Of a stretch of 64,000 nucleotides of DNA, positions 1-64,000 are shown piece after piece. The translations under genes and the position numbers were made by a program. Position 1 is the first letter of the stretch; every line of letters begins with the position of its first letter. The notes below the pieces were generated by a model. The model was not told where the DNA came from, made no database searches, and worked only from the letters and a program-made list of their open reading frames with translations. The stretch is taken from contig OZ242260.1 in the NCBI GenBank assembly GCA_965207065.1, positions 3,264,001-3,328,000 on the forward strand, written 5' to 3'. This DNA is from a bacterium (GTDB lineage: Bacteria > UBA8248).

Positions 1-1917
1 ATCCGCCGCGTGAACCATACTGTCAGCCCGAGCGGGCGCGTTGATGACCGGGAGAGAAGAATTTTCAAGCGGCATGGGTTTTTCGTAGTGGTATTTGATG
101 CCCTTGTATTTATCCAGAATGCCGCATTGACCGCACGCCTCATAGCGGCAATCGCCGATAGTGACCTCGCGGAGTGAGCGTTTCCAGTCGGCGAGTTGAT
201 ACTCCTTCGTCACACCGCAGTCGAGATGATCCCAGGGGAGCGGGGCATCTTCCGGTATTTCGCGGTAGGCGTACCATTCCGGGTCGAGGTCATGTTCCCT
301 GAAGGCGGCCATCCATTTATCGTAGTCGAAAAACTCCATCCAGCCGTCGAATTTACATCCCATGTCGACCGCCGTCTCGATGGCGTCCGCCTGGCGGCGG
401 TCGCCTTTCGAGATAACCGCTTCCAAAAAACTGTGCTCGGGGTTCGACCAGTGCAGCTTGATTCGCCTGTCTGGCACGGCGCGCTTGATGAAATCGAGTT
501 TCGCCTTGATTTCCTCTTTCGTGTTCTGGGGAAACCACTGGAAGGGCGTATGGGGTTTCGGCACGAAGGTGGAAAGGCTGACGTTGATGAAGCGGAACGG
601 CTCGCCCGTTTTTCGCGAGCGCATCCTCATGCAGGACATGAGCATGTCCGCCATCTCCTGCAAGTCGTCGAAATTCTCGGTGGGGAGACCGAGCATGAAA
701 TAGAACTTTACGCCCGGCCATCCGGTGTCGAGGATGTCCTGGAGGTTTCGCTTGAGGTCCGCTTCGGTCAACACCTTGTTGATGACGTTTCGCAGGCGCT
801 CGCTGCCCGCCTCGGGCACCAGGGTGAAGCCCGTGCGGCGCACGCGGGCAATCTGGGCCAGGAGATCCGGGCTCATCGCGCCGACGCGCAACGATGGGAG
901 GGAGATGGAGGTCTGCATGGGAGCGAGGCGCTCCATCATGCGGGGTACCAGGCCCTTCAGGGGTTGATAATCGGCGATGCAAAGTGATGAGAGGCTGATT
1001 TCCTCATAACCCGTATTCTTGAGGGATTCCTCAGCGAGTTCGAGGACTTTGTGGGGGTCCCGATCCCGAACGGGGCGATAGACCATGCCTGCGTGACAAA
1101 AGCGGCATCCCCTCGTGCATCCGCGCTGCACCTCGAGCGTCACCCGGTCGTGCACCACCTGGGTGAAGGGGATGACAGGCTGCGTGGGGTGGGGCGAATC
1201 GTTCAAATCCTCCAGTACGCGCGCCAGAACGGGATCCTGGTGGCCGCTGACGTGATGAAAACGCTTCACCTCGCCGTCGGGCTCGTGTTCGACCACGTAA
1301 CGACTCGGGACGTAGACCCCGTCAATCTCCTCCAGCATCTCGAGCAACGCTTCTCTGGGTGCGTTCGTTTGCCGCCACCTCTCGTGGGCTTTGATGACAT
1401 CGGGGAAAAGTTCTTCTCCATCGCCGAGAGCGACGGCGTCGAAGAACGGCGCCATCGGCTCCACGTTGAACGTCACGGGACCGCCCGCGATGACGAGCGG
1501 GTCTTCTCTCCGCCTTTGGGTGGTTCGCCTGGGTATGCCGGCCAGATCGAGCAGCAAGACGATGTTGCTGGCGGCCAGTTCGTACAGAAGCGATATCCCC
1601 AGAATATGGAATTCCCGGACGGGCGTTCTGCTCTCCAGCGTGGTCAGAGGCGCGTTCTTGCTTCTCAGGATGGTTTCGAAATCATCCCAGGGGAGAAAAA
1701 CCCGCTCGGCGGCGACGTCTTCATTTTCGTTCAGGAGGTGATAGAGAATGCGGATGCCATTGTGCGACATGCCGACTTCATAAGTATCCGGGAACGCAAG
1801 TGCGATACGATTTCTTACCTTGGCGAGATCCTTGTGGATCGAGTTGACCTCGTTCCCTAGATAACGCGAAGGTTTCTGGACGAAGGGGAAAACGTCCCGT
1901 GCGTAGTCTAAATTCAT
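1..1917 (-). CDS. TIGR03960-type B12-binding radical SAM protein, partial (3' end runs off window start)
   Basis: Manual minus-strand translation (absent from ORF track): MNLDYARDVFPFVQKPSRYLGNEVNS...AFPDTYEVGMSHNG...; CxxxCxxC motif RGCTRGCRFC at ~1097-1135; late Cys cluster DCRYEACGQCG at ~121-155. Confidence 0.88.
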   Translation of the reverse strand, partial: MNLDYARDVFPFVQKPSRYLGNEVNSIHKDLAKVRNRIALAFPDTYEVGMSHNGIRILYHLLNENEDVAAERVFLPWDDFETILRSKNAPLTTLESRTPVREFHILGISLLYELAASNIVLLLDLAGIPRRTTQRRREDPLVIAGGPVTFNVEPMAPFFDAVALGDGEELFPDVIKAHERWRQTNAPREALLEMLEEIDGVYVPSRYVVEHEPDGEVKRFHHVSGHQDPVLARVLEDLNDSPHPTQPVIPFTQVVHDRVTLEVQRGCTRGCRFCHAGMVYRPVRDRDPHKVLELAEESLKNTGYEEISLSSLCIADYQPLKGLVPRMMERLAPMQTSISLPSLRVGAMSPDLLAQIARVRRTGFTLVPEAGSERLRNVINKVLTEADLKRNLQDILDTGWPGVKFYFMLGLPTENFDDLQEMADMLMSCMRMRSRKTGEPFRFINVSLSTFVPKPHTPFQWFPQNTKEEIKAKLDFIKRAVPDRRIKLHWSNPEHSFLEAVISKGDRRQADAIETAVDMGCKFDGWMEFFDYDKWMAAFREHDLDPEWYAYREIPEDAPLPWDHLDCGVTKEYQLADWKRSLREVTIGDCRYEACGQCGILDKYKGIKYHYEKPMPLENSSLPVINAPARADSMVHAAD

Positions 1918-2233
1918 TATAATCAACCTGATAAAGTCTCTCTCGCCAAATGCGAGGAGACATATTTTCTTCTTAAGGTTCCCGACCTGCGCCTTTTGGG
2001 GGTCTGGGCGAACCGATCCCTTATATTGACGGATATGGGAAGAATTGGCAACCGGGATATATTTCGAACGTGAGGCATCTGGCTTCATTGCGCATGTTCA
2101 CGCATATTGATGCCAAGATCGAACGAGGGGCTTTGCCGTAATTCGGTAGTGAGGGTATTTTCAATTCGTTGTTTCTGGAGATATGATTTTACGGATTCTT
2201 GACCACTTCTGACCGATTCAGGGAGTTTCGCAG

Positions 2234-3697
2234 ATGGAGCCGATGAATTTCTTACTCTTGATGGATGATGAGCATACACAAAAAATGATGGGCTGCTATG
2301 GCCACCCGATCGTCAAAACACCGAACATCGACGCGCTCGCTGCGTCGGGCACCCGGTTCGAGAGCGCATATACGAACTGCCCCATCTGCGCGCCAGCCCG
2401 CGCGAGTTTCGCCACGGGCAAGTATGTGCATGAAATCAGCGCCTGGGACAATGCGCATCCCTACGAGGGAAAGCCGCCGAGCTGGGGCCACCGCCTCCAG
2501 GAAGCCGGGGTGAGAACCGCTTCGGTCGGCAAGCTCCATTACCGAAACGCCGAGCTTCCCGTCGGCTTCGACGAGCAAATTATCCCCCTGCATGTGCCCA
2601 AAGGTGGAATAGGTGATATCCATAGTGCGGTTCGCGATGAGAAGGGCCTGCCGCCCCGGAACAATCCGGAATGGATGGCCGAGCAAATCGGGCCGGGTGA
2701 CTCCAAATATATTTCCTATGACGGGCAAGTCACGGATTTGGCCTGCGAGTGGATTGCCGGGCGAGCGAAGGAACTTGACGAGCGCCCCTGGGCGCTGTTC
2801 GTCTCGCTCACGTGCCCGCATTTCCCCTTTATCGGCCCGCCCGAGTTTTACGATCACTACCCGCTCGAAGACATCCCGCTGCCCGATCCCCACCCTTCGG
2901 GCGGCTACGATTGGCACCCCTGGATTGCCGCGCTTCACGAATGCGCTCCATACGACGATTATTTCGATGACCACAAGCGACGCGTCGCACTCGCGTCATA
3001 TTTCGCCATGATCAGCTTTGTGGATTCGAACGTCGGAAGAATCCTGAAAACTCTGGAAGATTCAGGTTTCAGGGACAACACGCGGGTGCTCTTCGCAAGC
3101 GACCACGGGGATAATCTGGGTGAGCGCGGTCTATGGGGGAAATCCACGATGTATGAGGAATCCGTCGCCGTGCCTCTCATCGTCTCTGGGCCGGACGTTC
3201 CGAGGGGGAAGGTGTCGCGAACGCCGGTCTCGCTCGTCGATCTTTATCCCACAGCGCTCGATTGCGCAGGTTTGCTTGAGAGCGACGAGGAAGCGCAGCT
3301 GCATGGCGATTCCATGTTCCGGATCGCGAATGGACCCGATGTCCCCGAGCGCGAGATTTTCAGCGAATTCCATGCGCTCGGCGCCAAGACGGGGTTGTTC
3401 ATGATTCGTCGAGGTCGCTACAAATACATCCATTACGTGGGGCACGAGCCCGAACTCTTTGATCTGGAAGACGATCCCGAGGAGCGCCGCGACATCTCCA
3501 AGAGCCCCGCACACCAATCCATACTCTCGGAGCTCGAAGCATGTCTTATGCGCGTCCTCGACCCCGAAGAGGTGGATGGGCGCGCAAAGGCGGAACAGGC
3601 GGCGTTGGTCGAGCGCCACGGAGGGCGTGACGCGGTGATCGCCATCGGTAACAGTTTCGCGTCCCCGCCCCCGGGCGAGAACGAATACGGGGAGTAG
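2234..3697 (+). CDS. Formylglycine-dependent sulfatase, choline-sulfatase-like
   Basis: N-terminal MDDEH, CxPxR motif (CAPARASFATG), GKLH, PHFP and SDHG motifs. Confidence 0.9.
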   Translation: MEPMNFLLLMDDEHTQKMMGCYGHPIVKTPNIDALAASGTRFESAYTNCPICAPARASFATGKYVHEISAWDNAHPYEGKPPSWGHRLQEAGVRTASVGKLHYRNAELPVGFDEQIIPLHVPKGGIGDIHSAVRDEKGLPPRNNPEWMAEQIGPGDSKYISYDGQVTDLACEWIAGRAKELDERPWALFVSLTCPHFPFIGPPEFYDHYPLEDIPLPDPHPSGGYDWHPWIAALHECAPYDDYFDDHKRRVALASYFAMISFVDSNVGRILKTLEDSGFRDNTRVLFASDHGDNLGERGLWGKSTMYEESVAVPLIVSGPDVPRGKVSRTPVSLVDLYPTALDCAGLLESDEEAQLHGDSMFRIANGPDVPEREIFSEFHALGAKTGLFMIRRGRYKYIHYVGHEPELFDLEDDPEERRDISKSPAHQSILSELEACLMRVLDPEEVDGRAKAEQAALVERHGGRDAVIAIGNSFASPPPGENEYGE

Positions 3698-3703
3698 GGG
3701 AGG

Positions 3704-4846
3704 CTAACTGAACGCGTGAGTGAGACTCTTTCTTCTCATGCCGACGTTCAGGACCAGTGCGATGGCGATGAATGACGAGATGGAAGCGCTCCCCCCGTAG
3801 CTTACCAGTGGAAGCGGGATTCCGACGATCGGCATCAAGCCGAGCGTCATCCCGATGTTGAAGATGATGTAGAGGAAAAACGCCGTAGTGATGCCTACGG
3901 CAAGCAGGGCGCCTTCCTTATCGGCGGCGTTTAGCGCTGCGCTCAGACACCGGAGGATAAATATGAAGAACAAAGCCAATACAGTAACACTGCCGATAAA
4001 ACCGAGTTCTTCACTCAGTACAGAGAAAATAAAATCGGTGTGCTTCTCCGGCAGGAAATGAAGCCTGCTCTGCGTTCCCTGGAGCAGTCCCTTTCCCCAG
4101 AATTCCCCGCTGCCGACGGCGATGATGCTTTGCATACTCTGATAGCCTGCGCCGAGGGGGTCTGCGTCCGGGTTGATCAGGGTCAGGATGCGCTGTCTCT
4201 GATATGGCTTGAGGAATAACCAGCCCAGCGGTGCGCTCGCGATCGCCATGCATCCGATGGTGAGGATGACTCTTTTCCTGACGCCGACGACGAGGACCAT
4301 CGCTCCTGCTATCAGGAATACGGTGAGTCCAGTGCCCAAATCGGGTTGTCGTACAATCAGCAACACGGGCGCTATCGCCAGAACAAACGCCGGGAAAAGC
4401 TCCTTGAATCCAATGGGGTTTTCTTCTCCGCGAGAGCCGAAGTATCTGGCCAGCACGAGGATGACCGCCAGACGCGCAAGCTCGGAGGGTTGCAATCGCA
4501 AGGGGCCGAAAACGAGCCAGCGCTTCGCACCGTATACTACCTGTCCCGAGAAGAGGACGGCGATGAGCAAAACGATGACGAGGGCGTAGAAGAAATAGGC
4601 CCATCGCGTAAAAAAGTGGTAGTCGAAAAAGAGGATACAGGGCAATAGGCATAAGCCGATGGAAGACCACAACGCTTGTTTCAGGTGCAGGGAGTTTTTC
4701 AGGAAAACGGGGTTGGAATGAGTAGCGCTGTAAATCATATAAATACCTGTCAAGCTTAGTAAAAGCGTGGCTAGAGCGAGCAGCCAGTCCATCTGCGAGA
4801 CGGCTCGCCGAAAAGGGGATGATTGAGAAGGAGCGATCCCTGTCAT
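3704..4846 (-). CDS. rodA: Rod shape-determining SEDS protein RodA
   Basis: GAKRW, QPSE, LPEKHTDFIF, LPLVSYGGS motifs; follows PBP2 gene. Confidence 0.95.
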   Translation of the reverse strand: MTGIAPSQSSPFRRAVSQMDWLLALATLLLSLTGIYMIYSATHSNPVFLKNSLHLKQALWSSIGLCLLPCILFFDYHFFTRWAYFFYALVIVLLIAVLFSGQVVYGAKRWLVFGPLRLQPSELARLAVILVLARYFGSRGEENPIGFKELFPAFVLAIAPVLLIVRQPDLGTGLTVFLIAGAMVLVVGVRKRVILTIGCMAIASAPLGWLFLKPYQRQRILTLINPDADPLGAGYQSMQSIIAVGSGEFWGKGLLQGTQSRLHFLPEKHTDFIFSVLSEELGFIGSVTVLALFFIFILRCLSAALNAADKEGALLAVGITTAFFLYIIFNIGMTLGLMPIVGIPLPLVSYGGSASISSFIAIALVLNVGMRRKSLTHAFS

Positions 4847-6744
4847 CTACGCGCTCCCGGAGCCTGTTTGAGCGGGGCGGGCGGTTTTTCTTCAGTCGCT
4901 TCGTTCGAAGCCAGAATCTGTTGTTCGTTTTTCGTGAGATAAAAGGAAATGATCTCTTTTGCATATGGGGCGAAAAAAGACCCCGGTCTACCGGCATTTT
5001 CCCCTAAAATGGCGATAGCGATCGTGGGTTTTTCGTAAGGGGCGAATGCGACGAACCAGGAGTGGTCCCGAAATTTTCGCGGCAATTCTTCGGGTTTTCT
5101 TTTGCGGCCCGTGTATTTGAGGTCGACGGTCTGGGCGGTGCCCGTCTTGCCGGCCACGAAAATGTCGGGTACCTGGGCTTTTTTCGCCGTGCCCTTTTTG
5201 CCATGGACGACTTCTTTGAGCGCTTCTCGAACTTTCCGGAAAATCTTCTGTGAAATCGGGATTTTGCGGATGAGTCGGGGCCTGGATTCGAAGAGCGGCT
5301 TGCCACCGGGGCTCAGCACTTTTTTCACAATATAAGGTTTCCAAAGATTACCGCCGTTCGCCACGGTGGCGATGAGGTTGGCGGCTTGCATGGGGGTGAT
5401 GAGATTGAAGCCCTGGCCGATGGAAACGCTGATCGTCTCGCCTTCGTACCATCTTTCCTTGAATCGACGACGCTTCCAGGCATCCGATGGCACGAGCCCT
5501 CCTTTTTCGGCCGCTCCGAAACCGGTAGGCGAACCCAGGCCGAACATGCGCGCGTAACGCGCGATTCTCTCGATGCCCAGCTTGTGGCCGTTCGTGTAGT
5601 AGTAGACGTCACAGCTTTGGGCCAGGGATTGGATGAAGTCTATAGGTCCGTGTCCACCCTTCTTCCAGTCGCGAAATATTTTCTTTCCGAATGGAAACGT
5701 GCCGTGGCAGCGTATTTTTTCATCGGAACGCGCGATTTTCTCGTTCAGAATTGCGAAACCCATCACGATTTTGAAAATCGAGCCGGGAGGGTATTGCCCC
5801 CGGATGGCCCGGTTCTCGAGCGGTTTCAAGGGGTCTTTCATGAGGCCTTTCCAGTCTTTGGCGTCTATGCCGCCGGCGAAGATGTTCGGGTTGAATGACG
5901 GTTTGCTCACCATGGCCAAAATTGCGCCGTCCGAGGGGTCGAGAATGACGATGCTGCCCTCATGCGCTTCGAACAACTCTTCCGCCTTTTTCTGGAGTTC
6001 CATGTCAATCGTCAGATAGACGTTGTTTCCCGCTTTTTCCACAAACGGGCGGACGATGCGCAACTCTCTTCCGTAGGCGTCCACCTCCACTTGCTTGAAG
6101 CCACTCTGACCGCGCAGGAATTTTTCCTGAGTCCGCTCGACCCCGTACTGGCCGAGCAGGTCTCCCTGCCGGTAGTTTCGTTGCTTCAGGCGTTGCAGCT
6201 GACGGTTGGTCACCTCGCCCAAATAACCGAGAAGGTGACTCGCCTGCTCTTTGGACGGGTATCGCCTGAGGGGCGTCGCCTGAACGAATACGCCGGGATA
6301 GTCGGGCTTGTGCTCTTCCAGAAAGGCCATGGTTTTGCGGCTGATGTCCGCCTTGATCAGAAATGGCCGGAAGGGGTTCGCATTCCGGGTTCTTTGGTAG
6401 AGTACCTCAAAAGGTTGTTTCGTGATTTCGGCCAGCAGCCGGATGGTTTGCTTTGGGTTTTTTGCATTTTCCCGAATTAGATAAATGTTGAACGATGCGC
6501 GGTTATCCGCAAGCAGTTCTCCCTGTGAGTCGAGTACCATGCCCCTGGGGCTTTGCACGAGTCGATAGGCAATCCGGTTGTCTTCGGATAGGGTTCGGAA
6601 TTTTTCGCCCTGGATGACCTGAAGGTTCCAGAGCCTGATGAACAAGCCGAGAAGGATGATCCCAAAACATATCCCGAAGATGACGACACGGCGTTTGAGC
6701 GCGTCACTGGTCGCGGGATTTGAATTGAATTGCCATTCTTTCAT
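4843..6744 (-). CDS. mrdA: Penicillin-binding protein 2
   Basis: N-terminal TM helix, SxxK (PGSIFK), SCD, KTG motifs; mre operon context. Confidence 0.95.
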   Translation of the reverse strand: MKEWQFNSNPATSDALKRRVVIFGICFGIILLGLFIRLWNLQVIQGEKFRTLSEDNRIAYRLVQSPRGMVLDSQGELLADNRASFNIYLIRENAKNPKQTIRLLAEITKQPFEVLYQRTRNANPFRPFLIKADISRKTMAFLEEHKPDYPGVFVQATPLRRYPSKEQASHLLGYLGEVTNRQLQRLKQRNYRQGDLLGQYGVERTQEKFLRGQSGFKQVEVDAYGRELRIVRPFVEKAGNNVYLTIDMELQKKAEELFEAHEGSIVILDPSDGAILAMVSKPSFNPNIFAGGIDAKDWKGLMKDPLKPLENRAIRGQYPPGSIFKIVMGFAILNEKIARSDEKIRCHGTFPFGKKIFRDWKKGGHGPIDFIQSLAQSCDVYYYTNGHKLGIERIARYARMFGLGSPTGFGAAEKGGLVPSDAWKRRRFKERWYEGETISVSIGQGFNLITPMQAANLIATVANGGNLWKPYIVKKVLSPGGKPLFESRPRLIRKIPISQKIFRKVREALKEVVHGKKGTAKKAQVPDIFVAGKTGTAQTVDLKYTGRKRKPEELPRKFRDHSWFVAFAPYEKPTIAIAILGENAGRPGSFFAPYAKEIISFYLTKNEQQILASNEATEEKPPAPLKQAPGARR

Positions 6745-6745
6745 C

Positions 6746-7273
6746 TCAGGATCGCTCCGGATAGGGCGTGCCCGCGTCGGATGGTAGCATCTTTCCCTCT
6801 ATTATTCCCAGAAGGCTGAAGATGAACGGCGCCAAAACGACGTTCAGGCCCACCGTCTTGATTGAATCCATCCAATATGTGAAAGCCATAAACTGAGTGG
6901 GTATAAATAATTGCGCGAGAATGAAAGCAAATAAGGCGTAGAATATCGAAGCGGAAAACACCACCGTGCACTGAAAAACGACGAAACGAGCCGTCATATT
7001 GGGTTTCAGTCCGCCCGTGTAATGACCGATCAGCCCTTTGAGGAGCGCGTTGAAACCCAGTAAGCCTCCTGAGAGGATATCCTCGAAAATCCCGAGAATG
7101 AATCCTCCTAGAAGTCCCGTTTCCCTGTCACGATGCAGACCCAGGAAAACCGTCGTAAGAAGCATGGCGTCCGGCTTGGCGCCAGTCCAGATCAAGAAAT
7201 AATCCGCCACCGACGTGTGCAGGACAATCGCCAGGACGGCGAGTATAATGTAAAATAATACAATCATTTCCAA
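6746..7273 (-). CDS. mreD: Rod shape-determining protein MreD
   Basis: Hydrophobic 175 aa protein with KPD and GxxxGxxED, located between mreC and mrdA. Confidence 0.88.
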   Translation of the reverse strand: MEMIVLFYIILAVLAIVLHTSVADYFLIWTGAKPDAMLLTTVFLGLHRDRETGLLGGFILGIFEDILSGGLLGFNALLKGLIGHYTGGLKPNMTARFVVFQCTVVFSASIFYALFAFILAQLFIPTQFMAFTYWMDSIKTVGLNVVLAPFIFSLLGIIEGKMLPSDAGTPYPERS

Positions 7274-8097
7274 GGGTTTTCTTTAGGTGCTATCATCAGG
7301 ATCATCACCTCTTCCAAATTGGAAAAATCGACAATCGCCCTGGCTTTTATTTTTGGGAACAACCCCCTGACGTCCGTGACTTTCGTTATATGGGCTACGG
7401 GAAGTCCTTTAGGAAAAATCCCCCCCAACCCGGAGGAAATAAGGAGGTCCCCGCGTTTCATATTCACGTGTTTCGGCATGTAGCGCACCTCGCTCTCTCC
7501 TTCCGGGGAGATGGTGAAAACCCCTTGTGAGCGTGAGCGTTGGGCGATGACGTTGACGGCGCTTCTCGAGTCGAGCAAGGTCAGAACCTGGCTCACGTTG
7601 TTTCCCACACGGGAGATTCTTCCCACAAGGCCCGCCTGGTGCATTACCGGCATGTTCCTGTTCACGCCATCTCGGGAGCCGAGGTCCAACAGCAGGGATT
7701 CTCCATAGATGTTTTTGTTGCGAGCCAATATTCGGGCCAAGCGAACGGGCGCCTCGAGATTCTGTGATGCACCGAGCAGTTTCTTGAGGCGTGCGACTTC
7801 TGATTTCAATTCCTGTATCTGAGCATGATGTGTATTCAGCGTTTGCAGCTTTCGCTTCAACTCGGTGTTCTCTTCATGCGCATTTTTGAGGAGTTGGTAT
7901 TTCTGCCAGAGTTCGACCGACCATTTTCTGGGAATGTCGGCGACACGAATGGTCGAACCCAGTATGGAGAGTATCGATCTCTCCAACAGAGTGGATTGAC
8001 CACGAAAGCGCACGCTCAGCGTCATGAGAGTGAAAGAGACGAGAAACAACCCTATGAGCAGGGCTAAACTTCTGCGTTCGACTAGAAACTGAAGCAT
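7264..8097 (-). CDS. mreC: Rod shape-determining protein MreC
   Basis: TM helix plus coiled coil; GLVGRI and SSGLGGIFPKGLPV motifs. Confidence 0.93.
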   Translation of the reverse strand: MLQFLVERRSLALLIGLFLVSFTLMTLSVRFRGQSTLLERSILSILGSTIRVADIPRKWSVELWQKYQLLKNAHEENTELKRKLQTLNTHHAQIQELKSEVARLKKLLGASQNLEAPVRLARILARNKNIYGESLLLDLGSRDGVNRNMPVMHQAGLVGRISRVGNNVSQVLTLLDSRSAVNVIAQRSRSQGVFTISPEGESEVRYMPKHVNMKRGDLLISSGLGGIFPKGLPVAHITKVTDVRGLFPKIKARAIVDFSNLEEVMILMIAPKENPWK

Positions 8098-8176
8098 AAT
8101 ATTCTAAGGCGAATTTTCAGAAACTGAAGAAAACGCCATCGCGGGCAGTGACCGAAGCTTTGATGAACTATATCGG

Positions 8177-9235
<1,059 letters not shown>

Positions 9236-9482
9236 TCATTCCGTGGGCGAAGTTCTCACTATGATTACACTCCAAGTGAGAATACTCAAGGAAACCACCA
9301 ATTTCAAGGAGAAAGGCGCGCCGATGCGAGAAAAATTCCATTGAGCTGCGGGCCAGGCCGATGAAAATTCGCCTTCCCCGGTTTGCGATGACGCGAGAGG
9401 TGGGCTATTTTTCTCTTTTGCTCGCCACTGAAATCTTGTGCGATCGCATGGACGGTCGATTTGGAAGGAGTACAAAACATTG

Positions 9483-11381
9483 ATGCTTCGCTTTTTGAGA
9501 GAAAAGGGCAAAAGCTGGGTCCTAAAGGCTTTGCTGGGCTTCGTAGCGCTCACGTTCGTCTCTTTCGGCGGGTTCGCACTCACGGACAGGCAGGCTGATA
9601 CCGGAGGCGGCCGGGTCGCGGCGTGGGTGGGCGATACGCCCATATCGGTGCGCGAATTCGAGCAGCGCTATTATCAGCGGGCCGAAACGCTCAGGCGACA
9701 ACTGGGCGCCGCCTATAATGAGGAACTCGCGCGCCAGCTTGGTCTGAGGCGCCAGACGCTCGATTCTCTCATACTGGAGAAACTTCAGCTGCGTGAAGCC
9801 CGGCGGCTCGGGATTGTGGTCTCCAACGCGCAAGTCGCCCTCCAGATACAATCGCTCGCCCCATTTCAGAGAGACGGAAAATTCGACGCCCAGCGATATC
9901 GCAGCATCCTGGAGTCGAATGGCATCACCCCCCGACAGTTCGAGGCTGACCAAAGGCGGGTCGTTTTGCTCAACCAGCTTCGGGACTATGTGAACCTGGG
10001 CGTACTGGTCAGTGACCAGGAGGTGCGGGACGCCTTTGAGTGGAGAAACGCGGAAATCAAGTTGGCCGCCGTTCGTCTGAAACCCGAATCTTTCACAGCG
10101 GATGTGCTGAAGCTGGAAGCCGACCTGAAGGCCCATTACGAAAAAAACAAGGATCAGTTTAAAACAGGTCCGCAAAGGAAGGTGTCGTGGTGGTATCTGC
10201 CGTTTTCCGCGGTGGCGAAAGGGATCGTACTAAGCGATACGGACTTGAGGTCGTACTATACGCAAACCCGTGCGAAATACGGGCGCAAGGAGAGCGTGGC
10301 GGTAAATCAGATACTGCTGAAAATGCCTCCCAATCCGAAAAAAGAACTGATCGAGGCGAGCCGGAAACAGCTTGAAGAGCTGCGTGAGCGCATCATGAAG
10401 GGCGAGAAATTCACCGAACTGGCCAAAGCGCACTCCCAGGGTCCGGCAGCGAAGCGCGGGGGAGATCTTGGCGTTTTCGGCAGGGGACAGATGCTGCCTG
10501 AACTTGAGAAGGTGGCCTACGCCCTGAAAAAAGGAGAGGTGAGCAAACCGGTGAAGACTTCATTCGGATTGCACCTGCTGTGGGTGCGGGACAAGGTCTT
10601 GCCCGGCGAGAAACCCTTCGAGGAAGTGCGAAAGCAGGTGGAGCAAGATTTGCGGGCCTTGCGCTCCCGGGAGCAGGCGAAGAATGAATTAAGAAAGGTC
10701 CGCTATGCCGTGGAAGACAATAAGGCGGAGCCTGCTCTCGCCGGGCTGAAAAAGGGAGAAACCGGCTTTTTTGAAAGAGGCCGTGTTTCACAGACGGTGC
10801 CTGCATCTAATGTAGTGAGCGAGCTTGCTTTCGGTCTGAGCGGCGAGGAGAAGATATCCAGAGAGCGCGAGGGAGGCGGTGGCGTCGGCTTCGTGCGTCT
10901 TGAGGCGAAAAGGGAGCCTTTTGTCCCTGAATTCCAGGATGTGCGCAAACAGGTGGAGAGTTCATTCCTGCGCATCAAGGGGGCTGAGATTGCGAAACGA
11001 AAAGCGGCACTATGGCTCCAGGAGTTGAAGGATAAAAAGAGTAGCCTCTCTTCCATCGCCGAGGAGCTGAGTCTCAAAGTGCTCACTCCCAAGGCCTTCA
11101 AGCGAGCGGGCGTTCCTAATGAACTTGGACCTTCTCAAGAGATAGCGAGCCTCGCGTTCACCCTCAAAAAGGGCGGGTTCGGAACGGCTCAATCCGGTAG
11201 GGACGTGATTTTGTTTGAAGTGTTGGAGAAGCCACAGGCCGACATGAAGAAGTTCGAGTCAGAAAAGGCGGATTTCCGCCAGGGTATGCTGCGTCTGAAG
11301 GGTGTGATGGTCTTCAATCAGTATCTGGAAAGACTCAGGCAGGCGTCCAACATCCGCTTTGAGGAAGGATTCAACTTATAG
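9483..11381 (+). CDS. ppiD: PpiD-like SurA-N/parvulin periplasmic chaperone
   Basis: N-terminal anchor, SurA-N region, parvulin motif FTELAKAHSQGPAAKRGGDLG...FGLHL; start placed at MLRFLRE. Confidence 0.85.
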   Translation: MLRFLREKGKSWVLKALLGFVALTFVSFGGFALTDRQADTGGGRVAAWVGDTPISVREFEQRYYQRAETLRRQLGAAYNEELARQLGLRRQTLDSLILEKLQLREARRLGIVVSNAQVALQIQSLAPFQRDGKFDAQRYRSILESNGITPRQFEADQRRVVLLNQLRDYVNLGVLVSDQEVRDAFEWRNAEIKLAAVRLKPESFTADVLKLEADLKAHYEKNKDQFKTGPQRKVSWWYLPFSAVAKGIVLSDTDLRSYYTQTRAKYGRKESVAVNQILLKMPPNPKKELIEASRKQLEELRERIMKGEKFTELAKAHSQGPAAKRGGDLGVFGRGQMLPELEKVAYALKKGEVSKPVKTSFGLHLLWVRDKVLPGEKPFEEVRKQVEQDLRALRSREQAKNELRKVRYAVEDNKAEPALAGLKKGETGFFERGRVSQTVPASNVVSELAFGLSGEEKISREREGGGGVGFVRLEAKREPFVPEFQDVRKQVESSFLRIKGAEIAKRKAALWLQELKDKKSSLSSIAEELSLKVLTPKAFKRAGVPNELGPSQEIASLAFTLKKGGFGTAQSGRDVILFEVLEKPQADMKKFESEKADFRQGMLRLKGVMVFNQYLERLRQASNIRFEEGFNL

Positions 11382-11420
11382 AGGATATCGAATCAGTTTC
11401 TCTTCCCTCTATTTCCGGCA

Positions 11421-11735
11421 TTACCGCCAGAAATCTTCCCGATCCTCGGGCCTGATTTCGTGTTTTTCCTGCATTCCCTTTGCAAACAGGTCGGCCGCTT
11501 CTTTCTTTCTGGCCTCTTGTTGACTCATCAATTCCTGAATGTCGGGCGTTTTCTTCCTGGCCGCTTCGGCGAACGGGTCTTTTACCTGATGTCGCAGAAT
11601 CCGCACGGAGTCCTCTCCGATCTCGAAGCGGATTTGGTTCCCCGGCCCGGCGTCCAGGGATTTCATGATGTCCTTGGGCAGGTGAATTCTTCCCCCTTGG
11701 CCGATTTCGACGATGTATGGTTTTCTCTCACTCAT
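11421..11735 (-). CDS. AbrB/MazE/SpoVT-family DNA-binding protein
   Basis: IVEIGQGGRIHLPKDIMKSLDAGPGNQIRF swapped-hairpin signature; start at MSERKP. Confidence 0.75.
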   Translation of the reverse strand: MSERKPYIVEIGQGGRIHLPKDIMKSLDAGPGNQIRFEIGEDSVRILRHQVKDPFAEAARKKTPDIQELMSQQEARKKEAADLFAKGMQEKHEIRPEDREDFWR

Positions 11736-11833
11736 GAAGTATTTTCCTCCGAGCCTGCCGCCCACCCCCTTCGTTATGATCAGTTTATCAGGAGCGGGGA
11801 AAAACATGAAACACGCATTTCGAAGCGCCGGGC

Positions 11834-14383
11834 CTAGCCCCAGGTCAAAAGGTGCAGGCTTAGCGGATGAATGAGGTGCGGGTGATGGGGCACTGCGCGA
11901 ACCGATACACCGTGCATGCCCGGTTTGCGGCATTGTATTTCACCATGAAAACGATATGCGCCGCCGCCGAGGTCTTCCGAGAAGACCATCGGGGAGACGG
12001 CCTCGCCGGACAACAGGCTTTCTTCTTTCAAGGGGCCTTCGTAAATTTCGAGGCGGACTTCTTCGGGGGAGAGATTTCCGAGCGCAACCTCCGCCTCGAC
12101 CCTCATTTTCGCCCCCAGTGGAACGATTCCGTTTTGCGCCATCGATATCCGGGTGATCTCCACCCCGGGCCAGGAGCGGCGCACGTGCTCTTTCCAGTCG
12201 GAGAGCGACTTGGCGGGGTTCCTCTCATCCGCCATGAGGCGCGCATGGTGCGCTCCCAGGGGCAGGTAGAATTTTTCGGCGTACTCGCGCACCATCCGGC
12301 TCGTGTTGAAGTAGGGACAGAGAGTTTGCAGTGAATTCTTGATCATCTCCACCCAACCGTATGGAATGCCCTCTTCGCCTCGTTCATAGAAAAGTGGAAC
12401 CACGACCTGCTCGAGGGTGTTGAACAGGCTTTCACACTCCATCTCGTCCTGGTAGCCGGGGTCGTTATACGTCTCGAGACCTCCAATGGCCCACCCTAAA
12501 TGACTCGCATACCCCTCCGCCCACCAGCCGTCCAAAATGCTCAGGTTCAAGGCGCCGTTGGCGGCCGCCTTCATGCCGCTGGTTCCGCTTGCTTCTTGCG
12601 GGCGGCGAGGATTGTTGAGCCACAGATCCACCCCGTGCACGAGTTGCCGCCCGACGTGGATGTCGTAATCCTCCACGAAAACGATCTTGTCGCGCACGTT
12701 TTCCCTTCGGGCGAAATGGAGGAGTTCACGGATGAAACTCTTGCCCTCCATGTCCCTCGGGTGGGCTTTGCCGGAGAATACGAATTGAACGGGTTTTTCC
12801 TTGTTCGTGAGCAGCGAGACGAAGCGCTCGGGCCTCTTGAGCAAAAGGGTGGCGCGCTTGTAGGTGGCGAAGCGTCTCGCAAAGCCGATCGTCAGCGCTT
12901 TGGTATTGGGGAGAATGGTGACATTTGGGCGCGTGACGCTGCCCAGTGGCCGCTTGAGGGCGTGCGCGCGGCAGAACTCGACAAGCCGCTCGCGGCTTTT
13001 CTCCCGGACGCCCCAGAGTTCGCTCTCCGGGATGGAGGCGACTCTCTCCCAGATCTCCGGCTTGTCCGTCTCGTCCACCCAGGCGCCGCCCAGATGCCTG
13101 TCGAACAACTCCTTCATCCCGGGTGATACCCAGGTGGGAAAATGGACGCCGTTCGTGATGGAGTCAATGGGAATATCCTGCTCGGGGACTTCCGGCCACA
13201 TGGATTGCCACATTTTTCTCGAAACCTCTCCATGCAGCTTGCTCACGCCGTTCGCCGCCGAGGAGAGACGCAGCGCCAGGACGGCCATGTTGAAAGGCTC
13301 GTCCCCCTGTTCGGGGTTCACCCGGCCCAGACCCAGGAAGTCGTCCCATTCCATGGAGAGGGATTCCGCATACTTGCGAAAGTATTTTTCCATCATGTCG
13401 GGCGGAAAGATGTCGATACCCGCCGGGACCGGCGTGTGCGTCGTGAAAATGTTTCCCGCCGAGGTCAACTCCAGGGCCGCGCCGGCGTCGATGCCGAATT
13501 TCCCCATCGAATAACGGATTCTCTCGAGCGCCAGGAAGGCGGAATGCCCCTCGTTCATGTGGCAGACGACGGGGGGGAGGCCCAGCTTGTGGAGCAGTCT
13601 CACGCCGCCGATGCCGAGGAGTATCTCCTGGCGAATCCGCGTCTCCATGTCCCCGCCGTAGAGGGCGAGGGTGATTTCGCGCAGCGAGGGCGCGTTTCCG
13701 GGAATGTTGGCGTCCAGGAGGAAGATGGGGTTTCGGCCCACCTGCACGTGCCAGACTTGCGCGGTGAGAAGGCCGTCCGGGTAATCGACCTCCACCGTGA
13801 TGGGTTCTCCGTTCTCATCCAGCTCGAGGTGGAACGGCGTGTGATGGAAATCGTTGTCCGGGTAGCGTTCCTGCTGCCAGCCGTCGGGGCCTAAATGCTG
13901 GCGGAAATATCCCTGGCCGTAGGCGAGTCCCACGCCGATGAGGGGCAGTCCCAAATCGCTCGCGGATTTCATGTGATCGCCGGCGAGGACGCCGAGGCCG
14001 CCCGAATAGTTGGGTACGGATTCCGTGAGCCCGAACTCCATGCTGAAATAAGCGATGCGCAGCTCCTCGCTCTTTTCACTCGCAGGCAGGTTCTGGTACC
14101 AGGAAGGCTTGTGGAGATATGCGTGAAGTTCTTTGAGAACGCTCTCCATATCGCGGAGGAAATGCGCATCGCGCGCCGCCGCATCGAGCCGCTCCTGAGA
14201 GACGGAGCGCAGCATCTGCGCTGGATTGTAGTGGCAATCCTCCCACAGGGCATCGTCCAGCCTGCTGAAAAGCGCGCGCGCTCGATGGTCCCAGTCGAAG
14301 GCGATGTTGTCGGCGATTTCCTCGAGCCCTTTCAATTCCGAAGGAATGCTGGGCACTACCTGAAACGCAAGCACAGTGGTCAT
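11834..14383 (-). CDS. glgP: Alpha-glucan (glycogen) phosphorylase
   Basis: YFSMEFG, YSGGLGVLAGD, EASGTSGMKA PLP-lysine motif. Confidence 0.95.
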   Translation of the reverse strand: MTTVLAFQVVPSIPSELKGLEEIADNIAFDWDHRARALFSRLDDALWEDCHYNPAQMLRSVSQERLDAAARDAHFLRDMESVLKELHAYLHKPSWYQNLPASEKSEELRIAYFSMEFGLTESVPNYSGGLGVLAGDHMKSASDLGLPLIGVGLAYGQGYFRQHLGPDGWQQERYPDNDFHHTPFHLELDENGEPITVEVDYPDGLLTAQVWHVQVGRNPIFLLDANIPGNAPSLREITLALYGGDMETRIRQEILLGIGGVRLLHKLGLPPVVCHMNEGHSAFLALERIRYSMGKFGIDAGAALELTSAGNIFTTHTPVPAGIDIFPPDMMEKYFRKYAESLSMEWDDFLGLGRVNPEQGDEPFNMAVLALRLSSAANGVSKLHGEVSRKMWQSMWPEVPEQDIPIDSITNGVHFPTWVSPGMKELFDRHLGGAWVDETDKPEIWERVASIPESELWGVREKSRERLVEFCRAHALKRPLGSVTRPNVTILPNTKALTIGFARRFATYKRATLLLKRPERFVSLLTNKEKPVQFVFSGKAHPRDMEGKSFIRELLHFARRENVRDKIVFVEDYDIHVGRQLVHGVDLWLNNPRRPQEASGTSGMKAAANGALNLSILDGWWAEGYASHLGWAIGGLETYNDPGYQDEMECESLFNTLEQVVVPLFYERGEEGIPYGWVEMIKNSLQTLCPYFNTSRMVREYAEKFYLPLGAHHARLMADERNPAKSLSDWKEHVRRSWPGVEITRISMAQNGIVPLGAKMRVEAEVALGNLSPEEVRLEIYEGPLKEESLLSGEAVSPMVFSEDLGGGAYRFHGEIQCRKPGMHGVSVRAVPHHPHLIHPLSLHLLTWG

Positions 14384-14462
14384 TTTTATTGTTCCCGATA
14401 AGGATATTGAGTCAGTCTATTATACCGATTTCATGAAGACGATTTAATGCTTCGGGCCCGAA

Positions 14463-14873
14463 TCATTCGGCGAGTCCATAGCCGCCTTTTTCCCTGAGCG
14501 CCACGTTGGGGCCCGGAGGCGAATATAAAACCATATATTTGAACAGCGCGTCACCCGTGCTAGTGATTTGGTGCATGTTGCCCGGAGGCACGAAGACGGC
14601 GTCGCCCGCCTCGACGGGAATCTTCTCCCCCTCGATGTCGATCACCCCCGTTCCGCTGATGATGTAGAAGGCGTGTTCTTCTTTGTCGTGCTTGTGGGCG
14701 GTGGAGGTGAGGCCCGGGTCGAATTCGTTGATGAGCAAGGCGAACTGCTTTGCGCCCACAGTCTCTTCATCCAGCAGAATGCGGAACATGCTCCTGCCTC
14801 CGGGCACGGGCAATTCCCCGCTCAGGGCTTCGCTCTCCCGCACGTGCAAGGGTTTATTGTGGCTATCGCTCAT
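14463..14873 (-). CDS. Cupin-domain protein
   Basis: HKH...EEHAFYIISGTG...GDAVFVPPGNMH cupin motifs. Confidence 0.85.
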   Translation of the reverse strand: MSDSHNKPLHVRESEALSGELPVPGGRSMFRILLDEETVGAKQFALLINEFDPGLTSTAHKHDKEEHAFYIISGTGVIDIEGEKIPVEAGDAVFVPPGNMHQITSTGDALFKYMVLYSPPGPNVALREKGGYGLAE

Positions 14874-14941
14874 AACGGCTCCTTCGAATTGTAGAAACGT
14901 GGCCTGTTATATAAAAATCCGTTGGCTAGAGAATACGCGGC

Positions 14942-15763
14942 TCATGACGATTGTTCCTCGCGCCTGCGGTACATGTGGTTGAGCGGGCCCCTGCCGTTTC
15001 CAATGTCGAGCGCGTTCTCGATGGCGCCCTGAATGAAATCCTTCGCCCTCTTCACCGCCTCGATGGTGGACTCTCCCTGCGCCAGGCCCGCCGCGATGGC
15101 CGAGGAGAGCGTGCATCCCGTCCCGTGGGTGTGCGGGGTGTCGACCCGCCTGCCTTCCAGGGCGACATCGATTTCTCCGTCAAAAAAAATGTCCACCGCC
15201 CCGTCGGTGATGTGGCCCCCTTTGAGCAGAACGCATTTCGCCCCCCGCTCGTGGAGGGCCCGGACGGCGTATTTCATCTGTGCGAGGTTTTCGATTTCTC
15301 CGGATTCGAGAATATCGCGCGCTTCTTCCGTATTGGGGGTGACGACCTCCGCCAGCGGAAAGAGTTTTTCGACGAGCGCCTCTCTCGCGTCGGGCGCCAG
15401 GAGGCGGTCTCCGCTTTTGGCGACCATCACCGGGTCGAGCACGACGCGCGCGAGCGCGTGTTCCTGGAGCTTTTCGGCCACGACCTCGATGACCTCCACA
15501 GTGGCTAGCATGCCGATTTTCGCGCTCACTACGCTTAAATCCGAGCACACCGAGTCGAATTGCGCCGCGATGAAATCGGGCGGCGCGCCGTGCACCCCCT
15601 GCACGCCCACGGTGTTCTGCGCCGTCAGCGCGGTGATGACCGAGGCGCCATAGACGCCGAATGCACTGAAAGTCTTGAGGTCGGCCTGAATCCCGGCCCC
15701 GCCGCCCGAATCCGAACCCGCTATCGTCAGGGCGATGGGAGGAACGCCCGCGGATGTCGCCAT
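14942..15763 (-). CDS. thiD: Hydroxymethylpyrimidine/phosphomethylpyrimidine kinase
   Basis: LTIAGSDSGGGAGIQADLKTF and HTHGTGCTLSSA motifs; start at MATSAG after a GAGAG RBS. Confidence 0.95.
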   Translation of the reverse strand: MATSAGVPPIALTIAGSDSGGGAGIQADLKTFSAFGVYGASVITALTAQNTVGVQGVHGAPPDFIAAQFDSVCSDLSVVSAKIGMLATVEVIEVVAEKLQEHALARVVLDPVMVAKSGDRLLAPDAREALVEKLFPLAEVVTPNTEEARDILESGEIENLAQMKYAVRALHERGAKCVLLKGGHITDGAVDIFFDGEIDVALEGRRVDTPHTHGTGCTLSSAIAAGLAQGESTIEAVKRAKDFIQGAIENALDIGNGRGPLNHMYRRREEQSS

Positions 15764-15889
15764 GTCTCTCTCCTCTCGCGTCACATCATAAGACGATGCG
15801 ACATGGAAATGTAGCACACCGAGAATATATTGGGAGTATGTCAGAAATATGTCGAAGAGAAGAAAAAACGGAAAAACGCTTTAATGGGG

Positions 15890-15923
15890 AATTCTTGACA
15901 AATTTGTTTGGGAATTATAGTCT
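15890..15923 (+). promoter_or_regulatory. Sigma70-like promoter of the cysK operon overlapped by an imperfect palindrome (candidate Rrf2 operator)
   Basis: TTGACA (15895-15900), 17 bp spacer, TAGTCT (15918-15923); dyad AATTCTTGAC-AAATTT-GTTTGGGAATT. Confidence 0.55.
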
Positions 15924-15967
15924 CACGCTCGGCTGGTCTTTGTAAAAAGATTTAGAAGGGCACTCTT

Positions 15968-16927
15968 ATGGCATTGGGCACCCGGGGCCGTCCGCCCCAG
16001 ATTCTGAGGGCGCTTCCCTCGCTCATCGATCGCATCGGAAGCACGAGCCTCGTCCAACTGCAGCGACTGCCAGATGCGTCGGGCGGGCGCGTATTCGCGA
16101 AACTCGAGCAGTACAACCCCGGCGGAAGCGTGAAGGATCGCATCGCGCTCAGCATGGTGCTCGACGCCGAGCGGCGCGGCCTCCTGAAGCCCGGCGGGAC
16201 GATTATCGAACCCACGAGCGGCAACACGGGGATAGGCCTCGCGCTCATCGGCGCCATTCGCGGCTACAGGACGATCATCGTGCTCAGCAAGAGCATGAGC
16301 CACGAGCGCAACTCCCTGCTCACGGGCTACGGGGCCGAGGTGGTATTCAGCTCCAGCGAGGGCGGCATGTACGGCTCGCTCGTGATGGCGGAAGCCATCC
16401 TGGATGAGAACCCGGACTACTACATGCCCCAGCAGTTCAACAACCCGGCCAACCCGGAAATCCACCGCAGAACCACGGCGCGCGAGATTCTGCGCGATAT
16501 GGGCGCGGAATCGGTGGACGCCTTCGTGGCGGGCGTGGGGACGGGAGGCACCATCACGGGCGTGGGGGAGGTCCTGAAGGAGAAGAGGCCGGAAACACTC
16601 GTCGTAGGGGTGGAGCCCGCCGCATCCGCCGTACTCTCGGGCGGGGAGCCGGGCCCGCACCAGATTCAGGGTATCGGCGCGGGATTTATTCCCGCCGTGC
16701 TCAACCGCGCGATCATCGACGAGGTGATGCCGGTGAGCGATTCGGACGCCTACGACATGAGCAAGGCCCTGAGCCGCGAGGAGGGCATGGCCGCGGGCAT
16801 TTCGGCGGGCGCCGCGGTAAGCGCCGCCCTGCAGGTGGCGCGGCGGATGAGTCCCGAGGAAAACGTGGTGGTCGTCATTCCCGACGGCTGGGAGAGATAT
16901 TATAGTCTGGAGCAGCATTTTCGCTAG
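15968..16927 (+). CDS. cysK: Cysteine synthase A-type PLP enzyme
   Basis: NPGGSVKDR, PTSGNTG, QQFNNPAN, GVGTGGT, HQIQGIG motifs. Confidence 0.9.
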   Translation: MALGTRGRPPQILRALPSLIDRIGSTSLVQLQRLPDASGGRVFAKLEQYNPGGSVKDRIALSMVLDAERRGLLKPGGTIIEPTSGNTGIGLALIGAIRGYRTIIVLSKSMSHERNSLLTGYGAEVVFSSSEGGMYGSLVMAEAILDENPDYYMPQQFNNPANPEIHRRTTAREILRDMGAESVDAFVAGVGTGGTITGVGEVLKEKRPETLVVGVEPAASAVLSGGEPGPHQIQGIGAGFIPAVLNRAIIDEVMPVSDSDAYDMSKALSREEGMAAGISAGAAVSAALQVARRMSPEENVVVVIPDGWERYYSLEQHFR

Positions 16928-16980
16928 AAATCTTCATTCGGCATCCCCGGAAGGCGGGGCATTCAGATCAGGAGAGAGAA

Positions 16981-17259
16981 ATGGCGGTAACGGTTCGTAT
17001 TCCGACACCCTTACAGGAGTTCACCCAGCAGCAGGACGCCGTGGATATCGCGGGCGCGGACGTGAAGGAAGTGCTCGCCAACCTCGACAGCCAGTTCGCG
17101 GGCATCGGCCAGCGCCTCTATGACGAAGAGGGTAAGCTCCGACGCTTCGTGAATATCTATGTGAACCAGGAAGACATCCGCTTCCTGCAGGGAGAGGGAA
17201 CGGCGGTGAACGACGGGGATGAGGTCTCCATCGTGCCGGCCATCGCGGGTGGCCGGTAA
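16981..17259 (+). CDS. MoaD/ThiS/CysO-type ubiquitin-like sulfur carrier ending AIAGG-R
   Basis: VRIPTPL...LRRFVNIYVNQEDIRFL...DEVSIVPAIAGGR; GGAGAG RBS. Confidence 0.92.
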   Translation: MAVTVRIPTPLQEFTQQQDAVDIAGADVKEVLANLDSQFAGIGQRLYDEEGKLRRFVNIYVNQEDIRFLQGEGTAVNDGDEVSIVPAIAGGR

Positions 17260-17293
17260 TCGTCCGCAGAACCCCCGAGAGGAGAGTCATCCC

Positions 17294-17944
17294 TTGGGCC
17301 TGAGCGAAGAGCAGATACAGCGCTACAGCCGACACATTCTGCTCCCCGGTGTGGGAGGGGTCGGTCAGGAGCGCTTGCTCGCATCTTCCGTCCTCATTGT
17401 CTTTTCTGAGGATGAGGAGAGCGCGGCGCTCATGGCCCTGGCCTATCTGGCCGCTGCGGGCGTGGGCCGGATCGGCTGGTGTCCTCTGCATGAGAGCGAT
17501 GGATTGAAGCAGGAATCGCCGCTCTGCGCCTTCTATGGCGGCAGCCTGGGCAATGGTCTCAAGAGGCTCAATCCCGATTCGAGGCTGGTTTCCATTCGCC
17601 CGGGTGAGGGAGCGGAAGAGGTTTTCGACGCTCTCGTCTGGCTGGGCGATGCGTCCGCCGAAGATTTCGAGTCATCTAAGTCAATGGGAAAATTCGTCAT
17701 ACGAGGCGGGAGCCGTGGTGAGGCGGGAGAGATTTCAGAAGGCCCCGGAATCCTGGAGAAGCCAGGTATGGCGCCTCAAGGAGGGACAGCCTCGACGGTG
17801 GCGGCCCAGGGAGCTCTGGGCGCATGGCTGGCCGCCAGAACTTTAAGGCATCTGGTGAATGAGACGGATACAGTGGGGTCGACTACGCAGGCCCGTTTCG
17901 ATTTTTCGCATGGCTTGATTGAGGCGCATGCGAACCTTTCCTGA
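17294..17944 (+). CDS. Degenerate (pseudo-enzyme) ThiF/MoeB/E1-family protein
   Basis: TTG start after GAGGAGAG; retains QRYSRHILL, YLAAAGVG and RLNPD; lacks GxGGxG, NLxRQ, DxxDN and CxxC. Confidence 0.75.
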   Translation: MGLSEEQIQRYSRHILLPGVGGVGQERLLASSVLIVFSEDEESAALMALAYLAAAGVGRIGWCPLHESDGLKQESPLCAFYGGSLGNGLKRLNPDSRLVSIRPGEGAEEVFDALVWLGDASAEDFESSKSMGKFVIRGGSRGEAGEISEGPGILEKPGMAPQGGTASTVAAQGALGAWLAARTLRHLVNETDTVGSTTQARFDFSHGLIEAHANLS

Positions 17945-17977
17945 GATTTTCAGGAACAAAGTGCGAGGGCCATATCA

Positions 17978-18916
17978 ATGGTCGAATCGACAGTGGAGAA
18001 TCCGGCGAGTGCGTTCAGAAATCTAGAGGATTCCCCAATCATCAAGTGTATCGGCAACACCCCCTTGCTCGAAATCAAGTTGTTCGAGAGCGAATTCCCG
18101 GAAGTGGAGGTCTACGCCAAGGCGGAGTGGTTCAACCCGGGCGGCTCGGTGAAGGACAGGCCTGCGCTCTTCATGGTGAAGGACGGCCTGGAAACGGGAG
18201 AATTGCGCCCCGGCAAGATTCTGCTCGATTCCACGAGCGGGAACACCGGCATCGCCTACGCCATGATCGGCGCGGCTTTGGGGATTCCCGTCCGCCTCGT
18301 CCTGCCCGCGAATGCGAGCGATGAGCGCAAGGCGACGCTCAAGGGCTACGGGGCCGATATCGTTCTCTCGGACCCCCTGGAGGGTTCCGACGGGGCGCAG
18401 CGCCTCGCGGCGAAGATGCACCGCGAGGAGCCGGAGAAATACTTTCTACCCTGCCAGTACGACAACCCCGCCAACCCGCTCGCCCACGTGGAGACGACGG
18501 CGCCTGAGATTCTGGAGCAGACCGGCGGGCGCGTGGAGCACTTCGTCGCGGGTCTCGGCACCACGGGCACCCTGGTGGGTACGGGGCGCGGCTTGAAGGC
18601 CAAGAAGCCCGACGTCGTGGTTCATGCGGTCATGCCGTCTGAATCGTTTCACGGCCTGGAAGGCATGAAGCACATCCCCACGGCCATTCGACCGGGGATT
18701 TACGATGAGGGCGTGCACGACAACCTGATTCCGGCGGGGACCGAGGAGAGCTACGACCTGGCCGACCGAATCTCGAAAGAAGAGGGCCTCTTCATCGGCC
18801 ATTCGGCGGGGGCCGCGCTCGTGGGCGTGCGCGAAGTGGCGAAGCAGATAGGGAAGGGCGTTATCGTCACCCTGTTTCCCGACGGGGGGGACAGGTACTT
18901 GAGCGAAGCGCGTTAG
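17978..18916 (+). CDS. cysM: CysM-type PLP cysteine synthase (possibly sulfur-carrier-dependent)
   Basis: NPGGSVKDR, DSTSGNTG, QYDNPAN, GLGTTGT motifs; adjacent to Ubl and JAMM genes. Confidence 0.82.
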   Translation: MVESTVENPASAFRNLEDSPIIKCIGNTPLLEIKLFESEFPEVEVYAKAEWFNPGGSVKDRPALFMVKDGLETGELRPGKILLDSTSGNTGIAYAMIGAALGIPVRLVLPANASDERKATLKGYGADIVLSDPLEGSDGAQRLAAKMHREEPEKYFLPCQYDNPANPLAHVETTAPEILEQTGGRVEHFVAGLGTTGTLVGTGRGLKAKKPDVVVHAVMPSESFHGLEGMKHIPTAIRPGIYDEGVHDNLIPAGTEESYDLADRISKEEGLFIGHSAGAALVGVREVAKQIGKGVIVTLFPDGGDRYLSEAR

Positions 18917-18927
18917 GGAGGCTTGAT

Positions 18928-19422
18928 TTGCGTCTGACACTAGAACAGGTGGAGGCGATGCACCGCCACGCGCGCGAGGCGTATCCCGATGAGTGTTGCG
19001 GTTTGATCATCGGCCCTCCGCGGGCGCGAGGGGAGCAAGAAGATACGCTCGCTCTTTTGCCGTGTAAAAACGTACAGAACGAGATGCACGAAAAGGACCC
19101 GGAAATTTATCCCCGGACGGCGCGGCGCGCCTTTTTGATCGATCCCTTCGAGTTCGAACGCATCGCCAGGCGGGCCGAGGAGGCCGGCGAGGTGGTTCGC
19201 GGCATCTTTCACAGCCACCCGGACGAGGACGCCTATTTTTCCCAGGAAGACGTGGATGCGGCGGTTCCTTTCGGGGATATCCCGGCGTTTCCCGATGCCG
19301 AGCACGTCGTCATGAGCGTGCGAGAAGGCGTAGTTCTTGGCCAGAAGGTGTATTCCTGGGACGCGGGGCGCAAAGAATTCGTCGAAAGCGAACTGGAAAT
19401 TCTTGAGGAGGCGGGCGCGTGA
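18928..19422 (+). CDS. JAMM/Mov34/MPN (M67) metalloprotease, Mec+-like
   Basis: YPDECCG and HSHPDEDAYFSQED (E...HxH-x7-S-x2-D). Confidence 0.92.
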   Translation: MRLTLEQVEAMHRHAREAYPDECCGLIIGPPRARGEQEDTLALLPCKNVQNEMHEKDPEIYPRTARRAFLIDPFEFERIARRAEEAGEVVRGIFHSHPDEDAYFSQEDVDAAVPFGDIPAFPDAEHVVMSVREGVVLGQKVYSWDAGRKEFVESELEILEEAGA

Positions 19423-20153
19423 GCGGTAAAAGCGCACTGGCGCGTACATCCGCCCTCATCGTGGGGGTCGGCGGCCTGGGCTGCCCCGCCGCGCTGGCGC
19501 TGGCCGCGTCCGGCGTGGGCCGCGTCGGGCTTGCGGATCACGACGACGTGACGCTCGACAACCTTGCCCGACAGATTCTCCACCGGACCGAAGACGTCGG
19601 CCGCCTGAAGGTGGACTCGGGCGCGGATTCCATATTCAGGCTCTCCGCCGAGGTGGCGGTGGACAAGATTCCCCAGAAACTCACGCGCAAGAACGTCGCC
19701 CGAATCATCGCGCCTTATGACGTCATCGTCGATGGCAGCGACAATCTGGCGACCAAACTCGCGCTGAACGACACGTGCGCCGTAGCGGGCAGGCCGTGGG
19801 TGATGGGGGGTGTTTTGCGCTTTTTCGGCCAGATGATGACGATTCTGCCGGGCAGGAGCGCGTGTCTGAGATGTCTGGTGGGCGAGGAGGGCGCAAATGC
19901 GCGCGGGCTCGATTGCGGGGACGCGGGCGTCTTCGGCGCGGTGGCGGGTTTCGTGGGCATGGCGCAGGCCGCCGACGCGCTGCGGGTTCTGGAGGGGTTC
20001 GAGCCCGCCTGGTCGAACAGGCTGATGACGGCTGATTTTGGGAAAAACGCCGTCGGGAGTGTGCGCGTGGCGCAGGATCCGGATTGTCCCGTCTGCGCGC
20101 TCGCCACGCGCGGGCAAGCGAAATTCCCCATGAAGCGCGGAGCGCTCGCTTAG
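19419..20153 (+). CDS. ThiF/MoeB/E1-like adenylyltransferase lacking the N-terminal RYxRQ helix
   Basis: GVGGLG, NLARQ, DGSDN, CLRC, LDCGDAG, CPVC motifs; in-frame TGA at 19404-19406 rules out a longer N-terminus; GAGGAGG RBS. Confidence 0.9.
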   Translation: MSGKSALARTSALIVGVGGLGCPAALALAASGVGRVGLADHDDVTLDNLARQILHRTEDVGRLKVDSGADSIFRLSAEVAVDKIPQKLTRKNVARIIAPYDVIVDGSDNLATKLALNDTCAVAGRPWVMGGVLRFFGQMMTILPGRSACLRCLVGEEGANARGLDCGDAGVFGAVAGFVGMAQAADALRVLEGFEPAWSNRLMTADFGKNAVGSVRVAQDPDCPVCALATRGQAKFPMKRGALA

Positions 20154-20191
20154 CGAATGGGACCGGGAGAAATGATGAAAGGATGCCGCCG

Positions 20192-20650
20192 ATGAAGATA
20201 TCGACCAAGGGACGATACGCCGTGCTCGCCATGATAGAGTTGGCCAGGCATTCGCAGACGCATCCCGTTCCCTTGCCGCAGATAGCGGGCAAACTCGGCA
20301 TCAGCCAGCATTATCTCGAACAGTTATTCGTGAAAATGCGCAGGGCTTCTCTGGTGAGCAGCACGCGGGGGCCGGGAGGCGGCTATATCCTGGCGCTCCC
20401 GCCTTCCGGGATCAACATGCGCGATGTTTTGTGCGCGGTAGGAGAGACGATTCAGCCCGTCGATTGCGGCGATGAATCTCCTTCGGCGCCGTGTCCGAAC
20501 ATTCCTGTATGCGGGAGCCGCGCGCTTTGGAAAAAACTCGAAGACGCGATTGACAAGACGCTGCGCGAGACCACGCTCGAAGAGTTGAGCGCGGCGTCTG
20601 CCGATGCGGGAGGTGGCGTTCGGCTGCCGAATTTCCAGGTGAGTATCTAG
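20192..20650 (+). CDS. Rrf2-family transcriptional regulator (IscR/CymR-like)
   Basis: MKISTKGRYA, YLEQLF, STRGPGGGY; three C-terminal Cys. Confidence 0.92.
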   Translation: MKISTKGRYAVLAMIELARHSQTHPVPLPQIAGKLGISQHYLEQLFVKMRRASLVSSTRGPGGGYILALPPSGINMRDVLCAVGETIQPVDCGDESPSAPCPNIPVCGSRALWKKLEDAIDKTLRETTLEELSAASADAGGGVRLPNFQVSI

Positions 20651-20695
20651 CGCAGGCAGAGATTGAGTGCGTTTATAGGGTTTCATTCGCCTAAT

Positions 20696-21066
20696 AGGGG
20701 GATGTTGAAAGTCCCGATTTCGAGACCGGGCGTATATTACTTACCGGGGAGAAAGAAAATCACTCCCCCCTTGAGGGGGAGTCGAGGAAGCCGAACCGAC
20801 AGGTGAAGGCTGACTCGGTGGGGGGTAAATCGCGTTTTATCGCCACTCCGAGTTATACCCCCCACCGAATCGCTTTCGGGCTTACGCCATCAGCTCTTCG
20901 TCGGTCTACCCGAGGAGGATAGACCGACCCTCAAGGGGGGAGTTGATTGAACCTGCTATCTTGGTGATGGCCCTCAAGGGGAGTGATTTTCTCTCTTGTC
21001 GGTCTGCAAGAACCCTCAAGGGGGAATGGTTCGGCCCGACCCGCAAGAGGGATTTCAACAACCCCT
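20696..21066. mobile_element. MITE-like element (~370 bp) with imperfect terminal inverted repeats and internal CCCTCAAGGGG repeats
   Basis: Left end AGGGGGATGTTGAAAGTCCC, right end GGGATTTCAACAACCCCT; internal CACTCCCCCCTTGAGGGGGAGTC and three CCCTCAAGGGG copies; no transposase. Confidence 0.55.
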
Positions 21067-21118
21067 TGAATACCGGATTCAGCTGACACCCGGACCCCCA
21101 TCTGTAAGGAGAAACAAC

Positions 21119-22153
21119 ATGTCGTTCGAAGCCGTGCGCGTCGCCTCGATGGGGCTGGGCCGCTGGGCAAACGTGCTCGCAGACGCCGCGCTGCGCGGAG
21201 GCAAAATCCAAATCGTTTCTTGCTTCAGCCGCACGTCGGAGAAAAGGCGCGCCTTCATGGAGCGCTACGGCGCGCGCGAGGCGGAGAGCTTCGACGCGCT
21301 CCTGAGCGACGATGAAATAGAGGCCGTCATTCTCACGACGCCCAACCACAACCACAAGGAGCACATCGAGGCGCTGGCCGCGGCGGGCAAGCACGTCTAT
21401 TGCGAAAAGCCCATCGCGCACAGCCTGGAGCATTCCCGGGCCATCGTGGACGCGGCCGAGGGCGCGGGCGTCAAGCTGGCGGTGGGCCACAGCGCGCGCC
21501 GACTGGCCGTGTCGCGCCGCATGAAGGAGCTGATCGACTCAGGCGAAATCGGAAAAATCTCGATGAGCGAGAGCAACTTCTGCACCGAGCGGGGGCTGGA
21601 ACTCACGCCCGACAAGTGGCGCTCGAGCCGGGAGCTCAACCCCACCGGCGTGGTGATTCAGCTATCGATCCACCACATCGACACCTTCCGCTACCTGCAC
21701 GGGCCGATAAAGAGCGTCACGGCGAAGCTAAAGCGCGCCTACGCGACCGAGGACGTGGACGACACCTCGATGATGATCCTGGAGCATGAGAGCGGGGCGC
21801 TCTCCTACGTCGGCGGGGGCTGGGCGTGCCCCTGGGCGTTTCACATGAACGTGCATGGCACGAAGGGCGTGGCGCACTTCCGCATCACGGGCCAGCAGTG
21901 GCGCGACCCCTCGAAGGCGCCCGAACCCATCCGCCTTCACGTGGACAGGGACCCGCTGGGCGAAGACGCCGTATACGACATGCCCGAGGGAGACATGTTC
22001 CGCGACGCGCTGGAGGATTTCGCCGGCTGCGTGCGCGGGGACCGCGCGCCGGAGGTCGACGGCCGCGTAGCGCACGAGAACCTCGCCGTCGTGTATGCGG
22101 CGGACGCGAGCTCGCGTTTGGGCAGGACGGTGGAGGTGGGGGATTATTTGTGA
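21119..22153 (+). CDS. Gfo/Idh/MocA-family oxidoreductase
   Basis: GLGRWA, GKHVYCEKP, HHID motifs; AAGGAG RBS before MSFEAV. Confidence 0.9.
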   Translation: MSFEAVRVASMGLGRWANVLADAALRGGKIQIVSCFSRTSEKRRAFMERYGAREAESFDALLSDDEIEAVILTTPNHNHKEHIEALAAAGKHVYCEKPIAHSLEHSRAIVDAAEGAGVKLAVGHSARRLAVSRRMKELIDSGEIGKISMSESNFCTERGLELTPDKWRSSRELNPTGVVIQLSIHHIDTFRYLHGPIKSVTAKLKRAYATEDVDDTSMMILEHESGALSYVGGGWACPWAFHMNVHGTKGVAHFRITGQQWRDPSKAPEPIRLHVDRDPLGEDAVYDMPEGDMFRDALEDFAGCVRGDRAPEVDGRVAHENLAVVYAADASSRLGRTVEVGDYL

Positions 22154-22565
22154 GGGGCCTGATGGGACAGGGAAGGTTTTAGCGCGCATTTCCCCGCATT
22201 TGCCGGACTCTTTTTCCGCCGCTTCCACGATAAGCTCCAACCGCCCATTCATACGGGCGAACCCGGTGGCGTCGTCGGGCCTGTGCAGCAGATTCGAGAC
22301 GGAAGAGGGGGGTTCAAGCGATGAAATTCCCTGGAATCAGGACGGGAACCGTGAAATTCAAATGGATGAACAATCCGGTAAATATCGATAAATTTCCGGA
22401 AATGTTTATGGGTCAAACTATCAAAGAATTATCCCATGATGTAGCAAGTTGCCGGAATATATTAAAGTAATACATTAGGAAATTATCGAAATTTATCGAA
22501 TTAAAAAGTTTTTTGGGAGCCGCGCATCTCCCCGCATTACCCCGCATTTTCTCTCAGGAGCGCCC

Positions 22566-23249
22566 CTACTCGTCCGGGTTGGGTTCGGGGAACTTCTCGG
22601 GCCAGTTGTCGATCAAAGACTGCAGGTAGGCCTTCATCTTGTCGGGATTCCCGCGCACGGATTTCTTGATCTTGTTCACCTCGCCCTCGTTCTCAATGGG
22701 GATGGCGAACGAATCCATGAAGCGGTTCATCATGCCCTGCTTGCCGCTCATGAGGGACATCTCGACGATCTCGCCGTCTGTGAAGCGCCGCTTCACTTCC
22801 TCGAGCACGCCCGGGTTCTCGCGCGCGGTGTTTCTCGTAAAATGCTCCGCCCACAGGCAGGCGGCGCGCTCGCGCGGACTTAAGAGCGGGGAGGTCATGT
22901 AATCGTCCGAGGCGATGGCCTCGATCTGCTCATCGGTGATTCCCGTCGCTTGACCAAGCGCCGTGTTGTGCGCGATTCAGTAGGCGCAAGCGTTCACGAA
23001 GCTCGTCTTCAAGACCACGATCTCCTTTATCTTGCACGTCAAAAGCCCGCCCATGCCCTCGCGCTGAAGCGTGGCGTTGAACGGGAGGTAGAAGCGCGCG
23101 ATGTAGGGCGTGTTCGCCAGCGCGAGCGCGGAATTGGGGATGCGCCCCAGAAACTCGCGCGTCGCCTCTAAAAAACGCGCCGTATCGCCCACCGCCTCAT
23201 CTGGGTTCAGCAACCGGATTTTGCTGGTTTCACTTGCCTGGTTCGTCAT
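22566..23249 (-). CDS. AhpD/carboxymuconolactone decarboxylase-family selenoprotein (CxxU; in-frame UGA at 22977-22979)
   Basis: ORFs 22977..23249 and 22566..22898 share one frame and are joined by an open linker: KEIVVLKTSFVNACAY-TGA-IAHNTALGQATGITDEQI; this matches the AhpD CxxC-x2-H motif. Confidence 0.85.
22944..22963 (-). promoter_or_regulatory. Candidate bacterial SECIS hairpin
   Basis: mRNA CG-G-CGCUU-GGUC-AAGCG-A-CG; GGU-containing apical loop begins 21 nt after the UGA. Confidence 0.65.
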
Positions 23250-23409
23250 GGCGTCCCTCTTTATGGGTTTCAGAATTTCGGGGGATTATAGGGAAACCCT
23301 CCGCCCTTGGGAACCAGAGCGCGAGGCGCGTTACGCGGAGCCGTCCGTTTTGATAACATGAACCATCACACCTGAAATTATTGAAACACGCATCTGAAAG
23401 GAGGGCCGC

Positions 23410-24054
23410 ATGGCCGATTTTGACCTCGAAATGACCGATAAACTTCTCTCCACGACGCGCTCGGTGCGCAAGCGCCTCGATTTCGATCGGGAAGTGCCGA
23501 GAGAGGTCGTGATGGATTGCCTGGAACTCGGCCTGCAGGCCCCCACGGGTTCGAACCGGCAGGGCTGGCGCTGGCTCGTGGTGACGGACGAGGGTATGCG
23601 CCGTGAACTCGGGCGGCTCTACCGCAAGGGAGGGGACGAATATCTCGCGCAGGGCCTGGCGCAGGCGCGCGAGAGCGGGGCCGCGCAGGATGAGCGGGTG
23701 TTCGATTCCGCCATCCATCTGGCCGAGAACATCGAGCGCGCCCCCGTTCACGTGATCCCCTGCATCCAGAATTTCCTGCCCGAAAACCCGCCGAGGTTCA
23801 TGTGGGCGGGCCTTATGGGTTCGATCGTACCTGCGGTGTGGAGTTTTCAATTAGCACTCAGATCGCGCGGTCTGGGTTCGGTGTTCACCACCCTGCACCT
23901 GCGCTGTGAGGCGGAAGCGGCGGAACTCCTCGGCGTGCCGGATGAATTCATGCAGGTGGCGCTCATCCCTGTGGCCTACACGCTGGGGACGAACTTCAAG
24001 CCCGCCGAGCGCCGCCCGCTCGATGAGATTGTGCACATGAACAAATGGGGGTGA
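23410..24054 (+). CDS. Nitroreductase-family protein
   Basis: TTRSVRKRLD, APTGSNRQGW, LALRSRGLGS motifs. Confidence 0.9.
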   Translation: MADFDLEMTDKLLSTTRSVRKRLDFDREVPREVVMDCLELGLQAPTGSNRQGWRWLVVTDEGMRRELGRLYRKGGDEYLAQGLAQARESGAAQDERVFDSAIHLAENIERAPVHVIPCIQNFLPENPPRFMWAGLMGSIVPAVWSFQLALRSRGLGSVFTTLHLRCEAEAAELLGVPDEFMQVALIPVAYTLGTNFKPAERRPLDEIVHMNKWG

Positions 24055-24090
24055 GGGAGTGTTCGACCAAAATGCTCAATGATTTACAGT

Positions 24091-24165
24091 TGGTGACCCC
24101 TAGGGGACTCGAACCCCTGTTACCGGCGTGAGAGGCCGGTGTCCTGACCGCTAGACGAAGGGGCC
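24091..24165 (-). tRNA. tRNA-Glu (anticodon CTC)
   Basis: GGCCCCTTCGTCTAGCGGTCAGGACACCGGCCTCTCACGCCGGTAACAGGGGTTCGAGTCCCCTAGGGGTCACCA folds as a cloverleaf with GTTCGA T-loop and encoded CCA. Confidence 0.96.
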
Positions 24166-24285
24166 ATGAAGCGGTGTCCGCCCGCATCACGCATAGGCGC
24201 GATGACGAGAGACGGGAAGGGTAGTCTCATCGCTTTTTCGCGTCAAGTGTTCGCGCGCAATCCATCTTGCTGTTTGGCCGTCTTA

Positions 24286-25530
24286 TCAACGGAAAGAGCA
24301 GGGCGGCAAGTTGCTCATCGAGGGATGCACGCGCCTTTTGCCCCTGTGCTGCAGACCGAGGCTCATCTGCGTGGCGAGCACGGGTTCGGGCCCCAGGCGT
24401 TTGCCGCGCAGCATGAGCCAGCCCGCCGCTGATTTGCGGATGCGGCCCATGCGCGTCAGATCCCTGAAATCGCGAATGTGCGCCTTTTTGCGCACCTCGA
24501 CCAGGCGCTTCGCCCAGGTGGGGCCGACCCCCGGCACGCGCATGAGCGTCCGGGGGTCCGCCGTCATGATCTCCACCGGAAACTGCGAGAGATTCCGCCT
24601 CGCCCACGTCGTTTTCGGGTCTTCATCTAGGGCCAGGTTTCCTTCCGAGGCGGGAATCTCATCCAGCCCGAAGTCATATTCGCGCAGGAGGTGCTCCGCC
24701 TGATAAAGCCTGTGCTCGCGCGTCTTGGAGACAGACGGCACCCCGTCCATCGGGGTGTCCTCCACGGGTTTGAAGGCGCTGAAGTGGGTGTGGCGCAAAA
24801 GGCCCTTTTTCTGGAGCGAGTGGGAAGATTTGAGCACGTCCATATCGCTCTCCCCGCTGGCGCCGACGATGAACTGCGTCGTCACGCCGCCCTTGATGAG
24901 GCCCGTTCTCTCAAAAAACGATTCGCGCGCCAGCTCCCCCACATAACGGAGGGCGGGTTTGAGGTCTGATTCCAGCTTTTTCTCGGGCGCCATGGCGTGG
25001 AGACCCCGCTGGGTGGCAGCTTCGAGGTTCACTGATAGCCTCGTGGCTATCTGGGCTGCGCGGCCGAGCTGGGAATCCTCCACTCCCGGCAGCATTTTCA
25101 AGTGGATATAGCCGTTAAAATGATGCTTGAAGCGCAGGATTTCCGCCGTGGCGATCATCCTGTCCACGCCCGTGACGCCGCTGCCCGGAATCCCGCTGGT
25201 GAGGAAAAGCCCCTCGGCGCGGTTTCTCTTCCTGAGCGCCATAAAGGTGCCGGCCAGCTCCTCGGGGCTGAAGGAGTGGCGCGGCATGTTGCGAGAAGCG
25301 CGCATGGGGCAGTAGTGGCAGTCGTAGCTGCAGGCGTTCGTCATCATGGTGGAGAGAAGCGGCATGATGCGCCCGCCCTTGAAGGGGACCGGAAATATCG
25401 CCGGCGTGTCCGAAGCCAGGAACTTGCGGCGATATTTGGGGTGTTTCCGCACCCCGGGCGGGCCCTCCCTGTCATCAAAGGATTGTCCGCCGAGTATGGC
25501 CAGTTTGTGGAGGGTTTTTTCCGTCACCAT
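24286..25530 (-). CDS. Putative DNA modification/repair radical SAM protein with helix-hairpin-helix (TIGR03916-like)
   Basis: MTNACSYDCHYC, EGLFLTSG, GYIHLK, REHRLYQA and RVPGVG HhH motifs. Confidence 0.85.
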   Translation of the reverse strand: MVTEKTLHKLAILGGQSFDDREGPPGVRKHPKYRRKFLASDTPAIFPVPFKGGRIMPLLSTMMTNACSYDCHYCPMRASRNMPRHSFSPEELAGTFMALRKRNRAEGLFLTSGIPGSGVTGVDRMIATAEILRFKHHFNGYIHLKMLPGVEDSQLGRAAQIATRLSVNLEAATQRGLHAMAPEKKLESDLKPALRYVGELARESFFERTGLIKGGVTTQFIVGASGESDMDVLKSSHSLQKKGLLRHTHFSAFKPVEDTPMDGVPSVSKTREHRLYQAEHLLREYDFGLDEIPASEGNLALDEDPKTTWARRNLSQFPVEIMTADPRTLMRVPGVGPTWAKRLVEVRKKAHIRDFRDLTRMGRIRKSAAGWLMLRGKRLGPEPVLATQMSLGLQHRGKRRVHPSMSNLPPCSFR

Positions 25531-25806
25531 GATTGTTCTCCCCGTTCGATTTGGTATGAGGGAGAAAATATATACGAATATAATACGAAAATCAAGAAAT
25601 ATTTTAGATTACACTGTAATAGGTTTATTTATATATATTTATGCCAGGAATTGTGAAGTAGAAGATGATGAACAAAGTGAAGCAAAAAAGGTTAATTTCG
25701 CTTTTTTGCGTGAAAAGAATACTGGTTAGAAATTGCGGGATAATTCAGGAACATCCCTCGGGAAATGCCAGGAAATACGAACGCTCAGGCGGGAAATTCA
25801 GCCCCC

Positions 25807-27057
25807 TCAGGCGCCGTTTTTTCGCCAGGATGCGCGTGCCCGCTTGAAGGCCTCGATATCGGGCGGAATGCGGCCCGGCCTGCCGAGGGCCTCGCTCGCC
25901 ACTTCCGTCGCGTTCTTGCCCGTGCCCGTGCCGATGCAGACGATTACTTCATCGGCTTCAGGTCGTTCGGGCCGCTCGGCGCCCTCCATCAGACTCGCCA
26001 CGGAAGCCGCCGAGGCCGGTTGCAGGAAAAGACCCTCACGTCCGGCGATCTGGAACTCGGCTTCCAGGTTCATCGCATCGTTCACGAGCACGCCGTGGCC
26101 TTCGGAGCGCCGCACAACTGCGGCCACGCGCTCGCCCGCGCCGGGGGAGGGACTCGTGAGGCCGGCTGATTTCGTGCGCACCTCGCCCCAGGGCTCGACC
26201 TTCCCGCCCGTATGCAGCGCCTTGACGATGGGCGCACAGCCGTCGACCTGCACGATGTCGATGGCCGGCATCCTGTCTATCCAGCCCAGCGCCAGCAGTT
26301 CGCGGAATCCCTGGTCCATAGCGAGCGCCATCGTGCCGCCCGCCGTGGGGCAGACGACGCGGTCGGGCGCGCGCCAGCCGAGTTTTTCGGCGATCTCATA
26401 GGCAGCCGTTTTCTTGCCCTCGATTCTGTACAAATTCCGGGGGAGGGTGGCGTGCAAACAGCCGAGTTCCTTGGATACTTCTTCTGCGAAGCGCCCGCCC
26501 GTGCCCTGATCGCCCTCGATGATAAGCGTGAATGCCCCGTAAGCGCCGACTTGTAGGCAATGGACGGCGGAGCTGTCGTCGCGCACGAAGCCGATGAACT
26601 CAATGCCTCCCCGCGCGCAGTAGGCGCTGAAACAGGCGGCGGCGTTGCCGGATGAGGGCAGCACGATGCGGTCGACCCCCACCTCCCTGCACTTGCTGAT
26701 GGTGACGGAACCGCCCCTGTCCTTGAACGAGCCCGTGGGGTTTCTCGATTCATCCAGGATGTAGAGGTTTTTGTAACCGAGAGACGTTCCCAGCCTTTCC
26801 GCATGGATGAGAGGGGTGTCGCCCTCGACGAGCGAGACGACGTTCTTCTCATCGCGTACGGGCAAGAGTTCGCGCCAGCGCCAGATGCCCCGGGGTCTGC
26901 GGGCGACTTTGTCCCTGTCCACGTTCGTCTTTATCCACTCGACGTCGTAGCAGCCCTGCAGGTTCCCGCCCGTGTCTGGACAGGTGAAGGGGTGTTCCAT
27001 GTCGTCCACGATGTGTCCGGATTCGAGGCTCAAAAGGCCTTTCAGCGCGCTATGCAA
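25807..27057 (-). CDS. Threonine synthase-like PLP (fold II) enzyme
   Basis: EGDTPL, NPTGSFKDRG, SSGNAA, EGKKT, TGTGK motifs. Confidence 0.85.
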   Translation of the reverse strand: MHSALKGLLSLESGHIVDDMEHPFTCPDTGGNLQGCYDVEWIKTNVDRDKVARRPRGIWRWRELLPVRDEKNVVSLVEGDTPLIHAERLGTSLGYKNLYILDESRNPTGSFKDRGGSVTISKCREVGVDRIVLPSSGNAAACFSAYCARGGIEFIGFVRDDSSAVHCLQVGAYGAFTLIIEGDQGTGGRFAEEVSKELGCLHATLPRNLYRIEGKKTAAYEIAEKLGWRAPDRVVCPTAGGTMALAMDQGFRELLALGWIDRMPAIDIVQVDGCAPIVKALHTGGKVEPWGEVRTKSAGLTSPSPGAGERVAAVVRRSEGHGVLVNDAMNLEAEFQIAGREGLFLQPASAASVASLMEGAERPERPEADEVIVCIGTGTGKNATEVASEALGRPGRIPPDIEAFKRARASWRKNGA

Positions 27058-27101
27058 GTGTGGTTCTCCTTCACGGTATTTGATGTGTTGATTGGAAAAA
27101 T

Positions 27102-28472
27102 CTAGGCGACCCCTTCTTCCTTCATGGTCTGCACACCCGCCCGGAAGGCGGCGAGGGTTTCCTCGATCACGTCGTCCGTGTGGCAGGCGCCTACGAGGGC
27201 GCGCGCGCCATTGAAGTCCACCCCGTGCAATATCAAGGCTTGCCTCAGTGCGCGGCTTTTCTGCGCGTTTTTGGAATCGAGACGCCGCCAGTCGATATCG
27301 CTCACGTCCTGATCCGCCCCGTCTCGCGGCGGGGCGTCGGCGTCAAACAAGATTTTCCAGTCGCTGTATTCGCCATAAACCAGCCAGGCTATCGCCTCCT
27401 GGGCGAGAATCTCGTTCATCCCGCATCGGATCTTTTGCGCCTGCGCGTTCACCATTTCAGTTGCCCGGCCGTCAGCCAGGGAGGAGAGCATGGCGACGCC
27501 TGCAGCGGAGGAAATGGGATTCGCGTTGAAGGTGCCGTGGTGGGCGATTTTCATGTGGCGATTCATTTCGGGGTCCGGCTTGGTGGCGAGGTATTCGAGA
27601 ACGTCCGCCCGGCCGACGACGGCTCCGCCCGGCAGGCCGCCTGCGAGTATCTTGGCGAGGCTCGTGAGGTCGGGCGTCACGCCATAATGCGCCTGCGCCC
27701 CGCCCGGCGATACGCGAAAGCCGGTAACCACCTCATCGAAGACAAGCAAGGCGCCCGCCTTTTGCGTCTCTTCCCTGAGGGCGGCCACGAAATCCTTTTT
27801 CATCGGGATGGTGCCGAAATGACCGCCCGTCGGCTCCAGGATGAGGGCGGCGACATCACCCGAAGCCAGCGCCCCCCGGACGGCTTCGATGTCGCCTGGA
27901 GGACAGACGGTGACGAGGTCCGTCACCACTTCCAGTTGACCCGCTTCGGGCTCGTTCGTGTAGGGGGCGCGCACGCCGATTTCGAGCCCCTCGTGCCAGC
28001 CGTGGAAGTGGCCCGCGAATTTTATTACGCGCTTCCTGCCCGTAAATGCGCGCGCGAGCCTGAGCGCCATGTGCGTGGCCTCGGTGCCCGAAGCCGTGAA
28101 GCGCACCCGTTCGGCGCACGGCACGAGACGCTGCACCCATTCGCCCCATTCCACCTCCGGCCTGTGACTGGCTCCGTAGTGCGAGCCATTCATCACGGCC
28201 TCGCTCACGGCGTCGCGGATGTGGGGCGGGTTGTGCCCGTAGAGGAGCGCGCCGTGGCCCATCCAGTAGTCGATGTAGCGGTTGCCGTCCACGTCCCACT
28301 TATAAGCGCCATCGGCGCGCTCGACGTAGATGGGGAACGGCTGCATCCTGCGGTTGTCGTGCGTCACCCCGTCAGGAAAAACCTCTTTCGCCCGATCATA
28401 TAAAGCGCGCGAGGCGGGCAGGGATTCGGCGTAGGCGTCCGCAAGCTTCGGGGTGTCCGTGGGCTGCTGCAT
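27102..28472 (-). CDS. Class III aminotransferase (glutamate-1-semialdehyde aminomutase-like)
   Basis: WDVDGNRYID, SGTEA, FDEVVTGFR, AKILAGGLP, GTFNANP motifs. Confidence 0.88.
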   Translation of the reverse strand: MQQPTDTPKLADAYAESLPASRALYDRAKEVFPDGVTHDNRRMQPFPIYVERADGAYKWDVDGNRYIDYWMGHGALLYGHNPPHIRDAVSEAVMNGSHYGASHRPEVEWGEWVQRLVPCAERVRFTASGTEATHMALRLARAFTGRKRVIKFAGHFHGWHEGLEIGVRAPYTNEPEAGQLEVVTDLVTVCPPGDIEAVRGALASGDVAALILEPTGGHFGTIPMKKDFVAALREETQKAGALLVFDEVVTGFRVSPGGAQAHYGVTPDLTSLAKILAGGLPGGAVVGRADVLEYLATKPDPEMNRHMKIAHHGTFNANPISSAAGVAMLSSLADGRATEMVNAQAQKIRCGMNEILAQEAIAWLVYGEYSDWKILFDADAPPRDGADQDVSDIDWRRLDSKNAQKSRALRQALILHGVDFNGARALVGACHTDDVIEETLAAFRAGVQTMKEEGVA

Positions 28473-28641
28473 AAAGTTCTCCGGAAGGGTGGGGTTCTGA
28501 AATTCGTCCGGGTCAACGCTACGCCCAAGCGTGCCCGAGCGTCAAGGCGGGGACGCCCCTTGTCAACTACTCACCAAATTGTCCATGATGCCGTGTTTTC
28601 CGAATTAGCAGTCGTTCTCTACTTCCGTATTGGAGGTTCTA

Positions 28642-29580
28642 GTGCCCAGCTACGATCATGCAAAAGTTTGGCTCAACGGAGAGGTGGTTCCGCCCGAGGA
28701 GGCCAAGATCAGCGTTTTCAGCCAGGCGGTCCTCAGGGGTTCGAGCATCTATGAGGGGATTCGCGCCTACTGGAGCGAGGAGAGAAACAACCTGTTCCTC
28801 TGGAAGATCGACCCGCACATCAGGCGGCTGTTCGATTCGATGCGGGTGATGCGGATGACGCCGCCCTATACGGCGGAGGAATTCAAGGACGCCGTGGTCG
28901 AGTGGATACGGGCGAACGAGTTCAAGGAAGACCTCCACTTCCGCTTGAACGTGTATTTCGACGACTCAGGACCCCTGGACATGAAGGGTTACGCGGCGGA
29001 CGAGGTGGACACCTGCGTCTTCATCAGCGGGGGGCCGAACAGCAACCGCAAGCGCCAGGAGCAGGGCGTGAACCTGTGCGTGAGCAGTTGGCGGCGCATC
29101 TCGGACGATTCCGTGCCGCCGCGCGTCAAGGCGTCCGCCAACTACCAGAACGGCAGGCTCGCGGGCGTCGAGGCGCGAATTAACGGGTATGACGATGCTC
29201 TTCTGCTCAATCAGGACGGCAAGGTGGCCGAGGGCACGGGCACGTGCATCATGATCGTTCGCGAGGGCAAGCTCATTACCCCGCCGGTGACGGCATCCAT
29301 CCTCGAGAGCATCACGCGAGACAGCGTGATCGAGATGTTCGGCAGGCACATCGGCCCCGAACCGGTGGAAAGGCCCATGGATCGCACGGAGATTTACGTG
29401 GCCGATGAGGCGATGATTTGCGGGTCGGCCGCCGAGGTCGCGCCCGTGCTGTCGCTTGATCGCATCGAAGTAGCAGACGGGAAACCCGGTGATATCACGC
29501 GAAGGCTGCAGGAGATATTCTACGCCGCCGCCCGGGGCGTGGATGAGACGTACGAGAAGGACATTATGCCCGTCTATTGA
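28642..29580 (+). CDS. Class IV (branched-chain-type) aminotransferase
   Basis: YEGIRAY, RVKASANY, EGTG, ILESITR, GSAAEV motifs; GGAGG RBS before GTG. Confidence 0.88.
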   Translation: MPSYDHAKVWLNGEVVPPEEAKISVFSQAVLRGSSIYEGIRAYWSEERNNLFLWKIDPHIRRLFDSMRVMRMTPPYTAEEFKDAVVEWIRANEFKEDLHFRLNVYFDDSGPLDMKGYAADEVDTCVFISGGPNSNRKRQEQGVNLCVSSWRRISDDSVPPRVKASANYQNGRLAGVEARINGYDDALLLNQDGKVAEGTGTCIMIVREGKLITPPVTASILESITRDSVIEMFGRHIGPEPVERPMDRTEIYVADEAMICGSAAEVAPVLSLDRIEVADGKPGDITRRLQEIFYAAARGVDETYEKDIMPVY

Positions 29581-29638
29581 TGAAGCTGGAAGGAGCCGCC
29601 CGGGGAATGGGTGGCTCATGATTAGCGAATCAGGCGTT

Positions 29639-30787
29639 TCAGCCTAAGTGGCGGAACACCTCGCCCACGATATTCATGCCCTTTTCGATGACTTCCTCAT
29701 CCACCGAGTAGGTGAAGCGCAGGTGGTTTTCGCCTGAGGCGCCAAACTCGGAACCGCTGCGGATCGCCGCCCCGGCCTCCCAGACGCGCTTTCGCACCTC
29801 GCTCGAGGGAATGGGGTATTCATACCGGCAGTACTGGTAGAAACCGCCCTGGGGCTCGACCGGAATGAGTCCCGGGATGTCGCGCGTCATCTCGTTCATG
29901 AGGCGGCCCCGCTTGTGGTATTCAACTGCCATCTCAGCTACGCATTCCTGCGAGCTTCTGAGCGCAACCGCGCCCGCGCGCTGGACGAAGGTGTTGATCG
30001 GCCCGTTGATGGAGCGGTGCACGCTGAACATCGGCTGGGGCAGGTCCTCGGGCACGACCATGAAGCCGAGCCGCCAGCCAGTCATCGAGTAGGTCTTGGA
30101 AAAAGTGTCGAGCAGGATGAGGTGGTCCCTGTGTTCGGTGAACGAGAGCAGGGGAACGTGCTCGAAGCCTGGTTGCAGGATTTTCGCATAAGCCTCGTCC
30201 GATACGAGCATGAGGTCTTGCTCCGTTGCGAGTTCGGCGAGGGCCGCCAGATCCTCGCGGCGGTAGACCACGCCGGTGGGGTTGTTCGGGTTGTTGACGA
30301 GGATGAGGCGCGTGCGCTGTGTGATGGCGCGGCGCACGGCCTCTACGTCGATCTGGTAGTCCGCGTCGTGCGGTACTGAAACGGGGACGGCTCCGAGTTG
30401 CAGCGCGACGTGGGCGTAGAGGGAAAACGTGGGGTCCATGAGAATGGCCTCATCGCCCGGGTCGAGGAACGTCGTCATAACGGCGTAGATGCCGGAACTC
30501 GCCCCGTTCGTCGCGATGATGGAATGAGGCGTGTAATGCGTATTGGCCTCGCGCTCGACGTGTTCGCACACGGCTTCCAGGAATTCTGGATCCCCCTGGC
30601 CCGGTGCGTAGCCGGTCAAGCCCTGGTCGAGCGCCTCCTTGGCGGCATTCGTGATGTGCGCGGGCGTGGGGAAGTTGGGCGTTCCCGAATCGAGCGGCAC
30701 CAGACCCGCCGGTTTTTTGGCCGTCATGTGATTGGCGCGCTCTCCGCCTGCGGTCGCGGCGACGGTTTTGGCGAGGTGTCTATTCAT
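29639..30787 (-). CDS. Class I/II aminotransferase
   Basis: NPNNPTG, SDEAY, FSKTYSMTGWRLG motifs. Confidence 0.9.
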   Translation of the reverse strand: MNRHLAKTVAATAGGERANHMTAKKPAGLVPLDSGTPNFPTPAHITNAAKEALDQGLTGYAPGQGDPEFLEAVCEHVEREANTHYTPHSIIATNGASSGIYAVMTTFLDPGDEAILMDPTFSLYAHVALQLGAVPVSVPHDADYQIDVEAVRRAITQRTRLILVNNPNNPTGVVYRREDLAALAELATEQDLMLVSDEAYAKILQPGFEHVPLLSFTEHRDHLILLDTFSKTYSMTGWRLGFMVVPEDLPQPMFSVHRSINGPINTFVQRAGAVALRSSQECVAEMAVEYHKRGRLMNEMTRDIPGLIPVEPQGGFYQYCRYEYPIPSSEVRKRVWEAGAAIRSGSEFGASGENHLRFTYSVDEEVIEKGMNIVGEVFRHLG

Positions 30788-30851
30788 AATTTTGTGCTAT
30801 CTCCAAAAGTGAATTATCCGCATGTTGACTAGAGGCTCAAGCGACTCGTTC

Positions 30852-31847
30852 CTAGTCTCTGGTAATCACGACTTTACCGAATTGCCGGCCCCCCGCCACG
30901 CGCTCGATGGCCTCGCGGAAGTGCGACAGCGGATAGGTGGAGTCGATGTGGGCCTTTATCTTCCCCTCGGCGGCGAGGGCCATCGCCTGCTTGAATTCTT
31001 CCGGCGTCGCCATGGTGGAGGTATGGATGTCGACCTGCTTGAAATACAGATCGCGCAGGTTCACCTCCGGTATCACGTGGTGCGCGGCCCCGCCCACAAT
31101 GGTGATGCGCCCGTTCAACGCTACGCATTTCGCGCTCACCGCGAAGGTGGGGGCGCCCACGTTGTCGACGACCACGTCGGCGCCTCGGCCATCGGTGGCG
31201 TCCATCACGGCTCCCGCGACGTCCCCCGTCTTGTAGTTGATGCAGACGTCCGCGCCCAAGGATTTGGCGGTCTCGAGCTTCTCATCACTCGATGAAGTGA
31301 CGATTGCGAAAGCCCCCGCCTGCGCCGCGAGTTGCAGGCAGTAGAGCATGACGCCGCCGCCCACCCCGTGGATGAGGACGCTCTCGCCTTTTGTAAGCCG
31401 TGCGCGGCTGATGAGCTGGCGATAAGCCGTGGTGAGAGCGAGAGGAAGCGCCGCCGCCTCCTCAAAAGAGAGGTTATCAGGCTTAGGGAAAAAGTTTTTC
31501 TCCGGCAAGACGATGAACTCCGCGTGCGTGCCCGCACATTGCGCGCCCACGAGACCGTAGCCCGGCTGGGTGGGGTCGCCCAGATTGGGGTCGACGACCA
31601 CCGCATCGCCCGGCTTTAAGGTCGCGCCCGATCCCGCCTTATCCACGATGCCCGCGCCGTCCGCGCCCATGGTGTGGGGTTTCTCGTGGCGTACCATCTC
31701 AGGGGTGCACTGGTAGACGTCGATGTGGTTGATGCCCGAGGCCAGTAGTTTGACGCGCACTTCGCCCTTTTCCGGCTCTGGCGTTGGGACCTCGCCGTAT
31801 ACCAGCCCTTCGATTCCGGCGTCTCCCTGGACTGTAATCGCTTTCAT
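30852..31847 (-). CDS. Medium-chain dehydrogenase/reductase (quinone oxidoreductase-like)
   Basis: GINHID, GADGAG, HGVGGGV, GKVVI motifs. Confidence 0.88.
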   Translation of the reverse strand: MKAITVQGDAGIEGLVYGEVPTPEPEKGEVRVKLLASGINHIDVYQCTPEMVRHEKPHTMGADGAGIVDKAGSGATLKPGDAVVVDPNLGDPTQPGYGLVGAQCAGTHAEFIVLPEKNFFPKPDNLSFEEAAALPLALTTAYRQLISRARLTKGESVLIHGVGGGVMLYCLQLAAQAGAFAIVTSSSDEKLETAKSLGADVCINYKTGDVAGAVMDATDGRGADVVVDNVGAPTFAVSAKCVALNGRITIVGGAAHHVIPEVNLRDLYFKQVDIHTSTMATPEEFKQAMALAAEGKIKAHIDSTYPLSHFREAIERVAGGRQFGKVVITRD

Positions 31848-31895
31848 TTTCGTCCTTCCTAAAGAGTGAATTTCAGTATCATAACTGAGGCGCGC

Positions 31896-32225
31896 TCATT
31901 TGGGTGGAAGCGAGCCCGCGAACTTCGCCGCCCGGCGCGCCCAGGATTTCAAGTCGTCTTCGGTCGAAATCCCGGCTGGTTCGACGAGCGCCCAGCCCTT
32001 CATCACGCGGCCCGCCATATCGGCCGGCTTCGTGTGGGGTTCTGAGAGCGTCGCCTCGTGGTTCTCCCTGCCGAGCCTCACGATGAGCGAGCCCTTCCAC
32101 GTCCCGGCGCACATATTGCCGTTGATCATGAAGCACACGCCGCCGAACATGCGTTTTTCCGAATACCCTTTGCGCCGCCTGAGAATCGGGCGTACGCGCT
32201 CGATCAAGGCCTCGTCTTCCGTCAA
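31896..32225 (-). CDS. TfoX/Sxy N-terminal domain protein
   Basis: EKRMFGGVCFMINGNM...MKGW...LPPK pattern. Confidence 0.82.
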   Translation of the reverse strand: MTEDEALIERVRPILRRRKGYSEKRMFGGVCFMINGNMCAGTWKGSLIVRLGRENHEATLSEPHTKPADMAGRVMKGWALVEPAGISTEDDLKSWARRAAKFAGSLPPK

Positions 32226-32297
32226 CCCGGTTCTCCTTCATTGTCCCGGCAGGAAGAGTGAAGATGCCACAGGGAATGAGTGAACGCCACCGCGAGG

Positions 32298-32542
32298 AGG
32301 GCTGTTGAAAAAATCCTCGTCGGGTGGAATTGTCCACCGCCGTCATTCCGGCGAAAGCCGGAATGACGAACAAAACCGCACCGCCTTTTGTAGCGGACAG
32401 GCCTCCTGCGCCTGTCCGGGGTCTCCGTGCCCGTCCTGATTGTAACCACCCTGCAAAAGGACAACCACGGAGGGCAGGACAACCCCGAGGAGGGGTTGTC
32501 CCTACACTGCCAATTCTCCATCAACGGATTTTTTCATCGGGC
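32298..32542. mobile_element. MITE-like element carrying REP hairpins
   Basis: Left AGGGCTGTTGAAAAAATCC, right GGATTTTTTCATCGGGC; contains palindrome CGTCATTCCGGCGAAAGCCGGAATGACG (32341-32368) and module 32390-32505 shared with 57972-58066 and ~62620-62745. Confidence 0.5.
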
Positions 32543-32693
32543 ATTCACCTCGGGATGCCCGACCCCTCAAGGGGGGAGTGTTTGGTTGGCATTCTACAGG
32601 GGGGCGAGTTGTCTACAACCTACCCGGTTGGCTCCATACTCCGAATCACGAAATCAACAACCTCCGAGGAGGGAAGTGTTGCTCTCGCCAGCC

Positions 32694-33482
32694 TTACCCT
32701 TCTCCGGGCGACCAGGCGGGAGGACGCTTCTCGTGCGCAGCGGCCATGCCCTCTTGCGGTTCGCCGGTCCGGAAGGAGGCCTCGAAGGCGTCGATGGAAG
32801 GAGGAACCGCGGCTTCGAGGTACGCCTGCATCCATCGCCTCAAAAGCGCTTTCTGGGCGCGCAGCGCGCCGGGAGCGGCCTGGAGAAGATCCATTATGGC
32901 CTCATGTGTCGTTGCTTCCAGTTCCGCCAACGGGCATATCCTCTGGACGATACCCAGACGGTGCGCCTCCTGGGCGTCGAACGTCCTGCCCGTGAATAGC
33001 AGGTCCTGCGCAGCGCCCAAGCCTGAGATGGGCACGAACAGCGCCGCCTCGATGACGGAGGGCACGCCGACCCGCACCTCGGGCATGCCGAATTTGGTAT
33101 CATCCGCCGCGACGCGGAGGTCGCAGCCGAGCATTAACTCGAGCGCGCCGCCCAGAACGTAGCCCTGGCACTTGCAGACCACGGGATGCGGGAATTCGCG
33201 CACGCTGTGGATGAGGGAATGCAGGTTCGAGATGAAATCACGCGCATTGTCTTCCGTGAGCGCGCCCATCTCGACCACGTCGGCCCCGGCGGAGAATACG
33301 CTGCCCGCACCCTCGATTACGAGAACGCGCAAATCATCCGCCTCCGCCAACCCCGCAATCGCAGATTTCGCCTCGCGGGTCATCTGCGTATTCATGGCGT
33401 TTCGCTTCTCAGGGCGGTTGAGCGAGAGGGTGGCGAGCGGGCCGTCGCGCTCGATCAGCACCAGTGGTTTCGTTGTCGACAT
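32694..33482 (-). CDS. Enoyl-CoA hydratase/isomerase-family protein
   Basis: LNRPEKRNA, FSAGAD, GGALEL, FGMPEVRVG motifs. Confidence 0.9.
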   Translation of the reverse strand: MSTTKPLVLIERDGPLATLSLNRPEKRNAMNTQMTREAKSAIAGLAEADDLRVLVIEGAGSVFSAGADVVEMGALTEDNARDFISNLHSLIHSVREFPHPVVCKCQGYVLGGALELMLGCDLRVAADDTKFGMPEVRVGVPSVIEAALFVPISGLGAAQDLLFTGRTFDAQEAHRLGIVQRICPLAELEATTHEAIMDLLQAAPGALRAQKALLRRWMQAYLEAAVPPSIDAFEASFRTGEPQEGMAAAHEKRPPAWSPGEG

Positions 33483-33620
33483 CGAACATCCTCCCTGAAA
33501 ACAAAGCCGACAGCCTATGCGAGCTAGCAGCGGAGCGCAAAGGTGAAGCCCGAATCTCACGTGTTATGATGGTTTTTTCGTCGATGGAAGTTTTAGCGCT
33601 GATTCCGGGAGAAGACGCGG

Positions 33621-34538
33621 ATGCCGATAGAGTTCAAGGACGTTTGGGATTTTCACACCGATCTGCGCTTTCTTGTCGATTCGGCCGTTGAAGACCCTTT
33701 CCTTACCGAACAGATAGACCTGTCAACGGCGGCAAAGCTGAACGGGGTGTTCACGGCCCTGGGCAGGCTGGCGGACGCGCCGCAGGAGGCGCATTTCGAG
33801 GCGCTCGAGCGTGATTTGGGGCTGATTCGGGAATCGGAGGGTCTCAGCGTCGTCCTCACACGAAAGGACCTGGAAGGTGTGGGGAGGCAGTTGATACACG
33901 CGGAAGGCGTCTATTTCATCGAGAGCGAAAGTGATCTGAAACACCTCGAATGGCTCTGGGAAGAGGGCGTGCGGAGCGTCGCGCCGCTTTACAATGAGGA
34001 CAACGCGCTGGGCGGCGGCGCCAAGGGCGATCCAGCCCGCGGGCTCACCCCCCTGGGCCGCGCTTTCTTGATGCAGGCCTGGCGGACGGGTTTCATGGCC
34101 GATTGCGCGCATGCGAACCACCAGACGAAATCGGACATGATCGATCTCGCCCTCGTCACCGGGCAGGAGATGCACTACTCGCACGGGTATCTGGACGAGG
34201 CGGTTGCATCCGTCTACGGCGAGCGGGGGATTCCGCGTGATATGGCGAGGAGACTCATCGAGACGGGCGCGCTCATCGGTCTCACGCCGTTCCCAGGATT
34301 CGTGGGTGAGTTCGAGCGTCACCTGGAGGAAATCGAGTTTCTGGCCGAAGTCGCGGCTCACCAGGTGGTGCTGGGCAGCGACTTTGCGGGTATCAACAGC
34401 CTGTTCGAAGAATTCAAGGGTATCTGGGGGATTGGGTACTTCGCCGAACGCCTCTCCGCCGCTCACGGAGAGGATTTCGCCCGCTCCTATTGCGGCGGCG
34501 CGCTCAAGGCGCTTCTGGAACGCTCATTGCCGGCTTGA
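33621..34538 (+). CDS. Membrane dipeptidase (M19)-like amidohydrolase
   Basis: DFHTD, HAEG, GLTPLG, DCAH, SH, LGSDFAG motifs. Confidence 0.75.
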   Translation: MPIEFKDVWDFHTDLRFLVDSAVEDPFLTEQIDLSTAAKLNGVFTALGRLADAPQEAHFEALERDLGLIRESEGLSVVLTRKDLEGVGRQLIHAEGVYFIESESDLKHLEWLWEEGVRSVAPLYNEDNALGGGAKGDPARGLTPLGRAFLMQAWRTGFMADCAHANHQTKSDMIDLALVTGQEMHYSHGYLDEAVASVYGERGIPRDMARRLIETGALIGLTPFPGFVGEFERHLEEIEFLAEVAAHQVVLGSDFAGINSLFEEFKGIWGIGYFAERLSAAHGEDFARSYCGGALKALLERSLPA

Positions 34539-34586
34539 TTAAACTGCAGGACGAGGCGCGATTTTGGCGTTTCAGGTTTCCCGAGG

Positions 34587-37193
34587 TCAGGAGGACTCTG
34601 CAGGTCTAGGCGAGGCTGAGCCTTCGTCCTTCGCGCCCATGAACTGGATGGCGATCATGACGGCCATGATGATCGTGCCCGTTATCTTCATCCACGGAAC
34701 GTAGAAGAACAGCAGACCACCCGCCACGGCGAAGACGACACGCTCCCAGATTTCGAGTTTTCTGCGCATGTAGCCCTCGAGCGACGCCGAGGTACAGAAA
34801 AAGCCCATGAAGCCGCTCCCCCATACGATGAGTATGTCGATCCACTCCGAGCCCGGCGTCATGTTGATCGGGGTGTAGGCCATCAGGAAGGGGACGATGT
34901 AGAGTGCCTTGCCGAGTTTGAGAGAGGCGAAGCCGGTACGCATCGGGTCGGCGCCCGCCACGCCCGCCGCGATGAACGCACCCAGGGCGAAGGGCGGCGT
35001 GAGCGAGGCGTCCTGGCTCAGCCAGAGGATCATCAGGTGCGCGCTCAGGAGCGGCACGCCGAGTTCCACAAGCGCGGGCACGGCGAGGATCGAGAGCAGC
35101 ACGTAGCTTGCCGTGATCGTCATGCCCATCCCCATGATGTAGCTTGCGACGGTGCATAGCAGAATCGCCACCGGAAGCGCGGTCCCCGTGATGCCCAGGG
35201 CGTTGTCGAGGAAGGACGCGTAGCCCAGGATGATGGAGGAGAACTTGATGCCGAGGCCGGGCATGGAGACGCCGGCTAGCACGATGCCCATCACGCCAGC
35301 CGTCACGCCGATGATGAGCGAGTTGACGGCGCCTCGCTCGAGGCCGTCCAAAACGCGAGGGGATGAGAGTACCACCGCCGCGAGCACGGACCAGAAGATC
35401 GTCTCAGGCAGGGTATGTCCCGCCACCGGAAGCACGATAAGCAGCCCCAGCCCGGCGAGCAGGGGCCAGTTCTCCATGAGCGTGTTACCGGCGGGCTCGG
35501 TCTTCGCTGTTTCCAGATAGGCTTCCGCCTCCTTATCGGCATCTTCCAGGCTCTTGCCCGATTCCATGAGTTTCTTGTGGTGTTTCGCGGCCTCGTATTC
35601 GAGCCTGTCGTTGCGGGTGCTCCACCCGGGACGACCAACGAGGCGCGCGAGAACCGGCGGCAGGGCCAGCAGGCGTGTGTCCTCGCGGAAGAATCCCAGA
35701 ACCATCGCCAGGATGATAGACCAAAGCGCCGCGTCGAAGGGTGAGCGTCCGATGACGAGCCGGCAGATGAGCAGCGCCACCGGCAGCAGCAGGTAGCCGT
35801 CTTTTTTTAGCAATGGCAGCAGTTCGGGCAACTCTTCTTTCGAGAGGCCGTGGATGCCGTCCATCCCTGATCGGAAGTGGACCGACATGTAGACCGAGAA
35901 GTAGTACATCAGCGCGGGTACGAGCGATATGAGCGCTATCCATCCATAGTCCGTTTCGGTGAACGCCGCTACGAGAAAGGCCGCCGAACCCATGATGGGG
36001 GGCAGCAGGTGGCCGCCGATGGATGAGACCGCCTCGACCGCTCCCGCGTAATGGGGCTTGTAGCCCGCGCGCTTCATGAGCGGGATCGTGAAGGTTCCGG
36101 TGATGACGATGTTCGCCGCCCCGCTTCCCACCACCGATCCCACCAGGCCGCTCGATACGACCGAGGCCTTGGCCGCTCCTCCGCGTAGACGGCCCACCAG
36201 GGCGTAGGAGAGATCGATGAACACGTCGCCGACCTTCGTCTTTTCCAGAAAGACGCCGAAAAGGATAAACAGGAACACATAGCTCGCGTAGACGTTCGCA
36301 ATGACGCCGAAGATACCCGACGTCCCGTAAATGAAGCTCACAACCTCGTTATAGGAAAACCCCTTGTGCAGGAGCCGTCCAGGGAAATAGTTGCCGTACA
36401 TGGCGTAGTAAAAGAAAAAGAGACCCAGCAGCGGAAGCACCCAGCCCAGCACCCGGCGGCACATCTCTATCGAGACGATGATGGCGATTGTTCCCATGGC
36501 GACGTCCGGCCAGAGGACGAGGCCCGCCCGGTCTCCCCGGTCGGCGAAGTTCATGACGTATTCCACCGTGAATACGACGACGCCCGCGCACAGCAGGAGG
36601 TCCACGGTGGAAGGCCGCCTCGTCGGAGCGCCCGCGCGAGCGGGATAGAAGATGAACGTCAGGATGGCGGTGAAGATCACGTACAGGGGCAGGTAGAAAT
36701 GATACGCATAGATGGAGAGCCCCGGAAAGTGGAGCGTCTCCCATATCGCCGAGAGGGATTTCTCCGTCTCCGCAGTGAGGAGCGGGGAGAGGATATAGAC
36801 GATGACCTCGCCGAAACCCAGGCCGAAATCCACCGGCGCCCTGTTCGCCGCGCCGTATAGAAAATAGGCGGCGAACACGAACGAGGAGAGCAGGATCGTC
36901 ACCCTCGGCAGAATGCACAGGCCCGAGACGTAGAGCCAGATGAGGGCGTAGAGCCAGAACTCGAGAGCGGGGAAATCGACCTCCTGCCATTCCCATGAGA
37001 TTTCATAGGGAAGGTAGAGGTTGTATTTTCTCCCGGCGAAGATAACGATGTAGACGAGGAGAATGGCGGAGAGAAATATGAAGACGGGCAGGTTTTTCTT
37101 CTGAAGGCCGGGCTCGATATCGCGGCGGATGGCCGACTCCGGGGCGAATATGAATCGCAACCACCCCCCGAGCAAATTGAAAAACTTCCCCAT
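34587..37193 (-). CDS. TAXI-type TRAP transporter fused 4TM/12TM permease
   Basis: GGAAKASV, TGTFTIPLMK, PPIMGSAAF, LTPP motifs; downstream of TAXI receptor. Confidence 0.9.
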   Translation of the reverse strand: MGKFFNLLGGWLRFIFAPESAIRRDIEPGLQKKNLPVFIFLSAILLVYIVIFAGRKYNLYLPYEISWEWQEVDFPALEFWLYALIWLYVSGLCILPRVTILLSSFVFAAYFLYGAANRAPVDFGLGFGEVIVYILSPLLTAETEKSLSAIWETLHFPGLSIYAYHFYLPLYVIFTAILTFIFYPARAGAPTRRPSTVDLLLCAGVVVFTVEYVMNFADRGDRAGLVLWPDVAMGTIAIIVSIEMCRRVLGWVLPLLGLFFFYYAMYGNYFPGRLLHKGFSYNEVVSFIYGTSGIFGVIANVYASYVFLFILFGVFLEKTKVGDVFIDLSYALVGRLRGGAAKASVVSSGLVGSVVGSGAANIVITGTFTIPLMKRAGYKPHYAGAVEAVSSIGGHLLPPIMGSAAFLVAAFTETDYGWIALISLVPALMYYFSVYMSVHFRSGMDGIHGLSKEELPELLPLLKKDGYLLLPVALLICRLVIGRSPFDAALWSIILAMVLGFFREDTRLLALPPVLARLVGRPGWSTRNDRLEYEAAKHHKKLMESGKSLEDADKEAEAYLETAKTEPAGNTLMENWPLLAGLGLLIVLPVAGHTLPETIFWSVLAAVVLSSPRVLDGLERGAVNSLIIGVTAGVMGIVLAGVSMPGLGIKFSSIILGYASFLDNALGITGTALPVAILLCTVASYIMGMGMTITASYVLLSILAVPALVELGVPLLSAHLMILWLSQDASLTPPFALGAFIAAGVAGADPMRTGFASLKLGKALYIVPFLMAYTPINMTPGSEWIDILIVWGSGFMGFFCTSASLEGYMRRKLEIWERVVFAVAGGLLFFYVPWMKITGTIIMAVMIAIQFMGAKDEGSASPRPAESS

Positions 37194-37240
37194 CGCTACC
37201 CTTTCTTACCCGAATTCGAATGGCAGCCGCCCGAGCCAGA

Positions 37241-37270
37241 CCCCCCGGAAGGCGGTCTGCCCTCCGGGGG
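37241..37270 (-). terminator. GC hairpin after the TAXI receptor gene (terminator or mRNA stabiliser)
   Basis: CCCCCGGA...TCCGGGGG inverted repeat; no clear U-tract. Confidence 0.4.
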
Positions 37271-37292
37271 AACAAAAGAATCCGGGAAACGT

Positions 37293-38291
37293 CTAGTTGA
37301 CCATATAGCCTTTCGACTTCCAGTAGCGCGCGGCGCCGGGGTGGACCTTCAATTTGAAGCTGCCCATCTGCTTGATGAACTCATCCGACTTCGCGGCGAA
37401 ATCCAGCCCGATCTTCCAGCCCTTGAAGACGTTGATCAAAAATTCGCGGTTCGCCTTGTCGTACACCCGCCGCGTCACCTCGTAGATGACGTCGTTGGGC
37501 ACTTTTTCGTTCGCCACGGCGAAGATGGTGTAGGCGACCGTCTTGAACTTCTTGCCCTTCATCCCCTGGTAGGGGCTGGCGTCCTTGTTATCCTTGTAAT
37601 AGCCCGAGCTCAGGGCCACGAACTTGTCGCGCACCTTGTCGGGGATGCTCAGGATGCGGAGCGGACCGCTGCGCGAGGCGCGCAGAATCGAGGGCGAGGG
37701 CACCGGGTTCGGGATGCTGAAAGCGTCGATCTTGCTGTCGATCATGTTGTTGGCGGCAGCGGCCCAGCCCAAGTAGTCTTTGCGGATTTTGTCGGTAATC
37801 CCGATGCTGTCGGTGATGAACTTCGTCATGAAGAGCGTGGAGCTTCCCCTCGGGCCCACGTTTACCCGCTTGCCGGCGAGATCGTGGTAGGTCTTGATGC
37901 CGGTCCTGTGGAACGTCGCCATCTGGAACCAGGAAGTCGACACCGGGCCGATCCCCCGGATGGTCATCATGGCCTTGCCCTTGTGGAAGGGTTTTTGCTT
38001 GCGCTGGATGAAGTCGACGAATATCCCGTTCGTCATCCCGATCTCGGAGCGTCCGCTGGCGACGAGGCGGGTGTTGGCGACGAAGCCCTTGGACTCGCGG
38101 TTGGTGACGTTGACGGTCTTGCTCGTCTTGTTCACCGCCTCGGCGAGGCCCGCCGCCATGCGGAACGCGCCCGCGCCCTTGCCCGCGCCGACGATGGTGA
38201 TGTTGGTGGTGGCGGCGCTCGCCAGAGAGGCGGCGAAGCCGGCTACAGCGAAAACGGCAGTTGCTGCGATCAATCTTTTGTGGGTACGCAT
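37293..38291 (-). CDS. TAXI-family TRAP solute-binding protein
   Basis: Signal peptide, SKGFVAN, GKRVNVGPRGS, HPGAARYW motifs. Confidence 0.9.
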   Translation of the reverse strand: MRTHKRLIAATAVFAVAGFAASLASAATTNITIVGAGKGAGAFRMAAGLAEAVNKTSKTVNVTNRESKGFVANTRLVASGRSEIGMTNGIFVDFIQRKQKPFHKGKAMMTIRGIGPVSTSWFQMATFHRTGIKTYHDLAGKRVNVGPRGSSTLFMTKFITDSIGITDKIRKDYLGWAAAANNMIDSKIDAFSIPNPVPSPSILRASRSGPLRILSIPDKVRDKFVALSSGYYKDNKDASPYQGMKGKKFKTVAYTIFAVANEKVPNDVIYEVTRRVYDKANREFLINVFKGWKIGLDFAAKSDEFIKQMGSFKLKVHPGAARYWKSKGYMVN

Positions 38292-38682
38292 AGACTCACC
38301 TCCGTTGGTATCGCAGAGAAATAGGTTGTACTTGTTGGGATGATTCTATCTCATCAACATACTTTCGCAAGCGGTGTCTGGGCAGTCAGGCAATATTTTT
38401 TGAAAAGAGGGAAAAGAGAATAATACCGGACATCCTGAATCCCGTCTCTTCCGCCGGCGGCAATTGACCGGGTCACGGCGGTGACACCTGTTCGATGAAT
38501 GATGAGGCGTCCGGGGGAGAGGATAAACGTTTCCGCCGTTCGCTTGGTGGCGTGAGCGGGCTCATGGTAAATTCGCGGAACGACTGGAGATGTATGGCGG
38601 ATCACCGCAACGTGCGAGTCAGGCGAATCTTTTGCCCGATTGGGTATTTGCACACGGTATTTCGATGGGGAGGGAAGGGGAG

Positions 38683-39705
38683 ATGGCGATTACGGGTCGG
38701 GGTATTCGCAAAGACGCCATAGCTGTTCTCGTCCTGGGTATGTTGGCCATGTGGCTCTACGGGTCAGAGTCGTCGGCCCAGACGATTCAAAAGCCGGAAT
38801 GGGGCAAACGCGCAGCGCTCATCGAGCCTAATTCTGAAATGGCGGTCGCTTATCTGGACGGAAAAATCTACGTTGTCGGGGGATACCCCTCGACGCGGGT
38901 CAGCGTGGACACCATCCAGGTCTACGACACAAAGTCCGACACGTGGAGCCTGACGACCCCCTATCCGACCACGATCAACCATTCCTCGGCAGTCGCTCTC
39001 GACGGGATCCTCTACGTGATCGGCGGCCAGACGAATGCCGGCGGCCGGAGGACGAAATCCCTGTATACATCGGCCGTCTACGCCTTCGATCCCAGGACGA
39101 AGAAGTGGACGCCGCGCGCGCCAATGCCGACTGCGCGCAGTGCAATGGCGCACGGCGTAATCGACGGCAAGATTTACGTCGCCGGCGGCCGTCCGCCGCG
39201 CGGGCGCGATTTCGCCGTCTACGACCCGAAGGCCGACAAATGGACGGTACTGCCCGACTTGCCGACGCCCCGAAATCACATGGCGGCGGCGGCGATCGAC
39301 GGCAAACTCTATGTTGCCGGAGGGCGCTTCGGCGGCGGCTTTCGGAGCAAGATAACGGCGGTGCTCGAGGTGTACGATCCCGTAAGCAACAGGTGGAGCG
39401 CCAGGCGGCCGATGTCCTATGAGCGAAGCGGAAACAACGGTATTGCCGTGAACGGCTGTTTCCATACTTTCGGCGGCGAACATCCGACGGCGAGTCCGAC
39501 TGGCGTTTTCCCCCACCACGAGGTCTATAATCCAAAAACCGACCGCTGGACGCGTTTGCCCGATATGCCCTTTCCCGTGCACGGCGTCACCGGGCTGGTT
39601 TACCTGAATGGCTGGATCCACCTGCCCGGCGGCGGCACCCGGATGGGCGGCAGCAGCGGCAGCACGCTTCACCAGGTGGTTCGCCCCGCGATGAAATGCG
39701 GCTGA
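38683..39705 (+). CDS. Secreted Kelch-repeat beta-propeller protein
   Basis: Signal peptide, about six DGKIYVxGG...YDP...W repeats. Confidence 0.88.
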   Translation: MAITGRGIRKDAIAVLVLGMLAMWLYGSESSAQTIQKPEWGKRAALIEPNSEMAVAYLDGKIYVVGGYPSTRVSVDTIQVYDTKSDTWSLTTPYPTTINHSSAVALDGILYVIGGQTNAGGRRTKSLYTSAVYAFDPRTKKWTPRAPMPTARSAMAHGVIDGKIYVAGGRPPRGRDFAVYDPKADKWTVLPDLPTPRNHMAAAAIDGKLYVAGGRFGGGFRSKITAVLEVYDPVSNRWSARRPMSYERSGNNGIAVNGCFHTFGGEHPTASPTGVFPHHEVYNPKTDRWTRLPDMPFPVHGVTGLVYLNGWIHLPGGGTRMGGSSGSTLHQVVRPAMKCG

Positions 39706-39850
39706 GGCGCTGGAAGCGGGGCGCGCGCTCGATATCCAGCGGGAGGTGATGGCTGCGCTTTCCCTGCAAATCTTGACGTCAAAAGCCCTGAATGCTAGCT
39801 AGTGCGCATCTTGCAGGTTTTCTCGCGAAAACGCGCCGAACGCATTCTGA

Positions 39851-41077
39851 ATGGAGACCCTCTTGTCCCGCCTTCTGGAAAACGACTCTTTAGCGCTTCT
39901 GGGCGAAGGCGGTCTCCCCGTGCCTAGTTTCGAAGTCTGCACGGAAGCAGAAGAAGCCGCACGCGCCTTTGAGCGCATGGGCGGGCGCGCCGTCATCAAG
40001 GCGCTCGTGCCGGTCGGCAAGCGCGGGAAGGCGGGCGCGGTGAAGTTCGCCGCATCTGCTGTTGAGGCCCGCGCGCACGCTTCGGCCATCCTGGGCATGG
40101 AGGTGCGGCGCTTTCCCGTCAATAAACTCATCGTGATGGAAGCGCTCGACATCGCGCGCGAGATTTTCTGCTCCATCTCCTTCGATGCGCCGGGAAAATG
40201 CCCGCTTATCCTCTTCAGCGCCGAAGGCGGCGTGGACGTGGAGGAGTTGGCCGAACATCACCCCGACAAGCTGCTCGAGTGGCCCGTGAACATTCTGGAG
40301 GGCTTGAAGGACGAAGACGCTCTCGAACTTGTGGGGCGCGCGGGTCTCTCGGGCGAACTCGCCGGGCAGGTCGCCCGCGCGGTGTGCGCCATGTATGGGG
40401 TCTTCTGCGCCCATGACTGCGAGATGATAGAGGTGAACCCGCTGGCGGAACTGGCCGATGGCCGCGTTGTGGCGGCGGCGGGCGTGGTGCAGCTCGACGC
40501 GCAGGCGCTCTTCCGACATCCGGAGCTTGAGGCCAAGCTGGGCGTTGAGGGCGGAAACGGCTGGCGGCCTTTCACGGAGCTTGAGATGCGCATGCGCGAG
40601 ATAGACGCCATCGACCCCCACGTGGGCGCAATCCGCTTCAGCGAAATGGACGGCGACATCGGCTTCATGGTAACCGGCGGGGGGTATGGCCTCTCCAGCC
40701 TGGAAGCGCTTCTGGACTCAGGAGGCAAACCGGCCACCACGTTCGACATCACGCCCGGGCGATATGAGGAGAAAATGCGCCAGGCGGTGAAGGCCGTGCT
40801 CTCGAAGCCCGGCATCAAGGGGCTTCTCCTGGCGGGGAACGTGAGCAATTTCACGCGGGTGGATATTAAAGTCGCGGGCGTGGTTCGCGCGCTCAAGGAG
40901 GCGGAACTCGATTTCGAAAAATTCCCCGTCATCATCCGCTACGCCGGTCCGGGAGTGGAGGAAGCCAGAAAACTCATCGCCGAGGTTCCGGGCGTGGAAT
41001 GGCATGAGGATGAGGCGTCGATAGAAGACCTGGCGCGGCGGATCGTGGCGCGCAGCTACGGGAGCGATGAAAGTTGA
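39851..41077 (+). CDS. Succinyl-CoA synthetase beta-like ATP-grasp subunit (divergent paralog)
   Basis: GKRGKAGAV, EGGVDVEE, EVNPL, GGG and NFT motifs. Confidence 0.82.
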   Translation: METLLSRLLENDSLALLGEGGLPVPSFEVCTEAEEAARAFERMGGRAVIKALVPVGKRGKAGAVKFAASAVEARAHASAILGMEVRRFPVNKLIVMEALDIAREIFCSISFDAPGKCPLILFSAEGGVDVEELAEHHPDKLLEWPVNILEGLKDEDALELVGRAGLSGELAGQVARAVCAMYGVFCAHDCEMIEVNPLAELADGRVVAAAGVVQLDAQALFRHPELEAKLGVEGGNGWRPFTELEMRMREIDAIDPHVGAIRFSEMDGDIGFMVTGGGYGLSSLEALLDSGGKPATTFDITPGRYEEKMRQAVKAVLSKPGIKGLLLAGNVSNFTRVDIKVAGVVRALKEAELDFEKFPVIIRYAGPGVEEARKLIAEVPGVEWHEDEASIEDLARRIVARSYGSDES

Positions 41078-41973
41078 GCATTCTGCTGGATTCAGATACC
41101 CGCGTGCTCGTGCAGGGAGCCACGGGGGCCGAGGCGCGGCGGCTTCTGCCCACCATGACGGACTACGGCACCCGCGTGGTGGCGGGCGTGTCTCCGGGAA
41201 AAGGGGGCGAGTCGGTGGGCGGCGTGCCGGTCTACGGCGCCGTGGCGGATGCCCTGAAGGACCACGAGGTGGACCTCTCCGTGCTCTTCGTGCCGGCGCG
41301 CTTCGTGCGCGAGGCGGCTTTAGAAGCCATCGAGGCGGGCGTTCCCACCGTGCACATTCTCGCCGAGGGTGTGCCGCACCATGACGCCTGCGCGCTGCTT
41401 ACGCGCGCGAAACAGTTGGGAACCTTCGTCATCGGCCCCAACAGCCAGGGCATGGTGAGCCCCGGCAAGGCGAAGCTCGGCGGCACGGGGGGCGAGGTGC
41501 CCGACCTCATGTTCCACCCCGGCCCCGTGGGCGTGGTGAGCAGGAGCGGGGGCATGGGGGCGGAGATATGCCTTTTCCTGACGAGAGAGGGAATCGGCCA
41601 GAGCACCTACGTGGCCCTGGGCGGTGATCTTTTAATCGGCTCCGCCTTCGTCGAGATGCTCGCCCTGTTTGAGGATGATCCCGAGACGCGCGTCGTCGTC
41701 ATGTTCGGCGAACCCGGCACGGACAGGGAAGAAGAGGCGGCGCGCTTCATCGATTCGGGCGGATTCACGAAACCCGTCGTGGCGATGATCCCCGGCGAGT
41801 TCTGGGAAACCTCGCCCACGCCCGCGAGCGTGAGCCACACCGGCGCGCTCATCGAGCGGGGCCGCGGCGCGCCCTCGGGCAAGAAAAGGCTCCTGAAAGA
41901 GGCGGGCGTTCTCGTCGCCGAGCGATTCTCGCAGGTGGTGCCCCTCGTGAAAGAAGCCCTCCAGAGAGCTTAA
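41074..41973 (+). CDS. Succinyl-CoA synthetase alpha-like CoA-binding subunit
   Basis: VQGATG, PGKGG, IGPNSQG, SRSGG, phospho-His motif SHTGA. Confidence 0.85.
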   Translation: MSILLDSDTRVLVQGATGAEARRLLPTMTDYGTRVVAGVSPGKGGESVGGVPVYGAVADALKDHEVDLSVLFVPARFVREAALEAIEAGVPTVHILAEGVPHHDACALLTRAKQLGTFVIGPNSQGMVSPGKAKLGGTGGEVPDLMFHPGPVGVVSRSGGMGAEICLFLTREGIGQSTYVALGGDLLIGSAFVEMLALFEDDPETRVVVMFGEPGTDREEEAARFIDSGGFTKPVVAMIPGEFWETSPTPASVSHTGALIERGRGAPSGKKRLLKEAGVLVAERFSQVVPLVKEALQRA

Positions 41974-42022
41974 GAAAACGACCGGAAGCCCGACGCAAAT
42001 CCACGAAAGCATTAATCCTTGA

Positions 42023-42092
42023 GGGGAAGTCGTATACATGCGACCCAGCCTTATCGCCTTCCAGCGACGGGCCACATGTATACGGCCCCTAC
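42023..42092. repeat. Degenerate GTAG-type REP pair
   Basis: GTCGTATACATGCGACCC and GGGCCACATGTATACGGCCCCTAC hairpins downstream of the alpha-subunit gene. Confidence 0.55.
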
Positions 42093-42260
42093 AGGTGACA
42101 TAATCGCCAAGTTCGCTTTTGGCCGCGGGCGATTTCTGTCTTGAGGGTATCGGTACCATGGCAAAAAAAGGAGTGATTGAACTACACGTTCTAGCGACTT
42201 ATACTTGTTCATCAGAGGGAAGCATAGGCAAGAAACGACGAAATAAAAAAAGGACTCAAC

Positions 42261-42827
42261 ATGGATAAAGAGAAAACAGCGGCTAAAACGAAAACGCTTC
42301 ATTGGTGGTTGCTTTGGATAGGTTCTCCGGTGGCGATATTCGCCATGCTGGGAGGCGGGTTGCTTTATATCGCCCAGGCCGAAGTAAAGCCCGTGGTTGC
42401 GAAAGTGGACGCGGAAGTCAAAAGACTCGACGGAGTGGACGGGCAGCTCCAGAAGCAAATCACCGATGTCAAAATGAGTCTGGACGAGCGACTGAAGCAA
42501 CTCCACGCGGACCTGAACGCCTTCAAGGCCCAAATGCATGAAGATTTGAAAAGATTGGCCACCAGAGATGACTTCGGTTACCTGAAATCAGACATGGGCA
42601 ATCTGAAAACTGAAATGGGTAGCCTGAAATCAGACGTAGGTAGTCTGAAAACTGAAATGGACAGCATGAAATCAGACGTGGACAGCATGAAAGCTGATGT
42701 GGGTAGTATGAAATCAGACGTGGGCAGTATGACAGCCGAGTTGACTAATCTGAAAGAAAAACTTATCACGCCGCAACAGATACGAACCATCATGAGGGAA
42801 GTGCTGGAGGAGCAACGCACCCGATAA
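42261..42827 (+). CDS. Membrane-anchored coiled-coil protein with heptad tandem repeats
   Basis: AAGGA RBS, N-terminal TM helix, (L/M)K(S/T/A)(D/E)(M/V)(G/D)S repeats. Confidence 0.75.
   Translation: MDKEKTAAKTKTLHWWLLWIGSPVAIFAMLGGGLLYIAQAEVKPVVAKVDAEVKRLDGVDGQLQKQITDVKMSLDERLKQLHADLNAFKAQMHEDLKRLATRDDFGYLKSDMGNLKTEMGSLKSDVGSLKTEMDSMKSDVDSMKADVGSMKSDVGSMTAELTNLKEKLITPQQIRTIMREVLEEQRTR
42582..42749 (+). repeat. 21-bp coding tandem repeat (7 good copies plus 1 degenerate)
   Basis: CTGAAATCAGACATGGGCAAT / CTGAAAACTGAAATGGGTAGC / CTGAAATCAGACGTAGGTAGT ... Confidence 0.85.
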
Positions 42828-42959
42828 GTCCGGACGAGTTTTCAGGAACCGCATCCACCGAATCGCCCCTGCAAAAACTGGCCGTGATTTTTTTTTGGAA
42901 GAGGGGATACCTGCCTGCTTGAACCAAAACCCGCTTAGGCGGCGAGAGAGCAGGCCCTA

Positions 42960-43715
42960 TCACACCATCGTCGCTCCGCCGTTCACGTCGAGCGTGACGC
43001 CTGTGATATAGGCCGCCTCCTTGCTGCAAAGGAAAACGACGGCTTCGGCTATCTCGCGGGATTCCGAGAGTCTGCCCACGGGCGATGATTTTTCGATGTG
43101 GGCGATGCGCTCGGGGGTTCTGATTTTGAGCCCTCGCGGCGTCTGCACGTTGGCAGGCGCCACGGCGTTTACGGTGACGCCGTGCGGGCCGAGTTCGCGC
43201 GCCGCCTGGCGGGTCAGGCCGAGCACGCCCGCTTTGGCGGCGGTGTAATGCGGCGGATTAGGGTTCACGCCGCTGCGCGCGGCCATGCTCGAGAGCGTGA
43301 CGAAGCGCCCATAGTTCGACGCCACCATCAGGGGCGCGACGGCCTTCAAGAGATAGAACATCGATTTCAGGTTCGAGTTCACCACGCCGTCCCAGGCCTC
43401 TACGGGACATTCGAGCAGGCCCACGTATTGCGGAAACCCACCAGCGCTGTGCACGAGAACGTCAATACGGCCTGCCCGGCGGTGTGCCTCGTTGACTGCG
43501 GTTTCGGTCGCCTCCCAGTCGGTGAGGTCGACGACGGCGGAGTGAGCCGCGCCTCCGCTTTCGTTGATGGAATTCGTGACGGCTTCGGCGCCTTCCGCGT
43601 CGAAATCCATGACGGTGACCGAAGCCCCCCTTTGGGCGAGGATTCTCGCCGTGGATTCACCGATGCCCGTCGCCGCGCCCGTGACGATGGCGCTTTGCCC
43701 CTCGAAGCCGCTCAT
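42960..43715 (-). CDS. Short-chain dehydrogenase/reductase
   Basis: TGAATGIG, YTAAK, NAVAP, VNGG motifs. Confidence 0.92.
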   Translation of the reverse strand: MSGFEGQSAIVTGAATGIGESTARILAQRGASVTVMDFDAEGAEAVTNSINESGGAAHSAVVDLTDWEATETAVNEAHRRAGRIDVLVHSAGGFPQYVGLLECPVEAWDGVVNSNLKSMFYLLKAVAPLMVASNYGRFVTLSSMAARSGVNPNPPHYTAAKAGVLGLTRQAARELGPHGVTVNAVAPANVQTPRGLKIRTPERIAHIEKSSPVGRLSESREIAEAVVFLCSKEAAYITGVTLDVNGGATMV

Positions 43716-43732
43716 ATCACTTTCCTTTTCAT

Positions 43733-43773
43733 AAAAAAAACGGCGCGCGACGACCCTAGCCGCCGCGCGCCGC
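43733..43773 (-). terminator. Rho-independent terminator after dctP
   Basis: CGGCGCGCG...CGCGCGCCG stem followed by a T8 run on the minus strand. Confidence 0.7.
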
Positions 43774-43784
43774 AGGGTTTCCCG

Positions 43785-44795
43785 CTATTTTTGCATGTCG
43801 AGAATCTTGTTGATGAGGGTCATGCCGCCGAGCTTCTCGCCGAATTTCTTGTAAACCGGCTTCACGGCATCTACGAAGGGCTTGAGGTCGGGATAATCAA
43901 TTTTGAGGCCCTTGGCTTCGAACTTGCCGACCAGCTCTTTATCGAGAGTCTCGGAATAGCTGGTCAGCCATGCCGTGCTGTCGGTCGCAGCCTTCTGGAC
44001 GCCTTTCTGGATATTCTTGGGGAGTCCGCTGAAGTACTTGTCGTTGATGGTGATCACGCACACCGTCAATTGATGGTTGGTGACCGACATGTACTTCTGC
44101 ACCTCGTAGAACTTCATCGACCACTGCCAGGTTGTCCCGCCGTCCTGCCCGTCGACGACCTTCTGGGCCAGAGCGCTGAAGACCTCGGTCGGCGCCATGC
44201 CGATGGTGCTCCCACCGAATGACTTGTAGGTCTCGACCATAACCGGGTTCTTGGCGATGCGCATGCGCAGGTCGCCCAGGTCGGACGGCTTCAGGATGGG
44301 GTGCTTGCTGTTCGCCATTTTTCGGAATGAACACGGCCAGGAACTCAGGATGCGGATGCCGGATTTCTTCCTGTAGTTCTCGGCGATTGTCTTGCCGATG
44401 TCGCTGTTCAACACCTTGGCGGCGCTCCTGAAGTTCTTGAAAAGGAAGGGAAGCGTGTAGACGTCTATCCGGCGGTCGAAACGGGAGATATTGTTCGTCA
44501 CGACCGTCTGCATCTGGACCGAGCCGAGCTGGACCTTCTTCGCGGCGATGCTGTCCTTCCCGAGCTGGGAGGAGGGGAATATCTGGGTGTCGGCTTCCCC
44601 AGCGGTGTAGATGCGCAGGTAGTTCTGAAAGGTCGTGGCGGCTGCCGTGTAGAGCATGTCGGGTTTCGGGGGGCTGTTGTGGGCGAACTTCATCACATGC
44701 TTTGCGGCCTCGGCCCGTGGAACCGCGATGCCGACCAGACCCGCGATGAGAATGACGCCCATGATCATCGTAAAACCTTTTTTCAGATGTCGCAT
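43785..44795 (-). CDS. dctP: TRAP transporter substrate-binding protein
   Basis: Signal peptide, FPSSQLG, LPFLF, LRMRI, EVFSALAQKVVDGQD motifs. Confidence 0.92.
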   Translation of the reverse strand: MRHLKKGFTMIMGVILIAGLVGIAVPRAEAAKHVMKFAHNSPPKPDMLYTAAATTFQNYLRIYTAGEADTQIFPSSQLGKDSIAAKKVQLGSVQMQTVVTNNISRFDRRIDVYTLPFLFKNFRSAAKVLNSDIGKTIAENYRKKSGIRILSSWPCSFRKMANSKHPILKPSDLGDLRMRIAKNPVMVETYKSFGGSTIGMAPTEVFSALAQKVVDGQDGGTTWQWSMKFYEVQKYMSVTNHQLTVCVITINDKYFSGLPKNIQKGVQKAATDSTAWLTSYSETLDKELVGKFEAKGLKIDYPDLKPFVDAVKPVYKKFGEKLGGMTLINKILDMQK

Positions 44796-44820
44796 GTCTT
44801 TCCTCCTTTGGGTTCGTTCC

Positions 44821-46107
44821 TCATCTGCCGAAGAGCAGATTTGGCAGGATGAGGGAGATGCTGGGGAAATACGAGAAAATGAGAACGGCTAAGAACATCG
44901 TCGCGATGAAGGGCAGAACGGCTTTGGCGATGGCGCCCAGCGTCGTGTCCGCGATGCCCAGGGCGACGAACAGACTCGTTCCCAGTGGCGGCGTGAGGTA
45001 GCCAATCTCGCAGTTCACCACGAAAACGATGCCGAAGTGGATGGGGTCTATGCCTACGGACTTGACGACCGGGAGGAACAGGGGCGTCAGGATGATGATC
45101 TGCGCCATCGTGTTGAGCCACATCCCCACGAAAGTGAGGAACAGGCTGATCAAGATGAGGATGAGGAAGGGCGACGTCGTCATGGTTTTGATGAACGCGG
45201 TGACCATCTGGGGAATCTGGTGGATGGTGATCAACTCCCCATACGCCAGCGACGCCCCCCAGATGATGGCGATGGTTCCGGTGATGAGCGAAGCGATCTC
45301 CAGGCAATCCTGCGTCGTCTTCCAGTCCAGTTCCTTGTACACGAAAGCACCGATCGCATAGCCGTAGAGTACGGCGATGACGGCGCTCTCCGTCGGCGTG
45401 ACGAAGCCGCCGTAGATGCCGCCGAGAATTACGACCGGCGCCATCAACGCCCAGCGGGAATCCCATACCGTGCGCAGCGTGCGAGCGAGGTTGAACGGCT
45501 CGCCCGGCTCGTTCGGCGTCTTGTGGCGCGCCATGAAGGACGCGCAGATCATCAGCATGCAGCCCAGGATGAGGCCGGGCAGAAAACCCGCAACGAACAA
45601 ACGGGTGACGGACTCGTCCGCGCTCACGCCGTATACGATGAGGGCTCCGCTCGGAGGGATCAGGATTCCCAGCGTGCCGCCGCATGCCGATACGGCCCCC
45701 GAGTAATTTCTGTCGTAATGGCGGCGGAGCATGGTGGGGATCATGATGCCCCCCACGGCGGCCGTCGTGGCGGGGCCGGAGCCCGAGATGGCCGAGAAAA
45801 GCATGCACGCGAGTATAGTGACGTGGGCGAGGCCGCCCCGGACGTTTCCCACCAGGCAGTCGGCCACCGAGATCAGCCTTTTGCTGATGCCCCCTTTTTC
45901 CATGAGCGCGCCCGCAAGCAGGAACATGGGAACGGCGATGAAGGGGAACTTGTCCAGCCCGTCGTAGTAGGAGAGGGCGAGACTCTCCAGCGGCAAGTCC
46001 GTCAGCCAGTAAACCAGGACCGACGCGGTGCCGAGGGCGACGCCGATGGGTACGCGCAATGCCAGGAAGATGGCCAGCGAACCGAGCAGAACGAGGGGCA
46101 TGTTCAT
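44821..46107 (-). CDS. dctM: TRAP transporter large permease
   Basis: SAISGSGPAT, LIPPS, TPTES, GIDPIHFG, TPPLG motifs. Confidence 0.93.
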   Translation of the reverse strand: MNMPLVLLGSLAIFLALRVPIGVALGTASVLVYWLTDLPLESLALSYYDGLDKFPFIAVPMFLLAGALMEKGGISKRLISVADCLVGNVRGGLAHVTILACMLFSAISGSGPATTAAVGGIMIPTMLRRHYDRNYSGAVSACGGTLGILIPPSGALIVYGVSADESVTRLFVAGFLPGLILGCMLMICASFMARHKTPNEPGEPFNLARTLRTVWDSRWALMAPVVILGGIYGGFVTPTESAVIAVLYGYAIGAFVYKELDWKTTQDCLEIASLITGTIAIIWGASLAYGELITIHQIPQMVTAFIKTMTTSPFLILILISLFLTFVGMWLNTMAQIIILTPLFLPVVKSVGIDPIHFGIVFVVNCEIGYLTPPLGTSLFVALGIADTTLGAIAKAVLPFIATMFLAVLIFSYFPSISLILPNLLFGR

Positions 46108-46598
46108 ACTTCTTCGTCCAGTTTTTCCGTTTGGTAGAGAACCTCGGGGCCGCCCAGAATGTAGACCCGGTACATGTGGAAGGCGAGGCGGATCGACATG
46201 AGAGCGAAGCCCACGGGTATGATGCCGTGAACGATCGCTTCCGGAATTTCGAGAACGTCGGTTTCCGAATAATTCTCGATTTCACTCCAGACGAAAAGAA
46301 ATCCGTAGTAGGTCATGACGATATTGAAGAGGAGCCAAAGGGAGTCGGCGAAGATGGAGAACGACGACTTCCATAAATCCGGCAGGATCATGTCGAGCGC
46401 GGTGACGCGTATGTGCCGGCCCTGAATGATGATCCAGCTGATCGAAAGATAGATGAACCAGACGAAAACGATGCGCGAGAACTCTTCGATCCAGTTGATG
46501 GAGGTGTAGAAAACGTAGCGCGCGATGATCTGGGCCGTAAGCATGAGGGTGAGCGCGAGCAGAAGTAACCATGAGACATTTCGTTCGATATTTCGCAC
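46104..46598 (-). CDS. dctQ: TRAP transporter small permease
   Basis: QIIARY, WIEEFSR, HIRV motifs; four TM segments; start uncertain. Confidence 0.88.
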   Translation of the reverse strand: MRNIERNVSWLLLLALTLMLTAQIIARYVFYTSINWIEEFSRIVFVWFIYLSISWIIIQGRHIRVTALDMILPDLWKSSFSIFADSLWLLFNIVMTYYGFLFVWSEIENYSETDVLEIPEAIVHGIIPVGFALMSIRLAFHMYRVYILGGPEVLYQTEKLDEEV

Positions 46599-46728
46599 GT
46601 TTGGCTTTCCCGTCTTGCGAGGAATGGAGCCGCATGCCTGTCATTAATTTGTGTATGGAGGCAGTTTAGTTTGTTTCGGCGCAAGCGGTCAATGCCAGCG
46701 GAGGGTTGCGTGGTGGGGTAGGATGGAC

Positions 46729-47532
46729 TCAGGCGTCCTGCGCTTCACGGAAGACTCCTTTTTCTTTCAGCCTGTCGTAAAAGCGCACGACCGCCCCTCG
46801 CAGGGGCTCGTCGAGATATCCGAGAATTTCCCCGTACAGATTTTTTGGAACACCGAAGCGGGCCTCGGCAATGCTTCCCGCAATGGCCGCGAGCGTATCT
46901 GCATCCCCGCCGAGAGAAACAGCGAGACGAAGCGCGTCCTCGAAGCTCTCAGCCTCGAGTGCGGCGGTGAAGGCTTGGGGGCAGGTCCCCTGGCATGTCT
47001 CATCGAAGCAGTATTCCGGGCGGATTTCATCACACGTGCGCGAGAGGTCATACCCGTAGCGGCGTGCGAGTTCTTCTCGCAGCGTTTCCGGCGCCACCCC
47101 CATGCGCGCGCTCCAGATTGTCCATGCGGTCGCTTCCGCGCCCTTGATTCCCTCCGGGTGGTTGTGGGTCGGCATGGCGCTCGCCCTTGCGAGAGCGACG
47201 CAATCCGCCTCGCTCTCCGCGAGCCAGGCGGTGGACGAGACGCGCATGGCCGCGCCGTTTCCATAGCTTCCGTAAGGTTTTGAATCCTCTCCGTGAAGCC
47301 ACATTGCGAATCTGTGTCCATATCCTCCCGCTGGATGGGGATACATGCGGCCCCATTCCTTCATTTTCTTTCCGATCTCCTCGCCCGTGAGCAGGGCGTC
47401 GGCGACGGCCGCGGTCATGATCGTGTCGTCGGTGAAGGTGTTTCGGGGGCCGATCAGTCGGAAGTCCTTCGTCTTGGTGCCGTTGAACTCATGAACGCTA
47501 CCGACGACGTCGCCCGCAATCGCTCCCATCAT
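46729..47532 (-). CDS. ADP-ribosylglycohydrolase (DraG/ARH family)
   Basis: GAIAGD, FTDDT, SYGNGAAMR, THNHPEG, GGDADT motifs. Confidence 0.92.
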   Translation of the reverse strand: MMGAIAGDVVGSVHEFNGTKTKDFRLIGPRNTFTDDTIMTAAVADALLTGEEIGKKMKEWGRMYPHPAGGYGHRFAMWLHGEDSKPYGSYGNGAAMRVSSTAWLAESEADCVALARASAMPTHNHPEGIKGAEATAWTIWSARMGVAPETLREELARRYGYDLSRTCDEIRPEYCFDETCQGTCPQAFTAALEAESFEDALRLAVSLGGDADTLAAIAGSIAEARFGVPKNLYGEILGYLDEPLRGAVVRFYDRLKEKGVFREAQDA

Positions 47533-47674
47533 GCGCGGCTTCTCCTTTCCGCGTCCGCCTCGCAGGGGTTTGGGAATTTCTCTTCCGGAAAACACCGGGC
47601 GGCGGAGCAAAGCTCCAGGACACACGAATAGCGGTAGAGGAGGTAAATGCCACTAACTGAATGTACGCAAGATT

Positions 47675-48451
47675 TCAGGCACATGGATCGAATGGCTGGT
47701 TAAACACACGGATCAACGGGATGAAGGGTGTGCAGTTGCAATCGAGGCATTTTCCCCAGCACGAATTGTCGACAATTCCATTACTATGGTTTATGAGCGC
47801 ACGCTCCCAATCCGCCTTGGACTTGAACAATTTCCCGTTTTTCGCCATATCCTTGGTATTGAGGAATCCCAGATAGACGAGAACGACGGGGATTCCCAGC
47901 GAAGCCAGTTTCCAGGACCAGGCGAACCGGTTCGACAACTGGTAATGCGTGTCTCTGGATAAATTCCAAGGGTTTCCGGTCAGTTTCGTTAGCCCGTCGT
48001 TCGCCTTCGAGATCGCCTGAGCGATTTTTTCATGGTTTTTGTGGCTGTTTGGTTTAGCACCTAGCTTAGGTGGTGTTTTGCCTGAAACAGACAATTCGTT
48101 TTCATGAGCTTTGGCTTCGAGTAGAAGGAATCCCTGCTCTCCCATAATTTCGCAGGTGCTGGCTATGTCCCAAGTTGGCGTACGTGATCCTCTTGGAGCG
48201 GCTAGCCACCAGTTCTGAAGTTTGAATCGGATCACGGGCGAAACGAAATTGTCCGATTTATCTAGTTGGGGTTCTTTGACGGGAGTCTTGCCGCAAGGCC
48301 TCCATTCATTATCAGGAGATACTGCCACGCTTGGAGAATCCACCAATTGAGTCAGGCATTTGGCGACTTCGTTTCGGTTGCCGTCTGTGAGTAATACACA
48401 ACGCGGACGGCTTCCCTGGTTGTCTTTGCCTAGTCCTTCCCACCATTTCAT
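47675..48451 (-). CDS. Hypothetical protein, probable PD-(D/E)xK nuclease fold
   Basis: PTWD...LLLEAKAH and HYQLSNR motifs; visibly AT-richer than flanks. Confidence 0.6.
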   Translation of the reverse strand: MKWWEGLGKDNQGSRPRCVLLTDGNRNEVAKCLTQLVDSPSVAVSPDNEWRPCGKTPVKEPQLDKSDNFVSPVIRFKLQNWWLAAPRGSRTPTWDIASTCEIMGEQGFLLLEAKAHENELSVSGKTPPKLGAKPNSHKNHEKIAQAISKANDGLTKLTGNPWNLSRDTHYQLSNRFAWSWKLASLGIPVVLVYLGFLNTKDMAKNGKLFKSKADWERALINHSNGIVDNSCWGKCLDCNCTPFIPLIRVFNQPFDPCA

Positions 48452-48575
48452 GACTTCTTCCGTCTATGCCGTTCGGTGCAACTGCACGTCAGCCCCAAAC
48501 GTCTTCTCTGGATTCCCGGTGAGCGCGCGCGTCGCCTAATATGTTCATGCGGGCTTTTTGTTTTCGAGCGCAACG

Positions 48576-48962
48576 CTACCCCCCCATCTGCGCGACGCGA
48601 CGCGCCATCCATTCGACGTAGGCCGTCCGCGTCATCCCACGTCTGGCGGCTTCGCCGTCGATAAAGGCGGCGACGCCTTCGTCAAGCGACAGATTGGCGC
48701 GGACGTTGCGTCCCGAGAGGCGAATTATCGGAATGGAGACGAGCACGCACCCGGGCGGGGTGTCTACGTTCTCGATGGCGGTCGGAGGGAGAACCTCTTC
48801 GTCGTGCTTTTCCACCTCAATCACGTAGTCGCGCAAGGCTTCCTCGGCGTTGATGAGCGCCTCATCCAGGGTCTTGCCCATGGCGGCAATGCCGGGAAGA
48901 TCAGGAAAGATGACGCCGTATGCGCCCTGCTCACCATCGATCAATGCGGGATATCGGGCCAT
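48576..48962 (-). CDS. hicB: HicB-family antitoxin
   Basis: YGVIFPDLPG..AMGKTLDEALINAEEAL plus C-terminal RHH (RANLSLD). Confidence 0.9.
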   Translation of the reverse strand: MARYPALIDGEQGAYGVIFPDLPGIAAMGKTLDEALINAEEALRDYVIEVEKHDEEVLPPTAIENVDTPPGCVLVSIPIIRLSGRNVRANLSLDEGVAAFIDGEAARRGMTRTAYVEWMARRVAQMGG

Positions 48963-48974
48963 GGTCGTGCCCTC

Positions 48975-49120
48975 CTAGTCTGTCCATCCGGCTTGTATAG
49001 CAATTGTACGGACGACCCCCGGCGTGAGCGTACGGTGGCGCGGCAGCTAATCGTGCCGCTTTTGCGCGGGTGCCGATAGATGTCGTGGTTCGAGCCGTGG
49101 CGCGCTTCTCCCGCCGTCGC
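48975..49120 (-). pseudogene. hicA: hicA toxin remnant (5'-truncated, frameshifted)
   Basis: ARHGSNHDIYRHPRKSGTI in one frame and LPRHRTLTPGVVRTIAIQAGWTD* in another; no proper start; abuts the upstream gene's stop codon. Confidence 0.8.
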
Positions 49121-50278
49121 TCAAAAAACCCCCTCCCGCGTTTCGGCGAGCACCAGGTCGACCACCTTGCGCAGGGCTTCCTCGTCTGTATCGCCTTCCA
49201 GGCGTCGGAGGCGGTAGAGGTCGGCCTGGCGGTCAGCGCCGCTGCCCTCGCGGATGATGGTGAGCGTGTGGCGCAACTCGGCCTCGCACCCGAGCGCGCG
49301 GGCGTCGGGGGTGAGCTTCTCGACGAGTTCACCCACGAAGTCGTCGATGTCCACCCTTGCGTTCTCGTGGGTCGTGTCGCCGAAGAAGGAAAGCGTGCCG
49401 TAGCGATGGGCCACCCAGCGGTTCTCCGCGATGATCTCGGTGAGCGGCTCAGGCGGCAGCGCGCCCGCCTCGTCCTGGCGTGTGAGCCACCGCAGCAGAG
49501 AGACGTAGAGCGCCGTGACGGCGATGGCGTCCTCCATTCTTGGGCAGATGTCGCAGATGCGAAGCTCCAGCGTCGGGAAGGCGTGGGCGGGGCGGACGTC
49601 CCACCAGATTTCGCTGCCGGTTTCGATGAACTTCATTCGCTGGTATTCGGAGATAATCTTCTCGAACTCCGCCCGGGTGCGCAGGGGAGGGGGCAGGTTG
49701 GTGCGCGGCAGGTTGCCGAAGAGGTTCAGGCGATAGGACTTGTAGCCCGTGTCGCTGCCTCCGATGAAGGGCGAAGAGGTGGAGAGCGCGTGGATGGCGG
49801 GAAGGTAGCGGCGGATGGCCGTCATGACCCGGATGCGGGATTCCGGGTCGCCGAAGCCCGCATGGATGTGCATCCCGCCGATGACCAAACGGCGAATGGT
49901 CTCCTGGAACGTCATCAGAAAGCGCGCGTAGCGCTCCTTGGCAGTGACCTTTAGCTCCCGCCACTGCGCGAAGGGATGGGTGGAGGAGCCCAGCACCGCC
50001 GCGCCGTGGGCTTCGGCCGCCTCGATGACGACCCGCCGGGTCTCGCGCAGCGCCACTCTCGCCTCGGCCACCGAAGCGCACACCCGGGTGTTGGTCTCGA
50101 CCTGGGAGCGAATCACCTCGCGTGTTACCTTGTGCGGCTCGATACCGGCCTCGCAGGCTTCGAAGATCGCCGGTTCGGGGTCGGCGATGAGGTCGCGCGA
50201 ATCGGGGTCGACGAGAAAGAATTCCTCCTCCACCCCGATTGTTATCTTCAGGTTTTCTCGATTATCGGCTTCACTCAC
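49121..50278 (-). CDS. ybdK: YbdK-type carboxylate-amine ligase (GCS2 family)
   Basis: IGVEEEF, GMHIHAG, ALSTSSPF, WWDVRP, LELRICD motifs; start uncertain (could extend to 50329). Confidence 0.88.
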   Translation of the reverse strand: MSEADNRENLKITIGVEEEFFLVDPDSRDLIADPEPAIFEACEAGIEPHKVTREVIRSQVETNTRVCASVAEARVALRETRRVVIEAAEAHGAAVLGSSTHPFAQWRELKVTAKERYARFLMTFQETIRRLVIGGMHIHAGFGDPESRIRVMTAIRRYLPAIHALSTSSPFIGGSDTGYKSYRLNLFGNLPRTNLPPPLRTRAEFEKIISEYQRMKFIETGSEIWWDVRPAHAFPTLELRICDICPRMEDAIAVTALYVSLLRWLTRQDEAGALPPEPLTEIIAENRWVAHRYGTLSFFGDTTHENARVDIDDFVGELVEKLTPDARALGCEAELRHTLTIIREGSGADRQADLYRLRRLEGDTDEEALRKVVDLVLAETREGVF

Positions 50279-50433
50279 GACGCGCTCTCCCGCAAGCGGC
50301 GCAGGCCGCACCTTCTTCGTACACTTCACGTTCGCAAAGAGTGGTTTTAAGTCGAACCCCTCTAAATCAGGCGCGTCGACTCTATCATTTCATGCCGGGC
50401 GAATCCAAGTATTTCAGGAGATATGTCGTCGAT

Positions 50434-51666
50434 CTAGGGCTGGTGAAGCGCTCGCTCCCGCGTGCCGCCCAGGCTTGTGAGGGCGAAGGGCAGCGTGAGC
50501 AGCCCGGCGACGACGCCCACGCCCACCAGTCCGAACGCGTCCACGCAAAGACCGATGAGGGGAGCGAGCACCATGGCGAGTATCGATTTCGCCTGCGTCT
50601 CGACGGAGAGTATCGTCGCGCCCGCTTCGGGCGTGCTGTGGGCGTCGATGCGGCTGATGAGCACGGGACGCCAGAAGTTCTGCAGAACGGCCAGGGCGAC
50701 GAAGCCCGCGATGACCACCGATTCCCAGCCCGTCCAGAGCCCCCATGCGAGAAACGCATAGATGAGGGCGGTGGCGCCCCACAGCGATTTCGCGGCCGCT
50801 TCCTCGGAACCCGTTGAGGCGACGAGGCGGTGCCCCCCGCGCGAGGCGAAGCTGGATAACAAGTGCAGGACGAAGTAAACCGCCCCGACCAGGATGGCGA
50901 CGCGCTGTTGCTGCTGCCAGGTGGCGAGCAGGGCAAGGCCCAGGGCGGCTTGCTTGATGACGGGCTGTATGTAGTCCTTCGCGACCTTGTAGGTGCCCTC
51001 GTAGCTCATGGATTCCAACAGGATGCCGCGCAGCGGCCTGTCGGTGAAAGCCATGCGCATGGAGTCTTTCAGATGTCCCCATACGCTCGGGATTTTCGTA
51101 TCCGCCGCGCGTGCGCCTTCGAGTTCTTTGGGATAACCCATGAAGTTCACGATGTTGAGCGCATAGGGGATGACGGCGAGCAGGAATATTTCGCTGTAGC
51201 GCGCGCCGGTGAAGATGAACGCGCTGGCGATCACGACCGAGACGGCCGAGCCCACCTTCGACCATGAGCGCGTGAACCCGTAGACGCGGGTGCGCTCTTT
51301 CTCGCGGTTCTGGATTCTGAGCCACTCGAATATCATCGCCTTGTGCGTGCCGGTGCGGAACGAGTCGCCGAGCGCGAAGGCGAACATGGCGAGGAACAGG
51401 GCGGCGAATGAAGCCGAAAGGCCGAAGACGAGGAACGAGGCGATATAGGCGAGGAACGAAAATATCATCGAGCGCCTTCTGCCGTAGAGGTCGGCCACCG
51501 CGCCGCTCGGTATCTCGAAGAGGTTGATGCACACCTCGCGAAAGCCGATGAGAATCCCTATCTGGAAGAAGGAGAGGTCTTTTTCCAAGAAGGCGAGGAT
51601 GAGGAAGGGCTCGAAATAGGTCTGGTTTTTGAGGAAGCCGTATAGCGAGAATCGAAACAACATCAT
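50434..51666 (-). CDS. MFS transporter
   Basis: EIPSGAVADLYGRRRS motif A; about 12 hydrophobic segments. Confidence 0.9.
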   Translation of the reverse strand: MMLFRFSLYGFLKNQTYFEPFLILAFLEKDLSFFQIGILIGFREVCINLFEIPSGAVADLYGRRRSMIFSFLAYIASFLVFGLSASFAALFLAMFAFALGDSFRTGTHKAMIFEWLRIQNREKERTRVYGFTRSWSKVGSAVSVVIASAFIFTGARYSEIFLLAVIPYALNIVNFMGYPKELEGARAADTKIPSVWGHLKDSMRMAFTDRPLRGILLESMSYEGTYKVAKDYIQPVIKQAALGLALLATWQQQQRVAILVGAVYFVLHLLSSFASRGGHRLVASTGSEEAAAKSLWGATALIYAFLAWGLWTGWESVVIAGFVALAVLQNFWRPVLISRIDAHSTPEAGATILSVETQAKSILAMVLAPLIGLCVDAFGLVGVGVVAGLLTLPFALTSLGGTRERALHQP

Positions 51667-51884
51667 CGGCTGACCCTCCTTCCCTCAATTTCGCGCCTGC
51701 GCCTCGTGCGCGCAAGGGGGCAGGGGAACAGAGGCGGCCTGCGCGCGCCAGCGCTTCATCCCCCACGGCGCGCATCAGACATTGTAGCGGAAATTTCATC
51801 GTTTGCGGGATGTTTTTTCGCGGGCTGCGCGGGGGAAAAAAAGGCCGGTGCGTGGATTCTTCCCCGCAAACCCATCCGCTTTCC

Positions 51885-52125
51885 GTAGGAACAGGTCGCG
51901 ACCTGTCCCTACGGGTTCGTTTCGATACATGGGATTTGCGTAGCCGGACAGACGCCTGCACCTGTCCTTACGAGCCCGATACCGCAGATTGCCGTGACCA
52001 AAAACGAACACCGGTCGGGCGCGGGGGCCGCCCGTGTTTTGAAGCCCGCAGTCGAATAATCCTGTTGAATTGTCTGGTCCCTGTGGCTACTACCGGTCAG
52101 GACAGGCACGGAGGCCAGTCCCTAC
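51885..52125. repeat. GTAG-type REP cluster
   Basis: GTAGGAACAGGTCGCGACCTGTCCCTAC (51885-51912), GGACAGACGCCTGCACCTGTCCTTAC, GGACAGGCACGGAGGCCAGTCCCTAC (52100-52125). Confidence 0.7.
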
Positions 52126-52146
52126 GCATCTCCGCCGTCTTGATTC

Positions 52147-53031
52147 TCACCGTATCCGCCAGCCGATGAGGGCCGCGCCGACCACCATGCACGCCGTGCC
52201 GACAAGGATGGCGGGCGTGATGCGCTCCACGCGCCTGAGAAGGAAAAAGCTCATGGCGAGACTGAAGATGGGGGCCGTCGAGGTGAGGGGAGCCACAATC
52301 GAGAGGTCGCCGATGCTGATGGCGGTGAAGTGCAGGAAAAACCCGAGCGCGTTCAGCAATCCGCACAGCCCGAAGATGTACCAGGCCTTGGGGCGGTCGA
52401 ACTGGTTCGGTTTCTGGTCCTTTGGAAACAGCGGGATGAAGGTGAGCAGGAAGAGGAACCCCGACAGTGTCGTGAGGGTGGCGCCCATGACGGGGGCCTC
52501 GACGTGGGCGAAGGCGAGTTTTCGGAATAGAAACGAGAATGCGGCGGTGACGGCGCTGAAGAACGCGAGGATGAGGTGTTTTCTCTGCCATGAGGTGTCG
52601 TCGGATTTTTTGTAGCTGAGCGCGACGCTGCCCAGGACGATGGAAAGCGTGCCCGCCAGGATGAGCGCGCCCGGCCGCTCGCCGAGGAAGGCGATGGCGA
52701 GCGAGGTGGAGAACAGAGGCGTCAGCGAGACGAACGGCATCGCGCGCGCGACGCCCAGGTAGGAGATACTGAGATATAGAAACACGCGCGACATGGCCGG
52801 CCCGGTGAGTCCCGCCAGCGAGAAGAAGAAAAACGCATGGAGGTTCCACCACTCGGGCTGCCAGTAATACCAGGTGACGGCGAGCATCACGGGCAGCGAT
52901 GTGAACAGGCCGATGAAGACGCCCGTGAGCGCGTTTGCGTGCTCGCCGCCCTTCCTGATGCACACGCTGAAGGTGGCGAAAACCACGGCGGTGGACATGG
53001 CGTAGGATGCGGCGACTAGCTGGGGGTTCAT
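52147..53031 (-). CDS. DMT/EamA-family transporter
   Basis: Two EamA halves with P(L/I)FS...FL.E motifs; about ten TM segments. Confidence 0.88.
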   Translation of the reverse strand: MNPQLVAASYAMSTAVVFATFSVCIRKGGEHANALTGVFIGLFTSLPVMLAVTWYYWQPEWWNLHAFFFFSLAGLTGPAMSRVFLYLSISYLGVARAMPFVSLTPLFSTSLAIAFLGERPGALILAGTLSIVLGSVALSYKKSDDTSWQRKHLILAFFSAVTAAFSFLFRKLAFAHVEAPVMGATLTTLSGFLFLLTFIPLFPKDQKPNQFDRPKAWYIFGLCGLLNALGFFLHFTAISIGDLSIVAPLTSTAPIFSLAMSFFLLRRVERITPAILVGTACMVVGAALIGWRIR

Positions 53032-53301
53032 CCGGTTCTCGGGGGTTAAGGCATACTCGGGACGTTGTGCGCGACAAATTCGGCGAACTTCAATCTACAG
53101 CCTGCGCGCGTACTTGGGAAGGGGGGGCGGGGTTTCCTCTTGCGTCCTGTAAGGGCGTACACCCTCGATTCAGGCGGTAGGGTCAACCTCCCATTTCGGC
53201 GGATTTGATGCAGTGACTTGCGCTTGCTAAAATTTCAATCTTAAAACCAAACGCGCGCGGAAGTCGTCCCGTCCGTAATGCCAACACATCGGAGATCATC
53301 C

Positions 53302-54339
53302 ATGAAGCCCAAGACATTGATTATCGTCGTTTTCGCCTTAATCCTCGGCCTGAGCGCCTTCGTCTCCCTGCCCGGAAGAGCCGAAGCCGCCTGCAAGGTC
53401 CGCATCGGCGACCTGAACTGGGACAGCGCCAATTTTCACGGCCAGGTGGCCGCCTTCATCCTCGAGCACGGCTACGACTGCCGGGTGCGGCTCATCTACG
53501 GCGGCACGCTTCCGACCATGGCGGCCCACTACGAGGGGAAGAACGACCTGATCATGGAGCTTTGGTACGACAGCACGAAGGATCAGTACGACATCGCGGA
53601 GAAGAAGGGCAAGGTCAGGAAGCTGAGCGTGAACACGCCCGACAGCATACAGGGCTGGTTCATCCCGCGCTTCGTCCAGAAGGCGAACCCGGGTCTCAAG
53701 ACGGTCTACGACCTCGCGAAGTACAAGCACCTGTTCAAGGACCCAGAAGAACCCTCAAAAGGCCGGTTCGTGAACTGCATCCCCGGCTGGGCGTGCGAGG
53801 TCATCAACACGGTGAAGCTGCGTGCCTACGGGCTGGACAAACATTTCACGAATTTCCGGCCCGGTTCGGGCGGCGCGCTCGCGGCGGCCATCAAGGGGGC
53901 GTATCTCAAGAAAAAGCCGGTCGTGGCCTATTACTGGGCGCCGACGCCGCTCCTGGGACAGCTCGATCTCGTCCAGCTCGAAGAACCTGCATGGAACGAG
54001 GCCGACTGGGACGCGATGATGAAGCACGTGAGCGCGCTCAAGAAGGGCGGGGCCGAGGCCATGGGAAACCCCGGGAAGGCCGTCGCCTACCGGACGATGG
54101 AGCTGCCCAAAACGGTCACGACGCAGTTTGCGGCCAAACATCCGGAGATCGTCGCTTTCCTCGAGAAATACTCGCTTCCCTCCAAAGTCGTCTCGGAGGT
54201 GCTCTCCTATCTCGAGAAAGATGCCGGCGGCGACGCGAAGGTCACCGCGATCCACTTCCTGAAGACCAACAAGGTCTGGAAGAAGTGGGTGCCGGCCGAC
54301 GTCGCACGCAAGGTCGATGCGGCGCTTAAATCTTCCTGA
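53302..54339 (+). CDS. Glycine betaine/proline-type ABC substrate-binding protein (no transporter genes adjacent)
   Basis: Signal peptide, NWDS, MELW, CIPGWAC, YYWAPT motifs. Confidence 0.88.
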   Translation: MKPKTLIIVVFALILGLSAFVSLPGRAEAACKVRIGDLNWDSANFHGQVAAFILEHGYDCRVRLIYGGTLPTMAAHYEGKNDLIMELWYDSTKDQYDIAEKKGKVRKLSVNTPDSIQGWFIPRFVQKANPGLKTVYDLAKYKHLFKDPEEPSKGRFVNCIPGWACEVINTVKLRAYGLDKHFTNFRPGSGGALAAAIKGAYLKKKPVVAYYWAPTPLLGQLDLVQLEEPAWNEADWDAMMKHVSALKKGGAEAMGNPGKAVAYRTMELPKTVTTQFAAKHPEIVAFLEKYSLPSKVVSEVLSYLEKDAGGDAKVTAIHFLKTNKVWKKWVPADVARKVDAALKSS

Positions 54340-54386
54340 GTCGTCCCGGCGCGTCCAGCAATCCAGATAGGGCAGGGGAGGGACCC

Positions 54387-54411
54387 ATAAGGACAGGTCG
54401 CGACCTGTCCC
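54387..54411. repeat. GTAG-type REP (degenerate)
   Basis: GGACAGGTCGCGACCTGTCC palindrome. Confidence 0.65.
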
Positions 54412-54472
54412 GGCCATCAGTGCGACGATCCTTCCATTGCGGACGGGTCCATCATCCCCACCGTCTTCCATT

Positions 54473-54527
54473 TTTCATGAACTTTCCACGATTTTGTAAC
54501 GCGCGCGCCATGAGGGGCCGCTATAAT
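54473..54527 (+). promoter_or_regulatory. Candidate Pho-box promoter of phoX
   Basis: Hexamers at 11-bp period: TTTCAT (54473), TTCCAC (54484), TGTAAC (54495), CGCCAT (54506); then 10 bp and TATAAT (54522-54527). Confidence 0.6.
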
Positions 54528-54614
54528 CCCTCCCGAACAAAAGGATTCTTCGACAAAGGCGTGTTTTCGCGCGCCTACCGTTAAACACGAATTTCACAAA
54601 ATGGGGGATGAGAA

Positions 54615-56540
54615 ATGTTTGATGACCGAACGCGCGACGCGCAGCTCGCCGCGCACGAGGAGTACTCGCCGGATGAGTTCGACGATATCCATTATCCGCG
54701 GCCGCAAGCGACGGATTTCGAAAAGCTGGCGGAGAAGATGATCTCCCGGCGCGGCTTCCTGGGTAAGGGGGCCGCCTTCGCCGCGACGGCGTTCGTGATG
54801 AGCGCCGGGGGAATCGATCCTCTTTCCGCCTTCGCGAACGCGAACCGCTTCGGCTTCGAGGCCGTGCCCGCCAACACTCTTGATACGATCACCGTGCCCA
54901 AGGGCTACAGCTGGCACGTCGTCGCAAGGTGGGGCGACCCCATATGGACGAAGGGGCCCGGGTTCGACCACGCCACGCGCGGCACGGGTGCGAGCCAGGA
55001 GCTCGCCTTCGGGGACAACAACGACGGCATGTCGCTCTTTCATGCGGGCGGCAGGAACGTCCTGGCCGTCAACAACGAGTACGTGAACATCGACATCATC
55101 CACGGAGGCAAGGGCGGTGGAAAGCCAGCGACGGCCGACGACGTGCGCAAGAGCAAGGCGGCGCACGGGGTGTCCGTGGTGGAGATAGCGCAAAAGGGCG
55201 GCAAATGGTCGGTCGTCAAGGACTCGACCTACAACCGCAAGATAACGCCCGACACGCCGATGGAGATCACCGGCCCCGCGCGGGGCCACGCTCTCATGAA
55301 GACGGCCGCGGACCCCAAGGGTGAGCAAAGTCTCGGCACCTGGAACAACTGCGGGAACGGCGCGACGCCGTGGGGCACGTATCTCACGTGCGAGGAGAAT
55401 TTTCACGTTTATTTCTCCTCGAGCGACCTCAGTGTGAAGGTTTCGCCCGAGTTCAGGCGCTACGGCGTGGGCGGCAAGGGCCGGGGATACCGCTGGGAGA
55501 TGACGGATGAGCGCTTCGATATCGCCAAACATCCCAATGAGCCGAACCGCGCGGGCTACATCGTCGAGATCGACCCGCTCGATCCTGAATCCACACCCAA
55601 GAAACGAACCGCGCTCGGGCGCTTCAAGCACGAGAATGCCGAAGTCGTACTCGCCGCGAATGGTCAGGTGGTCGTCTATATGGGTGACGATGAGCGCGGC
55701 GAGTTCATCTACAGGTTCGTGAGCGAGGGCCGCTACGCCGAGGGCGGAGACAACTCGAATCTTCTGGAGACGGGCAAGCTCTACGCGGCGAAGTTCGCCG
55801 AGGATGGCCGGGGCGAGTGGGTAGAGCTGACGCCCAAAACCACCGGGATGGCCTCGATGGCTGAGATTTGCGTCCACACGCGGGTCGCGGCTTCCGCCGT
55901 CAAGGCGACGACGATGGACCGCGCCGAGTGGGTGGCGGCGAACCCAAAGAAGGCGGAGGTCTACTGCTGTCTCACCAACAACAAGAACCGGGGCGTCAAG
56001 CCCAACAAGGGCGGCGACCCCACCCCCGTCGGCGGGCCGAACCCCCGCGCAAAGAACAGCTACGGGCAGATTGTCCGCTGGGCGCCGGACGGGGGCGATC
56101 ACCTCTCGAACGCATTCACGTGGGACCTCTACGTGGTCGCGGGCAACCCCGCCGTCCACAAGGGTGCCAACGCCGGTTCCCCGAACGTGACGCCGGACAA
56201 CATGTTCAACTCCCCCGACGGCCTCGCCTTCGACAGGAACGGCATGCTGTGGATACAGACCGACGGCAAGTACACGAACACCAAGGGCTTCGCGGGCCAG
56301 GGCAACAACCAGATGCTTGTCGGTGATCCGGTGATGGGCGAAATACGCCGCTTCATGGTGGGTCCCAGGCAGTGCGAGGTCACGGGCATCGAGTGGAGCG
56401 CGGACGGGCGGACCATGTTCGTGGGGGTCCAGCACCCCGGCGAGAAGGGCGGCGACAGCCACTTTCCGGACGGCGGCAATACGACGCCGCGCTCGGCGGT
56501 GGTCGCCATCACGCGTGATGACGGGGGCGTTATCGGTTGA
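54615..56540 (+). CDS. phoX: PhoX alkaline phosphatase (Tat-exported)
   Basis: SRRGFL Tat motif; NNDG, NNEY, NCGNG.TPWGTYLTCEEN, GRFKHE, SPDG, QHPGE motifs. Confidence 0.95.
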   Translation: MFDDRTRDAQLAAHEEYSPDEFDDIHYPRPQATDFEKLAEKMISRRGFLGKGAAFAATAFVMSAGGIDPLSAFANANRFGFEAVPANTLDTITVPKGYSWHVVARWGDPIWTKGPGFDHATRGTGASQELAFGDNNDGMSLFHAGGRNVLAVNNEYVNIDIIHGGKGGGKPATADDVRKSKAAHGVSVVEIAQKGGKWSVVKDSTYNRKITPDTPMEITGPARGHALMKTAADPKGEQSLGTWNNCGNGATPWGTYLTCEENFHVYFSSSDLSVKVSPEFRRYGVGGKGRGYRWEMTDERFDIAKHPNEPNRAGYIVEIDPLDPESTPKKRTALGRFKHENAEVVLAANGQVVVYMGDDERGEFIYRFVSEGRYAEGGDNSNLLETGKLYAAKFAEDGRGEWVELTPKTTGMASMAEICVHTRVAASAVKATTMDRAEWVAANPKKAEVYCCLTNNKNRGVKPNKGGDPTPVGGPNPRAKNSYGQIVRWAPDGGDHLSNAFTWDLYVVAGNPAVHKGANAGSPNVTPDNMFNSPDGLAFDRNGMLWIQTDGKYTNTKGFAGQGNNQMLVGDPVMGEIRRFMVGPRQCEVTGIEWSADGRTMFVGVQHPGEKGGDSHFPDGGNTTPRSAVVAITRDDGGVIG

Positions 56541-56591
56541 ACGCCCATCAGGCTCAGTAGCGCCACGCTGTACCCGCCATATTAAATGCCT

Positions 56592-56620
56592 CGCCCCCTT
56601 GCGGGCGGGGCGTTTTTTTT
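56592..56620 (+). terminator. Rho-independent terminator after phoX
   Basis: CGCCCC...GGGGCG stem followed by a T8 run. Confidence 0.75.
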
Positions 56621-56691
56621 CGCACACTTGGCCGCGACAGAAAAAGTTCAGTTTTGAGAAAATGAAACACGTAATAAAGGACGCATACGAA

Positions 56692-57780
56692 ATGAATAGT
56701 CAGAAACCCATCGAATACGCCTGGTATCTGCCCTCGAACAAGCGGGGGGACGCCACCAGGCTCGGCACCGGGGAGGTGGAGATACCGCCCGAGATCGACT
56801 ATCTCGTCCACGTCGCCAAGACGGCGGAGGCGAGCGGTCTGACGAACATGCTCATCCCGTGCAACACCTCGTGCTCGGACGGCTGGCTCCTGGCCTCAGC
56901 GATCGCCCGTGAGACCAGCAGCATCAAATTCTGCGTCGCCATCCGCCCCGGCCTCACCACGCCGACCTTCGCCGTGCAGCAGGCGAACACGCTCGACTTC
57001 ATCTCGGGCGGGAGGCTGACGGTGAACGTGGTTCCCGGCGGCTCTTCGGTGGACGCAAGGCGCTACGGGGACTGGGCGGGTCACGACGGACGATACGAGC
57101 GGGCTGATGAGTTTCTGGACATCGTACGCGCGTTCTGGGTGGATGAGGACGCCAGGGTGAACTACGAGGGCGCGCACTACCAGGTGGAGGACGGCTTCGT
57201 CTTCCCCGGACCCGCGCGACCGGGCGGGCCGCCTCTTTATTTCGGGGGAAGCTCGCCAGCGGCCAAGAAGGTCATCGCCAAGCACGCCGACGTTTTCCTG
57301 AAATGGGGGGAACCTCCCTGGCAGATCGCCGAGGAATACGAGGAAGTCAAAAAGATGGCGCGCGAGGAGCATGGCCGGGACCTCAAGCTCGGCGTGCGCT
57401 TCCACATCCTGGTGCGCGAGGACGACGCGCAGGCCAAGGAGGAAGCCGAGTCCATCATCGCGGGAACGGCGTCCTACGGAGAGAGTTCATCGGTCACCGG
57501 CGAGGTGGCCGGGCAGGTGGAATCCGTCTCCCAGCAGCGCATGAACGCCATGACGGCGGAGGGGAAGCTCTGGCACGGCCCCGCGCTCTTCTCGGGCATC
57601 AACCTCGTGCGGCAGGGGGCGGGCACCATGCTCGTGGGCAGCCCAGAGGTGGTGGCGGACGCCATGCGCGAATACATCGACGTGGGCGCGACCACGTTCA
57701 TCCTCTCCGGCTGGCCGCATGACGATGAGGCGCGAAATTTCGGGAAGTACCTGCTGCCGTTGTTGCCGGATGCGGTGTGA
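56692..57780 (+). CDS. LLM-class flavin monooxygenase, alkanesulfonate monooxygenase SsuD-like
   Basis: VAIRPG, SGGRL.VNVVPG, RYERADEF, YFGGSS, LVGSPE, FILSG.PH motifs. Confidence 0.85.
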   Translation: MNSQKPIEYAWYLPSNKRGDATRLGTGEVEIPPEIDYLVHVAKTAEASGLTNMLIPCNTSCSDGWLLASAIARETSSIKFCVAIRPGLTTPTFAVQQANTLDFISGGRLTVNVVPGGSSVDARRYGDWAGHDGRYERADEFLDIVRAFWVDEDARVNYEGAHYQVEDGFVFPGPARPGGPPLYFGGSSPAAKKVIAKHADVFLKWGEPPWQIAEEYEEVKKMAREEHGRDLKLGVRFHILVREDDAQAKEEAESIIAGTASYGESSSVTGEVAGQVESVSQQRMNAMTAEGKLWHGPALFSGINLVRQGAGTMLVGSPEVVADAMREYIDVGATTFILSGWPHDDEARNFGKYLLPLLPDAV

Positions 57781-57799
57781 GGGGGTGTCGTTCCCGTGT

Positions 57800-58190
57800 G
57801 TAGGTCGGACATATATGTCCGACGTATACGCGACCCTGCCTTTTCGCCTACCGACGACGGGTCGCATATATGCGACCCCTACAATCGATTCAACCCGGTG
57901 AAGAGATGTTTGGTTTTTCTGAGTAGGGACAGGTCGCGACCTGTCCCTACGGTATCGGAATCTGTGAGGTGGTAGGGACAACCCCTCCTCGGGGTTGTCC
58001 TGCCCTCCGTGGTTGTCTTTTTTCAGGGTGGTCACGATTCGGACAGGCACAGGGGCCTGTCCCTACGGGTTCAAAAGGCGCGGGCCGCATATATGCGGCC
58101 CCTACACGGAACATCGCCACTCACGATTTGATGTAGGGGTCGCGTATACGCGACCCGTTGTTTTTCGGACAGGTACGAGGGCCTTTCCCA
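57800..58190. repeat. Dense BIME-like array of about seven GTAG-type REP hairpins of several subfamilies
   Basis: Hairpins at 57800-57836, 57859-57882, 57923-57950, 57972-58066, 58082-58105, 58133-58156, 58167-58190, between convergent genes. Confidence 0.8.
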
Positions 58191-58195
58191 ATCTA

Positions 58196-59143
58196 TTATC
58201 TATCAATCAGGATATCGCCCGAAATCGAGGCCAGATCCTTGCAGCCTGCCAGCACCATGGATTTCTCAAGCTCCGCCTGCAGGAGTTCGAGCATTTCTAC
58301 CACGCCGGCGGGACCGCCTGCGAAAAGGCCGAGCACGAGCGCACGGCCCGAGGTGACGCCCTTGGCCCCCTGGGCGAGTAATTTCAATACATCGTCTCCC
58401 CTACGGACGCCGCTTTCGGCCAGCACCAGCACGTCGTCACCAACGGCATCCACGACCTCGGGCAGAATTTCCATGGGATGGCCCCAGGAAGGTCCGTGCG
58501 CGCCGCCGTGCGTGGTGACGATGATGGCCGCGGCCCCTGCGTCTCGCGCGATGCGCGCGGTATCGGCGGAACCCACCGCCTTGAAGACGAAGGGAAGCCC
58601 GGTGGCTTTCACGTAGCCTTCTAGCGCGTCCGCTCTCTGCGGTTCGCATTCTGGGTTATAGAAGCCGGACTCGAAATCCATGCCCACGGCGAAGGCGCCG
58701 GTGTCTTCCGCGAGTTTTAACGACGTAAGCGTGCGCCCCTTGTCCCGCCATGGCTTTACGACCCGGATGGAGGAGGGGTAGGCGGCGGCTGCCTCGCGCC
58801 AGGTGTCGTCCGTGCAGTCGCCTATCCAGTACTGCGTGCCGAAACGCGCAGCGCCTTCCGCCACCTGCAAAAAACCATCCGCCCAGTGGGCCGCGAGCGT
58901 GTTCGCGCTCATTGAGCCCGTCATGATGGGGGTTTTCAGCTTCTTGCCGAGAAAGTCGAATTCGGTGTCAGCCGTATCGGTGAGCATCAGGCGCATTCTC
59001 AAGCCGAAGCGCTCGTAACCCATGAGCGCCGTCTCGGTTCCGGGCAGGTCGGGCCCCAGGATGTCGTATGGATTGCCAGCTCCCATTTTTTCCACGTTTA
59101 CCTGCGCCCGTTCGTAAATTTCCTGATACGCCGCCTCGGTCAT
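58196..59143 (-). CDS. FMN-dependent alpha-hydroxy acid oxidase-family protein (divergent)
   Basis: FLGKKLKTPIM, LPFVFK, HGG, SGVRRGDDVLK, GR motifs. Confidence 0.8.
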   Translation of the reverse strand: MTEAAYQEIYERAQVNVEKMGAGNPYDILGPDLPGTETALMGYERFGLRMRLMLTDTADTEFDFLGKKLKTPIMTGSMSANTLAAHWADGFLQVAEGAARFGTQYWIGDCTDDTWREAAAAYPSSIRVVKPWRDKGRTLTSLKLAEDTGAFAVGMDFESGFYNPECEPQRADALEGYVKATGLPFVFKAVGSADTARIARDAGAAAIIVTTHGGAHGPSWGHPMEILPEVVDAVGDDVLVLAESGVRRGDDVLKLLAQGAKGVTSGRALVLGLFAGGPAGVVEMLELLQAELEKSMVLAGCKDLASISGDILIDR

Positions 59144-59318
59144 CTGGTCACACTCCTTATTCTCTTGATATTTTCTCGTTCAATGCGATTTACGGTTTCT
59201 CGCGCCAGCCCGCCGCATCTGGGCGTTTGGCGGATTCGCCACCCTGGGCTATCATTTCCGGCAAATCATATGAAGCACGATGAGCGCATCAGCCAATCCA
59301 GACAGCCAGGAGGACTTA

Positions 59319-59630
59319 ATGATGATGATGGTCATTCTACACTATCCCGCCGTCGCGCCCACGCTCGCCGAGGTCCGCGCGGACAAGGAACAGGCCGCCG
59401 CCTTTTTCGAGAACGAGGTGCCCGGCCTCATCGACAAGACGTGGGGCATGAACGAGGAGACGGGGCGCATGGCGTCCGTCTACCATTTCGAGGACAAGGC
59501 CACCGCCGACGCCTGGTTCAACTCCGAGAAACAGCGCAGCTTCCGCCGGGCGAACAACGCGAGCCTCGAATACTTCGACGTAGCGGCGATCGCGTATACG
59601 AAGCCGCTGAGGGAAGAAGCCACGGCGTAG
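59319..59630 (+). CDS. YdhR-like dimeric alpha/beta-barrel protein (putative monooxygenase)
   Basis: VPGLIDKTW...YHFED..TADAW pattern; AGGAGG RBS. Confidence 0.7.
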   Translation: MMMMVILHYPAVAPTLAEVRADKEQAAAFFENEVPGLIDKTWGMNEETGRMASVYHFEDKATADAWFNSEKQRSFRRANNASLEYFDVAAIAYTKPLREEATA

Positions 59631-59653
59631 GGTTTCGTAGGGATGGGGAAGTG

Positions 59654-59725
59654 GTAGGGACAGGTCGCGACCTGTCCCTACAAAATCAATTATGCCTTCG
59701 TAGGGGCGGACCTAGGTGTCCGCCC
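59654..59725. repeat. Two GTAG-type REPs
   Basis: Perfect palindrome GTAGGGACAGGTCGCGACCTGTCCCTAC (59654-59681) and GTAGGGGCGGACCTAGGTGTCCGCCC (59700-59725). Confidence 0.8.
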
Positions 59726-59756
59726 TGTTTGTTGGGATATATTCGGCTTTCAAACA

Positions 59757-60632
59757 TCAAGACAAAGATTCCAAAGAAATCGCTATTTTACTATCCACTT
59801 CTACGGCATAAGCCTTTTCATTTATGACTTGCAAATTGAATTGGGCCGGGTTTGGGAGAATAGCGGATTTCTTTAGAGCATCCGCCACGACTAGTTCAAT
59901 GTTGTCAATAATCCATTGTTGTGCCGAACGAACCCAACTGACATGACGAGATGATTCTAACTGTGCATGAATACTGCTACCTGCTGATGTCATTCCTCCA
60001 CCAGGGGCGTAATAAGAAATTCCATCTTCTATTTCTATGTAACAGTTCATATTTGCCTTCCGCAGAGCTTTGATTTCTTCGTCGGAATAGCGGTTTCCCT
60101 TGAATCCGTTGAGTTGATATCGGCTTAGCAAATCCGGCCAATTATGATGTATCGTCTTGATTAATTTCTGAGATGTAAAATCTTCATGTGAAAGAACGTC
60201 GATGAAATAAGCAAATTCTTTTTCGAAAAGACAATAAAGTAGAGGACTAGTGCGTTCTGCAAATCCATCTGGCTCAACCTTTCTACCAAGATGCAAATGA
60301 TGTATCCCCCAATCATTCAACAATAAGTCATTGTAATTCAGGTCACAGATTTTCTTACTCAAATAAGGGTTTATATTACCGCCACTTTCTATGAGGCGCT
60401 CAATCCTTTTGAGAATGTCATTAAATTCGGGAGCGTGCGAGAAATTCTTTGACTTGAAAACCTGACGAGGTTCCAATGATATCAAACGCCTGTAGATGTT
60501 GAAATATACGCGTATTATTTCCTCACTATTGGCAATGCTGCTTACATCATAGCCTATACGGGCGAGTTCAGAGCGGTAAAGCATCACAAAGTCACTGTAA
60601 AGATCTATTTTGACCAACCTAGATTTAGCCAT
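59757..60632 (-). CDS. AT-rich hypothetical protein with a YafO-like His motif
   Basis: 291 aa ORF with DWGIHHLHLG...RTSPLLY...FIDVLSH; 18 bp downstream of the preceding gene. Confidence 0.7.
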   Translation of the reverse strand: MAKSRLVKIDLYSDFVMLYRSELARIGYDVSSIANSEEIIRVYFNIYRRLISLEPRQVFKSKNFSHAPEFNDILKRIERLIESGGNINPYLSKKICDLNYNDLLLNDWGIHHLHLGRKVEPDGFAERTSPLLYCLFEKEFAYFIDVLSHEDFTSQKLIKTIHHNWPDLLSRYQLNGFKGNRYSDEEIKALRKANMNCYIEIEDGISYYAPGGGMTSAGSSIHAQLESSRHVSWVRSAQQWIIDNIELVVADALKKSAILPNPAQFNLQVINEKAYAVEVDSKIAISLESLS

Positions 60633-60650
60633 GCGCCTGAACGGTTTCCT

Positions 60651-61625
60651 TCAATCGCCCATATTTCCCTGATGCTTGCGCCAAAGATAGCTAGCGAAAG
60701 AAGCGCATGCGCCAAGCATAAACACTGCCTCATCCATGCCTACATTGGCTTCTGTTTGATCTTTTAGCGCATGTCGAATTCCTGGCTCATCCGAAGAAAA
60801 TGAATAGAGTTTCACAAACGCTTCCTTGAGCGCAGGATGAAACCCTCCGTCATTCTCGATTGATTTCAGGACCAGATCTAGTCTCTTGGTCTTAGGAGCA
60901 AGCGTCCGCGCAACGGACTCTACTGCGTGAATGCTCTCCTTGATGCTCTCCGCCCAGTCACCTTGGTTGATGAATTCAGAAGCATTTTGCAGATGGGTCA
61001 CGCCGCCACTCAAACCGGCTTCTCGAAGAGTTCGTAAGGAGTCGACGAGCGCATCTTTTTCTTCCTGTGTAGCGGCGGGAAGGATTGTCGGTGGTGGGCC
61101 TATTTCTACAATGTAAGCCAGTTTGGAAAGTGTAAATGCTTCCTTCATGTCGTTAATGAAATGGGAGGGACAATCAGGATGACGCATCACAAACTGAATA
61201 AGGTCGAACACTTTATTAAATGCTCGCGTATTTTCGACATAATTTTTAAGATTAGAAGCGATTTGCCCTAAATATTGACCTTCGCCACCTTTAGGTGTAC
61301 CGGCGAAACGTACTTGACGAAATCGAGAAGCAATTTGGCGTAGATGGGCATCCCACTTATCCAATGGGAGACTAAAGTAGTCACTGTGCACAGAACTCAT
61401 AATGTCTCGCCAAGGGTTAATTAGGTAAGGGTATCCCATCAGATCACGATCAACGGACTGGTCAAGGCTTTCGTAAATAACATTCCAAATGTGTGTTCTC
61501 GCTTCTTGGGGCAGTTCTTTCAATTTAAACGGTCCAGGGATCTCCTCGTAACCATTGGCTTGGGAGAAAGTAAGGTTTCGCGTGTCGAGGGGTGTTTCGG
61601 TTGGGTTTTGACCTTGTGAGTTCAT
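60651..61625 (-). CDS. AbiJ-like protein (AbiJ-NTD4-type N-terminus, C-terminal HEPN-like domain)
   Basis: TFSQANGY, RTHIWN, SIKESIHAVESV, HPALKEAFVKLY.FSSDEPGIRHA motifs; start at MNSQG. Confidence 0.75.
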   Translation of the reverse strand: MNSQGQNPTETPLDTRNLTFSQANGYEEIPGPFKLKELPQEARTHIWNVIYESLDQSVDRDLMGYPYLINPWRDIMSSVHSDYFSLPLDKWDAHLRQIASRFRQVRFAGTPKGGEGQYLGQIASNLKNYVENTRAFNKVFDLIQFVMRHPDCPSHFINDMKEAFTLSKLAYIVEIGPPPTILPAATQEEKDALVDSLRTLREAGLSGGVTHLQNASEFINQGDWAESIKESIHAVESVARTLAPKTKRLDLVLKSIENDGGFHPALKEAFVKLYSFSSDEPGIRHALKDQTEANVGMDEAVFMLGACASFASYLWRKHQGNMGD

Positions 61626-61730
61626 TCTTTTGCTTACTTCGTGGGCAATTCGGGCGGGCCAGTACATTATCGCATAAGACGAGCATAACGGCGAGATGTG
61701 GGAAGTTTTGAATAGGGGAGGATGCAAAGC

Positions 61731-61756
61731 GGGCGGACACACGGGTCCGCCCCTAC
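61731..61756. repeat. GTAG-type REP, inverted relative to 59700-59725
   Basis: GGGCGGACACACGGGTCCGCCCCTAC. Confidence 0.75.
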
Positions 61757-61839
61757 GAAAGCGTTGCTCCCAAGGTTGTCCGCAAAACCTGCCACATTTG
61801 TCGAAATTGATGCCGGTAAAAAGATTAAAAGTGAAACGC

Positions 61840-62145
61840 TTAAGAACGCCCCCTTAACACCCGCTTCGAGGCCCTCGTGGCGTGTTCGCGGAGCACGCGG
61901 TTTATCTCGGTCTGGTATCCGCGTCCGTCCGGAGCATTCGCCCGGAACCACGCCACAACGTCGGCGTCTAGCCTGAGCGTGATCTGCTTCTTCAAGGGCC
62001 GGTAGAGGAGGTCGCGTCTGGCGCCCGCCCAATCGAGAGTTTCAGGGAGGTCTCTCGTGTCTATCTCTGCATCGGGTATGGCGGCGAGCGCCTCGATATC
62101 CGTTTTCTGCTCCTTGGTGAGTTCTTTAGAAGTCCCCTCGTTCAT
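61840..62145 (-). CDS. brnA: BrnA-family antitoxin
   Basis: DAEIDTRDLPE...KKQITLRLDADVVAWFR...GYQTEINRVLR. Confidence 0.9.
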   Translation of the reverse strand: MNEGTSKELTKEQKTDIEALAAIPDAEIDTRDLPETLDWAGARRDLLYRPLKKQITLRLDADVVAWFRANAPDGRGYQTEINRVLREHATRASKRVLRGRS

Positions 62146-62220
62146 AGGCTCTCCTCTCGCGCGCCGTGGCTTATCCGGCGCTGATGATGCGGCTCGTCTC
62201 GACGCCGGTATTGCCGTGCG
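62126..62220 (-). pseudogene. brnT: brnT toxin C-terminal remnant with a nonsense codon
   Basis: RIISAG*ATARERRAYERGDF* matches the BrnT RIISARxAxxxERxxY tail; TAA at 62171-62173; 5' part missing. Confidence 0.78.
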
Positions 62221-62228
62221 TTTTTTGG

Positions 62229-62440
62229 GGGGGGTGTTGAAAAAACTCGAAGAACGAGGGCTTGACGTGATCGGGAAGGGGGCGGTTTTTTGTAGGGGCC
62301 AATCCCTCCTCGGGATTGGCCCACGTATTCATGCGGCCCTTTTGATGGGTGGAAAAAAACAGGGTCGCATATATGTCGGACATATATGTCCGACATACAC
62401 ACAAACATATTTTCCCTCTCTGTTATTTTCAACAGCCCCT
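62229..62440. mobile_element. MITE-like element carrying REP hairpins, located at the brnT truncation point
   Basis: Left GGGGGGTGTTGAAAAAA, right TATTTTCAACAGCCCCT; internal GTAGGGGCCAATCCC...GGGATTGGCCC and GTCGGACATATATGTCCGAC. Confidence 0.6.
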
Positions 62441-62575
62441 TGAGGCCGTGCTTGCGCCTGTTCGCGCGATCCTTTTTTCATCCCATTCCCGGCGCAACGC
62501 CCCGGCTCATTTATAACTACGATAATGTAGTTATGAATAAGTATTTCATCAAGCGGCGTCGATGCTGGTGTATAT

Positions 62576-62745
62576 GCAGGGACAGGTCGCGACCTGTCAC
62601 TACCACCGCTACATTTCGAGTAAACCCCTCCTCGGGGTTGTCCTGCCCCCTTGGTTGTCCATTTTGTTTGCCGATAAATCAGGACAGGCGCAGGGGCCTC
62701 GGACAGGCACAGGGGCCTCGGACAGGCACAGGGGCCTATTCCTAC
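62576..62745. repeat. REP module with a 19-bp tandem repeat x3
   Basis: GGACAGGC(G/A)CAGGGGCCTC at 62682, 62701 and 62720; shares CCCCTCCTCGGGGTTGTCCTGCCC with 57972-58066. Confidence 0.8.
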
Positions 62746-62810
62746 TGCGGGCGCCCGGCTTTATTCACGCGGTAAAATCCGCCCGAAACCGACATCCAGA
62801 GAACCCATCC

Positions 62811-63545
62811 TCAATAACCCAGAACGCCGTAGTCACCGTCCAGGATCAGGCGGACCGAGACGTACAGCCCCAGCAGCGGGCACAGTATCCAGGGGGAATT
62901 CATCGCAAGAATGTAGATATACAGCTCGCCCCGGCTGATCCGGGCTTGCCGGTTGGCTACGAAGAAGCTGACCAGGTAGACCGACGTCATGTACGTCAAT
63001 TGCCAGAACAGCATCACGCCGATGATGCCCGCAACGAGGGCGGGCAATATATCGAACGTATAGGCGGTGTAGAGGATCAGCGTCGGCAGCGGCGTTGCGA
63101 AGCCGTTCGCGATATCCACGTTGAAGCCGTAAGTGCGCCGGTCCGCGTAGGAGTCATCGAACTGTGCGTACGTCGCCCAGACGTCCGCCCACAGTGTCGG
63201 CGACAACGTCTTCGCAAGCGGGACTTTCGTGAGGAGGAATTCAGCTGCCGGCGTACCGCCCGTCTCGCACCGCCGCTCGCGCCAATATTCTGCGCGCGCC
63301 TCGATATAGTCTCTTCTTAAGAACAGACACGCCTCCCAATAGCAGATCAACAGGTTGATCGAAAAGAACAGGCTCAGAACGGCATGAATGACGCCGAAAT
63401 CCCCGCGAGCGCAGTAGCGCGCACCGACCCCGGCAGATGCCAGGACAGCGACGACCAGCACGGCGAACAGTACCGCCGGGATCCTCAGTCGACTCTGGCG
63501 CGCGCCTCGTTCGGGATGCGCTCGATCGGTTCGGTATTCGGGCAT
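62811..63545 (-). CDS. EXPERA/emopamil-binding-protein-like membrane protein
   Basis: Several TM helices with YWE, WATYAQFDDSY, NVD, Y.TSVY and MNSPWILCP motifs. Confidence 0.6.
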   Translation of the reverse strand: MPEYRTDRAHPERGARQSRLRIPAVLFAVLVVAVLASAGVGARYCARGDFGVIHAVLSLFFSINLLICYWEACLFLRRDYIEARAEYWRERRCETGGTPAAEFLLTKVPLAKTLSPTLWADVWATYAQFDDSYADRRTYGFNVDIANGFATPLPTLILYTAYTFDILPALVAGIIGVMLFWQLTYMTSVYLVSFFVANRQARISRGELYIYILAMNSPWILCPLLGLYVSVRLILDGDYGVLGY

Positions 63546-63845
63546 GTATCCTGATCCTCGCAGGTAGTCAGGCGTTGGGGCTCCCCGCATTGTAATGGAT
63601 CGGCATCCCCCCGCAATCTAGGACGAATCGTTGCGGCAGGACGAAACATCATCGCAGGCAGGTTGTCATGGACCGGATTTCGGGAGGAAAGCCACGCGAC
63701 AATCCGGCGCGGGCCGGAATCCAGAACCGGTGAGTTGGGGCAGTTAGCGAGTCGCCTTCACAAGGATTGAGAGATGCAGTTCACTCCCCCCTCAGTCGAG
63801 TCCGACACCGGAATGACGAACCAAGGCGAAGGTCATTTTTTTCTA

Positions 63846-63910
63846 TAGGGATAAGTCACGACCTCGGACAGGCGCAGGGGCCTCGGACAGGCGCAGGGGC
63901 CTGTCGCTAC
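63846..63910. repeat. REP module with a 19-bp tandem repeat x2
   Basis: GGACAGGCGCAGGGGCCT at 63866 and 63885, ending GTCGCTAC. Confidence 0.75.
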
Positions 63911-63969
63911 TACTAGCCCCCGCCTTTCTCCCGCGATAGAATCCCCCCGAAGCCGCCGGGAGGGAGATC

Positions 63970-64000
63970 ATGAAAATTTTATGGATGGATGCAATGCTGG
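63970..64000 (+). CDS. Probable start of a gene continuing beyond the window
   Basis: GGAGGGAG RBS followed by ATG; MKILWMDAML is open to the window end. Confidence 0.4.
   Translation, partial: MKILWMDAML

What the first reader, a model, noticed from the sequence alone, without database searches (positions are those of the whole stretch)
17294..20153. Candidate bacterial heterodimeric E1: two ThiF/MoeB paralogs with complementary losses
Seen: gene 17294-17944 keeps the N-terminal RYSRH helix and the dimer-core helices but has lost GxGGxG (FSEDEESA instead), NLxRQ, DxxDN, both CxxC and the crossover-loop Cys. Gene 19419-20153 keeps all of these but begins just before beta-1 and lacks the RYxRQ helix; an in-frame TGA at 19404 excludes a mis-called start. 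Established: in the E. coli MoeB homodimer Arg14 of that helix completes the partner's ATP site in trans, and in eukaryotic APPBP1(NAE1)/UBA3 and SAE1/SAE2 a catalytically dead subunit donates this Arg to the active subunit. Inference: the two proteins form an obligate inactive-plus-active E1 heterodimer activating the operon's Ubl, a eukaryote-like architecture in a bacterial sulfur-carrier pathway. I cannot confirm from here that this is unreported.
Basis: partly seen in the sequence, partly recalled or inferred. Interest (0 to 1): 0.88.

Follow-up and report, generated by a model that had tools for sequence, protein, structure and literature searches.

The report
Bacterial two-subunit E1 for CysO
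A cysteine-synthesis operon encodes one working and one catalytically dead copy of the ubiquitin-E1-like activating enzyme, and their complementary defects, strict co-inheritance and modelled contact suggest they act only as a pair, an arrangement known mainly from eukaryotes.

Summary
The operon is cysK-cysO-E1i-cysM-mec-E1a-rrf2. E1i (17294-17944) has an E1 fold and a near-invariant N-terminal RYSRH helix but no nucleotide-binding or catalytic motifs. E1a (19419-20153) has every motif but starts just before beta-1.

Across the phylum (homologues are named Nitrospinae), both genes are present in 28 of 28 sufficiently long loci. Both are missing from 11 otherwise identical operons, which needs 5 joint changes on the operon tree (at least 3 forced). 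E1i is under purifying selection: dN/dS is 0.36 overall, 0.14 in the N-terminal 31 codons, and 0.22 at the modelled interface against 0.43 elsewhere. A complex model scores ipSAE 0.92 against a best control of 0.00, but it may pass by likeness to solved MoeB/ThiF dimers.

The same pair, in another gene order and without mec, is present in 31 of 31 loci examined in a second order. One record there is titled Pseudomonadota.

No binding or activity was measured. The Arg finger is reported as non-essential in MoeB/ThiF, and it is His in 2 of 31 E1i. Seven literature searches found no description. Verdict: a probable IAD/AAD-type heterodimeric sulfur-carrier E1, a new variant of a known kind.

The parts
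15968..16927 (+). cysK-type O-acetylserine sulfhydrylase, first gene of the conserved operon
   Evidence: Pfam PALP E 3.8e-76; NCBIfam cysK TIGR01139 at 400.7 bits, over its cut-off. First gene in all related operons.
16981..17259 (+). cysO: ThiS/MoaD-family sulfur carrier (Ubl) ending AIAGG plus one extra residue (R)
   Evidence: Pfam ThiS E 1.7e-17. C-terminus ...VPAIAGGR. The residue or residues after GG vary among orthologues (R, L, LY, VG, and others).
17277..17296 (+). ribosome-binding stretch gagaggagag and the TTG start codon of E1i
   Evidence: Sequence read. TTG start in 27 of 30 complete orthologues, with in-frame stops closely upstream.
17294..17944 (+). E1i: catalytically dead ThiF/MoeB-fold paralogue (216 aa) with a conserved N-terminal RYSRH helix; proposed inactive subunit
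   Evidence: No Pfam hit; only about 60 N-terminal residues match MoeB models. AF2 model pLDDT 74, pTM 0.76. Foldseek hits to Uba4/ThiF/MoeB at E 7e-12 to 3e-10 and to SAE1. R10, Y11, S12 and H14 invariant in 31 sequences. dN/dS 0.36.
17978..18916 (+). cysM-type cysteine synthase, presumed user of CysO thiocarboxylate
   Evidence: Pfam PALP E 2.8e-63. Best NCBIfam model is cysM TIGR01138 at 340.8 bits, below its 394 cut-off.
18928..19422 (+). mec: JAMM/JAB metalloprotease, presumed to trim CysO to a GG end
   Evidence: Pfam Prok-JAB E 1e-19. Its stop codon overlaps the E1a start.
19404..19421 (+). in-frame TGA (19404-19406), GAGGAGG, and the GTG start of E1a (19419-19421) overlapping the mec stop
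19419..20153 (+). E1a: intact adenylation domain (244 aa) lacking the N-terminal RYxRQ helix and lacking a rhodanese domain; proposed active subunit
   Evidence: Pfam ThiF positions 14-238 of 238, E 3.3e-60. All motifs invariant in 26 orthologues. No RYxRQ upstream in 28 of 28 orthologues.
20192..20650 (+). Rrf2-family (IscR/CymR-like) regulator, last conserved gene of the operon; start approximate
   Evidence: Pfam Rrf2 E 2.7e-35; rrf2_super at 123 bits, over its cut-off. Conserved position.

Best explanation
E1i and E1a are the two subunits of one asymmetric E1-like enzyme that adenylates the C-terminal glycine of the operon's CysO carrier, after Mec trims the extra residue.

E1a supplies the single ATP/Mg site, the catalytic Arg/Lys/Asp residues, the zinc site and the crossover-loop Cys. 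E1i is a pseudoenzyme that keeps the Rossmann-like dimerisation scaffold. Its N-terminal helix (QRYSRHILLPxVGGxGQ) packs in trans onto the E1a nucleotide site, replacing the helix that E1a has lost. Each dimer therefore has one active site, as in NAE1-UBA3, SAE1-SAE2, BilD and yeast Tcd1-Tcd2. CysO thiocarboxylate then feeds CysM.

Shown here: the sequence anatomy, the E1 fold of E1i, strict co-presence and co-absence, purifying selection concentrated on the helix and the modelled interface, and recurrence in a second clade.

Inferred: physical heterodimerisation, the trans role of the helix and its Arg, the substrate (CysO), and the sulfur donor. E1a has no rhodanese domain, so a separate persulfide donor is needed.
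For: 1. Complementary anatomy.

2. Co-inheritance in the window's phylum.
- Of 51 genomes, 30 have a full-length E1i and 1 (G009) has a partial match cut by a contig end.
- In 28 of 28 loci long enough, E1a is also present in the order cysK-cysO-E1i-cysM-mec-E1a-rrf2. The 3 loci that stop earlier are cut by contig ends.
- None of the 28 E1a has an RYxRQ helix upstream.
- Eleven genomes keep cysK-cysO-cysM-mec-rrf2 but lack both genes. Ten of them hold a single ThiF-family match, a roughly 400-aa MoeZ-type frame; G043 holds none.
- On a tree of the five shared operon proteins, presence of the pair needs 5 changes, at least 3 forced by well-supported branches, and both genes always change together.

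3. Selection, from 298 pairs by NG86.
- Whole genes: E1i 0.36, E1a 0.22, neighbours 0.08-0.12.
- Within E1i: residues 2-32 give 0.14, the middle 0.47, the modelled interface 0.22 against 0.43 elsewhere.

4. E1i has the E1 fold: Foldseek hits to Uba4/ThiF/MoeB at E 7e-12 to 3e-10, TM 0.64-0.69, and also to the inactive SAE1.

5. Complex model of E1a + E1i + ATP.
- ipSAE 0.92 in each of 3 runs; best of 3 controls 0.00.
- The tool's mark was reached by 58 of 80 solved complexes and by 2 of 110 mismatched pairs.
- The runs agree in at least 95% of contacts, and partner pLDDT is 80-81.
- E1i residues 6, 9-14, 16-18 and 20 are in the interface. So are E1a residues 46-47, 49-51, 53 and 56-58, the NLARQ region.

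6. An intermediate form. In G009, from another family, E1i still has GLGGVG and both CxxC motifs but lacks DxD/NLxRQ/DxxDN. Its E1a already lacks the helix.

7. Independent recurrence.
- The order around G051 has the gene order E1a(no helix)-cysO-cysM-E1i-cysD.
- E1i matches 49 of 56 genomes at E <= 1e-25. The other 7 have a more divergent E1i.
- The pair is present in 31 of 31 loci examined, and all 31 E1i read RYSRQ.

8. Operons with two intact E1s keep the helix in both copies: G127, G099, G053, G115, G184 and G074.
Against: - No binding, stoichiometry or activity was measured.
- The complex model resembles solved MoeB/ThiF homodimers, so the pass may reflect likeness only. The E1a homodimer could not be modelled for comparison because only one job was allowed. 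The job also carried ATP and my own alignments, unlike the tool's calibration.
- The Arg finger is described as catalytically non-essential in MoeB and ThiF, and R59A in yeast Tcd1 had little effect (passages of PMC13139853).
- E1i residue 13, the counterpart of that Arg by alignment and recall, is His in 2 of 31 orthologues (L054, L056).
- E1i evolves faster than every neighbouring gene.
- Related genomes are not independent samples. Only 3-5 joint gain or loss events underlie the co-occurrence.
- Expression of E1i is not shown. The one run on record as RNA covers only cysK and cysO.
- I did not test whether helix-less E1a-type enzymes occur without an E1i outside the two clades.
Confidence: 0.7

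Rival explanations
1. E1a works on its own as a helix-less homodimer. E1i is a non-catalytic accessory with another role, for example a scaffold that binds CysO or CysM, or a chaperone for the carrier. It is linked to E1a only because both belong to one dedicated module.
For: - The Arg finger is reported as non-essential in MoeB/ThiF, and E. coli TcdA lacks it.
- R13 is His in 2 of 31 E1i.
- E1a keeps every catalytic residue.
- Co-loss of both genes would also follow if the whole module were simply replaced by the MoeZ-type enzyme.
Against: - This does not explain why the most conserved part of E1i is exactly the segment E1a has lost (dN/dS 0.14).
- It does not explain why helix loss and active-site loss are always found together, in 61 pairs over two clades, and not in the six operons with two intact E1s.
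- The modelled interface is the canonical E1 dimer interface and is under stronger constraint than the rest of E1i.
Confidence: 0.15
2. E1i is a regulatory, dominant-negative subunit. It heterodimerises with E1a to lower or gate CysO activation, for example under control of the adjacent Rrf2 regulator, rather than to complete the enzyme.
For: - Heterodimerisation is supported by the model.
- The weak TTG start is conserved in 27 of 30 orthologues, which suggests tuned, low expression.
- The authors of the Tcd1-Tcd2 paper speculate about this kind of fine-tuning (discussion passages).
Against: - An inhibitor would not need to keep the trans-acting N-terminal helix as its best-conserved part.
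- There would be no selective reason for E1a to lose its own helix in every lineage that has E1i.
- Both genes sit in one operon with overlapping or closely spaced reading frames, which points to co-expression.
Confidence: 0.08
3. E1i is a decaying remnant of a duplicated E1 gene with no function.
For: - All catalytic motifs are lost.
- It has the highest dN/dS in the operon.
- Pfam no longer recognises it.
Against: - The ORF is intact and about 210-234 aa in 31 of 31 genomes spanning identities down to 38%.
- dN/dS is 0.36 overall and 0.14 at the N-terminus.
- 29 columns are invariant.
- A confident E1 fold is predicted.
- A homologous degenerate partner is conserved throughout a second clade.
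Confidence: 0.02

Closest known systems
Eukaryotic heterodimeric E1s: NAE1(APPBP1)-UBA3 for NEDD8 and SAE1-SAE2 for SUMO
   Same: - Two separate polypeptides, both with the MoeB/ThiF adenylation fold.
- One subunit lacks nucleotide binding (IAD) and one is active (AAD), giving a single active site per pseudo-dimer.
- The IAD's N-terminal Arg lies at the AAD site (review passages).
- SAE1 chains are among the Foldseek hits of the E1i model.
   Different: - There is no catalytic-Cys domain (FCCH/SCCH), no ubiquitin-fold domain and no E2. E1a is only 244 aa.
- The product is presumably a thiocarboxylate for cysteine synthesis, not a protein conjugate.
- E1a has lost its own N-terminal helix outright.
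BilD, the E1 of bacterial Bil antiviral ubiquitination operons
   Same: It is a bacterial IAD plus AAD pseudo-dimer with one active site and a key Arg (Arg9) supplied by the IAD (passages of PMC10557695).
   Different: - BilD is a single fused chain with a mobile Cys domain. It works with an E2 in phage defence.
- Here there are two genes, no Cys domain, and a primary-metabolism context.
- That paper states that all other known bacterial E1-like proteins are homodimers.
Yeast Tcd1-Tcd2 (ThiF-family ct6A dehydratase)
   Same: It is a heterodimer of ThiF-fold paralogues. Tcd1 is proposed to be inactive and complements the Tcd2 site with an Arg finger (Arg59). Each needs the other for function and solubility (passages of PMC13139853).
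   Different: It is eukaryotic and mitochondrial-membrane anchored, and its substrate is tRNA. Tcd2 is not reported there to lack the N-terminal helix, and the R59A mutant was nearly fully active.
MoeB and ThiF homodimers (E. coli)
   Same: They share the fold and the motif set of E1a: GxGGxG, NLxRQ, Lys, DxxDN, four Cys and a crossover loop. They activate a ThiS/MoaD-family carrier ending in GG. MoeB and ThiF chains are top Foldseek hits for E1i.
   Different: They are symmetric homodimers with two complete sites, each subunit carrying its own N-terminal helix. Here the two functions are divided between two genes.
Mycobacterial CysO-CysM-Mec pathway with MoeZ(R)
   Same: It has a ThiS-family CysO, a CysM-type PLP enzyme and a JAMM protease Mec in one operon (search listing and abstract of PMC3227635; operon types 4c and 4d of Iyer et al. 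2006).
   Different: There the E1 is a single rhodanese-fused MoeZ encoded elsewhere. The window's genome also has such a gene (438-aa frame) but adds a dedicated rhodanese-less E1a plus E1i inside the operon.

Membership tests
ThiF/MoeB E1-like adenylation domain (Pfam PF00899) | Sequence match to the family profile above its curated cut-off | tested here: met
   For E1a: 203.6 bits against a cut-off of 28.1, profile positions 14-238 of 238.
ThiF/MoeB E1-like adenylation domain (Pfam PF00899) | The same profile match, for E1i | tested here: not met
   No Pfam hit at E <= 0.01. NCBIfam MoeB models match only E1i residues ~23-89 of the 241-aa frame, far below their cut-offs. The clade-2 E1i does reach 65.2 bits.
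ThiF/MoeB E1-like adenylation domain (fold level) | Rossmann-like E1 fold for E1i | tested here: met
   AF2 model pLDDT 74.1, pTM 0.76. Foldseek top hits are Uba4 6yub, ThiF 1zud/1zfn and MoeB 1jwa/1jw9 at E 7e-12 to 3.5e-10, TMq 0.64-0.69.
Catalytically competent E1 adenylation domain | GxGGxG loop, NLxRQ Arg, conserved Lys, DxxDN Asp | tested here: met
   For E1a: G16, G18, G19, G21, N48, R51, Q52, K64 and D108 are invariant or at least 90% conserved in 26 sequences. Assignment of the motifs to catalytic roles rests on the MoeB residues Gly41, Arg73, Lys86 and Asp130 quoted.
Catalytically competent E1 adenylation domain | The same motifs in E1i | tested here: not met
   FSEDEESA replaces the Gly loop, and NLxRQ, DxxDN and CxxC are absent in all family-f1 orthologues. 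G009 keeps only GLGGVG and the Cys pairs.
Heterodimeric IAD/AAD E1 (NAE1-UBA3, SAE1-SAE2 type) | Two separate E1-fold polypeptides, one dead and one active | tested here: met
Heterodimeric IAD/AAD E1 (NAE1-UBA3, SAE1-SAE2 type) | Physical heterodimer through the adenylation domains | tested here: inconclusive
   This rests on a model only: ipSAE 0.92 against a best control of 0.00. The tool's mark was reached by 58 of 80 solved and 2 of 110 mismatched pairs. The result may be memory of solved E1 dimers.
Heterodimeric IAD/AAD E1 (NAE1-UBA3, SAE1-SAE2 type) | The inactive subunit's N-terminal Arg completes the active subunit's ATP site | tested here: inconclusive
   E1i residues 9-14 and E1a residues 49-51 (NLARQ) are in the modelled interface. 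R10 is invariant; R13 is Arg in 29 of 31 and His in 2. No coordinates or ATP contacts were returned.
Heterodimeric IAD/AAD E1 (NAE1-UBA3, SAE1-SAE2 type) | Catalytic-Cys domain inserted in the crossover loop, a C-terminal UFD, and a cognate E2 | tested here: not met
   E1a is 244 aa with a short crossover loop carrying a single Cys166. Pfam finds no extra domain and no E2-like gene lies in the operon. It works like this family but is not a member of it.
CysO/CysM/Mec protein-thiocarboxylate cysteine pathway | A ThiS-family carrier with GG plus an extension, a JAMM protease and a CysM-type PLP enzyme in one operon | tested here: met
   ThiS E 1.7e-17, Prok-JAB E 1e-19, PALP E 2.8e-63. CysO ends AIAGGR.
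CysO/CysM/Mec protein-thiocarboxylate cysteine pathway | Activation by a rhodanese-fused MoeZ-type E1 | tested here: not met
   E1a has no rhodanese domain. A rhodanese-MoeB fusion exists elsewhere in the genome, and it is the only ThiF-family match in 10 of the 11 pair-less relatives; G043 had no match.

The most novel reading that the evidence does not exclude
E1a and E1i define an old, laterally spread family of two-gene bacterial E1 enzymes, with an inactive and an active adenylation subunit, dedicated to CysO-type sulfur carriers.

The family is present in at least two phylum-level lineages and probably in further metagenomic ones. It arose by complementary degeneration of two intact E1 paralogues in one operon: one copy lost the trans-acting helix and the other lost the active site.

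If so, the asymmetric IAD/AAD design taken as a hallmark of canonical eukaryotic E1s evolved in bacterial primary sulfur metabolism, independently of ubiquitin-type conjugation. The intermediates are still alive: G009 has a half-degenerate E1i, and G127-type operons have two intact E1s.
Probability: 0.45. Interest if true: 0.85.

Novelty: new variant of a known kind. Interest (0 to 1): 0.72.

Why it matters
The split of an E1 into an inactive and an active adenylation half is usually presented as a step on the road from bacterial MoeB/ThiF homodimers to eukaryotic ubiquitin, SUMO and NEDD8 E1s. The only bacterial case in the papers I read is the fused BilD of an antiviral system.

A two-gene version inside a housekeeping cysteine pathway, conserved across dozens of species in two distant clades, would show that the asymmetry can evolve without E2s or conjugation. 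It also comes with natural intermediates, which makes it a small, tractable system (about 460 residues) for three questions:
- what the trans helix and its Arg really contribute;
- why one active site per dimer is tolerated or favoured;
- how obligate pseudoenzyme partners arise by complementary loss.

There is a practical side too. E1i-type genes are annotated as 'hypothetical' or wrongly as adenylyltransferases (names).

Tried and rejected
- **Expression.** One search for runs and one laying of reads.
  - The only run on record as RNA (X3) has two short contigs, on cysK and cysO only.
  - Runs X1 and X2, whose RNA status is a guess, have 151-269-nt contigs on E1i, the E1i/cysM junction, cysM, mec, the mec/E1a junction and E1a.
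  - This does not show that E1i is transcribed, and I draw no conclusion from it.
- **Earlier notes of this scan.** Two look-ups returned nothing.
- **Metagenome scan with P0163**. It returned only a 27%-identical ordinary archaeal-type E1 (L097) and was of no use.
- **E1 family trees**.
  - All degenerate proteins fall on one side of a 98-99 SH-aLRT branch, and the E1a of both clades group at 96 in the first tree.
  - The degenerate rows have long branches, and the second tree no longer resolves the E1a grouping.
  - I therefore do not claim a single origin, nor that the two-intact-E1 operons are the direct ancestors. Only G127's upstream E1 groups with clade-2 E1a, at 94.
- **An apparent counter-example.** Seven genomes of the second order had no E1i match at E <= 1e-25 yet had E1a. 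This dissolved on inspection: all seven have a more divergent E1i next to cysO.
- **Burroughs, Iyer and Aravind 2009** (E1-like superfamily survey). It could not be read by PMC id or PubMed id and may contain a relevant family description.
- **Supplements** of the papers were not consulted.
- **Not possible within the caps:** modelling the E1a homodimer or the E1i homodimer for comparison.


Full report
**1. What is in the window**

The + strand between 15968 and 20650 carries seven closely packed genes:
- cysK (PALP; cysK model 400.7 bits);
- a 92-aa ThiS-family carrier ending AIAGGR, here called cysO;
- a 216-aa ORF with no Pfam hit, here called E1i;
- cysM (PALP);
- a JAMM/JAB protease (mec);
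- a 244-aa ThiF-family protein, here called E1a;
- an Rrf2-family regulator.

E1i starts at a TTG at 17294 behind the purine-rich stretch gagaggagag. E1a starts at a GTG at 19419 that overlaps the mec stop codon (GTGA). GAGGAGG lies upstream and an in-frame TGA lies at 19404. E1a therefore cannot be extended upstream.

The genome is one 4.48-Mb contig. It holds only one other ThiF-family gene, a 438-aa frame with an N-terminal rhodanese domain and a full-length MoeB domain that includes the RYSRH helix.

**2. The two E1 paralogues have complementary defects**

E1a matches Pfam ThiF from profile position 14 to 238 of 238 (E 3.3e-60). In an alignment of 26 orthologues it keeps the Gly-rich loop, DxD, NLARQ, Lys64, DGSDN, four zinc Cys and the crossover-loop Cys166, all invariant or nearly so. 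It lacks the roughly 24 N-terminal residues that hold the RYxRQ helix in ordinary family members.

E1i is the reverse. NCBIfam MoeB/MoeZ/UbaA models match only about its first 60 residues. In alignments with ordinary MoeB-type proteins it has FSEDEESA in place of GxGGxG, and it has no NLxRQ, no DxxDN and no CxxC. Its AlphaFold2 model (pLDDT 74.1, pTM 0.76) is nonetheless an E1 adenylation fold. The top Foldseek hits are Uba4, ThiF and MoeB (E 7e-12 to 3.5e-10, TMq 0.64-0.69), and chains of the inactive SUMO-E1 subunit SAE1 follow.

**3. E1i is a conserved gene, not a relic**

A word-indexed search found 3267 proteins at E <= 1e-3. Those at 38-99% identity over the full length are small proteins, several named by their sources as hypothetical proteins of Nitrospinae/Nitrospinota. 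An exhaustive profile-free search of 1.84 billion representatives gave only 18 hits at E <= 1e-10.

In 31 orthologues the ORF is intact, at 210-234 aa. Twenty-nine columns are invariant, among them R10, Y11, S12, H14, G21, G24 and Q25 of the N-terminal segment.

Pairwise Nei-Gojobori estimates over 298 pairs gave these dN/dS values:

| Gene | dN/dS |
|---|---|
| E1i | 0.36 (IQR 0.31-0.41) |
| E1a | 0.22 |
| cysK, cysO, cysM, mec, rrf2 | 0.08-0.12 |

The pairs were chosen to have cysM dS between 0.1 and 1.2. They are not independent.

Within E1i the constraint is uneven:

| Part of E1i | dN/dS |
|---|---|
| Residues 2-32 | 0.14 |
| Residues 33-65 | 0.26 |
| Residues 66-165 | 0.47 |
| Residues 166-216 | 0.35 |

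**4. The two genes are inherited together**

The phylum holds 51 species genomes. Thirty have a full-length E1i, and G009 has a match cut by a contig end.

I fetched 31 loci. In all 28 that extend far enough, E1a is present and the order is cysK-cysO-E1i-cysM-mec-E1a-rrf2. The other three loci end before that point. None of the 28 E1a has an RYxRQ helix in the open frame upstream.

Eleven further genomes have a close mec orthologue (51-80% identity). Their operon is cysK-cysO-cysM-mec-rrf2, with both E1 genes missing. The mec-rrf2 junction is visible in 11 of 11 and the cysO-cysM junction in 10 of 11. In 10 of these genomes the only ThiF-family match is a MoeZ-type frame of 400-609 aa, at 37-40% identity to E1a. 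G043 has none.

On a maximum-likelihood tree of the five shared proteins, presence of the pair needs five changes, at least three of them forced by branches with SH-aLRT >= 95. Both genes change together every time.

**5. An intermediate form**

In G009, a member of another family of the same order, two contigs overlap within the E1i homologue. That protein still has GLGGVG and both CxxC pairs, but it lacks DxD/NLxRQ and the DxxDN Asp. The E1a of the same operon already lacks the helix. The degeneration of E1i therefore went on after the partnership was in place.

**6. Complex model**

One job was allowed. I sent E1a (26-row alignment), E1i (31-row alignment) and ATP. The results:
- ipSAE was 0.92 in all three runs, and the best of three controls scored 0.00.
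- The tool's mark was reached by 58 of 80 solved complexes and by 2 of 110 mismatched pairs in its calibration.
- The runs share at least 95% of contacts, and partner pLDDT is 80-81.
- The confident interface includes E1i residues 6, 9-14, 16-18 and 20 (the N-terminal helix) and the long helix 166-185.
- On the E1a side it includes residues 46-47, 49-51, 53 and 56-58 (the NLARQ region) and the long helix 169-189.

This is the canonical E1 dimer geometry. Because MoeB, ThiF and eukaryotic E1 dimers are solved, the pass may reflect likeness only. It shows that the pair is compatible with such a dimer, not that it forms one. The job also differed from the calibration: it used my own alignments and carried a ligand. 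At the modelled interface, dN/dS is 0.22 against 0.43 elsewhere in E1i, and 0.17 against 0.27 in E1a.

**7. The same pair in a second, distant clade**

Among distant hits were about ten small ThiF-like proteins of 200-240 aa from metagenomes. They also keep ERYSRQ but lack the Gly loop.

One of them, P0127, lies on a genome contig whose record title reads 'uncultured Enterobacteriaceae bacterium' MAG. I did not check that label. The genes there run as follows:
- a 257-aa ThiF protein that starts at Pfam position 18 and has no RYxRQ helix;
- cysO, ending exactly in GG;
- cysM;
- the degenerate protein;
- cysD.

That genome (G051) also has a separate full-length MoeZ-type gene.

In the order that contains G051, 49 of 56 genomes match the degenerate protein at E <= 1e-25. 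The seven others looked like counter-examples because they do have E1a. On inspection each has a more divergent E1i beside cysO.

Across 31 loci examined, all 31 have both a helix-less E1a and a degenerate E1i that reads RYSRQ (22, 9). There is no mec, which fits the mature GG end of CysO.

By contrast, six genomes of the same phylum sample (G127, G099, G053, G115, G184, G074) have operons with two E1 genes around cysO/cysM in which both copies are intact and both keep the helix. Loss of the helix in one copy and loss of the active site in the other therefore go together.

**8. Relationships**

By BLAST, the window's E1i is closer to the clade-2 E1i (38% over 147 residues, E 3e-21) than to any intact E1.

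In trees of 51 and 59 E1 sequences, all degenerate proteins lie on one side of a branch with 98-99 support. The E1a of both clades group at 96 in the first tree only. The degenerate rows have long branches, so I leave open whether the pair arose once and spread or arose twice.

**9. Mechanism**

The best reading is an asymmetric heterodimer with one active site. E1a carries out the chemistry on CysO after Mec trimming. E1i supplies the dimer scaffold and, in trans, the helix that E1a lacks.

Passages of a 2026 paper on yeast Tcd1-Tcd2 (PMC13139853) state three things:
- the ThiF Arg11 and MoeB Arg14 fingers contact the neighbour's ATP but are not essential;
- Tcd1 R59A lowered product by only 26%;
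- E. coli TcdA lacks the residue.

In E1i the aligned residue, R13, is His in 2 of 31 orthologues, whereas R10 is invariant. Which Arg of the motif is the finger rests on my recall of MoeB numbering and on that paper, not on a structure of this protein.

E1a has no rhodanese domain, so the sulfur donor for thiocarboxylation is unknown.

**10. Comparison with what is known**

- A 2025 review describes MoeB and ThiF as homodimers with two competent sites (sections read).
[quoted passage not shown] BilD has a fused IAD-AAD with the IAD's Arg9 in the active site (passages).
- BubCD is a homodimer (passages).
- Iyer et al. 2006 list ThiS/JAB/E1/cysteine-synthase operons with a rhodanese-fused E1. 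In the passages found for 'inactive', 'heterodimer' and 'two E1', they do not mention a second, dead E1.
- Two further reviews mention no prokaryotic two-subunit E1 in the passages found.
- Seven full-text searches returned no paper describing such a pair.
- The 2009 E1-superfamily survey by Burroughs et al. could not be read, and supplements were closed, so an earlier mention cannot be excluded.

**11. Verdict**

The pair works like the IAD/AAD E1s of eukaryotes and like BilD and Tcd1-Tcd2. It is not a member of the canonical E1 family, because it has no Cys domain, no UFD and no E2. I rate it a new variant of a known kind, with a confidence of 0.70 that the two proteins form a functional heterodimer.

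Noticed in passing
window 17294-17296; orthologues in L033-L062: E1i uses a TTG start codon in the window and in 27 of 30 complete orthologues. Such a conserved weak start may set the E1i:E1a ratio.
   Followed up: partly
L054 and L056 (G046, G050), E1i residue 13: The Arg aligned with the MoeB/ThiF finger is His (RYSHH) in these two species, although a congener (L055) keeps Arg.
   Followed up: partly
L037, L040-L049, L051 and L052, between mec and E1a: In 13 relatives mec and E1a do not overlap. They are separated by about 60-80 nt (75 nt in 10 of them) that stay open in the E1a frame, for example ...VSLHNPRARLPDEAPPASVSASTAR-M. This could be a short N-terminal extension of E1a or a spacer. 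It contains no RYxRQ.
   Followed up: no
L090 (G038): In this pair-less genome only the last ~70 residues of cysM are matched between cysO and mec. cysM may be truncated there.
   Followed up: no
L192-L194 and L196-L198 (second clade): In six genomes no cysM match lies between cysO and E1i, and about 1.5-2 kb of unexamined sequence lies between E1a and cysO. The module may serve another PLP enzyme there.
   Followed up: no
L130 (G127), L201-L205: These operons have two intact, full-length E1 genes around cysO- and cysM-like genes, in G127 with a threonine-synthase-like gene as well. They may hold two carrier systems, or they may be the undegenerated state of the pair.
   Followed up: partly
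window 16981-17259 and orthologues: The residue or residues after the CysO GG end vary: R, L, LY, VG, G, C, or a 10-residue tail in L051. That would be expected if Mec removes them.
   Followed up: no
window 25807-27057 (-) and 24286-25530 (-): A 416-aa ORF and a 414-aa ORF lie a few kb downstream of the operon on the other strand. By eye they look like a threonine-synthase-like PLP enzyme and a radical-SAM-like protein. Neither was searched.
   Followed up: no
window 15800-20700, runs X1-X3: One low-share holder of parts of the operon (X3) is recorded as an RNA-Seq library of a sponge metagenome. X1 and X2 carry only the coded label 'organism A'. No habitat claim is made from these small shares.
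   Followed up: no
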